Assembly (NCBI GenBank): GCA_051251855.1
Contig: JBPOGI010000007.1
Coordinates: 264,984 to 328,983, forward strand
Source of the DNA: Roseibacillus sp.
Lineage (GTDB): Bacteria > Verrucomicrobiota > Verrucomicrobiia > Verrucomicrobiales > Akkermansiaceae
DNA: 64,000 nucleotides
Direction of reading: 5' to 3'
Within the stretch, counting starts at the first letter, position 1; the number at the start of each line of letters is the position of its first letter. Made by a program: the position numbers and the translations under genes. Below the pieces are notes generated by a model. That model was not told the DNA's origin, did no database searches, and was given only the letters and a program-made list of their open reading frames with translations. Shown here in pieces: positions 1-64,000 of this stretch.

Positions 1-287
1 AAGGTCTCAAACACTTCATGAACTTGATTCGCCAACTCCCTTGTCGGTACTAAAACGAGAATACTGGGCTCCCGGTGACTCGACAGTGGAAGTGACGACA
101 GCTTCTGCAAAATCGGCAAAACATAACTCGCCGTCTTCCCTGACCCTGTCTTCGCTATTCCTAGCACATCCTTCCCCTCCAACATGGCCGGAATCGCCCC
201 CGCCTGAATCGGCGTCGGTTCAAGCAATCCAGCCTTCTCCACAAGTTCGAGAAGAGGAGTCGCCAAACCGAAGGAAGAGAAAGACAT
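1..287 (-). CDS. DEAD-box RNA helicase, 5' part (runs off window start)
   Basis: Manual translation from ATG at 287: MSFSSFGLATPLLE...EPTPIQAGAIP...AKTGSGKT...VPTRELA = Q motif, motif I, motif Ia. Not in the ORF track. Confidence 0.93.
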   Translation of the reverse strand, partial: MSFSSFGLATPLLELVEKAGLLEPTPIQAGAIPAMLEGKDVLGIAKTGSGKTASYVLPILQKLSSLPLSSHREPSILVLVPTRELANQVHEVFET

Positions 288-346
288 CAAAACAGCTTTG
301 CGGGAGAAACCTTCAAAAAGCAAGGCAAGCACTTCAATCATCCCAA

Positions 347-416
347 AAAATGGAGCAGGGACATTCCTGTCCCTGATTTTTCCTATTCAAGGACAGGAAT
401 GTCCTTGCTCCATTTT
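347..416. repeat. REP/REPIN-like 30-bp inverted repeat
   Basis: AAAATGGAGCAGGGACATTCCTGTCCCTGA (347-376) and TCAAGGACAGGAATGTCCTTGCTCCATTTT (387-416), with 2 mismatches and a 10-nt loop. Each arm has an internal GGACA-TTCC-TGTCC-type palindrome. Confidence 0.8.
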
Positions 417-458
417 CTATCGTGCAGCCTCAAACCAATGCCGCTATAACCCCAAGAA

Positions 459-1973
459 GTGATTCGACGTTTTTTCAACAAAGCCATCTGGCTCTTCGTT
501 CACAAGATCCCTTGGAAGCCCATTCTCATCTGGGGGCCCTGGATTGTTCTTTTGGTTATAGTTTTCTTCTACAGCTTCGAGAACTGGAGGGGAAATAGAG
601 CGGTTGGGACCGCTCGTCTCAAGGCTGCAGATGCGGGTCTCTCCCTTGAAATTAAAGACCACCTTCCCCTTAGAGATCCGAAAATACCGAACCCATCGGA
701 TCTGCCTGGTTTTGATGGCAGAAAAACGCCCTCCATCAAGCGGATGATCTACGACAAGAGGCTTGGTTTTGATACGACCCCAAAGGGCAAGGAAGCCACC
801 CGATCTACTGGTCGTTGGAAGGCCGAACGGAGAGATATTCGTAAATGGCTCGATCCATCTTTGGCTGTCGCTACTTTTGAAGAAGCAGCAATCGAGTTGG
901 ACCGTCTTGCTCCGGAATTTGATATTCTTCGTGAACTCGTTGCTCAAAAAGGCGCCCACCCACTTATCTTTAATCCAAAAAGCTCTAATCCCACTTTTCA
1001 AGACATCTCAGCAGTCTCCTATATGCCGGCTTTGACCCTGACTGAAGCGCTACGTGACGACACCACGATTGCCCTCTCCGTCGGTGATCAGCAACGGGCA
1101 TTCGAAAACCTTTCTCTGATGTTGGATATCTTAAATTTCGAGAGTTACCCCAATCTCGTGTCCTTTTTAATTAGGTGCACCATTGCGATATCCTGCGAAG
1201 AGGCGATTTGGGAAGCCGCAGCCTCCAGTCCATTGTTGTCTGATGAACAACTTACTTTACTTGCAATGAAGCTGGATAAGCTTGCATGGGAAGATGAATT
1301 ACAAGCTGCCCTCGACGGCGAACTCTCTTATATCCTAGCCTATTGCGAGGAATCTAAAATGGACAAGGAGTTCCTTATTGAAGCTCTTTCATGGTCAAAT
1401 CTGCGCCTCTTTTCCCATCTTGAGACCGGCTGGTATCCTTTCGACGATGCCATGCTAGTCATCGACGAAACCCTATTCAGGATGATGCCTAGCGGCTGGA
1501 TTGACCAAGCAGAAGCAAACTTTATTTTACGATCGCTCTCTCTCCGCAACGAAAGTGCTAAGAGTCCGAAAGTAAATCTTCACTTTCCTGCTAGGCTCTA
1601 CACTGATGAGGCCATGTCACTCTTCCGCGAAGTGAGAGAGAAAAGTAAAACTGCGGTCGCACGAACTAGACTGGCTAGAATTGGAGTCGAACTGGAACGG
1701 GTAAAACAAAAGGAGGGCCAGTATCCGGATAGTTTGGACCAATTCTCTCACATCAACACCAAGGACCCTTTCAGCAACAAGCCCGTTCACTACCGGTTAA
1801 AGCACGATAGAACTCCACTCCTCTGGTCTGTCGGATTGAACAAAATCGACGAGGACGGTCTCCCTGGAAGGAAAAGAAACGAGGGAGATATTGTGTGGAT
1901 GCTCTCTCCCACCCCAGATCTCACCAAAGCTGACTTACGAAAGAAACTACACAAACATCGTCTCTCCCCCTAA
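459..1973 (+). CDS. Membrane-anchored hypothetical protein with C-terminal pseudopilin/GspG-like segment
   Basis: N-terminal TM helix. C-terminal GQYPDSL...DPFSNKPVHYR...LWSVGLNKIDEDG resembles the GspG C-terminal motif. Confidence 0.65.
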   Translation: MIRRFFNKAIWLFVHKIPWKPILIWGPWIVLLVIVFFYSFENWRGNRAVGTARLKAADAGLSLEIKDHLPLRDPKIPNPSDLPGFDGRKTPSIKRMIYDKRLGFDTTPKGKEATRSTGRWKAERRDIRKWLDPSLAVATFEEAAIELDRLAPEFDILRELVAQKGAHPLIFNPKSSNPTFQDISAVSYMPALTLTEALRDDTTIALSVGDQQRAFENLSLMLDILNFESYPNLVSFLIRCTIAISCEEAIWEAAASSPLLSDEQLTLLAMKLDKLAWEDELQAALDGELSYILAYCEESKMDKEFLIEALSWSNLRLFSHLETGWYPFDDAMLVIDETLFRMMPSGWIDQAEANFILRSLSLRNESAKSPKVNLHFPARLYTDEAMSLFREVREKSKTAVARTRLARIGVELERVKQKEGQYPDSLDQFSHINTKDPFSNKPVHYRLKHDRTPLLWSVGLNKIDEDGLPGRKRNEGDIVWMLSPTPDLTKADLRKKLHKHRLSP

Positions 1974-2044
1974 GTGGCTATGAGTCTTCAGCGACCTCGA
2001 ACGACTTCAGTGTAGTGAGCTCAAAGTTCTTAGCCCTTCCCCAC

Positions 2045-2079
2045 AAAAAAGCCCCAGCCGTTTTCACGACTGGGGCTTT
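2045..2079 (-). terminator. Intrinsic terminator of ppdK
   Basis: Minus strand AAAGCCCCAGTCG-TGAAAA-CGGCTGGGGC-TTTTTT, 21 nt after the ppdK stop. Confidence 0.85.
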
Positions 2080-2100
2080 GAAATTATTAGAAGTCAGCCT

Positions 2101-4926
2101 TTAGCTCACTTCACCACGGGCCATTCCTTTTTCCTCGAGAGCAGCCTGCGCAGCAGCGAGGCGGGCAACGGGGATACGGAACGGTGAGCAAGACACGTAG
2201 TTGAGTCCGGTGCGGTGGAAGAATTTCACCGAATCAGGATCACCGCCGTGCTCGCCGCAGATACCAATCTTCAGCTTAGGCTTGGCAGCTCGGCCGCCTT
2301 CAACGCCCATTTCAACCAGCTTGCCAACACCCTCTTGGTCGAGACCAGCGAAGGGGTTGTTGCTGAGAACTTCGGCGTCCTGGTAAGCAGGAAGGAAGCT
2401 CGAGGAGTCATCACGGGAAAGACCGAGGCCAGTCTGGGTGAGGTCGTTGGTTCCGAAGGAGAAGAACTCAGCGTGCTCAGCCACTTTTTCAGCGGTGAGA
2501 CATGCGCGAGGAATTTCCATCATGGTTCCCACAGTATACTTCAATTGGCTCTTCTTGAGACCGAGGCTCTTGCGAACGCTGTCGGCTGTCTCGTCGATGA
2601 CCTGCTTCTGAATCTCAAGCTCGCGAGCATAGGAGACGAGAGGGACCATAATCTCAGGGAGAACCTTGGTGCCTTTCTTCTGCACTTCCGCAGCAGCCTC
2701 GAGGATAGCCTCAACCTGCATTGCTGTAATCGCTGGGTAGCTGATTCCGAGACGACAACCACGGTGCCCAAGCATGGGGTTCTCTTCGTGAAGAGCGTGG
2801 ATACGCTTGGTGATGTCCGGAGCGCTCATGCCAATCTTCTTGGAAAGGTCCTTCTTCTGAGCAGCATCCATGGTGCCGATGAACTCGTGAAGAGGTGGAT
2901 CCAGCAGACGGATGGTCGCAGGGCGACCGTCCAGTGCCTTGAAAATTCCAATGAAGTCTTTCTTCATGAAGACCTTGATTTTCTTAAGCGCTTTCGCGCG
3001 GCCTGCGTCGTCGTCAGCAAGAATCATCTCACGGACAGAATCGATACGATTGCCTTCAAAGAACATGTGCTCAGCACGAGTCAATCCGATGCCTTCCGCA
3101 CCGAACTTGATGGCCTGCTCCACCTGCTCGGGAGTATCCGAGTTGGTGCGCACTCCGAGTTTACGGTGCTTGTCTGTCCAAGTCATCAATTCCATGAACT
3201 TGGTGTAAGTGGCAGACTTCTTCGCGGCCGCCTTGTTCTCGATGAGACCTTGGATGACCTGAGAAGGAGAAGACTTAATGCCGCCTTTGTAGACGTTACC
3301 AACGAAGCCATTGAGAGAAAGCTCGTCGCCTTCCTTCAAAGTGACGCCAGCACCAGTGAGAGTCTTCTTCTTGTAATCGATCGTCATGCTGTGTGCACCG
3401 CAGACGCAAACCTTACCCATCTGACGGGCAACGAGAGCAGCGTGTGAGGAAGCACCACCTTCGGTAGTGAGAATTCCCTCAGCGGCAATCATTCCGCGAA
3501 GATCCTCGGGAGAGGTCGCTTGGCGAACGAGGATGACGGACTCACCGCGAGCAGCCGCTTCCACGGACTCTTCAGCAGTGAAGTAGATCTTACCTGCAGC
3601 GGCACCAGGACCAGCAGGAAGACCGGAGCCCACCTTTTTGGCAGCCTTCTCAGCTGCGGAGTCGAAGATAGGAGCGAGAAGATGGCTCAAGTCGTCAGCA
3701 GGAATACGAAGAATCGCCTCTTCTTTGCTGATGAGCTTTTCCTTCACCATATCAAGAGCGATATTCACCGCTGCGAAACCAGTGCGCTTTCCGTTACGAG
3801 TCTGAAGCATCCATAGTTTGCCTTGCTCGACGGTGAACTCAACATCCTGAACATCGCGGAAATGCTTCTCAAGCTTTGTGCGAATCGCAAGAAGCTCTTT
3901 AGCAGGCTTGGGCAGGTCCTTAGACATCTTGGCGATAGGCTTAGGGGTACGAACACCAGCGACGACGTCCTCACCCTGAGCATCGATGAGATACTCACCG
4001 TAGAAAACGTTTTCGCCGGTTGCGGGGTCACGTGTGAATGCAACACCGGTTCCAGAAGTCTTACCGGTGTTACCGAAGACCATGGCCTGAACGTTCACAG
4101 CAGTTCCCCACGCAGCAGGAATACCATACTTCTGACGGTAAACGATCGCGCGGTCGTTGTTCCAGGAGTTGAAGACCGCGTTCACAGCACCCTTGAGTTG
4201 GGCGCGAGGGTCTTCAGGGAAATCCTTACCTGAGCGCTTCTTGATGAGCTTCTTGAATTCAGCCACCACCCAACGGAGATCTTTTTCGGAGAGACCCGAG
4301 TCGTCCTTCACCTTGGCCTTGGCCTTGGCTTTATCGAGAATGACTTCGTAGGGGTCGTGGTGCTCGCCGGCTTCGGCTTCCACTTCCATGACAACAGAAC
4401 CATACATCTGGAGGAAACGACGGTAAGAGTCCCAAGCGAACTTAGGGTTACCGGTCTTCGCAGAAAGAGCTTCGACGACTTCGTCGTTGATGCCGAGGTT
4501 AAGGATGGTGTCCATCATTCCGGGCATCGACTCGCGAGCACCAGAGCGGACAGAGAGAAGAAGAGGATTGTCGAGGTCACCGAACTTTTTGCCCATGACC
4601 TTTTCGACCTTGGCGATGTTCTCTTCGATTTGTCCGTCGAGAGTCTTGGGATACTTCTTACCATTATCGTAGTAGTAAGTGCAGACCTCAGTTGAGATCG
4701 TAAAGCCCGCAGGAACAGGAACTCCGATATTGCTCATCTCAGCAAGGTTCGCACCTTTTCCGCCGAGGAGAGCTTTCATGGTTCCGTCTCCGTCGGCTTG
4801 GCCGTCACCCCAGACGTAAACGTATTTTCCTTTTTGAGCTTTGGCCGCAGAAGTCTTCTTTGCTGCGGATTTTCTGACTGACTTTTTAGCGGCCTTTTTG
4901 GCTGCTTTCTTTTTTACGGTTGCCAT
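2101..4926 (-). CDS. ppdK: Pyruvate, phosphate dikinase
   Basis: [40 protein letters not shown] (phospho-His), [20 protein letters not shown]. Confidence 0.98.
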
Positions 4927-5141
4927 CTGGTTCGTAAGTGGTTTTCACATGTTGGGTTCGGTAGAAGGATTCTTCCGAGCCGCAAGGGCGCGCAGCTTAC
5001 CAGCGAACCTTGCGCTGTCAATGCGCCAATCCCCCATGCTACGGGGATTTCGCGGCATCAGAATGGAGCCAACTTTCCATGTCGTAGATGCGCCCCTCCC
5101 CTCTTGTCGGGTGAGGCTGCAAGCTGCTATCAATCTTGCAG

Positions 5142-6230
5142 ATGAACAACTGGTTTTACGCGCACAACGGCGAGCAAAGGGGACCCGTCTCCCAAGAGGA
5201 GCTTACAAGCCTCGCCGCGAGCGGTCAATTCACTCCTGCCAAGGACCTCGTGTGGCGCGAAGGAATGAGCGATTGGAAGAAAGTCTCGGAGGTTCCCGAG
5301 CTGAACTTAAGCCCGCCTTCAACCTCTACCAAACCAGCAGAATCGGCCCTTGCCCACAGCGAAGCCTCCACAAATGACCCTTACAAATCGCCTGCAGCGA
5401 GTTCTTATATTTCCGAAACCACCGGAGACGATGACCTACCAGAAATCGAACCTGGCAGCACCTCCCTTGGAATCACGGAATGTATCGCAAGAGCCTTCGA
5501 GCTCACCAAACGCTACTTCGGAATCGTGCTCGCAGTGTGGGCAATCTACCTCGGGATCGCTTTTGGAATTAGCGTCATTTTTAGTGTGATTAACACCGCG
5601 ATCATGGCTGTCGCAAGCACTACCCAAGGACCCAGTGATTCACCTCCCATTGCCTACTATGTCGTCCAAGTGATTTCTCAGGTGATTTCCCAATTACTGT
5701 CAGTATTCTTCACTCTCGGCCTCGCCCGCTTCGGTCTCAACCTCATCTCAGGAAAGCCCGCGGGAGTGGGTCTCATCTTCAGTCAAACCTCCAAGTTATT
5801 GGCAGGATTTCTCGGGTCGCTTCTCATTGCGATCATTGTCTACTTCGTCCCCGCTCTCCTTGCCCTCGCCGCCTACCTGATTGCAGATGATATCCCTATA
5901 ACGATTCTGGCAGGGGTCGTTGGACTGATTCCTGCAAGCTACTTTGGGATGAAATACAGCCAGTTTTTCAACGTCATGGTCGATCGTGATTCAGGAATTT
6001 TTGAGTCCCTTCGTCACAGCGCAGCCCTCACCCAGAATAATAAATGGGCTCTCCTTGGACTTTATATTCTCATTATCCTCATCTCGATCGCAGGCGTTCT
6101 CGCCTTCTGTGTCGGCATCATTTTCACCGTCCCTATGACTTGGCTCGCTAGCCTTTTGGTCTATCGGTGGCTCAAGCATGGCCCTGCTGGGATGCAAGAC
6201 CGTGGCCTACTCCGAGTATATGGAGCGTGA
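5142..6230 (+). CDS. GYF_2 (DUF4339) domain multi-pass membrane protein
   Basis: WFYAHNGEQRGPV...LVWREGMSDWKK, then a linker with DPYKSP and ~5 TM helices. ATG at 5142 preferred over TTG 5136. Confidence 0.8.
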   Translation: MNNWFYAHNGEQRGPVSQEELTSLAASGQFTPAKDLVWREGMSDWKKVSEVPELNLSPPSTSTKPAESALAHSEASTNDPYKSPAASSYISETTGDDDLPEIEPGSTSLGITECIARAFELTKRYFGIVLAVWAIYLGIAFGISVIFSVINTAIMAVASTTQGPSDSPPIAYYVVQVISQVISQLLSVFFTLGLARFGLNLISGKPAGVGLIFSQTSKLLAGFLGSLLIAIIVYFVPALLALAAYLIADDIPITILAGVVGLIPASYFGMKYSQFFNVMVDRDSGIFESLRHSAALTQNNKWALLGLYILIILISIAGVLAFCVGIIFTVPMTWLASLLVYRWLKHGPAGMQDRGLLRVYGA

Positions 6231-7792
6231 AGTTTCTCCTCGTCCTCCTGTCAACCATCACTCTTCGAGCTGAATCTCAGCCCAACATCCTCTTCCTCTT
6301 CGCGGACGATCTAGGGCGCTATGCTTCCGCCTACTCAGACCCGAAGAGCCCTTCGCCCAACGACATCGTCTCCACCCCCATTTTTGATCAAGTGGCCAAG
6401 GAAGGAATGCTCGCGACAAATATGTTCGTCTCAGCTCCTTCCTGCACGCCCTGCAGAGCTTCCCTAGTTTCGGGCCGACACTTTTTCCGCAACGGTTCCT
6501 GCGCACAACTTCACCACAAGTGGCATGGTCCCGACGAGAAGGACCCTTGGATGCAAGAAGTCACTGGCTATGCAAAAACTCTTCAGGCAGCTGGCTACCA
6601 CATCGGCTTCAGTCAGAAAGAACACCTCAAAAACTCTCCTCTCGGCCCTCAATTTCGGAGCGCGGGTAGCAAACAGAATCAATATTCTCAGTTCGTATCT
6701 GCAGCTGAAGATCCCAAGAAAGCCCATCAACAACTTCTCGCTGAGGTTCGTTCTAATTTCCAAGAATTCCTCGCAGCAAGGGATGAAAAGGAGCCATTCC
6801 TTTATCACTTTCACCCCACAAATCCTCATCGCAAGTGGGTCGCTGGCTCGGGAAAAAAACTCTGGGATCTGGACCCCGATTCTCTCGCTGGAATCATGCC
6901 TCCTTTTTTACCTGACGTTCCTGTGGTGCGTGAAGACCTTGCCGACTACTTAGGAGAAGGCATGGCCTTCGATGCCTATTGCGAAGTCATTTTGGAAGAA
7001 CTGGAAAAAACAGGAGAATCGAAAAACACCATCGTCATCATATCTGGCGACCACGGAGCCCCCGGATTTCCACGAGGCAAAACAAACGTCTACGACTTCG
7101 GCGCCCGTGTCCTCTTCGCCATCCGCTGGCCCGAGAAAATCAAAGCCGCCCAAATTATCGAGACACCCCTTTCCCTCCTCGACATTGCCCCCACCCTTCT
7201 CGCTGCGGCGAGGGTCGAGCCCAAGGATGAACTCGATGGCCAGAATTTACTCCCAGCTCTCGTCGATGGAAAGACAGCAGCGCTCCGAGGCTGGGCCCTC
7301 ATTGGACGAGAAGCCCATGTCGCAGAAGCCCGCATCGGCAACTTCCCCTATCCGACCCGCGCACTACGAACCTCGGACCATCTCTACATCCTCAATCTCA
7401 AACCTGAGCGGCATCCCGGCGGCGACATCTACAGCCTCCTTCATGACAAACCCGCCAAATTCGAAAATCTTGAGAGTAACACCCGTTACACTTATCCCGA
7501 CATAGACGCCGGACCAACCAAAGCTTGGATGGTCGTGAATCGTCACAACCCCGAGTTCACTCGTCATTGGGAGCTTGGCTTCGGAACCCGCCCCGCAGTC
7601 GAGCTCTACGACCTCAAAAGCGATCCACATCAAATCAATAACTTGGCCGGCGAGCCAGCGATGAAGATAATCCTCGAGAAGCTTCACAAAAAGCTCATGG
7701 CAGAACTTGAAGCGAAAGGCGACCCTCGCCTGAATGGAGACCAATTTGACCGCCCTCCCTACAAGAAGGAACTTTCCAACTTTTCCTTGTAA
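6227..7792 (+). CDS. Exported sulfatase (Cys-type formylglycine; N-sulfoglucosamine sulfohydrolase-like)
   Basis: PNILFLFADD, SCTPCR (CxPxR), SGDHG, ELYDLKSDPHQ. The GTG at 6227 overlaps the upstream TGA and gives a signal peptide. Confidence 0.92.
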   Translation: MKFLLVLLSTITLRAESQPNILFLFADDLGRYASAYSDPKSPSPNDIVSTPIFDQVAKEGMLATNMFVSAPSCTPCRASLVSGRHFFRNGSCAQLHHKWHGPDEKDPWMQEVTGYAKTLQAAGYHIGFSQKEHLKNSPLGPQFRSAGSKQNQYSQFVSAAEDPKKAHQQLLAEVRSNFQEFLAARDEKEPFLYHFHPTNPHRKWVAGSGKKLWDLDPDSLAGIMPPFLPDVPVVREDLADYLGEGMAFDAYCEVILEELEKTGESKNTIVIISGDHGAPGFPRGKTNVYDFGARVLFAIRWPEKIKAAQIIETPLSLLDIAPTLLAAARVEPKDELDGQNLLPALVDGKTAALRGWALIGREAHVAEARIGNFPYPTRALRTSDHLYILNLKPERHPGGDIYSLLHDKPAKFENLESNTRYTYPDIDAGPTKAWMVVNRHNPEFTRHWELGFGTRPAVELYDLKSDPHQINNLAGEPAMKIILEKLHKKLMAELEAKGDPRLNGDQFDRPPYKKELSNFSL

Positions 7793-7871
7793 GCTCCTGC
7801 CCGCGAAAAGTAGGAGCTAGTGAACGAAAAAACTTCGTGCCCTTTCTCCTCCTCCCCCTAAGTCTACTTAC

Positions 7872-8654
7872 GTGAACGCCCTCGAAAAAGCCGCCGCCCT
7901 CAAAGCTCGCGTCAATCAACCCGAGACTCCCATCTCGGCGCTGACTGCCTACGACTACCCCACCGCCCGACTGCTCGACGAGGCTGGTATCGACCTCCTG
8001 CTTGTCGGCGACTCTCTCGGGATGGTGGTGCTGGGATTCCCGGATACCACCCACGTCACAATGGATCACATGCTCCATCACACGGCGGCAGCAGCCCGAG
8101 GATGCCAAAACGCCCTTCTTCTCGGCGACCTTCCTATCCACTCTTACTCCACTCCCAAGGAAGCGGTCATGAATGCGCGCAAACTTGTTCAGGCTGGGGC
8201 CGAAGCAGTCAAACTCGAGGGAGGAATCCGCCAGGCCGAAAAAGTAAAAGCCATTGTCGACTCAGGCATTCCCGTCATTGGGCATCTTGGAATGCTTCCC
8301 CAACGAGTGAAAGAAGAAGGAGGTTACAAAAAGAAGGGTAAGACAGACGAACAAGTCTCTGAACTTTTGAAAGGTGCCCTCGCTCTCCAAGAGGCTGGAA
8401 TCTGCGCCTTGGTTCTCGAGTCAGTCATCCCCTCTGCTGCTAGAAAATTATCGGAACAGCTCCAAATTCCTACTATCGGAATCGGTTGCGGAAAAGGGAA
8501 CACCCACGGCGAAATCGCAGTCGTGACAGATTTACTCGGCAGCTACCCGTGGTTCGTTCCTCCCTTTGCAACCCCGAGAGCGAGTCATGGAGTTTCGACA
8601 ACAGAGGCAGCAAAAAGCTACCGTGATGCGATTGTGCCGCTGACTTTCGAATAG
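7872..8654 (+). CDS. panB: 3-methyl-2-oxobutanoate hydroxymethyltransferase
   Basis: LTAYDY, LLVGDSLGMV, AVKLEGG, GHLGMLPQ, PTIGIG. Confidence 0.97.
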   Translation: MNALEKAAALKARVNQPETPISALTAYDYPTARLLDEAGIDLLLVGDSLGMVVLGFPDTTHVTMDHMLHHTAAAARGCQNALLLGDLPIHSYSTPKEAVMNARKLVQAGAEAVKLEGGIRQAEKVKAIVDSGIPVIGHLGMLPQRVKEEGGYKKKGKTDEQVSELLKGALALQEAGICALVLESVIPSAARKLSEQLQIPTIGIGCGKGNTHGEIAVVTDLLGSYPWFVPPFATPRASHGVSTTEAAKSYRDAIVPLTFE

Positions 8655-8667
8655 GTCACCGCAAGGC

Positions 8668-9504
8668 CTACCGCATCCGATCTTTCGCAATGATTTCTTG
8701 AATCGCAGCAGCCTCGAGCATCGAGAACGCGGTGGTGGGAGGACTCAAGAAACCTGAGTTAATATAAGTCAGAACCCCGACCAAGAGGCCGTCGCCATTC
8801 ACAACGGCTCCACCGCTCATCCCTCCCCGAGCGACCAAACTGGAGCGATAGACAGAGGCTGGCCGTGAGCCTCGAGCAGCCTTCACTGCAAAAATTGTTC
8901 CTGCGGTCTGATAAGGTCCATTCCCGACCCCATCACTCACGCCCGCCTCACCCGAAACGACCAAGCTCCCGCTGTTGGTTCCCAAGGCGGCGCTGAAAAC
9001 CTGGCTACCAATCGCACTCTGTCCTCCCGCGAGCCGAAAAACCTGACGAGGACTGTAGTCGAACTTGACGATAGCGAGGTCGTTCTTCTCATCCTTCCAA
9101 ACCGCTCTCCCAAGGTGCTTATCAACGCGATAGTACTCCTTAGATTCGAAAGCCACCCCTTCTTTCGGAAAAGGTTTCAACTGGACAAAATCAGACAAAT
9201 GAAACTCACCTTCATCGACAACATGCCAAGCAGTTAGAAAGTAGCCATCAGAGGAAATCGGAACAGCTCGCCCCGAAGGCAGCCCCCCCTTTGCCGAAGC
9301 AATCAATCCCACCTTATCCAAAAAGAACTCCTCGATACTCTGCCCCGCTATCGGTCGCGCTGCTACCCCCTCCATGCTCTGTTTCTGCAAATCACGAATG
9401 TGAGGCGCATCGTGATTCCATTCTTCGAAATTCGTGCAAGCACCCAACATCAATGCACTGCAAAAACAGAGAGTGGGGTTCTTAAAAATGAACGAACGAA
9501 GCAT
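8668..9504 (-). CDS. Trypsin-like serine protease, probable lipoprotein
   Basis: Triad motifs FLTAWHVV, NDLAIV, GMSGG and lipobox LGAC. Start uncertain (ATG 9504 or GTG 9537). Confidence 0.8.
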   Translation of the reverse strand: MLRSFIFKNPTLCFCSALMLGACTNFEEWNHDAPHIRDLQKQSMEGVAARPIAGQSIEEFFLDKVGLIASAKGGLPSGRAVPISSDGYFLTAWHVVDEGEFHLSDFVQLKPFPKEGVAFESKEYYRVDKHLGRAVWKDEKNDLAIVKFDYSPRQVFRLAGGQSAIGSQVFSAALGTNSGSLVVSGEAGVSDGVGNGPYQTAGTIFAVKAARGSRPASVYRSSLVARGGMSGGAVVNGDGLLVGVLTYINSGFLSPPTTAFSMLEAAAIQEIIAKDRMR

Positions 9505-9946
9505 CCCCCACAAACTACCTCGCAATCGAGCACTCACAAGCCTTCCCTTAGAAGAAGCTTCTTTAGCTAAGCCGCTCGTCCCTGGTGCATTTCTACCGAA
9601 GAAGAGCGCTCGGAGCCACTTCGGTCTCCCAGTGGATTAGGAAAAATCATACGCCTAATCATCCTAGCTCGCGGTTCACTCACCGCGATCTCACTCCAGC
9701 CGAAAAGACAAGGCCAACCACCAAAACACACTAGGTTCTATTCGAGTAGGAATCGAAGAGGCCGCTGAGCAAAGTTATATGTCTAGCGAGGCACGATGAG
9801 AGAACGCATGCACCTGCGTGACCGAAGAAGAATGTTCCTCAAAGATTCAAATTTTCATAGGCCTCCTCTTATCTCGCTCGATGAAGTCACGTTTTTCTCA
9901 ATCTCATGAAGAGCAAACAGGTCATCGAGTTCTTTTGATTGAGGCG

Positions 9947-10309
9947 CTAGCTCGACGTATTGGAAGAGCCTCTCATTTCCTCTTCAAGACCTGAAATTGA
10001 TTCAAGAATTTCAACCCGAGATTCAACATCGCCCTGACTCTCTGCGAGCTGAAGCGCCTTCCGATAAAGTCGCATTCTCTCATTGGGATCATCTAGAAAA
10101 TCTGCGCGTGTATCGTAGAATTCGGGATGTTCACCGAACTTCGCCTGAAGCTCATCCAGAACAACCATTAGCTTATCTGTATGCACCCTAACGAGAAAAT
10201 CGTCACCAGCCTCCGACGCATTTATGATATCACAAGCAACCTCCGTTACCCGAGACCACGCTTCCTGAGTAATCGATTTCACTTTTAGTCGGACGACGAC
10301 TCCCCCCAA
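9947..10309 (-). CDS. Small helical (TPR-like) hypothetical protein downstream of lexA
   Basis: 120-aa acidic helical ORF (EHPEFYDTRADF...YRKALQLA) directly after the lexA stop. Start may be GTG 10282. Confidence 0.6.
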   Translation of the reverse strand: MGGVVVRLKVKSITQEAWSRVTEVACDIINASEAGDDFLVRVHTDKLMVVLDELQAKFGEHPEFYDTRADFLDDPNERMRLYRKALQLAESQGDVESRVEILESISGLEEEMRGSSNTSS

Positions 10310-10310
10310 A

Positions 10311-10922
10311 TCAAGAGTTCCGTAGCAACGCTACCATCACTCCTTGAATGATCAGCTCTCGCGCGGGAATCAGATCGGGATAAAGCTCGTTCTCCGCTTG
10401 GAGATAAGGCTTCCCCTTAGTCACGACATAGCGCTTGAGAGTGGTCTCCCCATCAATGAGAGCCGCTACGACATCCCCGTTGCGAGGCTCACGAAATTCA
10501 AGAACGACGGTATCACCGTCACAAATGTGGGCATCGATCATCGACTCGCCACGGACCTTCAAAGCGAAAGTCTTCGAATTCCCTCTCAGACCAAGGGACG
10601 AAATATCGATCGAGAGACAACTCTCTTGGTCCTGCACTTGATCCTCCGCCATACCTGCGGCGATGGAACCATAAACAGGGATATCAATAATTTCTTCGCG
10701 ATCCATCTCGTCCGGAAACATCACTGCACGCGCCTTGCCGGGCAAACGAACCACCGCCTCTTTCCGCTCAAGCGCACGCAGGTGACTCATCGCGGCTGTT
10801 TGACTAGCAAAGCCAAAATGAGCCTGAATCTCGCGAGTGGACGGGATCAAACCCGACCGGCGATGCTCAGCTTTGAGAAAATCGAGAACAGCTTGTTGTT
10901 TGTCTGTGAGTGCTAAGGCCAT
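10311..10922 (-). CDS. lexA: SOS repressor LexA
   Basis: LTDKQQ...PSTREIQAHFGF HTH, IAAG cleavage site, VRGESM (Ser), TTLKR (Lys). True start is ATG 10922. Confidence 0.96.
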   Translation of the reverse strand: MALALTDKQQAVLDFLKAEHRRSGLIPSTREIQAHFGFASQTAAMSHLRALERKEAVVRLPGKARAVMFPDEMDREEIIDIPVYGSIAAGMAEDQVQDQESCLSIDISSLGLRGNSKTFALKVRGESMIDAHICDGDTVVLEFREPRNGDVVAALIDGETTLKRYVVTKGKPYLQAENELYPDLIPARELIIQGVMVALLRNS

Positions 10923-10927
10923 AATTT

Positions 10928-10966
10928 GAACATCGGTTCGGAAGAACAATAGCGTTTTTATGAACA
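10928..10966. promoter_or_regulatory. Tandem LexA (SOS) boxes
   Basis: GGTTC-GGAA-GAACA (10935-10948) and CGTTT-TTAT-GAACA (10953-10966) match the Verrucomicrobia consensus TGTTC-N4-GAACA with 1-2 mismatches, immediately upstream of lexA. Confidence 0.75.
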
Positions 10967-11012
10967 GTCGCAAGAATTTTGTTTGTTCGTCTTCTTTTGA
11001 CACCTAACTCAC

Positions 11013-11942
11013 CTACTCGATCACATAGAATCGCGAATCAGTAGCAGCCTTCTTCAGCTCACCACGACGAAATTTAGAACCGCGTATGAAGGCCGGAACC
11101 TCTCCCGTTGTTCGAAAGCAGAACTTCTTCGGCAGCGAGGTGTAGAGCGACCGAGGCGGAAAGCTCTCGGTGATTCCCTTGAGACGACAGCCGAGCTCGA
11201 AGGTGTGATAGAACACACGGCGTATCCCAATCTCTTCGAAAAGAAATTCTAACGCCGCCATCATCATCGCCTCTTCCCACATCGCTTCATGGTGCCTCAT
11301 TTCTTCTTCCCAAAAGCGCTTCACTTCTCGGGGATCAAGCCGATAACCATACCAATGGATTTGGCCACAGCCCTTGCAAACATTTTCCCTCATCAGCGAC
11401 CTCACATCACGTAACCGATCTGTTTGAATCTCCTCAATGAGCGCTTCTCGGCTTTCCAAATCAAAGTCCAATCGCGCCCAAGCCAAGGTAGCATTACGGC
11501 CCTCTCGAGCGGGGTGACAACCGAAGTGAAACGGGTCGTAACCCTTGTCGCCTAGCATGCGCACCATCATTTCATGGTGACGCCCAGTGAGATTCAACTG
11601 GAGCACCAGACTCTTTCCCGGGCGGGTTGTTTGCCGCCAATCCCAGTCATCATCATCGTCCCCCCACTCATCGAGAGAAAGGCGGTAGGTCTGTTGCCCC
11701 TCGCGACAGGCCCCGAACTGAGGCCCGAACCATTGCGCGGAACTTCCCTTTGCCATTGCCTCTCTGACCACTGGCTTCTGAAGAAGATTTCCGAAGGAGC
11801 TCTTCCGCAGTTCCTCCAAAGTGGCATGGCTCTGCGCCGCCCGACTCAGAAGCCGGAAGGCATAATCATCTTTCGTATACCGGAAGAGGGTACGCCCCTT
11901 CGGTAAGCACGCGATCACCTCGCGTAATTCACTTGTTTTCAT
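11013..11942 (-). CDS. Conserved-looking hypothetical protein (EEIQTD motif)
   Basis: Long ORF with globular composition: TLAWARLDFD...ALIEEIQTD, PPRSLYTSLPKKFCF. ATG 11942. Confidence 0.75.
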   Translation of the reverse strand: MKTSELREVIACLPKGRTLFRYTKDDYAFRLLSRAAQSHATLEELRKSSFGNLLQKPVVREAMAKGSSAQWFGPQFGACREGQQTYRLSLDEWGDDDDDWDWRQTTRPGKSLVLQLNLTGRHHEMMVRMLGDKGYDPFHFGCHPAREGRNATLAWARLDFDLESREALIEEIQTDRLRDVRSLMRENVCKGCGQIHWYGYRLDPREVKRFWEEEMRHHEAMWEEAMMMAALEFLFEEIGIRRVFYHTFELGCRLKGITESFPPRSLYTSLPKKFCFRTTGEVPAFIRGSKFRRGELKKAATDSRFYVIE

Positions 11943-12173
11943 TCCTGAAGAGAGAGTTCTCAAGGCGACTCTCCGATAGCCCTTATTTCAAAGCAGAAGA
12001 CGACACCTCTCAGGTGGTCGAGCTTCCCTCCAGTCACCCAGAATTCGGGGCTGGCATCATGGGGTTGTTCGGCAGCGGGATAAACACCCGAAGCCGAATC
12101 CAATCAGGAATGATGATTGCTGCGCATAACGGAGGGGACTCTCTCCAAAATTACTTTCTCCACAAGAAAAAAA

Positions 12174-12926
12174 TCACCGCCGCAAGATCCAATCTCCGAA
12201 GCGACGAATACCATCGCCCGCTCCCTCGACCCAGCGCGAGCCCGTTTCTCCTCCTCGTCCTGTGCCTCGCATCACGCTCCCAGTCCGTCCCACTGTTCGC
12301 TCCCCTCCTTTGGTCAAAAGACCGAATCCTTTCCCAAGGACCCACCCCGTTCCCTGAACCACATAGCCAGAGCCCTTCACCAGATATCCTGAACCCGTTC
12401 GCAGCGCCCCTCCTACCCGACGAAGGTTTGAGACCTCTTGCTGCTGTTGAGCAGTCAATGGTTGCCCCGACCACTCGGCTGAGCGTTCGGTATGATACGC
12501 CATCGCCTCCATCGAGGCTCCAGCCGCTTGTTCGTCCTTTTGAGTCAAATACTGGTCCGCCTGACTTCGACGAACGTTCGCCATCGCACTGTGACTCCCG
12601 GCAAAAGTCTTCTCGAACTCTTTTTCACTCACCGAGCTGCCAGACTTTACCCGACTGGCCAAACCTTGAATGCCCGACGGGTTCCCTCCCTGCTTTCGAA
12701 GAGTCGTAGCTGCCTTGTCGAGATAGCGCCCTGCTCCTGACTTATCCCCCCGCTGATAGCGCGACCAAGCCGCCACAAAGTCGACATCAACCTTCTGAGC
12801 CGCGAATGCTACATTGGCTCCTCCGCCACCTCCCACTGGAGAGCCTGCTGTGCTCCCAACTCCACCACAACTGGTCAAGCAACACAGCCCAATCGTCGCA
12901 GTCAAAAGAATGTAGAGTAGTTTCAC
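12174..12926 (-). CDS. Gly-rich lipoprotein
   Basis: Signal peptide with lipobox LTSC, helical core and C-terminal glycine-zipper-like repeats. Confidence 0.7.
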   Translation of the reverse strand: MKLLYILLTATIGLCCLTSCGGVGSTAGSPVGGGGGANVAFAAQKVDVDFVAAWSRYQRGDKSGAGRYLDKAATTLRKQGGNPSGIQGLASRVKSGSSVSEKEFEKTFAGSHSAMANVRRSQADQYLTQKDEQAAGASMEAMAYHTERSAEWSGQPLTAQQQQEVSNLRRVGGALRTGSGYLVKGSGYVVQGTGWVLGKGFGLLTKGGERTVGRTGSVMRGTGRGGETGSRWVEGAGDGIRRFGDWILRR

Positions 12927-13066
12927 TTCTCTAATTAACTCCCCTAAGCCCCGAAAAATTCAATCCCTGAGCGAATCATCGGTTAATTTATCACGTTCGC
13001 ATCAAACAGGCCCCTTCTTGCCAAACGAATGAGAAGCCCTTAAAGAAGGACCTTTCCTCAACTGCC

Positions 13067-13777
13067 GTGAAACCACAAATCATCCTAGCTGAAACGACGA
13101 CCCCCGAGGGCGAACCTCTCACCCTCGTAAGTCACGACGGCCATTACCACCTGCAATCGCATGGCGAAAAGCTGATGACCACCTTCTCTCATGGCTCCGA
13201 AGAAGAGCTCGCACATCTCGGCTGCGCGCCCTCACGCCCCGCCCGCCAGCCGGTCATTCTCATTGGCGGACTCGGCTTCGGCTACACCTTGGCAGCGGCT
13301 ACCCAGGCCCTTCCTCAAAAAGGAGCCAAATTCGTGGTCGCCGAGCAGACCTCGGCCATCGTGGAGTGGAATCAAACCCACCTTCGCGAGCTTCATCCTC
13401 AACTTTGGGACGACGACCGCATTCTCGTCGAACGCCTCCCTGTACAAAACCTCATTCGAGAAAACGAAGAAACCTTCTCCGCCATCTTGCTCGACGTTGA
13501 TAACGGTCCTTGGGCCTTTCAAGACGAAGCCAACAAGGCCCTCTACTCCCTGGACGGCCTTCATGCCGCCAAACAAGCGCTCAAGAACGGTGGAATCCTC
13601 GCCATCTGGTCCGTTCGCCACGACAAATCCTTCGAAAAGACCCTCCTCAAGGCAGGCTTCGAAGTCACCTGCGAGAAAGTCCCCGCCACAAAAAAAGGAA
13701 AACAGAATCGCTTCCACACCATCTGGCTCGCCAAAAAAGGAGACTACCAGTCGCAGAATCGCTCTCGCCCTCGCTAA
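13067..13777 (+). CDS. Spermidine synthase-like class I SAM-dependent transferase
   Basis: ILIGGLGFGYTL, AILLDVDNGP, LKNGGILAIWS. Confidence 0.85.
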   Translation: MKPQIILAETTTPEGEPLTLVSHDGHYHLQSHGEKLMTTFSHGSEEELAHLGCAPSRPARQPVILIGGLGFGYTLAAATQALPQKGAKFVVAEQTSAIVEWNQTHLRELHPQLWDDDRILVERLPVQNLIRENEETFSAILLDVDNGPWAFQDEANKALYSLDGLHAAKQALKNGGILAIWSVRHDKSFEKTLLKAGFEVTCEKVPATKKGKQNRFHTIWLAKKGDYQSQNRSRPR

Positions 13778-13834
13778 CAATCCTTCGCGACGGCTTACTT
13801 CACATTCCTTTCTTTCCAGACATCTCCCTTTCAC

Positions 13835-15457
13835 ATGAGACTTCTTTTCCTTGGCCTCTTCTTCCTGCCGATCTCCCTCGGTGCCGCCGAGCCACCAAAC
13901 ATCATTTTCCTTCTCACCGACGATCACCGTCAAGAAGACCTCGGCTGCTACGGAAACAAAATCGTCCAGACTCCGCACATCGACGAGATGGCCAGCGAAG
14001 GCGTCCTCTTTGAAAACGCCAGCATCACCTCCGCGATTTGCACCCCTTCCCGCATCACCTACTTCCTCGGCCAATACGAACGCCGCCACGGAGTGAACTT
14101 CAACTCAGGAACCGCCGTCTCTCAGTCTGCCTGGGCACACAGCTACCCCGTCATTCTTCGCGAGAACGGCTACTTCACCGGCTACGTCGGCAAAAATCAC
14201 GCTCCTATTGGCGCAAAGGGCTACGAGACCGGCATCATGGAAGCCTCATTCGATTACTGGTACGCCGGTCACGGACACATCCGCTTCTACCCCAAGCAGC
14301 ACCACGAAATTTTCAAGCACGCCAAAAACAACACTCAGGTCGAAGTCGTCCAAGAGAGCATCTCGGAGTTCCTCGGTGCCGAAGAACCCTCCTACCTCGG
14401 CGGAGCGCAACAATTCCTCGCCACTCGTCCCGACGACCAACCCTTCTGCCTCTCGATCTGCCTCAACGTACCCCATGGCGCGGGAACGAGTACCATGAAG
14501 ATGCTCCCCGAGGACGACGAACTCTACCGCAGCACCTACCGCGACCAAATCGAAACCCTCCCTCTCCCCACAAACTATCTCGAGCGCTCTCAAATCGAAG
14601 CCCCCAAGCTTCCCGCCGAAGTCTTGCACACCGACTACCGCCAGACCGGTTATGACTGGGTCGATACCCCCGCAACTGTTCGTGAGCGCCGCATCCGCCA
14701 CTACCAAACCATCACCGGCATCGACCGCATGGTGGGCAAGATTCGCACCCAACTGAAAGAACAGGGCCTCGCAGACAACACCGTCTTCATCTTCACATCC
14801 GATCACGGCCTCTTTTCAGGTGAGCACGGACTGGGTGGAAAAGCGCTCAACTACGAAACCTGCCTCGCCGTCCCCCACATCATCTTCGACCCTCGACTGC
14901 CAGTCGAAAAACGCGGACAACGCCGCAAAGAACTGGTGCAGTCCATCGACCTCGGTCCCACCGTTCTCGACCTCGCCGAACTTCCCGCCTCACCTCACAT
15001 GCAAGGCCAGTCCTACCTCCCCCTCCTCAGCGAAGAGACGCCGAAATGGCGCACCCACGCCTTCGCCGAAAACCTCTGGTCCACCTACTTTGGCAACCCC
15101 CGCGTCGAGTCCGTCCGTACCGAGCGCTGGAAGTACATCCGCTACTTCAAAAACGATCGCGAACAATGGAAGCACCTCGAGGACGCCAAAGGGGTGCGCC
15201 TCTATCAGATCACGAAAGCACAAAGAAAACTCTACTCCCACTGGCGCACCGCCTCCATCAAAGGCGAAGAACCGGTCTACGAAGAACTCTACGATCTCCA
15301 AACCGATCCCCACGAAACCACCAACCTCGCCTCCTCGCCCGAACACCAAGAACGTCTCACCACATTGAGCAAACAATGCCAACGGCTGGTCACACAAGCC
15401 TACGGCAAAGACCCCATCCCCGCCGTCCCACTTCCCTCAGACGCCAAAGCTCGCTAA
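13835..15457 (+). CDS. Exported sulfatase (Cys-type formylglycine)
   Basis: Signal peptide, PNIIFLLTDD, ICTPSR, YVGKNH, FTSDHG, ELYDLQTDPHE. Confidence 0.94.
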   Translation: MRLLFLGLFFLPISLGAAEPPNIIFLLTDDHRQEDLGCYGNKIVQTPHIDEMASEGVLFENASITSAICTPSRITYFLGQYERRHGVNFNSGTAVSQSAWAHSYPVILRENGYFTGYVGKNHAPIGAKGYETGIMEASFDYWYAGHGHIRFYPKQHHEIFKHAKNNTQVEVVQESISEFLGAEEPSYLGGAQQFLATRPDDQPFCLSICLNVPHGAGTSTMKMLPEDDELYRSTYRDQIETLPLPTNYLERSQIEAPKLPAEVLHTDYRQTGYDWVDTPATVRERRIRHYQTITGIDRMVGKIRTQLKEQGLADNTVFIFTSDHGLFSGEHGLGGKALNYETCLAVPHIIFDPRLPVEKRGQRRKELVQSIDLGPTVLDLAELPASPHMQGQSYLPLLSEETPKWRTHAFAENLWSTYFGNPRVESVRTERWKYIRYFKNDREQWKHLEDAKGVRLYQITKAQRKLYSHWRTASIKGEEPVYEELYDLQTDPHETTNLASSPEHQERLTTLSKQCQRLVTQAYGKDPIPAVPLPSDAKAR

Positions 15458-15675
15458 GAAAATTCGTCTTAAGGGAATTATCGCCCTTTCAAACCGAAAA
15501 AAGCTCTCCTTGAGCTCACTTTTTCTGCATAAAGCCCTAAGCGAGGAACATTACCTGCCTGAGCCTCTCCTATAGTCTACATTTTCCAATGATGGACTAC
15601 CTAGACGGGAATTAGAGCTCTCCATAGCAAACTCAACCTCAAATGCCATCGGGCGTTCCAAAACCAAATCCACTC

Positions 15676-16521
15676 ATGAAATCATTAAAAATCCAGTTGG
15701 CTCTCGCCGGCCTCGCTGCTGTCGCCGCTTCAGCAGCCACTTATACGACAAGCTTCGACACCCCGACTTTCTCCAGCGGAGGCCTTGATGGTCAAGATGG
15801 ATGGGTCACTCAAGCCCAATGGGAAGCTGACGGCGCTGGCAATGCCACCAATACCAACAACACTCACGCTACTTCTACCAATGTAGGCGCCTTTATTCGT
15901 GCTCACAACACTGGCGTCCTTGGAACTACCGACATTGGCGAAGAAATGAGTATCACCTCGAGCATCATCCTCGGCGCATTCTCAAGTCCTTCGACCGATA
16001 TTGCCTCATTCGAAGAAGGCATTTTCCAACAAGGAATGTCCCATCAGCAAGGCAATGCTGGATTCTCCTATGGCATCGCAACAGGACTCTTCTACCAAGT
16101 GAGCTCCGGCAATCTTCTTCTTCGTCAAAACCAGGGCCTCAACGAAGTAGGCGTTTCGTCTTTGAGCTTGGGAGCAGCATCCGGCTTTGGAGGTTCCAGC
16201 TTAACCCTCACTACCGTTTACACCAAGACTGCTGCTGACACCTGGTCCGTAGTAGCATCGGTCTCCGGCGCAGCTACTGGCTCCATCAGTTACACCGCCA
16301 ATGGGCAAGACGCTAATTTGGATGCTGATACCGGAGGAGGAGGCATCATCGGAGGGGTTCAAGCACTTCCCTCTGGCGGAGGCTCTCCAGGCGTGGCAAC
16401 CCCACCATTTGGAACGACGACTTTGACCGACTACACCATCACCGTCACCCCCGTTCCTGAGCCCTCCTCGCTCTTTCTTTTGGGCTTAAGCGGATTCGCT
16501 CTTCTGCTTCGCCGACGCTAG
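15676..16521 (+). CDS. PEP-CTERM sorting domain protein
   Basis: Signal peptide from ATG 15676, G/S/T-rich body, C-terminal VPEPSS-TM-RRR. Confidence 0.93.
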   Translation: MKSLKIQLALAGLAAVAASAATYTTSFDTPTFSSGGLDGQDGWVTQAQWEADGAGNATNTNNTHATSTNVGAFIRAHNTGVLGTTDIGEEMSITSSIILGAFSSPSTDIASFEEGIFQQGMSHQQGNAGFSYGIATGLFYQVSSGNLLLRQNQGLNEVGVSSLSLGAASGFGGSSLTLTTVYTKTAADTWSVVASVSGAATGSISYTANGQDANLDADTGGGGIIGGVQALPSGGGSPGVATPPFGTTTLTDYTITVTPVPEPSSLFLLGLSGFALLLRRR

Positions 16522-16549
16522 ACCGTAGAACACTCTCATAGAATTTTAG

Positions 16550-16579
16550 GGCCGATCTGAAGAAGATCGGCCTTTTTTT
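16550..16579 (+). terminator. Intrinsic terminator
   Basis: GGCCGATCT-GAAGA-AGATCGGCC-TTTTTTT. Confidence 0.85.
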
Positions 16580-16599
16580 GTTCGCGAACACGGCTGCGA

Positions 16600-17020
16600 C
16601 CAAAATGGCGCACCCACGCCTTTGCCGAAAATCTGTGGTCGACGTTCATTGGCAATCCTCGAATCGAATCCGTCCGCTCCCAGCGATGAAAATACATCCG
16701 GTATTTCGAAAACGACCGCCAGAACTGGTCACACCTCGAAGATGCCAAAGGAGAATCCGCCCCGATCAGGTCACCGACGAGCAACGGAAACTCTCCACCC
16801 ACTGGCTCACCGCATCCATCGCAGGAGAGTCACCGGTCTAGGAAGAACTCTTTGACCTTGAAAACGATCCCCGTGAAACCACCAATCTCATTGCAAATTC
16901 CAAACATCAGAAACTCCTGTCTGAGCTGCGCCAACACTGCCAGTAACTGGTCACCGAAGCCCGCGGCCCGCTCGACGCACCCCAATCAGTCCCCCTCCCA
17001 ATCTCAGCGAAGCCGAGATA
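16600..17020 (+). pseudogene. Decayed 3' fragment of a paralogue of the 13835-15457 sulfatase
   Basis: Translates PKWRTHAFAENLWSTFIGNPRIESVRSQR*KYIRYF, versus PKWRTHAFAENLWSTYFGNPRVESVRTERWKYIRYF in the intact gene. Stops at 16687, 16839 and 16944, plus a frameshift near 16760. Confidence 0.92.
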
Positions 17021-17146
17021 GTTTGAAGTCATTGATTTTCTAATTGTTAAAACCATTGAAATTTTGTGCGATTTTTTTTCACATTTTCTTTCACGACGAC
17101 ATTATCCCATTAGAACTCGGTAGACGTCGAGTTATACACTAAACAA

Positions 17147-17872
17147 ATGAAAACTCTAAAACTACCCATACTTTTTGCTGTTGGGATGGCTTCTAGCCTC
17201 TCAGTGAATGCAGCTGTCGTTACCATTGAAAACATAGAGTCTCGAGCTGCTGGTCCTGGCGCTGCAGATGTTGCTATCACGACTACCGGTGGCACGTTTG
17301 GAACCAGTCACGCGAATGCTCCATGGACGGTGAACCTCACCGTTTCCAATCAGAATCTCGATGGAGACGGAAACTTTGATGATTCTTTCACTTTCAATCT
17401 CATAGCATCGACTACTAACGCCAATGGAGTTTCAGTCTGGGGTCAAGGAATCAACAATTCCAATGCGACTGGCACCGACACTTCATTTGGTAATATTGAT
17501 GGGCTCTCTTTCACGGTCGGCAACGTCGTCGGAACAACTACGCTTGGCGAGACCGTTGTGTTTGATGGTTTCACGGGCGCTACTTTTGCGTCTGGTGGAG
17601 GTGCAGCTATTGACCGCTCCATAGATGCTGGCGGTGTTACTTTCTCTAATGTGGCAGCTGATATGGGTGGATTCCAATTCGTCCAAGATAATCAGGACTT
17701 CGCTTCGGCGTTTCCCACACTGACCTTCTCTAATCCGGGTGGTGCTGGTCCGGGTACTGCGATAGCCCGTCAACTCGACCTACAGTTCAGCACGGTTCCT
17801 GTTCCTGAGCCGAGCTCTGCAGTCCTAGGTCTCCTTGGACTGCTTGGTTTTGTCTCACGACGTCGCCGATAG
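17147..17872 (+). CDS. PEP-CTERM sorting domain protein
   Basis: Signal peptide (SVNA), beta-rich body, VPEPSS-TM-RRRR. Confidence 0.93.
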   Translation: MKTLKLPILFAVGMASSLSVNAAVVTIENIESRAAGPGAADVAITTTGGTFGTSHANAPWTVNLTVSNQNLDGDGNFDDSFTFNLIASTTNANGVSVWGQGINNSNATGTDTSFGNIDGLSFTVGNVVGTTTLGETVVFDGFTGATFASGGGAAIDRSIDAGGVTFSNVAADMGGFQFVQDNQDFASAFPTLTFSNPGGAGPGTAIARQLDLQFSTVPVPEPSSAVLGLLGLLGFVSRRRR

Positions 17873-17900
17873 AGTTTTACCTTTCCTCAAATTTTCTTTG

Positions 17901-17930
17901 AAAAAGCGGTTCGGACGAACCGCTTTTTTT
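17901..17930 (+). terminator. Intrinsic (possibly bidirectional) terminator
   Basis: AAAAAGCGGTTCG-GA-CGAACCGCTTTTTTT. Confidence 0.85.
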
Positions 17931-18014
17931 GTCGGTTATTTGAGAGTTTGAAATTTTATCTTGTCCTTCACCAGCCTTTCACAATGAGCTAAAAAAGGAA
18001 GTCTATCAGCACTT

Positions 18015-18342
18015 GAAGGAGCCTTTGAGGAGAAGAGTTTCATCGCTCTCCCGGGTGCCATTGCAAACGAGGTCGCCGACATCAATGGTGATGAAAAACC
18101 AGACCTCGCTGCCATTGCCAACTTCGTGGAAGTGGACCATTTCAATTCACTCCCGAGCGGCTTCCACTCGATGTCCAAGCTCCCTACATCTCCCTTCTCG
18201 CTGCCGATCTCGATCGGGACGGCGATCAAGATTTGATTCTCGGATGCTCTCTCAAGTCGTTCCCTTCGATGAAGAAAAATGCGCGACTCGGGCCATCAAT
18301 CCACAATTCTCGATCACTCTGCTCAAAAATCGCACCCAATAA
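18015..18342 (+). pseudogene. 3' remnant of an FG-GAP/VCBS-repeat protein
   Basis: Pieces in three frames: VADINGDEKPDLAAIA / AADLDRDGDQDLILG / FSITLLKNRTQ*. No start or 5' part. Confidence 0.75.
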
Positions 18343-18546
18343 CCTCAGTTTTCCTGCTCATCCCAGTCTTACCTCAATCTCAACATTCTACAGACACAGT
18401 CCCTTCATTTTTATTGCAAACACTCTTATTGTAAATACATTGCCATGTTTGGGAATGATTGTGACAACTCCAAAAGAGCTGACTTCCAAAGGATGTCAGC
18501 ACTTCCCCGACCAGCACTCATCCTCTCAACCACCGCGAACCTAAGA

Positions 18547-21500
18547 ATGAAGCTCCCTACCCAAGGCACCCGTCCCCTTTTATTTCTGGCGGCTTCCATG
18601 TGCAGTCACGCAATCGTCATCATTGAAGACGACTTTGATTCAGAGACCTTGGGTAATACTACAGGAACGAACCAAACCATCGGCTCCACCCCGTTTCGAA
18701 CGCGAAACAGCCTCAATACCGAAGTAGTATCGCCCCATGCGGCGTTCACCTCTGCTTCCGGCAATGCTCTCCAGCTCAAGACCAGCTCAAGCACGGGGGG
18801 AGGGTATGGAGCCATCTCCCCTGCAGGAGGAGAAGTCACCCTTCCCGTCGCGCTGAGCAACGGAGACCTCCTCCGCGTTTCCTTTGACATGTATGTCCAA
18901 AACGTTCCGGCAAGCTCTTCCAATGTGGAGTTCCAGCTTCGTCCCAACGGAAACAACGATGGCGTGACCGAATACGATTTCGTCGACCTCCATGGAGCGA
19001 CTCCCGGCGACGTCATGACCGTCGTTGCCGATTTTGTGGTCGGTTCCTCCGGCAACCTCAGCACAAGCACCACCACCCTCAATACCTTTATTCACTTTGA
19101 CGGGGTCAACAACAACTTCGGCGAGGACGTGAACATCGCCCAGATCGACAACCTCAAGTTTGAAGTCTTTGATCCGACTTCCATCCCCACCGTTCTCACA
19201 AGCGATGATTTCAACTTTCGCAGCAACGGAAATATCTACCCCAACAATGGCAGCGCTAACCAAGGCGGAACAAACCAAGGGGACATCATTGTCAGACCCG
19301 GATTCAATCTCTCCACGGTCAGCTTATCTCCAGCGACAGACTTTCTTTTTCGTTGGACCGATCTCGATCTCGACGGGCTCGGTGGAAATAACGATTTTGT
19401 CGACTTCACGGTTCGCGCCACCTCTGGAACCAGCGATGATATTACTTTCGGTGGGGAAGGAATCGCCATTGATAACAATGGCTCAGGCGCTCTCGATCCT
19501 GGCGAAACCCTGACTTTCGAAATTGTCGACGTTCAACTCAGCGCGAATACCGCTGGCAGCGTGAACTTCGACGGCTTCATCGGAGCGGGCTTCTTTGCCA
19601 GCGGCAACAATGGCGGAGGAACCACCACCGGTGAAATCAGTTGTAGCCTGAACGGCAATCCCGCCACTGTGAATCTCAACGGAACCGGCTACACCAATGC
19701 AACAACCCACCTCACCTTCGGCTCCCCCGCCCTTTCTGCAGTGTTCAGCAACATCGTTCACACTCCCGGAACAATCAGCCCAAATGGCCGAGCGCGCGAC
19801 TTTGACCTGAAATTTACCTACACTCCGTCCGGCGGGGCTTTTACCGGGCTTCCTCCCCACGGCATCACGATGAGCCCCGATAACCAAGACCTCGATGCCA
19901 ATGGCTTACCCGATGTTTGGGAAGCACTTTACAGCGCCCAAGGGGTCGACCCCACTGGTGACTCCGATGGTGACGGCCTCACCAATGCTCAAGAATCCCT
20001 CGTCGGCACCGACCCCTTCGATCCCTACAGCACCTTTGCCTTCGAAATCGCCCCCATGGATGCCAACAACGTCACCCTCGCTTGGACCTACCTTCCCTCG
20101 CGCACAGGCAACCTGCAAAGCTCGACCGACCTGGGAGTTTCCGCTGCCTGGACCCCTCACTCGGGCTCCGCCACTCTTTCTAACGGAATGTGGCAGCTCG
20201 ACACTCCCACCAATTTAGACGCCAATTTCTTCCGCGTCGAAAGCTCAGCCGACGACGTCGATGGCGACGGCGTCCCCGACTGGCTGGAGCCACTCCTCGG
20301 ATTCTCCAATGCAGCCGGCGCTTCCCAGTCCGCCTACCAAGACCAATCCTACGACACCACTGGGGACGGCAATGCAGACACCTTTGTCTCCGGTGACCTC
20401 GCGGCCTTCAATGAAATCTATCGCACCCCCGAGACAGGCAAGAGCATGACCCGTGCTCAAGCTGCTCGCCTTCTCATCCAAACCACCTTCGGCCCCGCTT
20501 CGATGTCTCAAGTCGACTACGTCGCTTCCATCGGAGTGGAAGCTTGGCTTGATGAGCAAATTGCCCGAACAAGCACGCTCACTCAACCTTACATCAACGC
20601 TATCAAGGATGACCTCCAGGCAGCGCCCCAGTACGACTGGACCAGCAGCACCCTCTCCGGTTACCAAATTAATGGTGGCGGTGGCGGCAATCCCTACGTA
20701 GGCGGACCCAACTACCAAACCGCTTGGATGCGTTCCTCTTTGCAAGGAGAAGACCAACTTCGCCAACGGGTTGCCTTTGCTCTTTCCCAAATTCTCGTTG
20801 CCTCCAAGTTCGGAGCCAACCTGGGCAACCAGCCTCGCTCCATCGCCAACTACTACGACATGATGATTGAGGGCGCCTTCGGAAACTTCGAAGACCTTCT
20901 TCTCGATGTTTCCCTCCACCCCCTCATGGGCAACTACCTCAGCCACCTCGAGAACCAAGTGGCTGACCCCAGTATTGGCCGCTATCCCGATGAAAACTAC
21001 GCGCGCGAAATCATGCAGCTTTTCTCCATCGGCCTCTGGGAACTCAACCCCGATGGCACTCAAAAGCTCGATAGCAACGACGAGCCCATCCCGACCTACA
21101 ACAACACCGACATCACCAACCTCGCGGAAGTCTTCACCGGTGTCGGCTACGCCGCGAACAACTTCGGCGGAGGTTGGAGAGAGGACGGCGACAGTGCGAA
21201 TCAGTATATGACCACTCCCATGAAACTCTTTGCCTCTCATCACGACTGGACTGCAAAGAATATTCCTATCGGGGTCGATTCCAATGGCAACCGCCTCTAC
21301 CACACCATTCCCGCAAACCCTACCGGAGATGATGTCGACGCCCTTGCCGAAGTCGCCACCGTAGTGAACCAGCTCGTCAACCACCCGAACTGCGCCCCTT
21401 TCATCTGCCGCCAGCTCATCCAGTTCCTTGTCACCTCCAATCCCTCTCCCGATTACGTGCAGCGTGTCGCAAGCGTCTTCTCCAACAATGGCTCAGGCGT

Positions 21501-22125
21501 CACCGGAGACATGGAAGCAGTCATCAAAGCCCTCTACCTCGATGTCGAAGCTCGCAACCCGCTGAACCATCTCAAAACCGCCTACTTTGGCCACTTCCGC
21601 GAGCCCACGATTCGCACCGTCCATCTCGCGCGCATGCTGAAGCTGGACCAATACAACGAACTCCTTTGGTGGGACTGGGGTTACTACAATGACCAATCAC
21701 TCCAAGAGCCCATGGCTTCTCCCTCAGTCTTCAACTACTACCGCCCAGACTTCAGTCTCTTCGGCACCCTCGCTGAAAACGAACTCGATTCCCCTGCACT
21801 CGGCATCGTGAACTCCTACTCTTCCATTTCGTTTACCAACTACCTTTGGAAGATTTGCGACGAAGGCTTCGAGCAACACGGCAACGCCCACCAATTCTGG
21901 GACGACAAAAAGTTCCCCCCTGACTTCACCGAGTTAGAGACCCTCGCCAGCAACGTGCCCAACATTCTCGATCACCTGTCCATTCTCTTCTGCGGCGGCA
22001 CCCTCAGCGCCGAATCTCGCGCTATTATCACTCCCATTTTACAGTCGGAACCTGACCTCACAGACCGAGCCCGCCTCGCCGTCTTCCTTGTTTTGATCGC
22101 ACCCGAAGGATCCTGCCTCAAGTAA
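18547..22125 (+). CDS. DUF1800 family protein with large N-terminal exported domains
   Basis: Signal peptide from ATG 18547, beta-rich domains and DxDxDG repeats. C-terminal AARLLIQTTFGP, DQLRQRVAFALSQI, PDENYAREIMQLFSIGL, PSVFNYYRPD. Confidence 0.9.
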   Translation: MKLPTQGTRPLLFLAASMCSHAIVIIEDDFDSETLGNTTGTNQTIGSTPFRTRNSLNTEVVSPHAAFTSASGNALQLKTSSSTGGGYGAISPAGGEVTLPVALSNGDLLRVSFDMYVQNVPASSSNVEFQLRPNGNNDGVTEYDFVDLHGATPGDVMTVVADFVVGSSGNLSTSTTTLNTFIHFDGVNNNFGEDVNIAQIDNLKFEVFDPTSIPTVLTSDDFNFRSNGNIYPNNGSANQGGTNQGDIIVRPGFNLSTVSLSPATDFLFRWTDLDLDGLGGNNDFVDFTVRATSGTSDDITFGGEGIAIDNNGSGALDPGETLTFEIVDVQLSANTAGSVNFDGFIGAGFFASGNNGGGTTTGEISCSLNGNPATVNLNGTGYTNATTHLTFGSPALSAVFSNIVHTPGTISPNGRARDFDLKFTYTPSGGAFTGLPPHGITMSPDNQDLDANGLPDVWEALYSAQGVDPTGDSDGDGLTNAQESLVGTDPFDPYSTFAFEIAPMDANNVTLAWTYLPSRTGNLQSSTDLGVSAAWTPHSGSATLSNGMWQLDTPTNLDANFFRVESSADDVDGDGVPDWLEPLLGFSNAAGASQSAYQDQSYDTTGDGNADTFVSGDLAAFNEIYRTPETGKSMTRAQAARLLIQTTFGPASMSQVDYVASIGVEAWLDEQIARTSTLTQPYINAIKDDLQAAPQYDWTSSTLSGYQINGGGGGNPYVGGPNYQTAWMRSSLQGEDQLRQRVAFALSQILVASKFGANLGNQPRSIANYYDMMIEGAFGNFEDLLLDVSLHPLMGNYLSHLENQVADPSIGRYPDENYAREIMQLFSIGLWELNPDGTQKLDSNDEPIPTYNNTDITNLAEVFTGVGYAANNFGGGWREDGDSANQYMTTPMKLFASHHDWTAKNIPIGVDSNGNRLYHTIPANPTGDDVDALAEVATVVNQLVNHPNCAPFICRQLIQFLVTSNPSPDYVQRVASVFSNNGSGVTGDMEAVIKALYLDVEARNPLNHLKTAYFGHFREPTIRTVHLARMLKLDQYNELLWWDWGYYNDQSLQEPMASPSVFNYYRPDFSLFGTLAENELDSPALGIVNSYSSISFTNYLWKICDEGFEQHGNAHQFWDDKKFPPDFTELETLASNVPNILDHLSILFCGGTLSAESRAIITPILQSEPDLTDRARLAVFLVLIAPEGSCLK

Positions 22126-22147
22126 CCACTTTTCCCATCCAAATTCC

Positions 22148-23608
22148 ATGAGCTCAAATAAAAGCCGCCGCCAATTTCTGGGAGAAGCCTCTTGTGCCTC
22201 CATCGGCTGCATCTCAACCCTTTCCACCCTCCTCAATCTCAAGCTCGCCAATCAGGCAGCCGCCTCTGGCCTGACGCCTGGCGACGATTGTAAAACCCTC
22301 GTCTGCATCCTCATGGCTGGTGGCTGCGACACCTTCAATCTCCTCGTCCGCCGTGATTCTGGATACGCAGACTATGCCGCTTCCCGCACCGACATGGCAC
22401 TCGGCCACAACTCCGGAGGCGCGAGTGCCCTCGAAAACCTCAACCAAGCTGCCGGCAATGACGGCAATCAATACGGCATTCACCCCTCTTGTCCCGAACT
22501 CGCCGAGATGTTCAACGGCACCGGAGCCTTCTCAGGATACGGTCCCCGCCTCTCCTTTGTCGCGAATGTCGGAACCCTCATCCAGCCCCTGACCGTTTCG
22601 GAGTATAACAACCCCGCCAACAGCACCCCTGTTCCCAAGTCCCTCTTCTCTCACATTGACCAAATCAATCAGTGGCAAACCTCCCTCCCCCAAGGAGCCG
22701 CCGAACTCACTGGCTGGGCCGGAAGGATGGCCGACCTCATTCACTCCGATTACAATACCGAGGCCACTTCAATGTCGATCTCGCTGGCAGGAAACAACAT
22801 TTTCCAAATCGGAAAACAAACCCTCCAACTGGCCATTACCAGCAGCGGAGCCCTTCTTCCCACTGGAAATTCAGCCAGCCTCAACTCCACCACCGGCCGC
22901 AAAAATCTCGGCATCGATAGCCTCATCAGCTCGACCTACAACAACATGGTTCAGGACGCCTTCGCCGGCCACATGAAGTCCTCTTTCGACGCCCAAGAAG
23001 CCTTCAAGATCGTCTTCGATGCCGTCGACACCTCCGCTGTCCCTGCCGCCCTCGAAACCACCCTCAATAGCAGCAACGTCGGCAAACAGCTCTACGCCGC
23101 CGCCAAGACTATCAAAGCCCGCCAAGACCTAGGCCTGCGTCGCAACACCATCTTCATCCAACGCGGAGGCTGGGACCATCATGGCGAGCTTCTCAACACT
23201 CAAGCCGGCATGCTCGCCGAGCTCTCTGAGGCCATCGCCGCCTATCAACAAGTGCTCGAAATCCTCGGAGTTGCCAACGACGTCATCTCCTACACCGCCT
23301 CCGACTTTGGACGCACCCTACGCTCCAACGGACGAGGCACCGACCACGCCTGGGGAGGCAACCAAATGGTTTGGGGAGCCCCCATCGAAGCCGGAAAAGT
23401 GCACGGAACCTTCCCCGACCTCGCCCTGCAAGAGAACGGCGGCCTCGACGACATCGGCCTTGGAGGACGCATCCTCCCAACCACCTCAACAGATAAATTC
23501 TTTGGCGAAATGGCCACTTGGTTCGGAGTTGATTCTGCAGAAATGCCCGCAGTGCTTCCCAACCTCAGCAACTTCTCCACCGAACCCGACCTCAACTTCA
23601 TCTCGTGA
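22148..23608 (+). CDS. DUF1501 family protein, Tat-exported
   Basis: SRRQFL Tat motif, LVCILMAGGCD, LFSHIDQ, GGWDHH, SDFGRTLRSNGRGTDHAWG. Usual partner of DUF1800. Confidence 0.92.
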   Translation: MSSNKSRRQFLGEASCASIGCISTLSTLLNLKLANQAAASGLTPGDDCKTLVCILMAGGCDTFNLLVRRDSGYADYAASRTDMALGHNSGGASALENLNQAAGNDGNQYGIHPSCPELAEMFNGTGAFSGYGPRLSFVANVGTLIQPLTVSEYNNPANSTPVPKSLFSHIDQINQWQTSLPQGAAELTGWAGRMADLIHSDYNTEATSMSISLAGNNIFQIGKQTLQLAITSSGALLPTGNSASLNSTTGRKNLGIDSLISSTYNNMVQDAFAGHMKSSFDAQEAFKIVFDAVDTSAVPAALETTLNSSNVGKQLYAAAKTIKARQDLGLRRNTIFIQRGGWDHHGELLNTQAGMLAELSEAIAAYQQVLEILGVANDVISYTASDFGRTLRSNGRGTDHAWGGNQMVWGAPIEAGKVHGTFPDLALQENGGLDDIGLGGRILPTTSTDKFFGEMATWFGVDSAEMPAVLPNLSNFSTEPDLNFIS

Positions 23609-23763
23609 CTAAAGTTGATTGGCTAGTGCAGCGTTATTTTTGAAACGGTGCACTAGAGTCAGCCTCGCCCTCTCAGGCCTTCGGTTCAGGCCTCTGGATT
23701 CTCGAAGAACTGCACGACACCGCGTCACCTTGACTCTCGCAGGCCAAGTCCCGACCCTCAGCC

Positions 23764-24996
23764 ATGGCTCTCAATTTCATTTGGCTCGCCTTCTTCGTCA
23801 TCGCCTTCGTGGTCGCTCTCGCCAAAACCCTCTTCTGGGGTGACCTCACCGTCTTTCCCGCCATGATGGAAGCTCTCTTCGATATGGCTAAAATCGGAAC
23901 CACTCTTTCCCTCGGCTATATCGGCGGCATGGCCCTTTGGCTCGGTATCATGCGCATCGGAGAAAAATCAGGTGCAGTCAACATGCTCGCTCGCCTCATC
24001 AATCCTCTCTTTTCTCGTCTCTTTCCTGAAGTCCCCAAAGGCCATCCTGCTCAAGGTTCCATCATCATGAACTTTGCCGCCAACCTGTTAGGCCTCGACA
24101 ATGCCGCCACCCCTCTCGGCCTCAAGGCCATGAAGGATCTGCAAGACCTCAACCCTGTCAAAGACACCGCCTCCAACGCGCAGATCATGTTTCTCGTCCT
24201 CAACACCAGTGGACTCACCATCATTCCCGTCTCGGTGATGATTCTTCGCTCCGCAGCAGGCGCGGGCAATCCCGCCGACATCTTTGTCCCCATCCTCATC
24301 GCCACTTACTGCTCGTCCTTCGTCGGCCTCTTACTCGTGTCCATCCTGCAGCGAATCAACCTCATCCAAATCCCCGTCCTCCTCTGGCTCGGCGGCATGA
24401 CCACCTGCATTGCCGCTCTGGCCTCCTACTTTCAAAGCCTTGCTCAAAGCGACGTCGAAGCCCAATCCGCCCTCCTCGCCGCTCTCGTCATCTTTACCGT
24501 CGTCATCGGCTTCTTCATCTTGGGCGCGGTGCGTAAAGTGAATGTCTATGAAGAGTTCGTCGAAGGAGCCAAAGAAGGTTTCGGGGTCGCCGTCAAAATC
24601 ATCCCCTTCCTTGTCGCGATGCTCGTCGCAGTCGGCGTTTTCCGGGCCTCGGGCAGCTTTAACGCCATCACCGACACCGTTGGCAAAGGCGCTCAAGTGG
24701 TAGGCATGGATGACCGCTGGGTAGAGGCCCTCCCCACCGCCATGATGAAACCTCTCTCCGGCTCCGGCGCCCGCGGATTGGCCGCCGAGGCCATGGAAAC
24801 CCACGGCGTGGACAGCTTTGCAGGAAGGCTCGCCTGCACCTTCCAAGGCTCCACCGAAACCACCTTCTACGTCCTCGCGGTCTACTTTGGTTCCGTAGGT
24901 ATCCGAAAAACACGCTACGCCCTCATCGCGGGACTCTCGGCTGACTTTGCCGGGATCATTGCCGCCATATTCATTGCCTACGCCTTCTTTGGGTAA
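23764..24996 (+). CDS. Fused SpmA/SpmB (nucleoside recognition Gate domain) membrane protein
   Basis: ANLLGLDNAATPLGLKAM, KPLSGSGARG, GSTETTFYVLAVYFGSVGI. Confidence 0.9.
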   Translation: MALNFIWLAFFVIAFVVALAKTLFWGDLTVFPAMMEALFDMAKIGTTLSLGYIGGMALWLGIMRIGEKSGAVNMLARLINPLFSRLFPEVPKGHPAQGSIIMNFAANLLGLDNAATPLGLKAMKDLQDLNPVKDTASNAQIMFLVLNTSGLTIIPVSVMILRSAAGAGNPADIFVPILIATYCSSFVGLLLVSILQRINLIQIPVLLWLGGMTTCIAALASYFQSLAQSDVEAQSALLAALVIFTVVIGFFILGAVRKVNVYEEFVEGAKEGFGVAVKIIPFLVAMLVAVGVFRASGSFNAITDTVGKGAQVVGMDDRWVEALPTAMMKPLSGSGARGLAAEAMETHGVDSFAGRLACTFQGSTETTFYVLAVYFGSVGIRKTRYALIAGLSADFAGIIAAIFIAYAFFG

Positions 24997-25059
24997 TTGG
25001 GAGACAACTCAATTGTTCTTTCCTTCAATTCCAAGACAATTGAAGACATTACTTCTTTG

Positions 25060-27540
25060 ATGAAACGACTGTCGACCCTTGCCGTCTTCCTACTCTCCCT
25101 AGCTTTCTCTTGCCTGTGCTCCCAAGCTCGCGAGCGAGTAAGCTTCAACGAAGGGTGGCGCTTTCACAATGATAAGGCCGAAGGCGCTGAAGGCCTCGAG
25201 TTCGATGACTCCGGTTGGAGAGAACTCAATCTCCCCCACGACTGGGCCATCGAAGGCCCCTTCGACGTGAAATACAACGCCCGTAGCGGAGGCCTCCCCT
25301 TCCACGGCACTGGCTGGTATCGCAAATCCTTTACCGTCCCGGAATCCGCTCGAAACCAAGTCGTCACCCTCGAATTCGATGGAGCGATGTATAACGCGCA
25401 CGTCTGGATCAATGGCCACTTCCTCGGCAACCGCCCCTTTGGTTACATCGGTTTCCAATACGAGCTCTCCACCTATCTCAACTTCAAAGAAGAAAACGTC
25501 ATCGCCGTCCGACTCGAGCCCGAAGACCTTTCCTCACGTTGGTATCCCGGCGCCGGGCTCTACCGCAACACTTGGCTCGAATTCAAGAACCCCGTCCACA
25601 TCGACCATTGGGGCACTTTCGTGAGCACTCCAAGCATCTCGAAAGAAGTCGCCGAAGTCCGAGTCGCGAGCGAACTTCGCAACTCAAGCCCCGGCCGTCG
25701 CGACGTTCTGTTAGAAATCGAAATCCAAGACCCCTCTGGCAAGTCCGTGGCCAAGACCTCCCGCCAAGTTTCCCTCAATCCTAACTCTAACCTGACCATC
25801 ACCTCGTCCGTTGAGGTAGCCACCCCTCAACTCTGGGACATCGAAAGCCCCGTCCTCTACACCGCCCTCACTCGCGTCCTCTCTAACACCACCGAACTCG
25901 ACCTGACCAAAACTCCCTTCGGCATTCGCACCGTAGAATACATCGCCGGAGACGGCTTCCACCTCAATGGCCGTCGCGTCCAAATCAACGGCGTCTGCAT
26001 GCACCACGACCTCGGAGCCCTCGGTGCCGCGGTCCACCCGCGCGCTGTCGAACGCCAACTAGAAATCATGCAATCGATGGGTGTAAACTCCATCCGCACC
26101 GCTCACAATCCCCCTTCACCCGAAGTCCTGCAAGCCTGCGACCGCCTCGGCATCCTTGTTCAATGCGAAGCCTTCGATTGTTGGGAAATGCCCAAAATCC
26201 CGAACGGCTACAACAAGTTCTTCGCCGAATGGCACGAGCGCGACCTCCGCGACATGATTCGCGCCTACCGCAACCATCCCTCAGTCATCATGTGGTCCAT
26301 CGGCAACGAGATTTTGGAACAAGGGACCAAAGACGGCTGGAAACTCGCCCGTCACCTGCACCGCATTTGCAAAGACGAAGACCCCACTCGCCTCACCTCC
26401 GCCGGCTTCAACTACTATCCCGCCTCCGTCAAAAACGGTCTCGCTGCCGAAATCGATATCCCTGGATTCAACTACAAGCCCCTCGCTTACGCTGAAGTCG
26501 CCAAGGAATATCCCGACTGGCACATCCTCGCCTCCGAGACTTCCTCCTGCACCTCCACTCGTGGCGTCTATCACCTTCCTATCGAAAAATACAAAACCCA
26601 CCCTTCTCTCCACGTCACCTCCTACGATCTCATCGGCCCCTCTTGGGCTTACCCCCCTGACATCGAATTCCGCTTCCTTGCCGAAACTCCCCGCACCATG
26701 GGCGAATACATCTGGACCGGCTTCGACTACCTCGGCGAGCCCACTCCTTATGGCGGCCGCGACAACTCCACTAACGGATATTGGAATGACGACTGGCCCG
26801 CACGCTCCTCCTCTTTTGGGGCTGTTGACTTGTGTGGCTTCCCCAAAGACCGCTACTTCCTCTATCAGTCCCAATGGACAAAGGTAGAAGACAAGCCCAT
26901 GGTGCATCTTCTTCCTCATTGGAATTGGGAAGGTAAGGAAGGCGTCTCCATTCCTGTCTTCGTCTACACCAACGCCTCGGAAGCCGAGCTTTTCCTCAAC
27001 GGCAAATCCTTAGGCCGTAAAAAGAAGGGCGTTGATACGCCCGCCATCAAAGTAGCGTTCAACAAGTGGGAAGAGGGCGATTACAACACCCCCTACCGTC
27101 TCGGCTGGGAAGTCCCTTATGCTGCTGGCGAGCTGAAGGTCGTCGCTTACCACAATGGAAAGATAGTTGCCGAAAAGGCCCACCGAACCGCAGGCCCTCC
27201 CCACTCCATCAAGCTCACTCCCGACCGCACGGCAATCGGCGACGACGGCACCGACCTCAGCTTTGTTACCGTCACTATTCACGACAAGGACGGCAACTTC
27301 TGCCCCCTCGCCAATGTCCAAGTCGATTTTGCAATCGAAGGTGAAGGCGAAATTATTGCCGTCGACAACGGAAACTCGGCCTCGGTGGAACCCTTCCAAG
27401 CAATGACCCGCAAAACCTTCAACGGCATGGCTCTCGCCGTCGTTCGCAGGGAAAAAGGCTCCAAGAAATGGATTCACCTCGCCGCCAGCTCACCGGGTCT
27501 TGAAGTCGCCAACAAGACCATCACTTATCTCAAAAAGTAG
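25060..27540 (+). CDS. Glycoside hydrolase family 2 (beta-galactosidase-like), exported
   Basis: LPHDWAI, GVCMHHDLG, NSIRTAHNP, NHPSVIMWSIGNE, WTGFDYLGEP. Signal peptide from ATG 25060. Confidence 0.94.
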   Translation: MKRLSTLAVFLLSLAFSCLCSQARERVSFNEGWRFHNDKAEGAEGLEFDDSGWRELNLPHDWAIEGPFDVKYNARSGGLPFHGTGWYRKSFTVPESARNQVVTLEFDGAMYNAHVWINGHFLGNRPFGYIGFQYELSTYLNFKEENVIAVRLEPEDLSSRWYPGAGLYRNTWLEFKNPVHIDHWGTFVSTPSISKEVAEVRVASELRNSSPGRRDVLLEIEIQDPSGKSVAKTSRQVSLNPNSNLTITSSVEVATPQLWDIESPVLYTALTRVLSNTTELDLTKTPFGIRTVEYIAGDGFHLNGRRVQINGVCMHHDLGALGAAVHPRAVERQLEIMQSMGVNSIRTAHNPPSPEVLQACDRLGILVQCEAFDCWEMPKIPNGYNKFFAEWHERDLRDMIRAYRNHPSVIMWSIGNEILEQGTKDGWKLARHLHRICKDEDPTRLTSAGFNYYPASVKNGLAAEIDIPGFNYKPLAYAEVAKEYPDWHILASETSSCTSTRGVYHLPIEKYKTHPSLHVTSYDLIGPSWAYPPDIEFRFLAETPRTMGEYIWTGFDYLGEPTPYGGRDNSTNGYWNDDWPARSSSFGAVDLCGFPKDRYFLYQSQWTKVEDKPMVHLLPHWNWEGKEGVSIPVFVYTNASEAELFLNGKSLGRKKKGVDTPAIKVAFNKWEEGDYNTPYRLGWEVPYAAGELKVVAYHNGKIVAEKAHRTAGPPHSIKLTPDRTAIGDDGTDLSFVTVTIHDKDGNFCPLANVQVDFAIEGEGEIIAVDNGNSASVEPFQAMTRKTFNGMALAVVRREKGSKKWIHLAASSPGLEVANKTITYLKK

Positions 27541-27607
27541 CGAGCTCTCGGAGCCGAATAGCTCGGTTTTCTCACGGAACACGAGAAATTCGCCCGCAGG
27601 GCCGACT

Positions 27608-27856
27608 GTGTCGGGGCTAGGCCCCGATAGGCACTGAGACAGGCTGTCTAACAAGTCATTAGGTTCTACCTCTCTCAGTGCCGTATCGGTCGAAATATTG
27701 CGACAGCAATCGGGAGAGTGGTCTTTGAAAGCCGCTACCTTAAACTTTGGTCAGGTGAGGGTAGGCCTGCTGACCTTCGAATCCTTGAATCAGTAGCCTT
27801 TGAACTAGCCTTCCGAATCGCGATCAACCCCAGCGGCTTACAAAGCCGCTCTCCCG
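27608..27856. repeat. Two adjacent REPIN-like inverted-repeat doublets between convergent genes
   Basis: CCGATAGGCACTGAGA (27624-27639) pairs with TCTCAGTGCCGTATCGG (27673-27689). CGGGAGAGTGGTCTTTGAAAGCCGCT (27711-27736) pairs with AGCGGCTTACAAAGCCGCTCTCCCG (27832-27856). Confidence 0.7.
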
Positions 27857-27929
27857 AGCCTGCGGCCCTCACCTTCGATACAAACTCGCGTTTCGGACCA
27901 GTAACTGTCCTAAGCTCGTGCCATTCAGG

Positions 27930-28889
27930 CTAGGTTCCACGTTCCTTATTATAAGCCGCAATAATTCGGCCCACAACCTCGTGCCGCACCACATCCTCAG
28001 CCTGCAAAGTCACAAGGGAGATTCCCTCAACATTAGCTAAAGCTCGCTCCGCTTCCGCCAGCCCGGACTGCTGCCCATCTTTGAGGTCCACTTGACTGCC
28101 ATCCCCCGTCACCGCGCACCGAGAGCCTTCTCCAATACGCGTCAGAAACATAAACATCTGCTCCGGGGTAGTATTCTGAGCTTCATCCAAAATCACAAAG
28201 CTTCGCGCCAGCGTACGACCACGCATGTAGGCCAAGGGAGCAATCTCAATAGTGCCGTCATCGAGATACTTCTGCCCCTCCTCAGGACCCAGCATGTCGT
28301 GTAAAGCATCGTAAAGAGGACGTAAATAGGGAGCTACTTTCTCCTGCATATCACCCGGCAAAAAACCCAAGGCTTCACCCGCCTCCACTGCCGGACGCGT
28401 CAGAACAACCCGATGAACTATTTTATCTTTTAGAAGCGCCAAAGCCATTGCCATCGCCAAATAGGTCTTCCCTGTTCCTGCTGGTCCTAGGCCGAAAGTA
28501 ACATCGTGATTCTGCATTGCCGAAATATAGGCCGCTTGTCCCGGCGACTTCGGCACCACTGCCTTACCACCCCGTGCACCCAGCAACTTAATCTGAACCA
28601 TCTTGGTCACGCTCTGCTCGGACTCACGCAACACCAAATCCACTGCCAACTTAAAGTCACGCCCAGTAAGTAAAGCCCCTCCCCGACGTGCCTCTTCCAA
28701 ATCACTGAAAACCTTTTCCGCTTGAGAAAGATTCTCTTTCTCTCCCTCCATCAAAATCCACCCATCTCTCGTGACCACCTTTTCAAGCGAAAGCTTGTCC
28801 TCCAAGTAGGATAAAGCCCTTTCATCCCCACCTAACAGAGAATGGAGAAAGACACCGGATTCAAAATCCAATTTTAAAGATTCACTCAT
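27930..28889 (-). CDS. phoH: PhoH family protein (PhoH/YbeZ)
   Basis: GPAGTGKT, RPAVEAGEALGFLPGD, AYMRGRTL, DEAQN. ATG 28889. Confidence 0.95.
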   Translation of the reverse strand: MSESLKLDFESGVFLHSLLGGDERALSYLEDKLSLEKVVTRDGWILMEGEKENLSQAEKVFSDLEEARRGGALLTGRDFKLAVDLVLRESEQSVTKMVQIKLLGARGGKAVVPKSPGQAAYISAMQNHDVTFGLGPAGTGKTYLAMAMALALLKDKIVHRVVLTRPAVEAGEALGFLPGDMQEKVAPYLRPLYDALHDMLGPEEGQKYLDDGTIEIAPLAYMRGRTLARSFVILDEAQNTTPEQMFMFLTRIGEGSRCAVTGDGSQVDLKDGQQSGLAEAERALANVEGISLVTLQAEDVVRHEVVGRIIAAYNKERGT

Positions 28890-29076
28890 GGCGCATGAAA
28901 GAGCCATTGCCAGTGAAAGGATTTCAACAATAAAGTCAACTTTCGCCCATTCATTAATAAGTCCTAAAGAGCTAGCTTTATGAAAAATAGGTAATGACGT
29001 GTATTCCATTAATCCAAAGCAACTAAAGCTTCTCATCGCTCATTGCCCGTGCTTAAAACCTTTTGTTGTCTAATTC

Positions 29077-29253
29077 ATGAGAAAACTTTTAATTACAATG
29101 ACTTCCGTATTTGCCCTGTGCGGAAATGCGTTGGCCACTGCTCAGCAGATTGATGCGGCTGCCGAAAGTAATCTCAGTGCCGTTCCAGAGTCATCCATCG
29201 CGATACTTTTTGGGGGCCTTCTTTGGTTCCTGCTTCTCAGAAAGCGAGCCTAA
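29077..29253 (+). CDS. Minimal PEP-CTERM-like small protein (58 aa)
   Basis: MRKLLITMTSVFALCGNALATAQQIDAAAESNLSAVPESSIAILFGGLLWFLLLRKRA: signal peptide + VPES + TM + RKR. Below the ORF-track cutoff. Confidence 0.8.
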   Translation: MRKLLITMTSVFALCGNALATAQQIDAAAESNLSAVPESSIAILFGGLLWFLLLRKRA

Positions 29254-29262
29254 GCTTCGCAC

Positions 29263-29649
29263 TTAGAGTAAGTTTCTTAAAGCAGTACTCGTCAGCTCAG
29301 GAAATGGGGAAGCTTTCCCACCGGAAACAAAGACCGTAACCATCTCTCCTCGCGCAGCCACTTGACCTCCATCCTTGAGGATGCGGAACGCCCATCGGAG
29401 GGAGCTCTTGCCCATTTCAGAAAGGCTCAGCTCAATCTCGAGTTCTTCGTCAAAGCCTACTGCTTGAAGATATTCGCACTGAACCTTCACCCGAGGCCAT
29501 CCGCCCTCCTCAGAAAGAACGGGGATACCCAGAGTCTTCAATAGCTGATGCTCCGCATCTTCAGCCCATTTCAAAAATTGCGAAAAGTGCACCCGACCCG
29601 AAGCATCCGTTTCGGAAAAGGCGACTCTACGACGGAAGCTTGAAGTCAT
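29263..29649 (-). CDS. Acyl-CoA thioesterase (4HBT/YbgC hotdog family)
   Basis: VAFSETDASGRVHFSQFLKWAEDAE. Start overlaps the fabF stop. Confidence 0.88.
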   Translation of the reverse strand: MTSSFRRRVAFSETDASGRVHFSQFLKWAEDAEHQLLKTLGIPVLSEEGGWPRVKVQCEYLQAVGFDEELEIELSLSEMGKSSLRWAFRILKDGGQVAARGEMVTVFVSGGKASPFPELTSTALRNLL

Positions 29650-30896
29650 TAGACGAACTTCTTCACCACTAGCGTCGCATTGTGGCCACCAAATCCAAAA
29701 CCGTTGCTCATCGCCGCATTCACCTCTAACTCACGACTCTCATTTGGCACATAATCGAGGTCACAGTCCGGATCTTGGTCCTCGAGGTTGATGGTGGGAG
29801 GAACGACTCCCTCTTTCACCGCCATCACACAAGCCGCCAACTCAACTGCACCCGCCGCACCAAGAAGGTGACCGGTCATTGATTTTGTCGAGCTCACCAT
29901 CAGCCCATTCTTCGAATAGTCACCAAAGGCAATCTTCATAGCCTTGGTCTCCGCAATATCTCCCAACGGCGTTGAGGTTCCGTGAGCATTGAGGTAAGCA
30001 ATATCCTCAGGGTTAAGTCCCGCATGCTTCAGCGCCATCGCCATCGCTCGCGCTGGTCCGGTCCCATCTGGTGAAGGTGCGCTCAAGTGATAGGCATCTG
30101 CACTGACACCATAACCCGCCAATTCAGCGTAAATAGTCGCTCCACGAGCCTTCGCATGCTCCAACTCCTCGATAATCACCACACCAGCACCCTCTCCCAT
30201 CACAAAGCCATCGCGACCTACATCAAAGGGCCGGCTCGCACGAGTTGGGTCATCATTGCGAGTACTCAGCGCCCGCATATTTCCAAATCCAGCCAATCCC
30301 ATAGGAGTAAAGCTCGCCTCAGAACCACCAGCTACAAACATATCGGCATCGCCAAACTTAATCATCCTCCATGCCTCGCCCACCGAGTTGTTCGCGGTTG
30401 CACAAGCAGTGACGATCGACATATTCGGACCACCAAAACCATACTCCATCGAGATCAGCCCACTAGCGATGTTAGAAATCATCATCGGAATCGTAAATGG
30501 CGAGACACGTGAAGGTCCCTTAGTAATGCAGGCGGTATGGTTCTTCTCCAAAGTCGCCAAACCACCAATACCGCTGCCCACCATCACCCCCACCCGGGTC
30601 TTATCCAGCTTGTCTGGATCAACGCCAGAGTCAGCCACCGCCATTTTGGCCGCACCCATTGCCAATGCTGCGTAACGATCCACACGTCGGCCCTCTTTGG
30701 GATTGTTGAAATAAGGCAACGGATCGTATTCACGAACTTCGCCCCCGATTTTGCAGACATAGTCGGTGGCATCCATCCCCTCAATCGGGGCGATTCCACT
30801 CTTGCCTGCCTTCAGGCCTTCCCAAGTGGAAGCCCAATCATTTCCTAACGGGGTCACGCCCCCCATACCGGTAATTACTACACGTCGCTCGGTCAT
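29649..30896 (-). CDS. fabF: 3-oxoacyl-ACP synthase II
   Basis: RRVVITGMG, TACAT (Cys), NAHGTST, KSMTGHLLGAAG, NGFGFGGHN. Confidence 0.97.
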   Translation of the reverse strand: MTERRVVITGMGGVTPLGNDWASTWEGLKAGKSGIAPIEGMDATDYVCKIGGEVREYDPLPYFNNPKEGRRVDRYAALAMGAAKMAVADSGVDPDKLDKTRVGVMVGSGIGGLATLEKNHTACITKGPSRVSPFTIPMMISNIASGLISMEYGFGGPNMSIVTACATANNSVGEAWRMIKFGDADMFVAGGSEASFTPMGLAGFGNMRALSTRNDDPTRASRPFDVGRDGFVMGEGAGVVIIEELEHAKARGATIYAELAGYGVSADAYHLSAPSPDGTGPARAMAMALKHAGLNPEDIAYLNAHGTSTPLGDIAETKAMKIAFGDYSKNGLMVSSTKSMTGHLLGAAGAVELAACVMAVKEGVVPPTINLEDQDPDCDLDYVPNESRELEVNAAMSNGFGFGGHNATLVVKKFV

Positions 30897-30945
30897 CTTG
30901 AATTTGTTGAAGATAGCCTAGAGCGGGGTCGCCTCTTAGCAAGTC

Positions 30946-31197
30946 TCATCCGAGTTTGCGGGACCGTCCGCGGCTCGTCACTCCTCCGCACACCTGACAG
31001 GTCCCGAACTTGGATTCCCCGCGAGCGATTTCTTCCAAAATCCCGCACTGCGCGCACTTTCTTCGGCGCTTTCTCAGCTTTCGCTTTTGCTTACGACAAG
31101 AGAGAGCAGCAAAGATCGGCCCTAAAATAAGAACCAAAATCCCAACTAGAAGGCCCCACTGCACTAGGTCTGGTAGCGAAAGGACGTATCGCTCCAT
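30946..31197 (-). CDS. Small membrane protein with zinc-ribbon
   Basis: TM helix, basic stretch, CAQC...CQVC. Start overlaps the upstream stop. Confidence 0.7.
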   Translation of the reverse strand: MERYVLSLPDLVQWGLLVGILVLILGPIFAALSCRKQKRKLRKRRRKCAQCGILEEIARGESKFGTCQVCGGVTSRGRSRKLG

Positions 31198-31970
31198 TAC
31201 TCCGCCTTTTGCTCAAATTTCAATTCCACGACGCCTGATGCGCCCCCCTCCAACTCGAAGCCTCTATCGAAAAGCCCCTGCAGCATCTTTCGAATCGTCT
31301 TCTCAATCTCCCCCTCAGCGCCATCGACCGCTCCCGCAAAGGCCAGCGAACCATCGCGTTCGAGCACCACCGACCATACCGCAGAACGAATCGCAGGGAC
31401 GGGCCCATTCCATGGCAATACCCTTTCGCTTAAAATCTCACTCATCTCCCCCTGCCCCCTCAAAGTCACCTCCCACTGCAACTCAGTCGACACTTCAAGC
31501 TGTGGCCATGAGTCCTCTCCGATTGCCGGCAACGCTGGCAATTTGAAGGCTCCCTGCTCTTCCGTCGGCCAAGTCAGTTTGGGCTCAATCGATGGCGTGG
31601 GATAGAGTTCAAATCGTTTTTCAACCTCCTCCTCTAACCCCAACAAACTCAGCATCCCCTCCAACATCGGAGCATCAACGATCTCATTATCCACCCCCAA
31701 TGACGGGAGACTCTTGTCTGAAAGCAGCTTTCTCAATGAAGGGTGCGAACCTTCCCCCACTACAATGAGCTGCGCTCGATCCACTCTCGCCCGATCAGGG
31801 GCCATCGAAGCAGGGACTACCACCCGAACCGAAAACCAAGTTCCAACAAGAATTGCTGTCGCCAAAAGCAACGCACTCCAAAACCGAATCAGCGCCTCAT
31901 CCCCTCGACTCCAAGCAAAGGTCAGCTCCCTAGGATGCCTAGAAACCCCTGATACAGACTTCGACTTCAT
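31197..31970 (-). CDS. Single-pass membrane protein downstream of exbD (possible TonB/TolA-like transducer)
   Basis: ATG 31970 overlaps the exbD TGA (ATGA). TM helix, Pro-rich linker and C-terminal alpha/beta domain. Confidence 0.6.
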   Translation of the reverse strand: MKSKSVSGVSRHPRELTFAWSRGDEALIRFWSALLLATAILVGTWFSVRVVVPASMAPDRARVDRAQLIVVGEGSHPSLRKLLSDKSLPSLGVDNEIVDAPMLEGMLSLLGLEEEVEKRFELYPTPSIEPKLTWPTEEQGAFKLPALPAIGEDSWPQLEVSTELQWEVTLRGQGEMSEILSERVLPWNGPVPAIRSAVWSVVLERDGSLAFAGAVDGAEGEIEKTIRKMLQGLFDRGFELEGGASGVVELKFEQKAE

Positions 31971-32389
31971 GACGCGGGTGCCTGGAGAGTGGGTTCCGCA
32001 AGCAAACCGCACTCCAATCCCTCCCTCAAAATCATTTCACTTAAGCGCAGCTGCAACGTCGCCGGCAACCGTCGATCAGCCCGCAAAAGCACCATCCGCA
32101 AGCCCTCTTCATCACGCTTGCGACGCAGTGATGCAATCAACTCCTTCTCCGACACCGAGCGCGATCCCAAATAATAAACTGGCTCCACCGCCCCCTTCAC
32201 CGTCAGCACCAGGGCCTCATTCGGCGCAGGAAACTTAGTCTCACTCTGCGGCAAAGTCACCGCCACTCCGGATCGATGCACCAGACCTGCTGACACAAAA
32301 CCTAACAACATGATAAGCACCAAAATATCAAGTGCCGCAAAAGCATGCAGAGGCCCAGGCTTTTCATCAAGTGTCAGGGAAACATTCAA
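31967..32389 (-). CDS. exbD: Biopolymer transporter ExbD/TolR
   Basis: TM Asp (AALDILVLIML), VTLPQS, VLLRADRR. Confidence 0.88.
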   Translation of the reverse strand: MNVSLTLDEKPGPLHAFAALDILVLIMLLGFVSAGLVHRSGVAVTLPQSETKFPAPNEALVLTVKGAVEPVYYLGSRSVSEKELIASLRRKRDEEGLRMVLLRADRRLPATLQLRLSEMILREGLECGLLAEPTLQAPAS

Positions 32390-32401
32390 AGCCTTATTAC
32401 T

Positions 32402-33088
32402 TTACGAGCCCTTCCCCGAACGACGGGTCACGGTCTCAGACATCTTCTCTCGCATCAACACCACGTCCGCTTGGTCGCGCGCATCCATAATCAAATTCAC
32501 CATCTCAATTCCCGTGCGCTCCAGGTCGCCCAAAAGCGCACGCGCCTTCCCTAACAACACCAGATAAAGTCCGTAGGCCGCCGTCGCAATCGCAAGCCCC
32601 ACCACCGTCGTCACCAAGCTCTCGAAGATTCCACGAGCCAGTGTCGATTGCGCTACCGTCGACCCCACCTCCACCACATTACCAAAGACATCTAACAAGC
32701 CCAGCGCAGTCCCTAACAATCCAGTCAAAGGAGCCATCATCGCAATCGCCAATAGTGGCCTCAAATTTCGCTCAATGCGCGGCACTTCGATCTTCACCGA
32801 CTCCTCCGCCACTTCTCGCAAATTCGTCCTCGGCAGAGCATGCCGAATCAATACCGAATGCGCCACCCGTGCCGCCGGCCCCCGCTCGCGGCTCGCTTCA
32901 TAAATCGCCTCCGAAAAGCCCTGCTTACTAATGTGCACCTGCAAACCACGCAGCAGATCAGGCACGCGCGTCTTCACTGTCTGAAAAAAGAGCAACCGCT
33001 CTAAGATCAGCACCAGACCCACAAAAGCCAACACGAGCTGCACCCACAAAATAGGCCCACCCGCTTCCAACAGTTCTCTCACCCCCAA
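32402..33088 (-). CDS. exbB: MotA/TolQ/ExbB proton channel protein
   Basis: GGPILW...ILERL, APLTGLLGT, LARGIFESLVTTVVGL. Confidence 0.9.
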   Translation of the reverse strand: MGVRELLEAGGPILWVQLVLAFVGLVLILERLLFFQTVKTRVPDLLRGLQVHISKQGFSEAIYEASRERGPAARVAHSVLIRHALPRTNLREVAEESVKIEVPRIERNLRPLLAIAMMAPLTGLLGTALGLLDVFGNVVEVGSTVAQSTLARGIFESLVTTVVGLAIATAAYGLYLVLLGKARALLGDLERTGIEMVNLIMDARDQADVVLMREKMSETVTRRSGKGS

Positions 33089-33186
33089 AAGTTACCCAAG
33101 TCCCCGCCAAAGAGCGAGCCCCTTCCGAGTCAAAGCTTTCCGCGTCAAATCTCCCCGACGAAACGACCCACAAACCCCTCTACAGC

Positions 33187-33294
33187 GACATTATGTCTCA
33201 AAAAGCACTCATTCAAACGAACCCCCGTTAAAACGTAACTCTCTGATTAAGAGCAACAAACGGTTATTTCAGTATCTTTGGATCGCGTAATGCA
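33187..33294 (+). promoter_or_regulatory. Putative sigma54 promoter with IHF-like site and upstream palindrome (hsp20)
   Basis: GACA-TTA-TGTC (33187-33197); TAACTCTCTGATT (33236-33248, reverse match to WATCAR-N4-TTR); GG-N10-GC at 33280-33293. Confidence 0.5.
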
Positions 33295-33324
33295 TTCCCT
33301 TCTCCGTCTGAAAACAGAAATATT

Positions 33325-33714
33325 ATGACTACATCAAACTGCAATACTCAACCATCCGTTGTTCTCAATGAACTCTTCCGCAACTTCGCCCCCTCACGCT
33401 CCGCCAACCCTTGGCGCTGGACCGAAAAGGACGAAGCATGGAAAGGCGAACTCGATCTACCCGGCTTTGCCAAAGAGGAAGTGACCGTCTTTATCGACAA
33501 AGACCGCGTCCTCTCCGTAGAGGCCAAACAACCCGAGCTCGCCGAGGGCGAAGAACGCGAATTTAGCCGCAGCGACGTCAGCTATCGACTCCGACTTCCC
33601 CGCGAAGCGGATGCCGAAAAGCTCGCCGCCGGCCTCGAGAACGGAGTCCTCCGCGTGACCCTCCCAAAGGTCACCCCCGACTCCAAAATCGAACGCCGAA
33701 TCGACCTCAACTAA
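33325..33714 (+). CDS. Hsp20/alpha-crystallin small heat-shock protein
   Basis: LDLPGFAKEEV, AGLENGVLRVTLPK, C-terminal IDL (IxI-like). Confidence 0.92.
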   Translation: MTTSNCNTQPSVVLNELFRNFAPSRSANPWRWTEKDEAWKGELDLPGFAKEEVTVFIDKDRVLSVEAKQPELAEGEEREFSRSDVSYRLRLPREADAEKLAAGLENGVLRVTLPKVTPDSKIERRIDLN

Positions 33715-33746
33715 CTTTCATGGCATAGGTGAATTGATTGGTAAAA

Positions 33747-33779
33747 GGCCGCTCTGGAAACAGGGCGGTCCTTTTTTTT
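33747..33779 (+). terminator. Intrinsic terminator
   Basis: GGCCGCTCTG-GAAA-CAGGGCGGTC-C-TTTTTTTT. Confidence 0.85.
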
Positions 33780-33860
33780 ACCTCGTCGTTTTGGAATCTT
33801 AGCCTTCTTGCCTTAACTAAGCACTAGACAGCGGCCCTTCTCTCCGCAAAGTTAGGACAT

Positions 33861-34169
33861 ATGCAAGAAGCCACCTCTCAAATCCGCGATTTTCTCCAGT
33901 TTATCGCTCTCAGCTTCATCGAGCACCCCGACCAGGCCCAGCTCCGTGTCGGCCAGCCCGAAGACGGGCACCTCAGCTTTCGCCTCATTCTCGCCCACGA
34001 AGACGTTGCCCAGCTCATTGGTCGCAACGGCTTCACCGCCAGTGCTATTCGCAACGTCGTCAACAGCGTGGCCGCCCGCGAGAATATCAAGGTCACCCTC
34101 CGCATCCATTCCGTTGAGGAAGAGCAGCAGCGCATGGCTGAGATGGAAGCCAAAGAAATGCTCGATTAG
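33861..34169 (+). CDS. khpA: KH-domain RNA-binding protein (KhpA-like)
   Basis: FIEHPDQ, EDVAQLIGRNGFTASAIR (GxxG loop). Confidence 0.82.
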   Translation: MQEATSQIRDFLQFIALSFIEHPDQAQLRVGQPEDGHLSFRLILAHEDVAQLIGRNGFTASAIRNVVNSVAARENIKVTLRIHSVEEEQQRMAEMEAKEMLD

Positions 34170-34179
34170 AGAGAGCACG

Positions 34180-34563
34180 ATGACTCCTCCCAAAGAGCAT
34201 CGACTCTACGACGTCATTCTCAAACAAGTTCTCTGGGATGAGGACGAGGTAAAGATACGCAAACGTCTCGCCGTCAACGAGGTCAACGAGGACCTCGCAG
34301 AGGCCATCATACAGACCGCGCGCAAAGAGCGGATTTATCTCCTGAGAGCACGCAGCAGAGACACCCTCATCAAAGGTCTGGTAGCCTTCCTTTCAGGCTG
34401 TGCCGTACTTGGGGGCTTTTGGATTCGTATGGGCGCCTTCCACATCGGAGTCATCGCTGGCTCAGCTATCTTCTTGCTCGCTGGACTCGGCCTCATACTT
34501 GCAGGAGCTCTCGGCTACCTAGCAGCTCCGACAAAAAAAGGCTCTGTGGCCGACGAAGGTTAA
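34180..34563 (+). CDS. Hypothetical membrane protein (2 TM)
   Basis: ATG 34180. Helical N-terminus, then two hydrophobic segments. Confidence 0.7.
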   Translation: MTPPKEHRLYDVILKQVLWDEDEVKIRKRLAVNEVNEDLAEAIIQTARKERIYLLRARSRDTLIKGLVAFLSGCAVLGGFWIRMGAFHIGVIAGSAIFLLAGLGLILAGALGYLAAPTKKGSVADEG

Positions 34564-34578
34564 ATTCACCGCCCTCAC

Positions 34579-34605
34579 AAAAAAAGCAGCCCCGCAGGAC
34601 TGCTT
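34579..34605 (-). terminator. Intrinsic terminator of pfkA
   Basis: Minus strand AAGCAGTCC-TGCG-GGGCTGCTT-TTTTT. Confidence 0.75.
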
Positions 34606-34629
34606 CTCAAAAGATAGTTTCGGAAGTTC

Positions 34630-35700
34630 CTACTGTCCGAAGCAGATTCCAATCGCTTTCGCGGCATTCACTACTTCTCCATCGGGATCAACGGTCCGAA
34701 TCTTGTGAACCGCATCGAGAATCGGAACCGAACCTACATGGTAGGACTGGTAGCTGACCATCTGACCAAAGTTGCCTTCGCTCGCTAGGTTCACCGCCAT
34801 CACCCCAAATCGGAGTCCAAGAATCCGGTCCAAGGCAGTCGGGCCTCCACCCCGTTGTAAGTGACCCAAGGTGCAAGAACGCGTCTCTTTACCCGTCAAC
34901 TTCTCAATCTCCGCAGCAACTACTGCTCCGATTCCCCCTAGGTGAACTTCTCCACCGCTCAGGTTCTCCTTCGCCACCAGACCATCCGGCAACTTCGCGC
35001 CCTCAGCCACCACGATCAACGAACTGTGATGTCCCTGCGCTTCCCTTAACTTAATAAAGTCCGCGACTTTCTCCATTTCAAAGGGCATCTCGGGAAGAAG
35101 GACCACATCAGCACCTCCAGCCATTCCACCCCAAAGAGCAATCCAACCCGCATGTCGTCCCATCACCTCGAGAACCATCACCCGCTTGTGAGAAGAAGCC
35201 GTGGTATTCAGACGATCAAGCCCGTCGACAACAGTCGTCACCGCACTATCGAATCCAAAGGTCATCGCCGTGGCTTGAAGATCGTTGTCGATCGTTTTAG
35301 GAACGCCGATTACCGGCCAACCATCTTCATAAAGTTGATGCGCCGTAGTCAAAGACCCGTCACCACCCACAATCACGAGAGCGCCAATTTCGAGCTGATC
35401 GAGCGTCTTCTTCGCCTTATCAATAATCTCCTGCGGCACCTTGGCCACATCACCAGCACCAATCTTTGCGGCAAAATTCCCCTTATTGGTCGTGCCCAAA
35501 ATAGTGCCGCCCAACTTCAAAATTCCTGCGGTATCGGAGCGCTTCAAAAATTTAAAGTCACCCGGAGGCAACAGTCCTTCGAAGCCGTCGCGAAATCCCA
35601 CCGTTTCCCAACCTTTTTCACTCGCTGCCCCCACAACCCCGTGAATCACGGCGTTCAGTCCCGGGCAATCGCCCCCACTATTTAAAATTCCTATGCGCAT
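34630..35700 (-). CDS. pfkA: 6-phosphofructokinase (PfkA family)
   Basis: SGGDCPGLNAVI, GGDGS, PKTIDND, EVMGRHAGW, LGHLQRGG. Confidence 0.96.
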   Translation of the reverse strand: MRIGILNSGGDCPGLNAVIHGVVGAASEKGWETVGFRDGFEGLLPPGDFKFLKRSDTAGILKLGGTILGTTNKGNFAAKIGAGDVAKVPQEIIDKAKKTLDQLEIGALVIVGGDGSLTTAHQLYEDGWPVIGVPKTIDNDLQATAMTFGFDSAVTTVVDGLDRLNTTASSHKRVMVLEVMGRHAGWIALWGGMAGGADVVLLPEMPFEMEKVADFIKLREAQGHHSSLIVVAEGAKLPDGLVAKENLSGGEVHLGGIGAVVAAEIEKLTGKETRSCTLGHLQRGGGPTALDRILGLRFGVMAVNLASEGNFGQMVSYQSYHVGSVPILDAVHKIRTVDPDGEVVNAAKAIGICFGQ

Positions 35701-35745
35701 ACTGTTCTCTTTTTTAAAACTGTTCGTGTCTAAGACCTCATCAAA

Positions 35746-36735
35746 TCACTGAAGCTTTGGAACGGAAAGAACTTCTTGTTGTTGATTGATCGCCGCCGCT
35801 CCAAACTCCGGCACTTGCTGCAATTGGTCATAAGAAGCCCAACCAGCATTCAACAGACCAAGAGCGCGTCCTTCCCGCTGTGTGCTATTGAGAACGACCA
35901 CGATCATCCGACGCGGAGTGATTCGCGCTTTTCCACCCTCAAGCTTTTCGACCAATGATTTACGCTCAGCAGAAATCATCAGACAAGGACCCGAAAGCGC
36001 TGTCTGGCCAGCCTTGAGCCCATTGATTCCCTGCTGCCCCACCAATTGATTCGTATTCGAGACATTGAAGGCAATGGACTGACCCGCCCGAGAAAACCCA
36101 ATCCGACGCGATTTCTGCTCCGTGTAAAAGGCCATTCCCGGATGCCGCATGGCATAAATTGCCAGCCGCGCCATATCACTAGCCGTCGATTTTCCGCCAT
36201 CGCTGCCGTGTGCATTTACAAAGCGCGTGCGACTCATCCCTAGAGCACCCGCCAATTGATTCATCTCCCCCACAAAGGTCTCTGTAATCGAACCGAATCG
36301 ACTCCCGCGCGATTGCTGGAGCTGGTTTCCGACGAAAGCCGCCACCGTCTGCGCCGACACCATATCCGAACCCATCAGCATCGAGTACAACGCATCGCGC
36401 AGAGCAATCTCATCTCCTGGCTGCAATCCCATCGGATTTGGACCCGTAATCGACACCACATCAGGCGGCACAATTGCCTTTTGGGCTAAACTACTCCCCG
36501 TCGCCGTCGCCCAGTCGAAGGTCACCACCGCTGTGGACACCTGGCTCAAGCTGGCTACCGAGCGGGAAGCAGTCGCATTGTGGCTGGCCACAACCTTCCC
36601 AGAGTGAGCTTCAACCGCAATATAAGCCTCTCCACCCGAGTCCGGGCCTCCTCCCACTGTCATTCCCGTGCCCACACAGCTGGGAAGGATCGCTGCGCAA
36701 AGCACCGCTAAAGTCGGGTAGAAAAATCGTTTCAT
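35746..36735 (-). CDS. Peptidase S11 (D-Ala-D-Ala carboxypeptidase-like) lipoprotein with degenerate active site
   Basis: Lipobox LPSC and fold markers FVGEMNQLAGALGMSRTRFVNAHG, STASDMARLA. Motifs read SLSQ / SDM / KAG. Confidence 0.85.
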   Translation of the reverse strand: MKRFFYPTLAVLCAAILPSCVGTGMTVGGGPDSGGEAYIAVEAHSGKVVASHNATASRSVASLSQVSTAVVTFDWATATGSSLAQKAIVPPDVVSITGPNPMGLQPGDEIALRDALYSMLMGSDMVSAQTVAAFVGNQLQQSRGSRFGSITETFVGEMNQLAGALGMSRTRFVNAHGSDGGKSTASDMARLAIYAMRHPGMAFYTEQKSRRIGFSRAGQSIAFNVSNTNQLVGQQGINGLKAGQTALSGPCLMISAERKSLVEKLEGGKARITPRRMIVVVLNSTQREGRALGLLNAGWASYDQLQQVPEFGAAAINQQQEVLSVPKLQ

Positions 36736-36804
36736 CTCGCCAAATGCAATCCCACGAGGCTCTTTTCGCAAGAAAAATGAGGTGCATCGCCACCGATTCC
36801 ACCC

Positions 36805-36833
36805 TTGCAGGTCGCAAGGTCTTGCATTAGCTT
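36805..36833 (+). promoter_or_regulatory. Putative sigma70 promoter for the RRM gene
   Basis: TTGCAG-N17-TAGCTT. Confidence 0.5.
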
Positions 36834-37167
36834 CGCGCCGTCGAAAGACCGGACCCGATGCGAAACTACGACTGCCCTAGCACTTCTTCTCCGCTGGAGT
36901 CGTATTCTTCGAGCAAGGTGTCCACAGCCCACTTAGGGGCAAGACCATTCGTGGAATCTTCCGAAGCATCCACCCCCGGTATTCCGACACACACCCGATC
37001 CGTTCCTCGGGATCACCGCCAATTTTCCGGAAACTTCTTTCATGAAAGAACCGCACTCAAACCGCCTTTACGGCGAATGAGACCTGCGACAATTCGTGGT
37101 AGCAGACATTCCCTTGCTTATTCTGTGGCGGTCTTCCCAGTTCGAACGGACGAACCGAAACAAGACA

Positions 37168-38025
37168 ATGTCTGAACAGAACCAAAATCGAAACAACCGC
37201 AGTGGCGGAAATGGCGGAAATCGCAATCGTAACCAAAACCGCAGAGGCGGACAGGGAGGCGGACAAGGCGGCAACCGTAGCCAAGGAGGCAATCGCAACA
37301 ACCGTGGCGGCAATAGCGGCGGCGGTGGCAATGCCGGTGACAAGCGCAACGAATTACAACCCTCACGCGGACGGCGTCCACGCAAGAAGCCCCTCACCTT
37401 CTGGCAAAAATGCCTCAAGGCAGTCGGACTTTACAAAGAGACCGACGCACCAGCCAAAGGAAGCCAACAAAAGAGCGGACAACAAAACAACGCCTCCAAA
37501 AAGCAGGCAGCGAAGAAGTCCGGCCGTGTTTCCGGCGGTGGACGTGTTGAAAAAGGCCAAAGCCAAGGGCAAAGAGAAGGCCAAAAGCCTCGCCAACCGC
37601 GCAAAAAGACTCCCCCACCGACCAAAGTCGAAACCCCTCGTCTCTACGTCGGCAACCTCTCCTACGATGCCACCGAGTATGACCTAGAAGAACTCTTCAA
37701 AGGCGTTGGCGCCGTCCGCAAGGTCGAACTGGTCTACAACCGCCACACCCACAAGTCCAAAGGCTACGGATTCGTTAATATGGCTAACATGGAAGAGGCC
37801 GAGCGCGCCGTCGAGGTGCTCCACGACCAACCCTTCATGGGCCGTAAGATGATCGTCAACGGAGCCCGCTCCAAAGGCCCCAACGACAGCGGTCCAAAGC
37901 CCGAGGCGAACGGGGACTCTGTAGAGGAACCCAAGCAGGAAAGCGCACCCACCACTCCGGCCCCTGCGTCCGACGTTCCTGCGGAAGAAGAAGTTCACTC
38001 CCTCGCCCCGGACAAACCGCAATAG
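37168..38025 (+). CDS. RRM RNA-binding protein with long low-complexity N-terminus
   Basis: RNP2 LYVGNL and RNP1 KGYGFVNM, with an N/G/R/Q-rich N-terminus. ATG 37168. Confidence 0.92.
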   Translation: MSEQNQNRNNRSGGNGGNRNRNQNRRGGQGGGQGGNRSQGGNRNNRGGNSGGGGNAGDKRNELQPSRGRRPRKKPLTFWQKCLKAVGLYKETDAPAKGSQQKSGQQNNASKKQAAKKSGRVSGGGRVEKGQSQGQREGQKPRQPRKKTPPPTKVETPRLYVGNLSYDATEYDLEELFKGVGAVRKVELVYNRHTHKSKGYGFVNMANMEEAERAVEVLHDQPFMGRKMIVNGARSKGPNDSGPKPEANGDSVEEPKQESAPTTPAPASDVPAEEEVHSLAPDKPQ

Positions 38026-38047
38026 CCTTCTGACACGAAACATTCTC

Positions 38048-38083
38048 AAACCTCTCGCTGGCCTGCGCCACGAGGGGTTTTTT
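38048..38083 (+). terminator. Intrinsic terminator
   Basis: AAACCTCTCG(C)TGGC-CTGC-GCCA-CGAGGGGTTTTTT. Confidence 0.75.
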
Positions 38084-38154
38084 CTTATCGGGGAATCACT
38101 CCACTGACTCAAAGCCCCCTTCTCCCCAAGCTCTTGTCCTGCTTCCCTTTCCCC

Positions 38155-40359
38155 GTGCGCTGGCTCCTTCTTGCTCTTCTTCTTCCCCTCACCTCGTGTC
38201 GGGAGAAAGACCCTTGGGCGGGTGACCCCAATGTCCCCTCCAAAATTTCCTTCAACCAACACATTCGCCCCCTCCTGACTCGCGAGTGCCTTCAGTGCCA
38301 TAACGAAGAGAACTCCATGGCAGGACTCAGTCTCGACCGCCCCTCTGGCGTCGCCTCCGTCACCTCCGACAACAGCCCCAAGAAATCCCTTCTCTGGGAA
38401 AAAATCGTCGCCGACCACCCCATCGTCCTTCCCGAGCGCGACAAAGCCATCCTCTGGCGCTGGATCAAACAAGGCACTCCCACCGAGAGCCACTGGGCCG
38501 CCCTTCCCATTGCCAACGGCTCCGCTCGACCACACTCTCTCTCCGCAGAATCCCCAGTCGAAGACCAAGAATTCGCTTTTCTCGCACGCTCTCTCTTTGG
38601 TCGCAACCCCAACCCCGCCGAAGTCACTTACAACAATCAACACCAACCCGCGCGTGGCGACCTCATCGACAGCATGCTGCGACAAAGACCCTTCGCCGAA
38701 TTCTTCAAGACCCGCCTCCTCCTCCTCTCCGGTGCTCGCCCCGTTTCCACCGACAGCACCTTCGCCCCCTACCTGCGCTGGCTCGATACCGAAATCGCCA
38801 ACCCCAGCTTCGCTCTCGACGACTTCTTTCGCGAATCCCTCGCCGGTGATCTCCTCCCGGCCGCAGGCCAACAAGGTGCCATTGCCACCGCTTGGACCCG
38901 TCTCCCTCACCGCGCAGACATCAACTCCTTGAGCCAACGAGTCGCTCAAAACCTGCTCGCCATCGACCTCACTCAACCAGCCACCCCCAACGACCTTTGG
39001 CCCAGTGCCGCCGAAGTCTTACCCGCCTTTCTTCCCACCTTCCCCCCCGCCGCCAAAGGAGACATCGCCACCCCCCCCTTCCTGCCTATCCATACCCCTC
39101 AACAAATCGAAGCCCTCAAAATATCGCAAGGCGCTGAACCTATTGCTTGGAAAGCCGCTCAAGACGTTCCTGAGTCCGCCACCGTCAATTTTGCGCAATG
39201 GCTCGCTCTAGAGGAACCTGCTGTCAGCATCCCCGACCTCGCCGTCGCTTTTTCCTTTGATAGCGCCAGCCCCCAAGACCTCGCCCCTCAGCCCGTCGCC
39301 CGCCTGCGCCCGCCTGCCACCTTCGCCGAAGGAGTGCAAGGCACCGCTCTCGCCGCCCCCGCAAACTTCGAAGGTCTCCCCCTCTCTTCTGATCGCGCCT
39401 TCACCTTTTCCTTCTTCCTCAACTTAGCCGCCCTCCCTGAATCAGAGTCCCCCCTCTTCTTTGCACAAACGAGCCAAGGAGCCCCCGTCGGATTTCGACT
39501 CAACCTCGCCTCCGACAGCCTCACCATCGCTCTCCTCAATGGTTCATCCGCCAATGCCCTCGCAGTCAAAGCTCAAATCCTTCCCAAACCAGGCCAATGG
39601 CATCACCTTGCCATCACCTACAACGGGTCTCGCAAAACCGAAGGGTTTCAATTCTGGATCGACGCCCAACAAGTTCCTCTCACCACCACCAACGACAACC
39701 TCTATGGCATCGCCAAAGCCCCCGCAGGAATACTTTCATTCCACAGCCCTAGCTCAGTTGAAGCCCAGCCCACCCTCCTCGACGAACTCCAAATCTATCG
39801 CAGCGTCCTGAGCGAAATCGAAATCGCGCACCTTCGCGACGGCAAAGCCCTCCTCGAAGCCGTTCGCAACGAATTCCCTCGCGAAGACCTCCTCTTCAAC
39901 TACTACCTTCGTAGTAAAAGCCCCGCTGCCCGCGACCGAACAACCCGGGCCATCAACGCCTCCAACGAGGTCTCCACCCTTCAAAACACCGGCTTCCTCG
40001 TCCCTGTCGCAGGTCCCACTCCGACTCCAGAAATCCGCCCCACCCTCCCCTTCAACCCCCTCCCCATGAGTGCCGAACCCAATCGTCTGGGACTCGCCAA
40101 CTGGCTCCTCGACGACCGCAACCCTGTCACTCCCCGCGTGCTCGCCAGCCGACTCTATCAAATGGTTCATGGAGTCAGCCTTCTCCCCAGCGAAAACATC
40201 TCCGACCCTTGGAAAACCCCGAGCGATGCCGCACTCCTCGACTTCCTTGCTCGCGATATCTTAGTCAAGGAATGGAACCTACGCGGCATCCTCCGCACCA
40301 TCCTTCTTCACCCCCCACAGAAGACCAGCCCCGAACCACCTCAGGAAGTCTCCATCTAA
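38155..40359 (+). CDS. Planctomycete-type cytochrome c / degenerate DUF1549 / LamG / degenerate DUF1553 lipoprotein
   Basis: Lipobox LTSC; ISFNQHIRPLL..ECLQCH...WIKQG; LAGDLLP; WHHLAITYNGS...LDELQIY; NRLGLANWL..NPVTPRV. Confidence 0.8.
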   Translation: MRWLLLALLLPLTSCREKDPWAGDPNVPSKISFNQHIRPLLTRECLQCHNEENSMAGLSLDRPSGVASVTSDNSPKKSLLWEKIVADHPIVLPERDKAILWRWIKQGTPTESHWAALPIANGSARPHSLSAESPVEDQEFAFLARSLFGRNPNPAEVTYNNQHQPARGDLIDSMLRQRPFAEFFKTRLLLLSGARPVSTDSTFAPYLRWLDTEIANPSFALDDFFRESLAGDLLPAAGQQGAIATAWTRLPHRADINSLSQRVAQNLLAIDLTQPATPNDLWPSAAEVLPAFLPTFPPAAKGDIATPPFLPIHTPQQIEALKISQGAEPIAWKAAQDVPESATVNFAQWLALEEPAVSIPDLAVAFSFDSASPQDLAPQPVARLRPPATFAEGVQGTALAAPANFEGLPLSSDRAFTFSFFLNLAALPESESPLFFAQTSQGAPVGFRLNLASDSLTIALLNGSSANALAVKAQILPKPGQWHHLAITYNGSRKTEGFQFWIDAQQVPLTTTNDNLYGIAKAPAGILSFHSPSSVEAQPTLLDELQIYRSVLSEIEIAHLRDGKALLEAVRNEFPREDLLFNYYLRSKSPAARDRTTRAINASNEVSTLQNTGFLVPVAGPTPTPEIRPTLPFNPLPMSAEPNRLGLANWLLDDRNPVTPRVLASRLYQMVHGVSLLPSENISDPWKTPSDAALLDFLARDILVKEWNLRGILRTILLHPPQKTSPEPPQEVSI

Positions 40360-40439
40360 AAAAACGGGAGGGCGTAGGCAGGCCCTGCCGCATCGAGGTC
40401 ACCCTTTCCATCTCCCAAAATTTCGCTAAAGTCCCGCCC

Positions 40440-41756
40440 GTGACTGGTCCCAAAAACGTTCTCATCATCGGCGGCGGATTCGCTGGCCTTGCCTGCGCCC
40501 AAAAGCTTGCTGACGACCCTCGCTTCCAAGTCACTCTCATCGACAAAGAGAACCACCACCTCTTTCAGCCCCTTCTCTACCAAGTCGCCACCACTTCCCT
40601 TGCAGCCCCCGACATTGCCCGCTCCCTGCGCGCCATCCTCAGCAAAGCCGAAAACGTCAAAGTCCTTCTCGACACCATCACCCAAGTCGACCCCCTTGCC
40701 AAAATCGCCACCTCCGAAAAACGCAGCTATTCCTTCGACTACCTCGTCCTCGCCTGCGGAGCGCGCACCTCCTTCTTCGGTAAAGACGAATGGGCCCAGC
40801 ACACCATCGGCCTCAAGTCCCTTGAAGACGCTCACCGCGTGCGAGCTCGCGTCCTTGGAGCCCTCGAAGAGGCCGAAATCACCGAAGACCTCGCCGAACG
40901 CCGCCGCCTCATGACCATTCTGCTAGTTGGCGGTGGCCCCACCGGAGTTGAACTCGCAGGAGCCTTCTCCGACCTTGTGCGACGCGCCATGCGATCTGAC
41001 TTTCGCAACATCGACCCCGCCGATCTCAACATCGTCCTCGTTCAGTCCGGCGACCGACTCCTCAAACCCTTCGACCCCCAACTCTCCGACTACGCCAAGT
41101 GCCGCCTGCAAGACCTCGGCGTCGAAGTCCTTCTCGGTCCTCGTGTCGATGACATCCAGCCCGGCCGCGCCCACCTCAATAAACCCTCTTCCTCTTCTCT
41201 CGTCTCCGAAGACGGCTGGATCGAAGCTGAAACCATCATCTGGTCCGCAGGCATCCAAGCAAATGACCTCACCAAACAGATCGGCGTCGAAACCGATCGC
41301 GGAGGCCGCATCGCCGTCGAACCCGACCTTTCCCTCCCCGGCCATCCCGACCTCTTTGCAGCCGGCGACATCATCGACCTCGTCGACAAAAACGGAGTCA
41401 AAGTCCCCGGCCTCTCCCCCGCCGCCGCCCAAGCCGGCAAGCACATCGCCAAACTCCTTAAAGAAGAAGCCCGCCTCGAGACCACCGACCACGCCCAGCG
41501 CAAAGTCTCCCTCCGCCCCAAGTTCGCCTATTGGGACAAAGGCACCATGGCCATCATCGGCAAAAACCAAGCCGTTATGCAAACCGAGAAGATTCGCATG
41601 AAAGGCTTCTTCGCCTGGATTGCCTGGCTCCTCATCCACGTCGCCTTCCTCGTCGGCTTCCGCTCCAAACTCTTCGTTCTCATGCAATGGGCCTACGCCT
41701 ACCTCGTAGACAAACCCGGGGCCCGCGTCTTCGTCAACCGCGACAGCCGCGATTGA
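40440..41756 (+). CDS. ndh: Type II NAD(P)H:quinone oxidoreductase, copy 1
   Basis: IIGGGFAG, HLFQPLLYQVAT, VGGGPTGVELAG, FAAGD, YWDKGTMA. GTG 40440, 438 aa. Confidence 0.93.
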   Translation: MTGPKNVLIIGGGFAGLACAQKLADDPRFQVTLIDKENHHLFQPLLYQVATTSLAAPDIARSLRAILSKAENVKVLLDTITQVDPLAKIATSEKRSYSFDYLVLACGARTSFFGKDEWAQHTIGLKSLEDAHRVRARVLGALEEAEITEDLAERRRLMTILLVGGGPTGVELAGAFSDLVRRAMRSDFRNIDPADLNIVLVQSGDRLLKPFDPQLSDYAKCRLQDLGVEVLLGPRVDDIQPGRAHLNKPSSSSLVSEDGWIEAETIIWSAGIQANDLTKQIGVETDRGGRIAVEPDLSLPGHPDLFAAGDIIDLVDKNGVKVPGLSPAAAQAGKHIAKLLKEEARLETTDHAQRKVSLRPKFAYWDKGTMAIIGKNQAVMQTEKIRMKGFFAWIAWLLIHVAFLVGFRSKLFVLMQWAYAYLVDKPGARVFVNRDSRD

Positions 41757-41815
41757 AAGACCGCATCCACAACCTCACTGCTTTCTATTCTTCAAATATG
41801 AACTAGACTCCGCCT

Positions 41816-43132
41816 GTGCCTGGACCAAAGAACGTTCTTATTATCGGCGGCGGTTTCGCCGGTCTCTCCTGTGCCCAAAAGCTTGCCGATGACCCGCGCT
41901 TCCAAGTCACCCTCATCGACAAAGAGAACCACCACCTTTTTCAACCCCTCCTCTACCAAGTAGCCACTACCTCCCTCGCGGCTCCCGACATTGCCCGGTC
42001 CTTGCGCGGTATTCTTTCCAAAGCCGAAAACGTCAAAGTGCTCCTCGACACCATTATCAAAGTCGATGCCAGCAGCAAAGTCGCCACCTCAGCGGAACAC
42101 GAATACCCCTTCGACTATCTCGTCCTCGCCTGCGGAGCACGCACCTCTTTCTTCGGGAACGACGGCTGGGCCGAACACACCATCGGACTCAAGTCTCTCT
42201 CCGATGCCCTTCAAGTCCGCGCTCGTGTCCTCGAAGCCCTCGAACACGCCGAAATCACCAAAGACCTTGCCCAACGCCGCCGCCTCATGACCATCGTCTT
42301 GATTGGAGGAGGCCCCACCGGAGTTGAGCTCGCAGGAGCCTTTTCTGACCTCGTACGCCGCGCCATTCGCGCTGACTTCCGAAACATCGATCCCGCGGAC
42401 CTCAACATTGTTCTCGTAGAAGCTGGCAGCCGCCTGCTTGCCCCTTTCGACCCTCAACTCTCCGAATACGCCAAACACCGACTGCAAGACCTCGGCGTCG
42501 AGGTCCTCCTCGGACCCACCGTCGATGACATCCAACCCGGTCGCGTCCACCTTAATAAAGAGACCTCCTCTTCCCTCGTCTCCGACGAAGGCTGGATCGA
42601 AGCCGAAACCATCATCTGGGCTGCGGGAGTGCAAGCCAACGACCTCACCAAACAAATCGGAATCGAAACTGATCGCGGCGGACGCATCGCCGTCGAACCC
42701 GACCTCTCCCTCCCCGGACATCCCGACCTCTTTGCTGCCGGAGACATCATCAACCTGGTCGATAAGAACGGCCTCAAAGTTCCCGGACTCTCCCCCGCAG
42801 CCGCACAAGCCGGTAAACATATCGCCAAGCTCCTCAAAGAAGAAGCTCGCCTCGAGACCACCGATCACGCCCAGCGCAAAGTCTCCCTCCGCCCCAAGTT
42901 TGCCTACTGGGACAAAGGCAACATGGCCATTATCGGAAAAAACCACGCCGTCATGCAAACAGAGAAGATTCGCATGAAGGGATTTTTCGCCTGGGTTGCC
43001 TGGCTCATGGTCCACGTCGTCTTCCTCGTCGGCTTCCGCTCCAAGCTCTTCGTCCTCCTGCAATGGGCTTACTCCTACCTCATCAACAAGCCCGGCGCAC
43101 GCGTCTTCGTCCACCGCAAAGACAACGACTAA
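41816..43132 (+). CDS. ndh: Type II NADH:quinone oxidoreductase, copy 2
   Basis: Same motifs, 438 aa, collinear with copy 1. Confidence 0.93.
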   Translation: MPGPKNVLIIGGGFAGLSCAQKLADDPRFQVTLIDKENHHLFQPLLYQVATTSLAAPDIARSLRGILSKAENVKVLLDTIIKVDASSKVATSAEHEYPFDYLVLACGARTSFFGNDGWAEHTIGLKSLSDALQVRARVLEALEHAEITKDLAQRRRLMTIVLIGGGPTGVELAGAFSDLVRRAIRADFRNIDPADLNIVLVEAGSRLLAPFDPQLSEYAKHRLQDLGVEVLLGPTVDDIQPGRVHLNKETSSSLVSDEGWIEAETIIWAAGVQANDLTKQIGIETDRGGRIAVEPDLSLPGHPDLFAAGDIINLVDKNGLKVPGLSPAAAQAGKHIAKLLKEEARLETTDHAQRKVSLRPKFAYWDKGNMAIIGKNHAVMQTEKIRMKGFFAWVAWLMVHVVFLVGFRSKLFVLLQWAYSYLINKPGARVFVHRKDND

Positions 43133-43154
43133 ACCTATCTCCCAACTCACGAGA

Positions 43155-45530
43155 ATGCATATTTCAACACCGCTTCTTCTCGCTCTCTCAATACTCTCCG
43201 GAAAAGCAGCGCCCCTCACTCTCGCCTACGAACATCCCGCCGAAGAGTGGGCCGACGCCCTCCCCATCGGCAACGGCAGACTCGGCGCCATGGTCTACGG
43301 CGGACCTAACCTGGAGCGCTTGCAGCTCAACGAAGACACCCTTTGGAGCGGCAGCCCCCAGTCTTACGACAATCCCGAGGCCTACCAACACCTCGCCCCC
43401 GTGCGGCAACTTCTTGCCGACGAAAAGTATGCCGAAGCCGAAGAGCTGGCCGAAGAAATGATGGGCACTCCCATCTATCAGGCCGCTTACCAACCACTGG
43501 GCGACCTGCTCCTCAATTTCCCCACCGGAGAAAAATCGAGCAACTATCGCCGCGAACTCGACTTAAAAACAGCGACCACCACCGTCTCCTATCAAATCGG
43601 AGATACCAACTTCAAGCGCACCATCTTCGCCTCCGCCCCCGACGACGCCATCGTCATTCAACTCGACTGCAATCGAGCAAACCGCCTGAACTTTGATGTC
43701 AGCCTCACCAGCCCACACCCCACCACCTCCCGCGCTGAGGAAGACGGCAGCTTGCTCATCGAAGGTCAAGTCGCTCCCCGCCCCGAGCAATTCCAAAGCA
43801 GTTCCCGAGCCCTCATCGCCAACTGGGACGAGCCCGGAACCCAATTCGCCACCCGAATCAAAGTCTATGCCGAAGGAGGAACTTCAGTACGTGCTCAAGG
43901 ACCTGTCACCACCTACCAAAACAAAATTTCCGTCAGAGACGCCGACTCCGTCACCATCGTGCTCTCTGCGGCCACCAGCTTCGTCAACGCCCAAGACGTC
44001 AGCGGCGACCCCGTAGCAAAACTCAACGACACCTTCACCGCGCTCGCAGACAAAGACTTCCCCGAACTCCAACAACGACACATCGAAGACTACCAAGCCC
44101 TCTTCAACCGCGTCTCTTTTCAACTGGGCGATGAGATTGCCGACACCCCTCTCATCAGCGACCTCCGCTCCGCCATTGCCGAAGAAGTGTTAGAAGACTC
44201 TTTCGCCGAACTCCTCTTTCAATACGGCCGCTACCTCATGATAGCCGGCTCCCGCCCCGGAACCCAACCGCTCAACCTACAGGGCATTTGGAACGCCGAC
44301 GTGAGCCCCCCTTGGGCCAGCAAATACACCATCAACATCAATATCCAGATGAACTACTGGGTCGCCGAGGTCTGCAACCTCAGCGAATGCCACGAACCCT
44401 TCCTTCGCATGGCCTCCGAATTACAAAAACCCGGAGCCGCCACCGCCAAGACCCACTATCAAGCCCAAGGATGGATGACCCATCACAACACCGACCTCTG
44501 GCGCGGAACCGCCCCTGTTGACGGAGCCCATTGGGGCATGTGGCCCACCGGCGGCGCATGGCTTTGCCAGCATCTTTGGGAGCATTATCTCTACACTCAA
44601 GACGCCGACTTCCTCGCCGAAAGCTATCCCGTCATCAAAGGAGCCACCCAGTTCTTCCTTGATGTCCTCGTCGAAAACCAAGAAGGACTTCTCATCACCT
44701 CCCCGTCCCTCTCACCCGAACACAGCCACGGCGGAGGGACCGAGGACGGTCTCAGCGCCGATCGCTCCGGAGTATCTCATTGCGACGGACCCACCATGGA
44801 CCTCCAACTTCTGCGTGACCTCTTTGCCAACTGTATGCGAGCGAGCGAACTGTTAGATAGCGACGCTGAGTTTCGAGAAAAAGTCTCCAAGGCCCGCCAA
44901 CGTTTGGCTCCCATGCAAATTGGTCGCCACGGTCAACTGCAAGAATGGCTCGTCGATTGGGACAACCCCGACAATCCCCACAGCCATGTCTCTCACCTTT
45001 ACGGACTCTTCCCCAGCCCCCAACTCAATCCTCAAGACGAACCCGAACTCTTCCAAGCCGCCCGCACCTCCCTCATCCAACGCGGCCTCCGAGGAGGCTG
45101 GCCCGGGGCTTGGAGAATTGCCTTATGGGCCCGCGCAGGCGACGGAGAGAAAGCACTCACCTCCATCAAAAACGTGGCCCAAGGCTTCGAAACCAACCTC
45201 TTCAACCATGGCCGCGTCTTCCAAATCGATGCCAACTTTGGACTCACCGCCGGAATCGCCGAAATGCTCCTCCAAAGCCACCTCACCCAAGAAGACGGCA
45301 CCCAAATCATCCAACTCCTCCCCACCCTCCCCAGCGATTGGGCCAACGGCACCATCACCGGCCTGAGAGCAAGAGGCGGCTTCGAAGTCGATATCATCTG
45401 GAAGGACGGACAAGTCGCCAGCTACCAAGTTTCCAGCCAACAGGGAGGAAAGTGCCTCATCGTTGCCAACGGCAAAGAACACCCCCTCACACTCGTCCCC
45501 GGCGAAGCAAGCGCTTGGAAAAAAGAGTAG
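43155..45530 (+). CDS. Glycoside hydrolase family 95 (alpha-L-fucosidase-like), exported
   Basis: ALPIGNGRLGAM, FQYGRYLMI, NLQGIW, ININIQMNYW, SPEH, HVSHLYGL, QIDANFG. ATG 43155. Confidence 0.94.
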   Translation: MHISTPLLLALSILSGKAAPLTLAYEHPAEEWADALPIGNGRLGAMVYGGPNLERLQLNEDTLWSGSPQSYDNPEAYQHLAPVRQLLADEKYAEAEELAEEMMGTPIYQAAYQPLGDLLLNFPTGEKSSNYRRELDLKTATTTVSYQIGDTNFKRTIFASAPDDAIVIQLDCNRANRLNFDVSLTSPHPTTSRAEEDGSLLIEGQVAPRPEQFQSSSRALIANWDEPGTQFATRIKVYAEGGTSVRAQGPVTTYQNKISVRDADSVTIVLSAATSFVNAQDVSGDPVAKLNDTFTALADKDFPELQQRHIEDYQALFNRVSFQLGDEIADTPLISDLRSAIAEEVLEDSFAELLFQYGRYLMIAGSRPGTQPLNLQGIWNADVSPPWASKYTININIQMNYWVAEVCNLSECHEPFLRMASELQKPGAATAKTHYQAQGWMTHHNTDLWRGTAPVDGAHWGMWPTGGAWLCQHLWEHYLYTQDADFLAESYPVIKGATQFFLDVLVENQEGLLITSPSLSPEHSHGGGTEDGLSADRSGVSHCDGPTMDLQLLRDLFANCMRASELLDSDAEFREKVSKARQRLAPMQIGRHGQLQEWLVDWDNPDNPHSHVSHLYGLFPSPQLNPQDEPELFQAARTSLIQRGLRGGWPGAWRIALWARAGDGEKALTSIKNVAQGFETNLFNHGRVFQIDANFGLTAGIAEMLLQSHLTQEDGTQIIQLLPTLPSDWANGTITGLRARGGFEVDIIWKDGQVASYQVSSQQGGKCLIVANGKEHPLTLVPGEASAWKKE

Positions 45531-45557
45531 TCAATTTTTTCACTCAAACGACTCCCT

Positions 45558-46673
45558 ATGCCCACCCCTCACCCATTCACTCCTGCTGAAATGAGGGCGC
45601 GACTCTCGGCCATTCGCAACCAAATGGCGACCCAAGGAATCGACGCTCTCGTCACCCGCAACCAGGCGAATGTCCGCTATGCCACCGGATTCCGTGGCGA
45701 ACCCCACACCCTCCTTCTCACCGCAGAAACAGCAGTCCTCTACACCTCCTTCCGCACTCTCCCTTGGGCCCAACAACAAACGCAGCCCGTCCAATCCCAA
45801 CTCGAACTCAGCACCTCGCCTTCCCCCATCGACGACATCGCAAAAAGAATCACCTCCGAAGCCACCAACGTAGGCGTTGACCTCACTCTCACCCATCCCC
45901 AGTTCCTCTCCTTCTCGGAAAAACTCCCGTCCAAAAGCCTCACTCCTTGCTCAGTCATCGAGCATACCCGCCGGTATAAGTCCCCCGCCGAAATCGAGCT
46001 CCTCATCCAGTCCCAACTCATTAACGAAAGCATCTTCAACGCCGTCATCCCCCAAATCAAACCCGGCCTCACCGAGCGCACCGTCCAAGGCATCATCCTC
46101 ACCGAAATCGGCCAACGAGAAGAAATCGACGGTTACTCCTTCGCCCCCATCGTCGCCGCCGGGGGCAACGCTTGGGAAATCCATCACCTTCCCGACCACA
46201 CCCCCATCAAGGACAACGATATCCTTCTCCTCGACCTCGGCGTCATCTATCAGGGCTACGCCTCCGACATGACTCGAACCATCTCCATCGGCAAAGCCAG
46301 CTCGCAGGAGCACGAAGTTTACGAAATTGTTAGAAAGGCCCAAGAAGCCGCCATCGCCCACCTCAAACCTCAGGCGCAGACCCACGACGTCGACCAAATA
46401 GCACGCGGAGTCATCACCCAGGCCGGCCACGGAAAGAGCTTCACCCACGGACTCGGCCACAGCATCGGACTCGAAACCCACGACCCCGGCCTCAACCTCT
46501 CCCCTTCAACCCCCAACGAAATCATCGCACCCGGCATGGCCTTCACCGTCGAACCCGGCATCTATCTCGAAAACGCTTTCGGCGTCCGCATCGAAGACGT
46601 CATCATCGCCACCCCGGAGGGTAACCTCAACATCACCCAACAGCCCAAAGACCTTCTCGAACTTCACTGCTAA
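45558..46673 (+). CDS. Xaa-Pro peptidase (M24B)
   Basis: DLG, YASDMTRT, HGLGHSIGLETHD, TVEPGIY, GVRIED. Confidence 0.93.
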   Translation: MPTPHPFTPAEMRARLSAIRNQMATQGIDALVTRNQANVRYATGFRGEPHTLLLTAETAVLYTSFRTLPWAQQQTQPVQSQLELSTSPSPIDDIAKRITSEATNVGVDLTLTHPQFLSFSEKLPSKSLTPCSVIEHTRRYKSPAEIELLIQSQLINESIFNAVIPQIKPGLTERTVQGIILTEIGQREEIDGYSFAPIVAAGGNAWEIHHLPDHTPIKDNDILLLDLGVIYQGYASDMTRTISIGKASSQEHEVYEIVRKAQEAAIAHLKPQAQTHDVDQIARGVITQAGHGKSFTHGLGHSIGLETHDPGLNLSPSTPNEIIAPGMAFTVEPGIYLENAFGVRIEDVIIATPEGNLNITQQPKDLLELHC

Positions 46674-46682
46674 CTCCCAGCC

Positions 46683-47582
46683 ATGCTCCAAACATTCAAT
46701 TCCAAAAACGAGAACCTCATCGTCTCCCTCAACGGCGACCTCGTTCCTCGCGAGCAAGCCGGAGTGAGCCCCTTCGATTCCTCCGTGCAAAACGGCGACG
46801 CCTGCTGGGAAGGACTGAGACTCTACAGCGGAAAAATATTCAAGCTCGACGAGCACCTCGACCGCCTCTTCAAAAGCGCCGAGATGCTGCGCTATCAAGG
46901 CCTACCCAGCCGCGAAGAAATCATCGAGGCCCTGCGCCAAACCCTTGCCGCCAACCAGATGCACGACGCGGTTCACATCCGCCTCACCCTTTCCCGCGGC
47001 CTCAAATACACCTCCGGACTCGACCCTCGCATCAACACCCAAGGTTGCTCCCTTTTCATCCTCGCCGAACACAAAGCCCCCGTATACGGCACTTCCGGAC
47101 TCTTCCTCCACACCGCCCAACAACGCCGTCCCTTCGCCAACGTTCTCGACCAACGCATCCACTCCTGCAACCAGCTCACCTCCATCTTGGCCAAACTCGA
47201 AGCCAACGACGCCGGAGCCGACGACGCCCTCATGTTAGACACCGACGACAACCTCGCCGAAACGAACGCCACCCATGTCTTTTTGGTCAAAGACAACATC
47301 GTCCTCACCTCCACCACCAAAGCCTGCCCCACCGGCATTACCCGCGACACCGTCATCAAGCTCTGCCAAGACCACAACCTTGCCCTCGAAATTCGCGACA
47401 TCCCCGAACCAGAAATCCACCAAGCAGACGAAGTCTTCTGCACCGGCACCATGGGCGAGATTGTCCCCGTCAACCGCATCGACGCCACCGTCTTTAATCA
47501 AGGAAAAACCGGCCCCATCACCACCCACCTCGCCCAACTCTTCCGTCAACTCACCGAAAGCACCGGCTACCCCATTGTGTAA
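46683..47582 (+). CDS. Aminotransferase class IV (BCAT-like) protein
   Basis: VSPFDS, GDACWEGLR, HLDRL, GITR, ADEVFCTGTMGEI. Confidence 0.9.
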   Translation: MLQTFNSKNENLIVSLNGDLVPREQAGVSPFDSSVQNGDACWEGLRLYSGKIFKLDEHLDRLFKSAEMLRYQGLPSREEIIEALRQTLAANQMHDAVHIRLTLSRGLKYTSGLDPRINTQGCSLFILAEHKAPVYGTSGLFLHTAQQRRPFANVLDQRIHSCNQLTSILAKLEANDAGADDALMLDTDDNLAETNATHVFLVKDNIVLTSTTKACPTGITRDTVIKLCQDHNLALEIRDIPEPEIHQADEVFCTGTMGEIVPVNRIDATVFNQGKTGPITTHLAQLFRQLTESTGYPIV

Positions 47583-47652
47583 ACTTGTCCTCCGCAACAA
47601 TTCACTCCAAAGTAGCCAAAGACATCTCTAGCCCTTCGAGCCTCCCTCACCG

Positions 47653-48240
47653 GTGAACATTCCCACCTACATCACCATCTTTCGCCTCTTGTGCATCCCG
47701 TTCTTCGTAACGGTCGCCATTTACTATAGTTTCAGTATCAAAGATGGCTCAGGCAACGAAGCCCTCCGCTGGGCAGCGGTCATCATCTTCATCGTCGCCG
47801 CAGTCTCCGACGCCCTCGACGGCTACCTCGCCCGCAAGCTCAATCAATTTTCCAAACTCGGAGCCTTTCTCGATCCCCTTGCCGACAAGTGCCTTCTCCT
47901 CTTCGCCCTTACCACCCTTGCCGTTTTTCCGTGGGGCCCCGAGGGCTGGCGACTCCCGGTCTGGTTCATCGTCCTCGTCGTCACCCGCGACATCATCATC
48001 GTGGGCGGCCTCTGGATTCTCCACCACTATCAAACCGGCGTTAAAATCATCCCGCACTGGTCGGGCAAAGTCTGCACCGTCACCCAGATGATCGCCCTCG
48101 GCTGGGTCATGCTCAAGTGGGTTCCCTTCTCCCCGATTTACCCCGCCATCCTCGCCTCCATTTTCACCGTCTGGTCGGGCGTCTCCTACTTTCAACTCGG
48201 ACTCACCCTCATTCGTAAATCTCCTGCCGCCCATGAATAA
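47653..48240 (+). CDS. CDP-alcohol phosphatidyltransferase (PgsA-like)
   Basis: SDALDGYLARKLNQFSKLGAFLDPLADK. Confidence 0.92.
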   Translation: MNIPTYITIFRLLCIPFFVTVAIYYSFSIKDGSGNEALRWAAVIIFIVAAVSDALDGYLARKLNQFSKLGAFLDPLADKCLLLFALTTLAVFPWGPEGWRLPVWFIVLVVTRDIIIVGGLWILHHYQTGVKIIPHWSGKVCTVTQMIALGWVMLKWVPFSPIYPAILASIFTVWSGVSYFQLGLTLIRKSPAAHE

Positions 48241-49666
48241 AACTCTTTACTTCATCGCCTTGTTCTTCGGAACTCCGCTTCTCCTCGCCGAACCCTTGGA
48301 ACGCTTCCTCGCCGACCCCGCCCTCAAAACAGCCTCCGTCGGCTTCGCCATGATTCCCTTGGAAGAGCCAAAAACCGAAGCAGCCACGAAAGTGACCGAA
48401 GACGACGAAGCGACCGAAGAAAGCGAAGCCAAAGAGCCCACCCCCTCTCTCCTCCACAACCCCGATCTCGCCCTCACCCCCGCCTCCGTTCAAAAAGCGA
48501 TCACCACCGCCACCGCTCTCCAAATCCTCGGGCCCGACTACAAATTCCAAACCCGTCTCTATCGCGACGGTGATAACCTCATCATCAAAGGCGGCGGCGA
48601 TCCGCTCCTCGCCTCCACCAGCCTCAACGTCGAATTCCCCACCTGGCACAAAGCCCTCCTCGCCGCCGACCTCAGCGAAATCACCGGCACCCTCATCGCC
48701 GACCCTTCCCGCTTCGAAGACCGCAGCACCCCTAACCAATGGCTCTGGGGCGATATCGGCAACTACTACGGCGCCGGACCCTGCGGCCTCAACTTCCACA
48801 AAAATAGCTACCAGATCACCTTCAAGCCCGGCAACTCAGGCTCCCCCGCCCGCCTCGTCTCCACCTACCCCAAGCCCCCCGGCGTCACCTTCGAGAACCA
48901 CATGCGCACCGGCTCCTCCAGCAGCGGCGACCAAGGTTACGCCTACGTCGGCCCCCGCCGCAAACTCATCACCCTCCGCGGCTCCGTCCCAGCGGGAGGC
49001 AACTTCACCATCAAAGGCGCCCTCCCCGACCCACCCCTCTCCTGCCTCACCGCCTTCCAATCCTACCTCAAAAAGAACGACTTCTCCGTCGCCAAAATCA
49101 AGGTGCAACGCGGCACCACCACCAAAGAAGAACACCTCCTCCACACCACCAAAAGCCCCGCCCTGTCCAAACTCATCATCTCCACCAACCAAAAGAGCAT
49201 CAACCTCAATGCCGAATGCCTCTTCAAAGCCCTCACCCCGCAAGGCACCACCCTCGCCGCCCAAAAGAAACTCGTTTCCCACTGGAAAGAACAAGGCGTT
49301 AATCTCAATGGATTCATCGCCCACGACGGCTCCGGCCTCTCCCCCCAAAACACCCTCACCGCCCGCCAAACCGCCCACATTCTCAAACTCGTCGCACACT
49401 CCGAACACGCGCCCATCTTCCGCACCTCACTCCCCGTCGCCGGTCGCAGTGGCACCATGCGTTACTTCGGCAGCGGCACCTCCGCCGAAGGACGCGTCAT
49501 CGCCAAATCCGGTTCCATGGAACGCGTCCGCGCCTGGGCCGGCTACCTCGTCACCAAATCCGGCGACAAATACGCCTTCGCCCTCCTCATCAACCACTAC
49601 AACGGCACCGACAAAGCCATCCGCAACGCCTCCGCCCGCCTCCTCGCCGCCCTTTGCGCTCAGTAA
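48233..49666 (+). CDS. dacB: D-Ala-D-Ala carboxypeptidase/endopeptidase PBP4 (S13)
   Basis: PASVQK (SxxK), GGGDP, SIN (SxN), DGSGLS, KSG. Confidence 0.93.
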   Translation: MNKTLYFIALFFGTPLLLAEPLERFLADPALKTASVGFAMIPLEEPKTEAATKVTEDDEATEESEAKEPTPSLLHNPDLALTPASVQKAITTATALQILGPDYKFQTRLYRDGDNLIIKGGGDPLLASTSLNVEFPTWHKALLAADLSEITGTLIADPSRFEDRSTPNQWLWGDIGNYYGAGPCGLNFHKNSYQITFKPGNSGSPARLVSTYPKPPGVTFENHMRTGSSSSGDQGYAYVGPRRKLITLRGSVPAGGNFTIKGALPDPPLSCLTAFQSYLKKNDFSVAKIKVQRGTTTKEEHLLHTTKSPALSKLIISTNQKSINLNAECLFKALTPQGTTLAAQKKLVSHWKEQGVNLNGFIAHDGSGLSPQNTLTARQTAHILKLVAHSEHAPIFRTSLPVAGRSGTMRYFGSGTSAEGRVIAKSGSMERVRAWAGYLVTKSGDKYAFALLINHYNGTDKAIRNASARLLAALCAQ

Positions 49667-49899
49667 GACGGCCACTTTCCATATCACACAATCGTGAAAT
49701 AAGGCCCGCACTCACCCTCCTTATTTTAAAAAACGCCCTTTTTGAATAATAAGGAACCTCTTGCACCACTCTCGTAGACCGTCAATTTTCCTGAGAACCA
49801 GCGCCTCAGCGGAAAGATTGCCATCTGTCAGAAAGCAAGATCTTGCTCACCCTCTCCCAGTCCTTGCCCAATCCCGTTGACCTGACATTCTCTTTCAGA

Positions 49900-52050
49900 A
49901 TGCCTGCCGAAAACCACTCTCAAATCGCCAACTTCATCTGGGGAATCTGCAACCTCCTTCGCGGCCCCTACAAGCGCAACGAATACCGCAAAGTCATTCT
50001 CCCTCTCACCGTCCTCAAGCGCTTTGATGCCATTCTTGCTCCCACCAAGAAGGCCACCATCGCCGAGCACTCCACTCTCAAGGGCAAAGGCGAATCCATC
50101 ATCCGTGCCAAACTCACCCGCGTCACCGGAGCCCAATTCTACAACCTCTCGCCGCTGCACTTCTGCCTACCCGGCGCGACCGACGCCGAGGGCAACCGCC
50201 TGCCCTCTCTTCTCGACGACCCCAACCAACTCGCCCCCAATCTCAACAGCTACATCAACTCCTTCTCTCCCAATGTCCGGGCCATTATGGACAAGTTCTC
50301 CTTGGACCAACAAATCTCCAAGATGGCCGAGAAGAACCTCCTCTACGAAGTGGTCAAAGCCTTCTGCAAGCCCGACCTCGACCTCTCCCCCGAAGCCGTC
50401 GACAACACCCAGATGGGATACGTCTTCGAAGAGCTCATTCGCATTGGCGCGGAGCAATCCAATGAGGAAGCCGGAGAGCACTTCACCCCGCGCGAGGTGA
50501 TCCGCCTCATGGTCGACCTCCTTCTCTCTCCCGAGAAAGACCTCACCCAAGGCCATATCGTCAAGACCATCTACGACCCTGCCTGCGGAACGGGCGGCAT
50601 GCTCTCCGTCGCCGAAGCCTACCTCAAGGAACTCAACGAAGAATCCAACCCCCACCTTTTTGGACAAGACTGGAACGACGAAGCCTGGGCCGTCTGCAAG
50701 TCCGACATGCTCATTAAGGGCGAAAACGCCGAGAACATTCATCAGGGCGACACCTTCACTGCCGACGCTTTCGATCGTGATGCCGAAGAGAACAAAATCA
50801 CCTTCGACTACATGCTCGCCAACCCGCCCTTTGGCGTCGATTGGAAGCAACAGTTCAAATACATTGACGCCGAAAAAGAAAGCCTCGGCTATGAAGGCCG
50901 CTTCGGTGCCGGTCTTCCTCGCAAAAACGACGGCGCCCTCCTCTTTCTCCAGCACATGCTCGCCAAGATGCGCTCCCCGCGCGATGGCGGCAGTCGTCTC
51001 GCCATCGTCTTCAATGGCTCTCCCCTCTTCACCGGTGATGCCGGCAGTGGCGAATCCAACATCCGGCAATGGATCATCGAGAACGACTGGCTCGAAGCCA
51101 TCGTCGCCCTCCCGGAACAGCTCTTCTACAACACCGGAATCTCGACCTACGTCTGGGTCCTCTCCAACCGTAAAGAAACGCGCCGGAAAGGCAAAATCCA
51201 ACTCATCGACGGGCGCAACTTCTGGGTCCCTATGAAGAAAAGCCTCGGTAACAAGCGCCGCAAAATTGGCGACCCCAAAGACAACGAGCGCGACCCCGAT
51301 CACATCGGAGACCTCAGCCAAATTCATGGCAACTTCATCCACGATGAATCTCGTAAGTTCATCATCGACGAGAAAGAGAAGGAACTCATCGTTTCCAAAG
51401 TCTTCGACAACGACGACTTCGGCTTTCACAAAATCACCGTCGAGCGCCCCCTTCGCCTCAACTTCCAAGCCAGTGCCGAACGCATCGCCCGCCTCGAAGA
51501 GCAGGCCGCCTTCCTCAACCTCACCACTTCCAAGAAGAAGAACGAAGCTATTCGCCTGAAAGAAATTGAACTGGGCAAAGAACGCCAAGAGACCATCCGC
51601 AAGCTGTTAGAAACTTTCCGCACCGCGACCGAGGAGCAACTCTTCCAAGATCGCAAAGAGTTTCTCGCCACCCTCAAGCCCCTCGACCGCGAAGGCGGGG
51701 TCCGCCTCACCGCCCCCGAACTGAAAGCGGTCCTTGCCGCCCTCAGCGAACGCGACGAAAGCGCACAAATCTGCCTCAAGCCCAACGGCGACCCCGAGCC
51801 CGACGCCGACCTCCGCGACACCGAAACCGTCCCTCTCAAGGAAAGCATCACCGAATACTTCGAGCGTGAAGTCCTCCCCCACGCGCCCGACGCTTGGATT
51901 GATGAAAGCAAAACCAAGGTTGGCTACGAAATTCCACTCAACCGCCACTTCTACGTCTACGAGCCACCCCGCCCTCTTGCAGACATCGAAAGCGACCTCA
52001 AAGGGCTCGAATCCGATATTGTGGAACTACTGCAAGACCTCACCGCATGA
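49900..52050 (+). CDS. hsdM: Type I R-M methyltransferase subunit
   Basis: IANFIW, GEHFTPREV, YDPACGTGGML, NPPF, LFYNTGI. ATG 49900. Confidence 0.96.
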   Translation: MPAENHSQIANFIWGICNLLRGPYKRNEYRKVILPLTVLKRFDAILAPTKKATIAEHSTLKGKGESIIRAKLTRVTGAQFYNLSPLHFCLPGATDAEGNRLPSLLDDPNQLAPNLNSYINSFSPNVRAIMDKFSLDQQISKMAEKNLLYEVVKAFCKPDLDLSPEAVDNTQMGYVFEELIRIGAEQSNEEAGEHFTPREVIRLMVDLLLSPEKDLTQGHIVKTIYDPACGTGGMLSVAEAYLKELNEESNPHLFGQDWNDEAWAVCKSDMLIKGENAENIHQGDTFTADAFDRDAEENKITFDYMLANPPFGVDWKQQFKYIDAEKESLGYEGRFGAGLPRKNDGALLFLQHMLAKMRSPRDGGSRLAIVFNGSPLFTGDAGSGESNIRQWIIENDWLEAIVALPEQLFYNTGISTYVWVLSNRKETRRKGKIQLIDGRNFWVPMKKSLGNKRRKIGDPKDNERDPDHIGDLSQIHGNFIHDESRKFIIDEKEKELIVSKVFDNDDFGFHKITVERPLRLNFQASAERIARLEEQAAFLNLTTSKKKNEAIRLKEIELGKERQETIRKLLETFRTATEEQLFQDRKEFLATLKPLDREGGVRLTAPELKAVLAALSERDESAQICLKPNGDPEPDADLRDTETVPLKESITEYFEREVLPHAPDAWIDESKTKVGYEIPLNRHFYVYEPPRPLADIESDLKGLESDIVELLQDLTA

Positions 52051-53387
52051 AGCCATATCCAAAGTTTAAGAACAGCGGGGTTGAGTGGATGGGGAGGGTT
52101 CCTGTTCATTGGGAAGCGCTGCCATTAAAGTGGTGTGTTTCTACTCCAGTCACTGACGGACCTCACGAAACTCCGGAGTTTATTCCGGCAGGGGTTCCAT
52201 TTGTGTCCGCAGAAGCGATTCAAAACAGTAAAATCAATTTCAAAAAAATTCGAGGCTACATCTCCGAAGAAGATGACTCTCGATTTAGTAAAAAATACTC
52301 ACCAATGCTCCATGACATTTACATGGTTAAATCTGGAGCAACGACTGGTCGTGTGGCGATGGTCGAGACCACTGATCATTTTAACATTTGGTCGCCACTT
52401 GCTGCGATTCGCTGCGACAAGGGCCTGATTTCTCCAAAATTCATGTTTCACTATCTTCATTCGAGTGAGTTTCAAACGGCCGTAGAACTTCACTGGAGTT
52501 TCGGAACTCAACAGAATATTGGGATGGGTGTTATCGAAAACATACACGTCCCCCTTCCCCCGCTCCCCGAACAAGAAGCCATTGCCAAATTCCTCGACGA
52601 ACGCACGGCCAAAATCGATACCCTCATCGCAAAAAAGCGCACCCTCATCGCCACCCTCAAAGAAAAACGATCCGCCCTCATCTCCCACACCGTCACCCGA
52701 GGCCTCGACCCCACCGCCACCCTCAAACCCTCCGGGGTCGATTGGCTTGGTGAGGTTCCTAAGCATTGGAAGGTTAAGCATCTGGATCATCTTGTCACAG
52801 TTAAGGCTCGGCTTGGTTGGAAAGGATTAACGGCATCGGAATATGTCGATAAAGGAGCCATCTTTTTGTCAACGCCCAACATAAAAGGACAGGGGAAGAT
52901 CGATTTTAAGAATGTAAACTTCATCACAAAAGAGCGTTACTTAGAATCCCCTGAAATCATGCTGCAAAAGGGAGATGTTCTTTTAGCAAAAGATGGTTCC
53001 ACTCTCGGCATAACTAATTTTGTGAGAGAACTTCCTGCGCCTGCAACTGTAAATAGCTCTATTGCCGTCCTTCGCTCTAACAAAATCAACAGCCCATTCC
53101 TATGGAGATGGCTAACCTCAGAATACATTCAAAATATAATCCAGAGTAAGAAAGACGGACAGGGTGTGCCCCACCTTTTCCAAGCAGACATTCGAAAATT
53201 TACCGTCCTCCTGCCTCCACTTTCTGAACAAACCGCCATCGCCGAGTATCTCGATCAACAGACCGACAAAATCGACAAGCTCACTGCTAAAGTCCAAACC
53301 GCCCTCGACACCCTCGCCGAATACCGCCGAGCTCTCATCACAGCCGCCGTCACCGGAAAAATCGACGTCCGCGAAGAAATGTCTTAG
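52047..53387 (+). CDS. hsdS: Type I R-M specificity subunit (two TRDs)
   Basis: Repeated SGVEWMGRVPVHW / SGVDWLGEVPKHW, two PPLxEQ motifs and LITAAVTGKIDV. ATGA overlap with hsdM. Confidence 0.96.
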   Translation: MKPYPKFKNSGVEWMGRVPVHWEALPLKWCVSTPVTDGPHETPEFIPAGVPFVSAEAIQNSKINFKKIRGYISEEDDSRFSKKYSPMLHDIYMVKSGATTGRVAMVETTDHFNIWSPLAAIRCDKGLISPKFMFHYLHSSEFQTAVELHWSFGTQQNIGMGVIENIHVPLPPLPEQEAIAKFLDERTAKIDTLIAKKRTLIATLKEKRSALISHTVTRGLDPTATLKPSGVDWLGEVPKHWKVKHLDHLVTVKARLGWKGLTASEYVDKGAIFLSTPNIKGQGKIDFKNVNFITKERYLESPEIMLQKGDVLLAKDGSTLGITNFVRELPAPATVNSSIAVLRSNKINSPFLWRWLTSEYIQNIIQSKKDGQGVPHLFQADIRKFTVLLPPLSEQTAIAEYLDQQTDKIDKLTAKVQTALDTLAEYRRALITAAVTGKIDVREEMS

Positions 53388-53461
53388 CCCTTCATCAAGA
53401 TGGTCCTCCCAGCGGGTTGTATACTGGCGCGCATCACTTTTTGTGAAAGGTGGATTTCAGA

Positions 53462-53957
53462 GAACCCTGAAAGGGTGACCTATGACAGCCTAGGGCAAGC
53501 GGAGCGACGCCCTAGGTTGGAAGCAACCGCAATTTTGGTTGAGCAAGAGACTTCTTTGTTCATCAACGGGCCCGAAGACCATTGTGCAAGCGGGTTAACG
53601 GGCGAAGCCGGGCGCTGTTATACCGAGCCTTCAGCCTCCACGGCTCAGAGACCTCCCACCTAGGGCGTTGCCCTAGGCTTCCCTATTTCAGGGCTTTGCC
53701 CTTCTCGAACCCTGAAAGGGTGACCTATGACAGCCTAGGGCAAGCGGAGCGGCGCCCTAGGTTGGAAGCAACCGCAATCTTGGTCGAGCAAGAGGCTTCT
53801 TTGTTCATCAACATGCCCGAAGACCATTGTGCAAGCGGGTTAACGGGCGAAGCCGTGAGCTGTTAGACCGGGCCTTCAGCCCTCCACGGCTCAGAGACCT
53901 CCCACCTAGGGCGTTGCCCTAGGCTTCCCTATTTCAGGGCTTTGCCCTTCTCGAACC
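53462..53957. repeat. Tandem ~245-bp direct repeat (2 copies) of a REPIN-like palindromic unit
   Basis: Units start GAACCCTGAAAGGGTGACC at 53462 and 53707. Each has inverted CCTAGGGC...GCCCTAGG hairpins at both ends. Confidence 0.9.
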
Positions 53958-54062
53958 TCTGAAACATCTCATCCCCATACTCAACCCCAAATCACAATTT
54001 GTGATGCGCGGCAGTATAGCCGAAAGTTAAAGTCGACTTCGGAACGCCCCTCACACAACCAG

Positions 54063-54367
54063 AGTGCTGGAGGCACGGCCAGATGGTAGCCGGGGTGCAA
54101 GCGACGAAGGAGCGCAGCCCCCGGATCCCACCCCTAGAAATATCTGGCTGAGCGTGGGATGCGGAAGTTCTCACCTCATCCCGAAGCCCATTATCGAGCT
54201 TCTTCTCAGGAAGACGGCCTCCGAGTGACTCACTTGCTTTCGATGCTGCTTAAATCTCTGCGAGAAGCCCTTCGAATACTCGCCATCACCGGCTTGTTAA
54301 TTCGAACCCTCAACAACGGAACCCCGGATTCCATCCGGGGCTACCTTCTCGTCGTGCCTCCAGCACT
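54063..54367. mobile_element. 305-bp MITE/REPIN-like element
   Basis: Perfect 15-bp terminal inverted repeat AGTGCTGGAGGCACG...CGTGCCTCCAGCACT, with imperfect extension inward (GGTAGCC / GGCTACC) and internal hairpins. Confidence 0.7.
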
Positions 54368-54410
54368 TTTGGGATCACACGGGCCGTCCTGCCGTCTGAA
54401 TCCCATTTTT

Positions 54411-54491
54411 TTAGCCACCTCATTTCCAGACCTCGACGGCATCGCCAAATGGCTCAAATATCGCGCCTACGAGCTCGGAGGAGCGGTCTAG
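54411..54491 (+). pseudogene. Possible 3' remnant of an FRG-domain gene
   Basis: ATSFPDLDGIAKWLKYRAY resembles the xxLFPDLDGLA C-terminal signature of FRG proteins. The match is short. Confidence 0.45.
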
Positions 54492-54501
54492 AAACGATCA
54501 C

Positions 54502-54600
54502 ACACCATTACACACCTTTTTTGGTGTAACATGGTGTCTCGTCTCTCTTTCCGCTTGCCATCCCCGCATCACACACCACCATACACCAATCTAAGTGTAT
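54502..54600. promoter_or_regulatory. ACACC-based operator-like repeats upstream of the ATPase gene
   Basis: ACACCATTACACACC-T6-GGTGTAACATGGTGT (54502-54537); ACACCA at 54573 and 54583; ATACAC-N8-GTGTAT (54581-54600). Confidence 0.6.
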
Positions 54601-54607
54601 TATTAAA

Positions 54608-55909
54608 ATGGAATCCTCGCCCCCTCTCACTCAAAACCTCTGGGAACGCTTTGGATTTCGAGGAAACCCCTTTGACACCAACCCCTTACCCCTGGACTAC
54701 GGCTCCGGACTCACCGTCATCAACGCCTACATTGAGCGTTCCGGCAAATTCCCACCCGGTGCCCTCCTCCAGAACGTGCTCAAAAACCCGGGCGGCGGTC
54801 GCCTCGTGGTCGAGGGAGAACCTGGGGTTGGCAAGACCACCTTCGTCAATTACCACCGCTACCAATGGGAACACCTCGGCAGTCCCGGTCTGCTCTCACC
54901 CACTACCGAAATCTCGGTGACCCGAGGCTGGACCACCCGCACCTTTCTCATCTCTCTCCTCAGCGCACTGAACGCCCGCATCCGGCTCGAATTACCCCAG
55001 GACAAACCTGACCCCTTGGTAGAAGAAGTCTCGGCCATCACCAGCGTGCAACGTTCTCAAGACGGCGGATTGGGCATTAACGCCACCATCCTCGGCTCGG
55101 GGGGAGGCTTCAACCGCTCCCAAACCACCGCCCTCACTCCCGGCGAAGTCCCCGAGAACGAACTCCGCTCCTACTTGACCCGCCTCATCACAAAGGTGCG
55201 CGAGGACCTCAAATTCGATGGCGTGATCTTCCACCTCGACAACATGGAGCGCTTGCGCCCAAACAATCCCAAGGAGCTAACTCAATTCTTTGAAGACATT
55301 CGCGACCTCATTCAAGAACCCAACGCCTACTTCATCTTCGTGGGCTATCCGGGCATGTTCCAAGAAGTGATCGCGCCTGCCTCCCGAGTGCATAGCATCT
55401 TTTTTGACAAACCTCTCCTCCTCGAACCCCTCACTCGAAAGGAAATCGATGAGGTGATCGAACTGCGTTACCAAATCCTCGCAGCCAAAGACAAAAACTG
55501 GACCGCCCCCGTGGGCCCCGATGTCATCGACTATCTCTACGAGACCTTTCATGGCAAAGTGCGCGAAATCATGAACGCAGTGGCCTCGCTCTTCACCCAT
55601 CTCCCGGACAGCTACGCCGACCCTCTGACCCTCACCGAATGCCGGGACTCACTCTCTTCCATTCGATTGGCCGAAGCCAAAGCCACCCTCACCAAAGCAG
55701 GCCTCGAAGTCTTTCTCGAAGCCGCCCGCCTCAAACGCTTCTTCCCCACCCAACTCGCCCGCCAAACGGGTCGCCGCCCCAACGCCATCACCAACCTTCT
55801 ACCCGAACTCCAGAAGGCCAACTACATCACCAAGACCGAAAAAGAAGGTCGCACCCAATGGTATGAAGTGGCCACCAAATTCCACGTTCTCGCTGACCTT
55901 GAATCATGA
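54608..55909 (+). CDS. P-loop NTPase (STAND/AAA+-like) with C-terminal winged HTH
   Basis: FGFRGNPF, Walker A GEPGVGKT, Walker B VIFHLDNME, GKVREI, and C-terminal PTQLARQTG...LPELQKANYI...WYEV. Confidence 0.85.
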   Translation: MESSPPLTQNLWERFGFRGNPFDTNPLPLDYGSGLTVINAYIERSGKFPPGALLQNVLKNPGGGRLVVEGEPGVGKTTFVNYHRYQWEHLGSPGLLSPTTEISVTRGWTTRTFLISLLSALNARIRLELPQDKPDPLVEEVSAITSVQRSQDGGLGINATILGSGGGFNRSQTTALTPGEVPENELRSYLTRLITKVREDLKFDGVIFHLDNMERLRPNNPKELTQFFEDIRDLIQEPNAYFIFVGYPGMFQEVIAPASRVHSIFFDKPLLLEPLTRKEIDEVIELRYQILAAKDKNWTAPVGPDVIDYLYETFHGKVREIMNAVASLFTHLPDSYADPLTLTECRDSLSSIRLAEAKATLTKAGLEVFLEAARLKRFFPTQLARQTGRRPNAITNLLPELQKANYITKTEKEGRTQWYEVATKFHVLADLES

Positions 55910-58900
55910 GCCAAACCACTGAAAAAGCCTTTGAAACGCGTGCCGAGGAACTTCTCCTCGAGAACGGTTGGGTCAACGGCAGCAACGCCGACTGGGACAA
56001 GAAACTTGCTCTCTTCCCCTCCCGCATCACCCACTTCATTGCTCGAAGCCAACCCGAGCTCTGGGACCAGATGAAGAAGGCCCACGGCGCCGATCTGGAA
56101 CCCATGCTGATCAAGAGTTTGGTGAAAGAACTCGAGATCAAGGGAACGCTGCACATCCTCCGCCACGGTTTCAAATTCTATGGCAAGCTCTTCAAGCTGG
56201 CCTACTTCCGCCCCGCCCACAATCTCAGTTGGGACGTCCTCGAGCTCTTCAATCAGAACGAGCTCACCGTCACCCGCCAAGTCCCCTGCCATCCCGCCAC
56301 CAATGCCACTGTGGATATGCTTTTCGCGCTCAACGGGCTCCCCATCGCTACCATTGAGCTGAAGAACCCCGGCACCGGACAAACTTGGCGCAACGCCATC
56401 ACGCAATACAAGAACGACCGCGATCCCAGAACCCCTCTCTTCGAATTCAAAAAACGAGCCTTGGTTCACTTCGCCATCGACCCCGACGAAGCCTACATGA
56501 CCACAAGGCTGCGAGGCGACAGCACCTACTTCCTCCCCTTCAACCGCGGCAGCCACCCCAACGAGGTCAAATGCGGTGCCGGCAATCCCCAACACTCATC
56601 CGGCTATCGCACAGGCTACTTGTGGGAAGAAGTCTTCTCCCGGGAGAGCTTCCTCGAGATTGTGGGCAGCTTCATGTTCATCGAGAAGAAGGACGAAAAG
56701 ATCGAGGACGGAAAAGGAGGCCACAAGCGCATCACCAAGGAGACGATGATTTTCCCCCGCTATCATCAACTGCGTGCAGTGCGCCGTCTGGTGCGCGCCA
56801 CTCAAACCGAGCAAACGGGTTACCGCTATCTCATCCAACATTCTGCCGGCAGCGGAAAGACGAACAGCATCAGTTGGCTCTCCCACCGCTTGGCCAGCCT
56901 TCATTCCACCGAGGACAAAAAAATCTTCGACTGCGTGATCGTGATCACGGACCGCAAGGTCCTCGACCGTCAACTGCAAGATGCCATCTTCCAAATTGAG
57001 CACCAACAAGGAGTAGTCGCCACCATCGACCAAAACTCGAAACAACTCGCGGAAGCTCTTATCGACGGCACCAAAATCGTCGTCACTACCCTCCAAAAAT
57101 TCCCCTTCATCCTCAAAGGACTTCTCACCGCCGCAGGAGCAGAGAACGCTGACAAAGCAAACGAAGAACAACAAGAGGAAGCCAAGGAATGGGCTCAACA
57201 AATCGCTTCCCGAAAGTATGCCGTCATCATTGATGAAGCGCATTCCAGCCAAACCGGGGAAGCCGCTCGGGAAATGAAGGCCATTCTCGGTGAATCCGAG
57301 GAAGATGAGGAAGAAGACTGGGAAGAGCGCTTGGCCCGGGTGCTGCAATCGCGTGAACACAAGCCCAACCTCAGCTTCTACGCCTTCACCGCTACCCCCA
57401 AAGGCAAGACCTTGGAAACCTTTGGACGCAAAGAAACTTCTGAAACCGCTCCTGAAGCCTTCGATGTCTACAGCATGCGCCAAGCCATCGAAGAAGGATT
57501 TATCCTCGACGTTCTCACCAACTACACCACTTACGCGACCTACTACCGCTTCGTCAAAAAATCGGAAGACGATCCCAACGTGCCCAAAAAGAAAGCAAAG
57601 AAGGCTCTCGCAAAGTTTCTCTCCCTCCACCCCTACAACATCGGCCAACGGACCGAAATCATGGTGGAGCACTTTCGCAACAAAGTGATGACCAAGCTCA
57701 ATCATCGCGCCAAGGCAATGGTGGTCACCCAATCCCGCGAGCACGCGGTCCGGTATAAGCTCGCCTTTGAAGACTACATAAAGACCCAAGGCTATGACGA
57801 CATCCGGCCTTTGGTTGCCTTCAGCGGCACGGTCAAACACGAGGACTTCCCCAATGAAGGTTACACCGAACCGTCCATGAATACGGATGTGGTGACGAGT
57901 GAACCGATCGGGGAAGGGAAACTCCCCGCCCGCTTCAATTCTCCCGATTACCAAGTCCTTCTCGTCGCCAACAAGTACCAAACCGGATTCGACCAACCCT
58001 TGCTGTGCGCGATGTATGTCGACAAGCGACTCGATGGCGTTCAAGCGGTGCAAACTCTCTCGCGCCTCAATCGAAAAATCCCCGGCAAGGAGGAACCCTT
58101 CGTTCTCGACTTTGCTAACCAGCGCGCAGACATCGAGAAAGCCTTCAAGCCCTACTACGATACCACTTTACTCGAAGAGGAGTCCGACCCCTCTCAACTG
58201 GAGGTACTGAAGCATGAACTCGATGCCTTTCAGATTTACCACGAGAGCGAAATCGAAGCCTACGCCCGCATTTTTTACCGCCCTGTTGAGAAACAAACGG
58301 CAGCAGACCATCAGCGCATGGAAAAGCACATTCAGCCTGCGGTGGATCGGTTCAACAATCTCGAAGAGGAAAAGGAGCAAGACACCTTTCGTAAAAAGCT
58401 CAAAGGCTACGTCTCGGTCTATGGCTTCTTGAGCCAAATTCTTCCCTACACCGACCCTGACCTCGAAAAGCTCTTCTCTTTTGGAAAATTTCTTCACCCA
58501 CATCTTCCCAAAGACCGGGCCAAGAGCGTCCATCTCGACAACAGAATTCAACTCGAATACTACCGCATCCAGACCACAGGAACTGGCAACATCGTGGTTG
58601 CGGAAGGCGAACCGAAAGGAGTCAAAAGCCCAACCGATGTGGGCACTGGGAAGGAAAAGGAAGAAGAGGCTCCCCTCTCTGAGATCATCGCGGTCCTCAA
58701 CGATGCTTGCGGGACCGAATTTGGAGAAGAAGACCGTCTCTTTTTCGAGCAGATTAAGGAAAAAGCGATCAACGACCCAAAGGTCGTCGATACCGCCAAA
58801 TCAAATCCCCTCGACAAATTCGAACTGGGCGTGAAGAAGCTCATCGAAGACCTCATGATCCAACGACTAGGCGAAAACGACGATATCGTGACCCGCTATA

Positions 58901-58986
58901 TGGAAGATCCCAAGTTCCAAGGAAAAGCCCTTCCTATCCTAGCGAAGGAAATCTTTAAGGAAGTGAACAAAAAAGAAGCTGAATAG
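55906..58986 (+). CDS. hsdR: Type I R-M restriction subunit
   Basis: VDMLFALNGLPIATIELKN (PD-ExK), QHSAGSGKT, DEAH, FTATP, YQTGFDQP, VQTLSRLNR. Confidence 0.96.
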   Translation: MSQTTEKAFETRAEELLLENGWVNGSNADWDKKLALFPSRITHFIARSQPELWDQMKKAHGADLEPMLIKSLVKELEIKGTLHILRHGFKFYGKLFKLAYFRPAHNLSWDVLELFNQNELTVTRQVPCHPATNATVDMLFALNGLPIATIELKNPGTGQTWRNAITQYKNDRDPRTPLFEFKKRALVHFAIDPDEAYMTTRLRGDSTYFLPFNRGSHPNEVKCGAGNPQHSSGYRTGYLWEEVFSRESFLEIVGSFMFIEKKDEKIEDGKGGHKRITKETMIFPRYHQLRAVRRLVRATQTEQTGYRYLIQHSAGSGKTNSISWLSHRLASLHSTEDKKIFDCVIVITDRKVLDRQLQDAIFQIEHQQGVVATIDQNSKQLAEALIDGTKIVVTTLQKFPFILKGLLTAAGAENADKANEEQQEEAKEWAQQIASRKYAVIIDEAHSSQTGEAAREMKAILGESEEDEEEDWEERLARVLQSREHKPNLSFYAFTATPKGKTLETFGRKETSETAPEAFDVYSMRQAIEEGFILDVLTNYTTYATYYRFVKKSEDDPNVPKKKAKKALAKFLSLHPYNIGQRTEIMVEHFRNKVMTKLNHRAKAMVVTQSREHAVRYKLAFEDYIKTQGYDDIRPLVAFSGTVKHEDFPNEGYTEPSMNTDVVTSEPIGEGKLPARFNSPDYQVLLVANKYQTGFDQPLLCAMYVDKRLDGVQAVQTLSRLNRKIPGKEEPFVLDFANQRADIEKAFKPYYDTTLLEEESDPSQLEVLKHELDAFQIYHESEIEAYARIFYRPVEKQTAADHQRMEKHIQPAVDRFNNLEEEKEQDTFRKKLKGYVSVYGFLSQILPYTDPDLEKLFSFGKFLHPHLPKDRAKSVHLDNRIQLEYYRIQTTGTGNIVVAEGEPKGVKSPTDVGTGKEKEEEAPLSEIIAVLNDACGTEFGEEDRLFFEQIKEKAINDPKVVDTAKSNPLDKFELGVKKLIEDLMIQRLGENDDIVTRYMEDPKFQGKALPILAKEIFKEVNKKEAE

Positions 58987-59035
58987 TTTCTCTAGCAGAA
59001 AATTTGAACTCCTATTCGAAAAATCGATAGCCGCC

Positions 59036-59968
59036 ATGAAAACTCTCCTCACATTCTTCTCCCTGCTCCTCGCCCTCCTCTCCCCCGCCCAAGACAAAGC
59101 CAAGCTCGACCAAATCCTCGCCGAGTTTAATCGCGAATCGGGTATCGTCTACAAAACAGTCGACGCCCGAAACCTCAAGCTCACCCTCTTCCTCCCCACA
59201 AAGCAAAGCACCGAAAAACGTCCTCTCCTCATCCACACGCATGGCGGCGGTTGGAGTGGTGGCGACGTTAATAAAATCGTGCGGCCTGCCTTCCTCGGCA
59301 CCCTACGCCAACTCCTCGACTCCGGCGTCGTCTGCGCCTCCATCCAATACCGCCTCGCCAAAGGAGAAACCACAGTCGACCATTGCGTGGAGGACTGCAA
59401 GGACGCCGCGCGCTTTCTAGTCAAAAACGCCGAGCAATGGAACCTCGACCCAGACCGCATCGGGGCCTGGGGCGGCTCCGCCGGAGGTCACCTCTCCCTC
59501 ATGACCGCCCTCGCCGACAACTCTCTCTCCCCCGGCAGTGATGACCTCAAAGACATCAACCCCACCTTCCAATGCGTCGTCTCCTACTACCCGCTCACCT
59601 CCTTCGAGCGTACCGACCTCTTCGAAGGCAGTCACTTCGGTGACCTCAAGCACTTCCAAAAAATCCTCGGCGATTTGCCAGCCAACATCCCCGAGCGCGC
59701 CCAACTCCTCAGCCCCGTCACTCACCTCACCGCTGACACTCCTCCCATTCTCCTCATCCACGGCGACAAAGACGACATCCTCCCCATCAACCAGTCCGAG
59801 CTTTTTCTCAAAGAGTCTCAACAATTCACCGACCAAGTAACTCTTCTCACGGTCAAAGGTGCCCGCCACAGCCTTGGTGGTAAGAAGATCTCACCGAGCC
59901 TTGAGGAGGTCAACAAGGCAGCCGCAACCTTCATCCTCCAACATCTCTCTCCTCCTCTTTCAAAATAG
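59036..59968 (+). CDS. Exported alpha/beta hydrolase (HSL/BD-FAE-like esterase)
   Basis: Signal peptide, HGGGW, GGSAGG, HGDKD, ARH. Confidence 0.9.
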   Translation: MKTLLTFFSLLLALLSPAQDKAKLDQILAEFNRESGIVYKTVDARNLKLTLFLPTKQSTEKRPLLIHTHGGGWSGGDVNKIVRPAFLGTLRQLLDSGVVCASIQYRLAKGETTVDHCVEDCKDAARFLVKNAEQWNLDPDRIGAWGGSAGGHLSLMTALADNSLSPGSDDLKDINPTFQCVVSYYPLTSFERTDLFEGSHFGDLKHFQKILGDLPANIPERAQLLSPVTHLTADTPPILLIHGDKDDILPINQSELFLKESQQFTDQVTLLTVKGARHSLGGKKISPSLEEVNKAAATFILQHLSPPLSK

Positions 59969-60041
59969 CTCAAAAATCGACGATGCGTCCCCGCCTCATT
60001 TTTTGCTCGCACCCGGAAGCAGCAGCAGGTTGGGTCTAGAG

Positions 60042-60665
60042 ATGGAACCTCTTTTGATCGTCTCGCTCATCTTGGCACTTGTCGGCTGTGCCGCATTGTT
60101 CTGGTTTGTTTTGAAACTCTCTTCGGAGAAAATCGCCAAGCAGTATCGCATGCTCTCGACAAGATTTGGGCTGGAGCTTGAGGAGCTCCCACCGCAGATG
60201 GGCGGCTTTGTCAGACCAGAACCATCTGCTTACGGGATGTACCGTGAACGCGAAATCTCCTTCTCGGCTCCAGGGAAAGGCCTCAAAGGCTCCCGTCAGA
60301 CCGAGAGCGTGCTGAAAGTAGAGCTCAAGAACCAGACGCTTCAGGGGCAGATCTCAGTCAGTGGCTTGCTTGGTCTGGGGCAACGAGATCATGGTGGCCA
60401 AGCCCGTTGGCAAAGTGGAGATGAGGCCTTTGATGCGGCGGTAGATCTTAGAACCGATCATGGAGATAGCTTTGCCAAGATACTGACCAAGGAGCGGCAA
60501 CAACAGTTGGCAACGATTCTTAAGGCTTCGAAGGCCACTCTCTACATCGCAAAAGGAACGATGGCTTATGTGAAAGTAGGTCTCATCGCTAACGATGCAA
60601 CGCGACAGGACTTTGAAGAAGTGGTCGATTTTCTGTGTGATTTTGCAGATGCTGCGGAAAACTGA
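60042..60665 (+). CDS. Hypothetical membrane-anchored protein
   Basis: ATG 60042, N-terminal TM helix, then a globular alpha/beta domain. Confidence 0.7.
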   Translation: MEPLLIVSLILALVGCAALFWFVLKLSSEKIAKQYRMLSTRFGLELEELPPQMGGFVRPEPSAYGMYREREISFSAPGKGLKGSRQTESVLKVELKNQTLQGQISVSGLLGLGQRDHGGQARWQSGDEAFDAAVDLRTDHGDSFAKILTKERQQQLATILKASKATLYIAKGTMAYVKVGLIANDATRQDFEEVVDFLCDFADAAEN

Positions 60666-60673
60666 CCCTCCTA

Positions 60674-61615
60674 TCATTCGCTCTCTCCGAAGACGAACGC
60701 TGCATGCGCGAGCGCTTCTGCCGGGCTCTGGTAGCGAAAATCGGGATAGAGAACGGAAGCGTTGAGCGTCTCAGGATCATCGATGTTAGTGACCTCTCCT
60801 GAAATGTAACAGACGTAGTTGATTTGACCCCGCTCGCGATCGGTTTCGAGGCCGGCCTTGGAGGTAATCTCGTCCGAACCGTTCTCCATCATGGACAAAA
60901 TCTCGTCAGTCGAAATGTGCTTCCTTACAAAAGAATGATCGGGCCAGCTCCTTTCAAGCAGCGAAATCATCTCCCGCTGGGTGAGGCGATTTTCGTAGAG
61001 CTGCACCGCCTTGCCCACAGTTCGCTCGTCCAGAATCACTTTGGCCGCAATACTGCCAATGTCGTCAATATGGTGGGTGGTGAGCGGAAGCTCAAGATCG
61101 CCAAAAGTGGTGACCTCGTGGAAGAATCTCAGATTCGGCAAACAGTAGTCGAAGTTAAGGCCCGGATAAATCAGGGTCTTGGCCAAGCCCGCGGCATCAA
61201 TTCGCTCGTGCATCTCCTTCTTCGCGTCAAACAAATCACCACGCCCCATGGGCATGCCCAAAGTATGAGCCCCAAACTCATTGGGCACAAACCTGCGCAC
61301 GCCAGCTTTCGTTGCGGCTTGTAGATAGAGGGGATCTTGTTGGCGTAAGCTATCCGGGGTCGCACGCGTAACCATCACGACGGTGTCACAACCTTCCAGC
61401 AATGCAGTGAGAGCATCCTCGTCCTTGGGGTCAGAACAAAACCCAAGCTGACATCCACCCGCTTCCAAAGCGGCGAGTTGTTCTGCGTTCTTGGCGGACC
61501 GATTTCGGGACACCGCCAGCACCGGGGCCCCAGAGGCGGCGAGCTGAAGGCAAAGCGGATGACCGAACTGTCCTGTTCCCCCGATTACTGCTATCGTTCC
61601 TGTAGTATTCTTCAT
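60674..61615 (-). CDS. NmrA/isoflavone reductase-like NAD(P)-dependent oxidoreductase
   Basis: IAVIGGTGQFG, AGVRRFVPNEFG, FDAKK, DDIG. Confidence 0.88.
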   Translation of the reverse strand: MKNTTGTIAVIGGTGQFGHPLCLQLAASGAPVLAVSRNRSAKNAEQLAALEAGGCQLGFCSDPKDEDALTALLEGCDTVVMVTRATPDSLRQQDPLYLQAATKAGVRRFVPNEFGAHTLGMPMGRGDLFDAKKEMHERIDAAGLAKTLIYPGLNFDYCLPNLRFFHEVTTFGDLELPLTTHHIDDIGSIAAKVILDERTVGKAVQLYENRLTQREMISLLERSWPDHSFVRKHISTDEILSMMENGSDEITSKAGLETDRERGQINYVCYISGEVTNIDDPETLNASVLYPDFRYQSPAEALAHAAFVFGESE

Positions 61616-61640
61616 GCTGTTTGATCCTCGGTGGAAGTGA

Positions 61641-61790
61641 CTAAAAATGTTCCGTTCTTGTGCAGCATCTCGTCAGTAGGCGGAACGGTTTACACCACAT
61701 CCCATCCCAATGCTCCACAGACTTGCCATCGTGAACGCGCAGGATACCCACAACCGCTGACACTCCTGGGGAAGAAGTCATTTTGAGGAA
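61641..61790 (-). pseudogene. Probable remnant of a SnoaL-like/NTF2 gene
   Basis: AVVGILRVHDGKSVEHWD resembles the DIFRxxDGKIVEHWD signature. The 5' part is missing. Confidence 0.55.
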
Positions 61791-61821
61791 AGGATTGTGA
61801 AAGGAAGGAAGAGAGCCATTT

Positions 61822-63138
61822 TTATTTTCTACGAGGATTCTGTAAGGGACGCCCACTGACTTTGGGATAGATCAGTTCAAAGAGGTAGGCCACAAGCAAC
61901 AAGCTTCCGAAGATGGCAAGTGCTTTGGCATCCGTCCTAGCAGTATGCACCAAAAGGGCGCCCAAGGCCGAGAGACAAGCCAGAAAGCCCATGCCCGCAA
62001 TCCCCTTGTTGGCACCAATTTTCCTGGAAAGCCGGAGAGCCGAAGCGCAAACCATTGCGAAAATCAAGAGAAAGCCCGCGCTGCCCAGAATCGCAATCGC
62101 ATTCAAGTCCACAGTGTTGGCGATCACCAAAGACAAGGCAGCCGTCACCATCACCCCCATCATCGGCCCCCCTCGAGATTTATGATCAAGAGCCTTCGGC
62201 AACTCCCCATCCAAGGCCAAACTATAGCCAAGCCGAGCATTGCCGTAAATGGTGGCATTGATGGCCGAAAAAGTCGCCAATAGAGCCGAAACAGACACCA
62301 GAATAAAGCCGGCGTGCCCGAGCGAAGGTCGCGCTGCAGCAGCGAGAGCATAGTCTTGCTCCTTCGCAATCACCTCCGCCGAGACGCCCCCCACTGTGAC
62401 GACCGCCACCAGAATATAGAGAACAATGACGAAAGCCACGCACCCGTAGAAGGCGCGCGGAAGATTCTTGCGTGGATCCCGAACGTCACCCGCTGCATTC
62501 GCAATGAGCTCAAAACCCTCGTAGGCAACAAAGATGACCATTCCCGCAACCACCATGGTCCCGAACCCAGCCCATTGGGAAGGCTCTAACCGCTGGGTAT
62601 CGACTTGGAACAAACCGCCCCCCACCACAACGCCTAACAGAATCAATTTTCCGATCACGATGTAGGTCTCCGACTTACTTACCAAAGACGCATTCACCAA
62701 GTTGATCGCCGTCGGTAGTAGAATTCCCGCACTAATCAGGCCATGATGCAGCCATGGAGAATCGCCCTTAAAAAAAGTCCCCCCATACGAGGCAAAAGCG
62801 GAAGCATAGAGCGCAATGGTCACTAGGTAACTCAGCCACAAAGTCAGATTGAGTCCGCCTGTGAAGAGGTTCGCTCCAAACGCCTCATCCAGAAAAACCG
62901 CTGTTCCGCCCGCCTCGGGGAACGCGCAGGAAAGTTTCACGTAGGCGTAACAAGTAAGCATCGCGACCACCCCCGCAATTGCAAAAGCAATCGGAGTCGC
63001 CCCATCAGCCAGCGAAACCGCCGTGCCTAGAACCGCAAAAATCCCTCCGCCTACCATTCCGCCAATCCCAATCAAAGCCGCCGAAATTGGCCCAATCCCA
63101 TCTTTCTTAGGCCTGTGTTTCGAAAGGGTCACATTCAT
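61822..63138 (-). CDS. APC family amino-acid permease
   Basis: IGGMVGGGIF, FVAYEGFE, DPRKNLPRA, ~12 TM helices. ATG 63138. Confidence 0.92.
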   Translation of the reverse strand: MNVTLSKHRPKKDGIGPISAALIGIGGMVGGGIFAVLGTAVSLADGATPIAFAIAGVVAMLTCYAYVKLSCAFPEAGGTAVFLDEAFGANLFTGGLNLTLWLSYLVTIALYASAFASYGGTFFKGDSPWLHHGLISAGILLPTAINLVNASLVSKSETYIVIGKLILLGVVVGGGLFQVDTQRLEPSQWAGFGTMVVAGMVIFVAYEGFELIANAAGDVRDPRKNLPRAFYGCVAFVIVLYILVAVVTVGGVSAEVIAKEQDYALAAAARPSLGHAGFILVSVSALLATFSAINATIYGNARLGYSLALDGELPKALDHKSRGGPMMGVMVTAALSLVIANTVDLNAIAILGSAGFLLIFAMVCASALRLSRKIGANKGIAGMGFLACLSALGALLVHTARTDAKALAIFGSLLLVAYLFELIYPKVSGRPLQNPRRK

Positions 63139-63298
63139 ACCCCTATCAACTAGCGATCCGTTCCAGCAATAACAAGGCAGGAGCGCCTGAACGCCCGCTT
63201 TGCCTTCGTCATTGTTCAGCGCTCCCCGCCGCTCTGCACTTGCAGAGCGACTGAGAGGCCTCATTTCTCAGAACATCTCTCGCCAACAGAAATCAATC

Positions 63299-64000
63299 TC
63301 AATCGATGGGATAAGGGGCAACATAAACACGGCCAAATTCCTCACTATTTCCAGCAGGTAAGGGCAGAACCACTTCAATACCAGTCCCCAAGAAAGAAAG
63401 ATTCTCGAAAGTCCAGTTGTCTAGGTCCGGCGAAAGCTCGAGTCGATAGTAGCGCGCAGCAGAGGTGTCGAAAAAGATTTCTCTCCCTCCCACTCCATCG
63501 GGACGAATATCGATACAGAATACTGAACTCGGGTCGCCTGGATTCGTATCTGCGAAATACTCATCTAGATTGCTCATTCCGTCTCCATCGAAGTCCAAAA
63601 CAGCATCTCCCGGATTACCGGCATCCAAGAAAGGATAGAGTTTCTCCCAGATATCAGGCATTTCATCGCCGTCGGAGTCTTCCACGGGAATCAAGGCTAA
63701 TCCACTTTGCTGATCCACATCAAATCCGTCCCCGTTACCGCCGTCGAATAGAACTTGGATATTCTGGTTGGTTAAGGTTGTTCCCAAACGAGATTCAACA
63801 TCATGACCATCGCCATTTCCGCCATCGAAAAGAACATCGATATTTTCGTTCGTAATGGTTGTTCCCAAACGAGTTTCGACATCATGACCATCTCCATTTC
63901 CGCCATCGAAAAGAACATCGATGTTTTCGTTCGTAATGGTTGTTCCCAAACGAGTTTCGACATCATGACCATCTCCATTTCCGCCATCGAAAAGAACATC
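63299..64000 (-). CDS. 3' end of a large secreted repeat protein (runs off window end)
   Basis: Frame is open to 64000. 27-aa repeats, then DSDGDEMPDIWE...DFDGDGMSNLDEY and a C-terminal beta-domain ending FGRV. Confidence 0.85.
   Translation of the reverse strand, partial: DVLFDGGNGDGHDVETRLGTTITNENIDVLFDGGNGDGHDVETRLGTTITNENIDVLFDGGNGDGHDVESRLGTTLTNQNIQVLFDGGNGDGFDVDQQSGLALIPVEDSDGDEMPDIWEKLYPFLDAGNPGDAVLDFDGDGMSNLDEYFADTNPGDPSSVFCIDIRPDGVGGREIFFDTSAARYYRLELSPDLDNWTFENLSFLGTGIEVVLPLPAGNSEEFGRVYVAPYPID
63720..64000 (-). repeat. 81-bp coding tandem repeat (about 3.5 copies visible)
   Basis: Unit LGTTITNENIDVLFDGGNGDGHDVETR, near-identical at DNA level. Confidence 0.92.

Follow-up and report, generated by a model that had tools for sequence, protein, structure and literature searches.

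Genomic context of the ATPase gene

The window (the whole 64,000-nucleotide stretch of Roseibacillus sp. DNA that was analyzed) carries the genes of a type I restriction-modification (R-M) system on its forward strand, with a gene for a 433-amino-acid (aa) ATPase between hsdS and hsdR. The methyltransferase encoded by hsdM (positions 49843 to 52050) matched the Pfam families HsdM_N and N6_Mtase and the PADLOC model MTase_I, with the catalytic motif at 327. The real start of hsdM possibly lies a few codons 3' of the annotated one. The specificity subunit encoded by hsdS (52047 to 53387) contained two Methylase_S domains and matched Specificity_I in PADLOC, and nuclease and helicase motifs were present in the restriction subunit encoded by hsdR (55906 to 58986). 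A motif check confirmed that the flanking genes have their catalytic motifs.

The ATPase gene is an open reading frame (ORF) at 54608 to 55909 on the forward strand. Its stop codon overlaps the hsdR start as ATGA (55906 to 55909), as an earlier note on this DNA had described. That note also placed the gene inside a type I R-M operon; it is indeed flanked by the M, S, and R genes, but a gap of 1,220 nt with structured repeats separates it from hsdMS. Two tandem, internally palindromic repeats of ~245 nt within 27-nt inverted arms form a REP/MITE-like spacer (53420 to 54018, no strand), with a folding z score of −4.2 relative to 20 shuffles and a sequence almost unique in the genome. Further on lies a REP-like pair of 29-nt inverted repeats (54063 to 54367, no strand), for which one same-genus genome gave a weak match. 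A 110-aa ORF (54159 to 54491) was set aside as a doubtful gene, as it overlaps the repeats and had no convincing Pfam family. Contigs from four runs of one study covered the ATPase-hsdR junction at even depth; as the assembly itself may derive from these runs, this support is not independent. In related operons, the slot between hsdS and hsdR was occupied by other cargo.

Fold and conserved motifs of the ATPase

In the structure model, an AAA+ domain, a lid, and a domain of the winged helix-turn-helix (wHTH) type took up the whole 433 aa. The C-terminal wHTH recognized in the earlier note was recovered there, with its recognition helix at residues 391 to 403 and nothing beyond the domain. AAA_22 was the sole Pfam match at the Pfam cut-off, and a sequence search against solved structures returned nothing under an E value of 0.6. 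The best folds in a Foldseek search with the model were Orc1/Cdc6-type AAA+ proteins (E = 1.3e-8; TM score, 0.42 to 0.47). A re-comparison (VIA) of Foldseek's own matches gave Z scores of 14.5 to 18 for archaeal Orc1/Cdc6 and related archaeal ATPases, including Orc1/Cdc6 on origin DNA (Z = 18.0; root mean square deviation [rmsd], 6.2; 326 aligned residues), while TnsC scored 14.8 (rmsd, 4.2; 268 aligned residues). The modeled fold is Orc1/Cdc6-like, neither PrrC-like nor that of a tripartite STAND protein.

The earlier note had regarded both Walker motifs as intact. This held for Walker A (residues 70 to 77), but Walker B was noncanonical (H-[D/N]-N-h-[E/D]). Among 219 full-length homologues, position 212 was Asn in 217, and position 211 was mostly Asp (112) or Asn (104); the acid conserved at position 214 was Glu in 157 and Asp in 59. 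Arg260 and Arg319 were also conserved; going by the family, we take these to be the arginine finger and sensor 2, respectively.

The ATPase contained neither a nuclease nor a HEPN domain, in agreement with the earlier note. No HEPN match was obtained with Pfam, the sole R-x4-H motif (at 84) falls inside the ATPase domain, and the motif check found no LSGG signature. PADLOC likewise returned no match for the ATPase, as had been expected, and its matches among 68 + 96 family members were confined to short wHTH or P-loop stretches. Homologues were about 430 or 500 aa long, the longer members having a second wHTH-like domain after the first. A search for fused long forms among proteins of 906 to 2585 aa yielded one spurious match with 4% coverage, which is weak evidence. 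No description of the protein was found in the libraries and openly available papers searched, consistent with its earlier assessment as undescribed; subscription journals and supplements may list the family.

A conserved amphipathic insert

An amphipathic insert spans about residues 145 to 180 of the ATPase and includes the Gly-rich segment (152 to 173) that the earlier note had read as hairpin-like. The segment was confirmed, with hydrophobic and polar residues alternating every two positions and a near-invariant G-x-G turn across 68 homologues. The putative beta-hairpin was deduced from this periodicity only; in both monomer models the insert was disordered (pLDDT <50), and a deeper alignment gave no ordering. 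No hydrophobic run of 18 to 20 residues was present in the insert, and in a few distant homologues it was short or missing. The insert is the only candidate effector in the ATPase.

Predicted operator sites

Two predicted operators with the architecture hexamer-N4-hexamer-N8-inverted hexamer, which the earlier note had overlooked, lie 5' of the ATPase gene, both on the forward strand. Box 1 (54500 to 54539; ACACAC-N4-ACACAC-N8-GTGTAA) has the same geometry as the sites of homologues (GTAAAC-N4-GTAAAC-N8-GTTTAC), with a likely fourth half-site 4 nt further on. Box 2 (54571 to 54600; ACACAC-N4-ATACAC-N8-GTGTAT) scored 17/18, a value reached by 0 of 40 shuffles, and ends 7 nt before the ATPase start codon. 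No other site of this kind occurred in the genome (4.96 Mb), so that no regulon was predicted away from the ATPase gene. In five other genomes, the site pattern occurred at five places, four of them at the gene and the fifth an extra site in one genome; in two of the five, the exact pattern was absent even at the gene.

A palindrome with an 8-nt spacer was found upstream in 42 of 74 loci and was absent in 32 under a rule that we set ourselves; seven other spacers gave 4 to 9 loci, a spacer of 4 gave 26, and a spacer of 9 gave 18. The three-half-site form (score, 17 to 18 of 18; 0/40 shuffles) was present in 24 of the 74 loci, including the window. These counts, and the covariation rows below, exclude a duplicated locus and another whose upstream DNA was 28 nt long. 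A sigma70-like promoter pair overlay the site in 20 of 32 close loci (6.6 expected), and the −10 element often coincided with a half-site. No consensus promoter was found over the boxes in the window, and the cassette there may therefore depend on read-through or on a nonconsensus promoter. Eleven operator-like matches in viral contigs were set aside, as no family member adjoined them and their number was near a rough chance estimate.

Residue 392 of the recognition helix covaried with base 3 of the half-site in 42 of 44 labeled rows (Gln with GTA, 35; non-Gln with GTT, 7; non-Gln with GTA, 2; Gln with GTT, 0), a further 17 of the 61 rows being unlabeled. Each trait changed five times on the tree, giving four independent pairs, none discordant (P = 0.125); both the residue and the half-site pattern were picked after the data had been seen, and four pairs cannot reach significance. 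In the window protein, recognition helix and hexamer were both altered. Judged from these sequence patterns, the ATPase likely binds both upstream sites and represses its own transcription.

Distribution and gene neighborhoods of the family

The family was patchily distributed across bacteria and archaea. Homologues were detected in none of 8 same-genus genomes, in 2 of 150 same-family genomes (both weak), and in 4 of 400 same-phylum genomes, and none was found in the viral contigs, phages, and plasmids searched. R-M-type genes were near 13 of 72 scanned loci, whereas the baseline was roughly 1 to 3% (one genome, three families). This enrichment keeps a link to defense alive, with the gene as hotspot cargo. 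Of 72 other loci, just 2 had type I genes nearby, arranged otherwise than in the window, and different clades were associated with different R-M types. One homologue (L020) had a 19-codon 3' remnant of hsdS just upstream.

Toxin-antitoxin, insertion sequence, integrase, or other defense-type genes were near about 18 more loci, according to our reading of the Pfam tables. Most neighbors were housekeeping genes, including those around the closest full-length homologues (L002, L003, and L004; 53 to 55% identity), and more than half of the loci had no defense neighbor. Homologues thus lay largely outside defense loci, an outcome that the earlier note had itself named as counting against its proposal, and neither an R-M guard nor an R-M-specific module is supported. 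No partner family recurred beside the homologues, whether integrase, transposase, helicase, or other. Of 60 loci examined for them, 5 had a gene for tRNA or transfer-messenger RNA (tmRNA) no more than 1.5 kb away. The Pfam scan took in 104 of the 141 neighbors within 3 kb of the 27 distant loci, and eight fragmentary or neighborless loci (L067 to L069, L071, L072, and L076 to L078) were outside the Pfam scan.

No co-oriented ORF of at least 100 aa followed within 250 nt in 30 of 50 loci. Stop-start overlaps with a restriction or motor gene occurred in the window, L029, and L033, although the ORF coupled in L033 was no more than a duplicate of the 5' part of res. GmrSD, mod-res, or methyltransferase genes were close behind in L030, L027, L035, L041, and L064.

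Proposed function and alternative explanations

The explanation we favor, believed and doubted in about equal measure, is a self-repressing, patchily spread, single-gene Orc1/Cdc6-like ATPase-wHTH cassette that likely serves as a stand-alone antiphage switch and here would also gate hsdR. As most relatives are solitary and distant from restriction genes, and two conserved predicted self-sites precede the gene here, it is likely a mobile, self-regulated defense cassette rather than a guard dedicated to this operon. Most confidently, the wHTH domains would read the hexamers, a symmetric pair occupying the 6-8-6 palindrome, and further subunits would join at 10-bp steps through AAA+ contacts, occluding the −10 box. 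With moderate confidence, the altered Walker B would make the protein a slow nucleotide switch and not a motor. More tentatively, infection might release repression through loss of operator DNA, a change in nucleotides, or a phage ligand; off the DNA, the ATPase might oligomerize, and the amphipathic inserts might form a beta-barrel damaging to the infected cell. As the hsdR start lies within the ATPase stop codon, the cassette would also gate hsdR, and a regulatory effect at this locus is plausible. The same release would lift the level of HsdR separately from hsdMS, in the manner of C proteins in type II systems, a local by-product of the cassette having landed in a cargo slot.

A purely regulatory role is unlikely but deserves the most weight among the alternatives. 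The ATPase would then act like a C protein whose sole task is to time or limit the next gene, which encodes HsdR in the window and Res, PLD-helicase, GmrSD, or a methyltransferase in other loci; ATP would be its input, and solo copies would be leftovers. The two operators at its promoter and the place directly before a restriction gene reproduce the C-protein layout as given in PMC12707154, and the three stop-start overlaps and the restriction-type genes close behind in five more loci point the same way. However, the many copies with no co-oriented gene close behind and no regulon are intact and have operators, the coupling in L033 involves merely a gene fragment, and the conserved insert would be needless for such a role.

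We consider it rather unlikely that the protein has no antiphage role and is a sensor of nucleotides or stress that regulates itself, or a passenger that maintains itself, accumulating at hotspots because insertions are tolerated there. The patchy spread across bacteria and archaea and the enrichment near R-M genes, as is usual for genes involved in conflict, argue against this reading, as does the lack of a regulon and usually of a downstream gene, which leaves the protein itself as the only output. The mostly housekeeping neighbors, the occasional tRNA or tmRNA gene nearby, and the 68 + 96 members with no PADLOC model beyond short stretches would nevertheless suit a sensor or passenger.

It is improbable, though it would extend the antiphage switch furthest, that repressor and executioner are united in one protein: a short filament on the operator would be harmless and, once freed by infection, would become an AAA+ ring whose inserts zip into a membrane beta-barrel, providing bacteria and archaea of the DPANN type with pore-forming single-gene immunity whose operator code would rest on one residue.

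Very improbable is a role in an unrecognized mobile element, either in initiating its replication or as its targeting ATPase, with the boxes as its origin or end. The best folds (Orc1/Cdc6 on origin DNA and TnsC) and the repetition of sites in 10-bp steps recall such proteins, but the boxes overlap the promoter and number only one or two, no copy was found on the plasmids or phages searched, integrase, transposase, and helicase partners do not recur, and the Orc1/Cdc6 model TIGR02928 scored 12 bits against a cut-off of 181.3.

Least probable of all is the R-M guard of the earlier note, an ATPase watching HsdR or HsdMSR for phage inhibitors like PrrC and triggering suicide, which would account for the occupied hsdS-hsdR slot, the coupling to hsdR, and the hsdS remnant in L020 but fails because R-M-type and above all type I genes are seldom nearby, 30 of 50 copies lack a co-oriented gene behind them, R-M types differ between clades, and both the ABC fold and a HEPN domain are absent.

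The analysis defines a compact, testable family with a 430-aa ATPase-wHTH protein, an operator predicted to span 30 bp, and a candidate code linking residue and base. If the ATPase protects against phages, it would be a single-gene system without a known effector, and the insert hints at a new mode of killing. If it is a regulator only, it would be a nucleotide-gated controller in front of type I hsdR alone; a review, in its accessible parts, names controllers 5' of whole type I operons and not before hsdR. The analysis also cautions against taking a gene for an R-M guard because it occupies the hsdS-hsdR slot.

Comparison with known systems

The ATPase shares an AAA+ domain, a lid, and a C-terminal wHTH over the whole chain with archaeal Orc1/Cdc6 (2qby, 2v1u), PAB2304 (2qen), and SSO1545 (2fna). 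The wHTH of Orc1 reads DNA sequence specifically. The ATPase differs from these proteins in its low identity (12 to 17%), its noncanonical Walker B in place of the canonical Asp-Glu of Orc1/Cdc6, and its conserved amphipathic insert of ~30 residues. Moreover, its predicted sites are on its own promoter and not at an origin, and its family is patchy and mostly bacterial.

Tripartite STAND proteins (Avs, NACHT/NLR-like) have an N-terminal effector and a C-terminal repeat sensor, both absent here. A NOD-type core is all that is shared, the chains of NRC, CED-4, and Apaf-1 ranking below Orc1/Cdc6 in the structure search. STAND-related ATPases of the MNS clade and Npun2340-2341 are named in PMC8195603.

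Like the candidate defense ATPase-wHTH-nucleases of the PADLOC PDC-S27 and AAA_14-DUF4143 types, the ATPase is a solo ATPase-wHTH gene, and a few distant homologues matched PDC-S27 weakly and partially (best E = 1.2e-6). Its chain has no C-terminal nuclease and ends after the wHTH or, in longer members, the second wHTH-like domain. PrrC and RloC, which combine an ABC ATPase with a HEPN anticodon nuclease, occupy the same hsdS-hsdR slot, but the ATPase has neither feature, nor a consistent linkage to type I R-M.

C proteins are small HTH proteins that are not known to contain an ATPase. As described in PMC12707154, those of type II R-M systems have two sites on their own promoter, precede and are cotranscribed with the restriction gene, and likely exert autogenous feedback. 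The window is alike, with predicted sites, and homologues directly before a restriction gene are a minority. In contrast to C proteins, the ATPase is a 433-aa ATPase-wHTH protein that precedes a type I hsdR here and belongs to a family mostly away from R-M genes. RptR, as described in PMC12255303, resembles the predicted role of the ATPase as a repressor on repeated hexamers at its own promoter with a link to type I R-M islands. RptR is small, reads another hexamer, and sits at the island head with a strong type I R-M tie, whereas the ATPase has 433 aa and a weak R-M link.

Tmn/YobI and KAP NTPases are, according to PMC13001434, antiphage P-loop NTPases that have no accessory effector and carry a membrane element inserted in the NTPase domain. 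KAP_NTPase labels were found on a minority of members in look-alike Atlas clusters, and the ATPase had no PF07693 match. Tmn carries two transmembrane helices, whereas the ATPase has an insert with beta-type alternation, a wHTH, and predicted operators.

The ATPase gene and its protein

The ATPase-wHTH gene (54608-55909, +; 433 aa) is real, and its stop codon overlaps the start of hsdR (55906-58986), as the earlier note had described. The type I flanks (hsdM, hsdS and hsdR) are likewise confirmed, with catalytic motifs present. The proposed location between hsdS and hsdR holds for position and for the hsdR overlap, but hsdS lies 1,220 nt away, and this gap contains a pair of structured repeats of ~245 nt each, along with other inverted repeats. 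The two repeats are tandem and palindromic, lie within 27-nt inverted arms (53420-54018; folding z -4.2), are nearly unique in the genome and resemble an insertion of REP/MITE type within the R-M slot. Elsewhere in this genome, a second hsdR (within G000:C6:48000-66000) is preceded by a 1,933-aa ORF. At 63299-63949 (-), an ORF that the end of the window truncates has near-identical ~27-aa acidic Gly-rich repeats, as in extracellular calcium-binding repeat proteins, which it resembles.

Two AlphaFold models of the ATPase (pLDDT 87.8 and 92.3) contain an AAA+ core, a lid and the expected C-terminal winged helix. The Walker B motif, previously read as intact, is non-canonical (H-[D/N]-N-h-[E/D]): position 212 is Asn in 217 of 219 full-length homologues, and the conserved acid comes two residues on. 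Arg260 (194/219) and Arg319 (216/219) occupy what are presumably the arginine finger and sensor 2 positions. The best Foldseek match is archaeal Orc1 on DNA (E 1.3e-8, TM 0.42); a second structural comparison gave Z 18.0 for Cdc6/Orc1 (rmsd 6.2, 326 aligned), 14.5-16 for archaeal ATPases and 14.8 for TnsC. The Foldseek ranking and the lack of the defining features of tripartite STAND receptors speak against the former STAND-like designation. Of the Gly-rich, beta-hairpin-like insert, the apolar/polar alternation about a near-invariant G-x-G turn was observed (residues 145-169; n = 68 homologues), but the segment is disordered in both models, so that the hairpin label rests on sequence.

The family comprises 525 representatives at E<=0.001, with 157 homologues among scored near-length candidates; nearly all of the 120 listed are ~430 aa, whereas members of a ~500-aa subgroup end in another wHTH-like tail. 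Two ~500-aa paralogues (L050:5573-7075 and 7977-9503) diverge around one small gene, and one genome carries four paralogues (L025, L030, L031, L034) with three different recognition helices. Homologue loci came from species genomes (71) and a partial metagenome scan (6), with titles covering Verrucomicrobiota, Planctomycetota, Bacteroidota, candidate phyla and Woesearchaeota-type archaea. Searches found the gene in 0/8 same-genus, 2/150 same-family (both weak) and 4/400 same-phylum genomes, and in 10/54 of the family around genome G533.

Predicted operators

Most close homologues are preceded by GTAAAC-N4-GTAAAC-N8-GTTTAC, often doubled ~44 nt apart. The palindrome with an 8-nt spacer was counted in 42 of the same 74 loci from which the pattern was taken, compared with 26 for spacer 4, 18 for spacer 9 and 4-9 for seven other spacers. 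In 24/74 loci a pattern-free geometry score reached 17-18 of 18, with 0/40 dinucleotide shuffles doing so. A TTG-N/TA promoter-like pair occurs in 20/32 close loci (6.6 expected), its -10 often being a half-site. The window's predicted operators (54500-54539 and 54571-54600) keep the family geometry with a changed hexamer and are the sole such sites in their genome; neither promoter scan detected a consensus promoter in this region.

Half-sites differ among clades (GTAAAC, GTAATA, GTTATA, GTTAAC). Among 44 labelled of 61 proteins, the window's being unlabelled, helix position 392 and base 3 combine as 35 Gln/GTA, 7 non-Gln/GTT, 2 non-Gln/GTA and 0 Gln/GTT. Each trait changes five times on a wHTH-free tree, and of four independent pairs none is discordant (p 0.125; residue 392 was chosen after inspection). 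The window protein has Asn392 and keeps A at base 3. Together, site geometry, confinement within the own genome, promoter overlap and the 392/base-3 pattern make direct autoregulation at the predicted operator the best-supported inference.

Such operators would also suit a pure controller, a reading that we consider unlikely. No regulon was found in the own genome and five others, and a co-oriented ORF of at least 100 aa within 250 nt downstream is absent in 30/50 loci (window counted); because of both, the payload would be the ATPase itself.

Genomic neighborhood

The Pfam neighbor scan covered 72 loci (42 close, 5 kb; 27 distant, 104/141 ORFs within 3 kb; 3 more). No neighbor family recurs. 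R-M-type genes lie near 13 of the 72 (L015, L027, L029, L030, L031, L033, L035, L058, L040, L041, L047, L064, L108; L027 and L035 are sisters), a count lowered by often short contigs, against a rough ~1-3% baseline from the own genome only (4.96 Mb; three type I loci, one N6/N4 methyltransferase locus). Type I genes are confined to L015 and L031, neither in the window's gene order; L020 has a 19-codon hsdS 3' remnant directly upstream. Toxin-antitoxin, IS, integrase or other defense-type neighbors, judged from Pfam tables, occur at ~18 further loci. The expectation that homologues reside mainly in R-M or defense loci was largely not borne out. In related operons (L104, L109, L110), the hsdS-hsdR slot carries either HNH together with an ABC-type ATPase, a protein of 594 aa with a deaminase domain, or GmrSD with ATPase/DUF3696; others have YhcG, HipA, RhuM or IrrE-like genes before hsdR. 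Given the absent recurring neighbor, the R-M excess over baseline, the alternative slot cargo and the frequent lack of a follower, the gene is hotspot cargo, enriched near R-M and not part of it.

Stop-start coupling like the window's recurs at L029 (PLD-SNF2 helicase) and L033 (duplicated 5' fragment of res). The latter (L033:2502-13795) runs type III mod, MORC-like ATPase, 123-aa ORF, cassette, duplicated 5' res fragment, IS200-like transposase and intact res, which suggests cargo entry via duplication of the restriction-gene start. At L027 and L035, the ATPase lacks an operator and is placed between a UvrD-nuclease gene, directly upstream of it, and type III mod-res; this may be a domesticated form of the operon. 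Genes for tRNA or tmRNA, typical integration sites, lie within 1.5 kb of the cassette at L013:9332-9416, L005:1757-1832, L010:2298-2373, L004:10598-10673 and L028:5103-5460.

A non-defense passenger would accord with the mostly housekeeping neighbors and less with the R-M enrichment, and seems rather improbable. A mobile-element initiator, to which the Orc1-like fold could point, is very improbable; viral contigs yielded 0 loci with a homologue. The R-M guard label is wrong, and this least probable reading, prompted by the slot, is disfavored by the hotspot cargo status, type I genes at 2/72 loci and the lack of defining PrrC/RloC features.

Proposed mechanism and known systems

The wHTH domains would read the operator hexamers, and AAA+ contacts could form a short filament across the promoter, repressing the gene. 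Such tight self-repression would fit a costly protein, with the amphipathic insert as the only candidate effector. A single-gene defense switch is favored because the payload would be the product, the insert is the only effector candidate and Tmn provides a precedent; we give this cassette reading as a whole about an even chance, and its proposed pore step is improbable.

The only Pfam match is AAA_22 (27.1 bits), and NCBIfam held nothing near cut-off. As anticipated, PADLOC had no model for the window ATPase, and none covered any of 68 + 96 family members beyond short stretches. Atlas look-alikes are unnamed ATPase clusters, and our literature search found no description of the family. Defining features of Orc1/Cdc6 initiators, KAP/YobI and ATPase-wHTH-nuclease candidates are lacking. 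Our verdict is an undescribed, effector-less variant of Orc1/Cdc6-clade conflict ATPases with predicted self-regulation. Tmn, an NTPase that acts against phage, carries a membrane element within its P-loop domain and lacks accessory domains (PMC13001434); it is a precedent in kind. In the window, the stop/start overlap would place hsdR, too, under the ATPase operators, resembling C proteins, which put type II endonucleases behind their own operators (PMC12707154).
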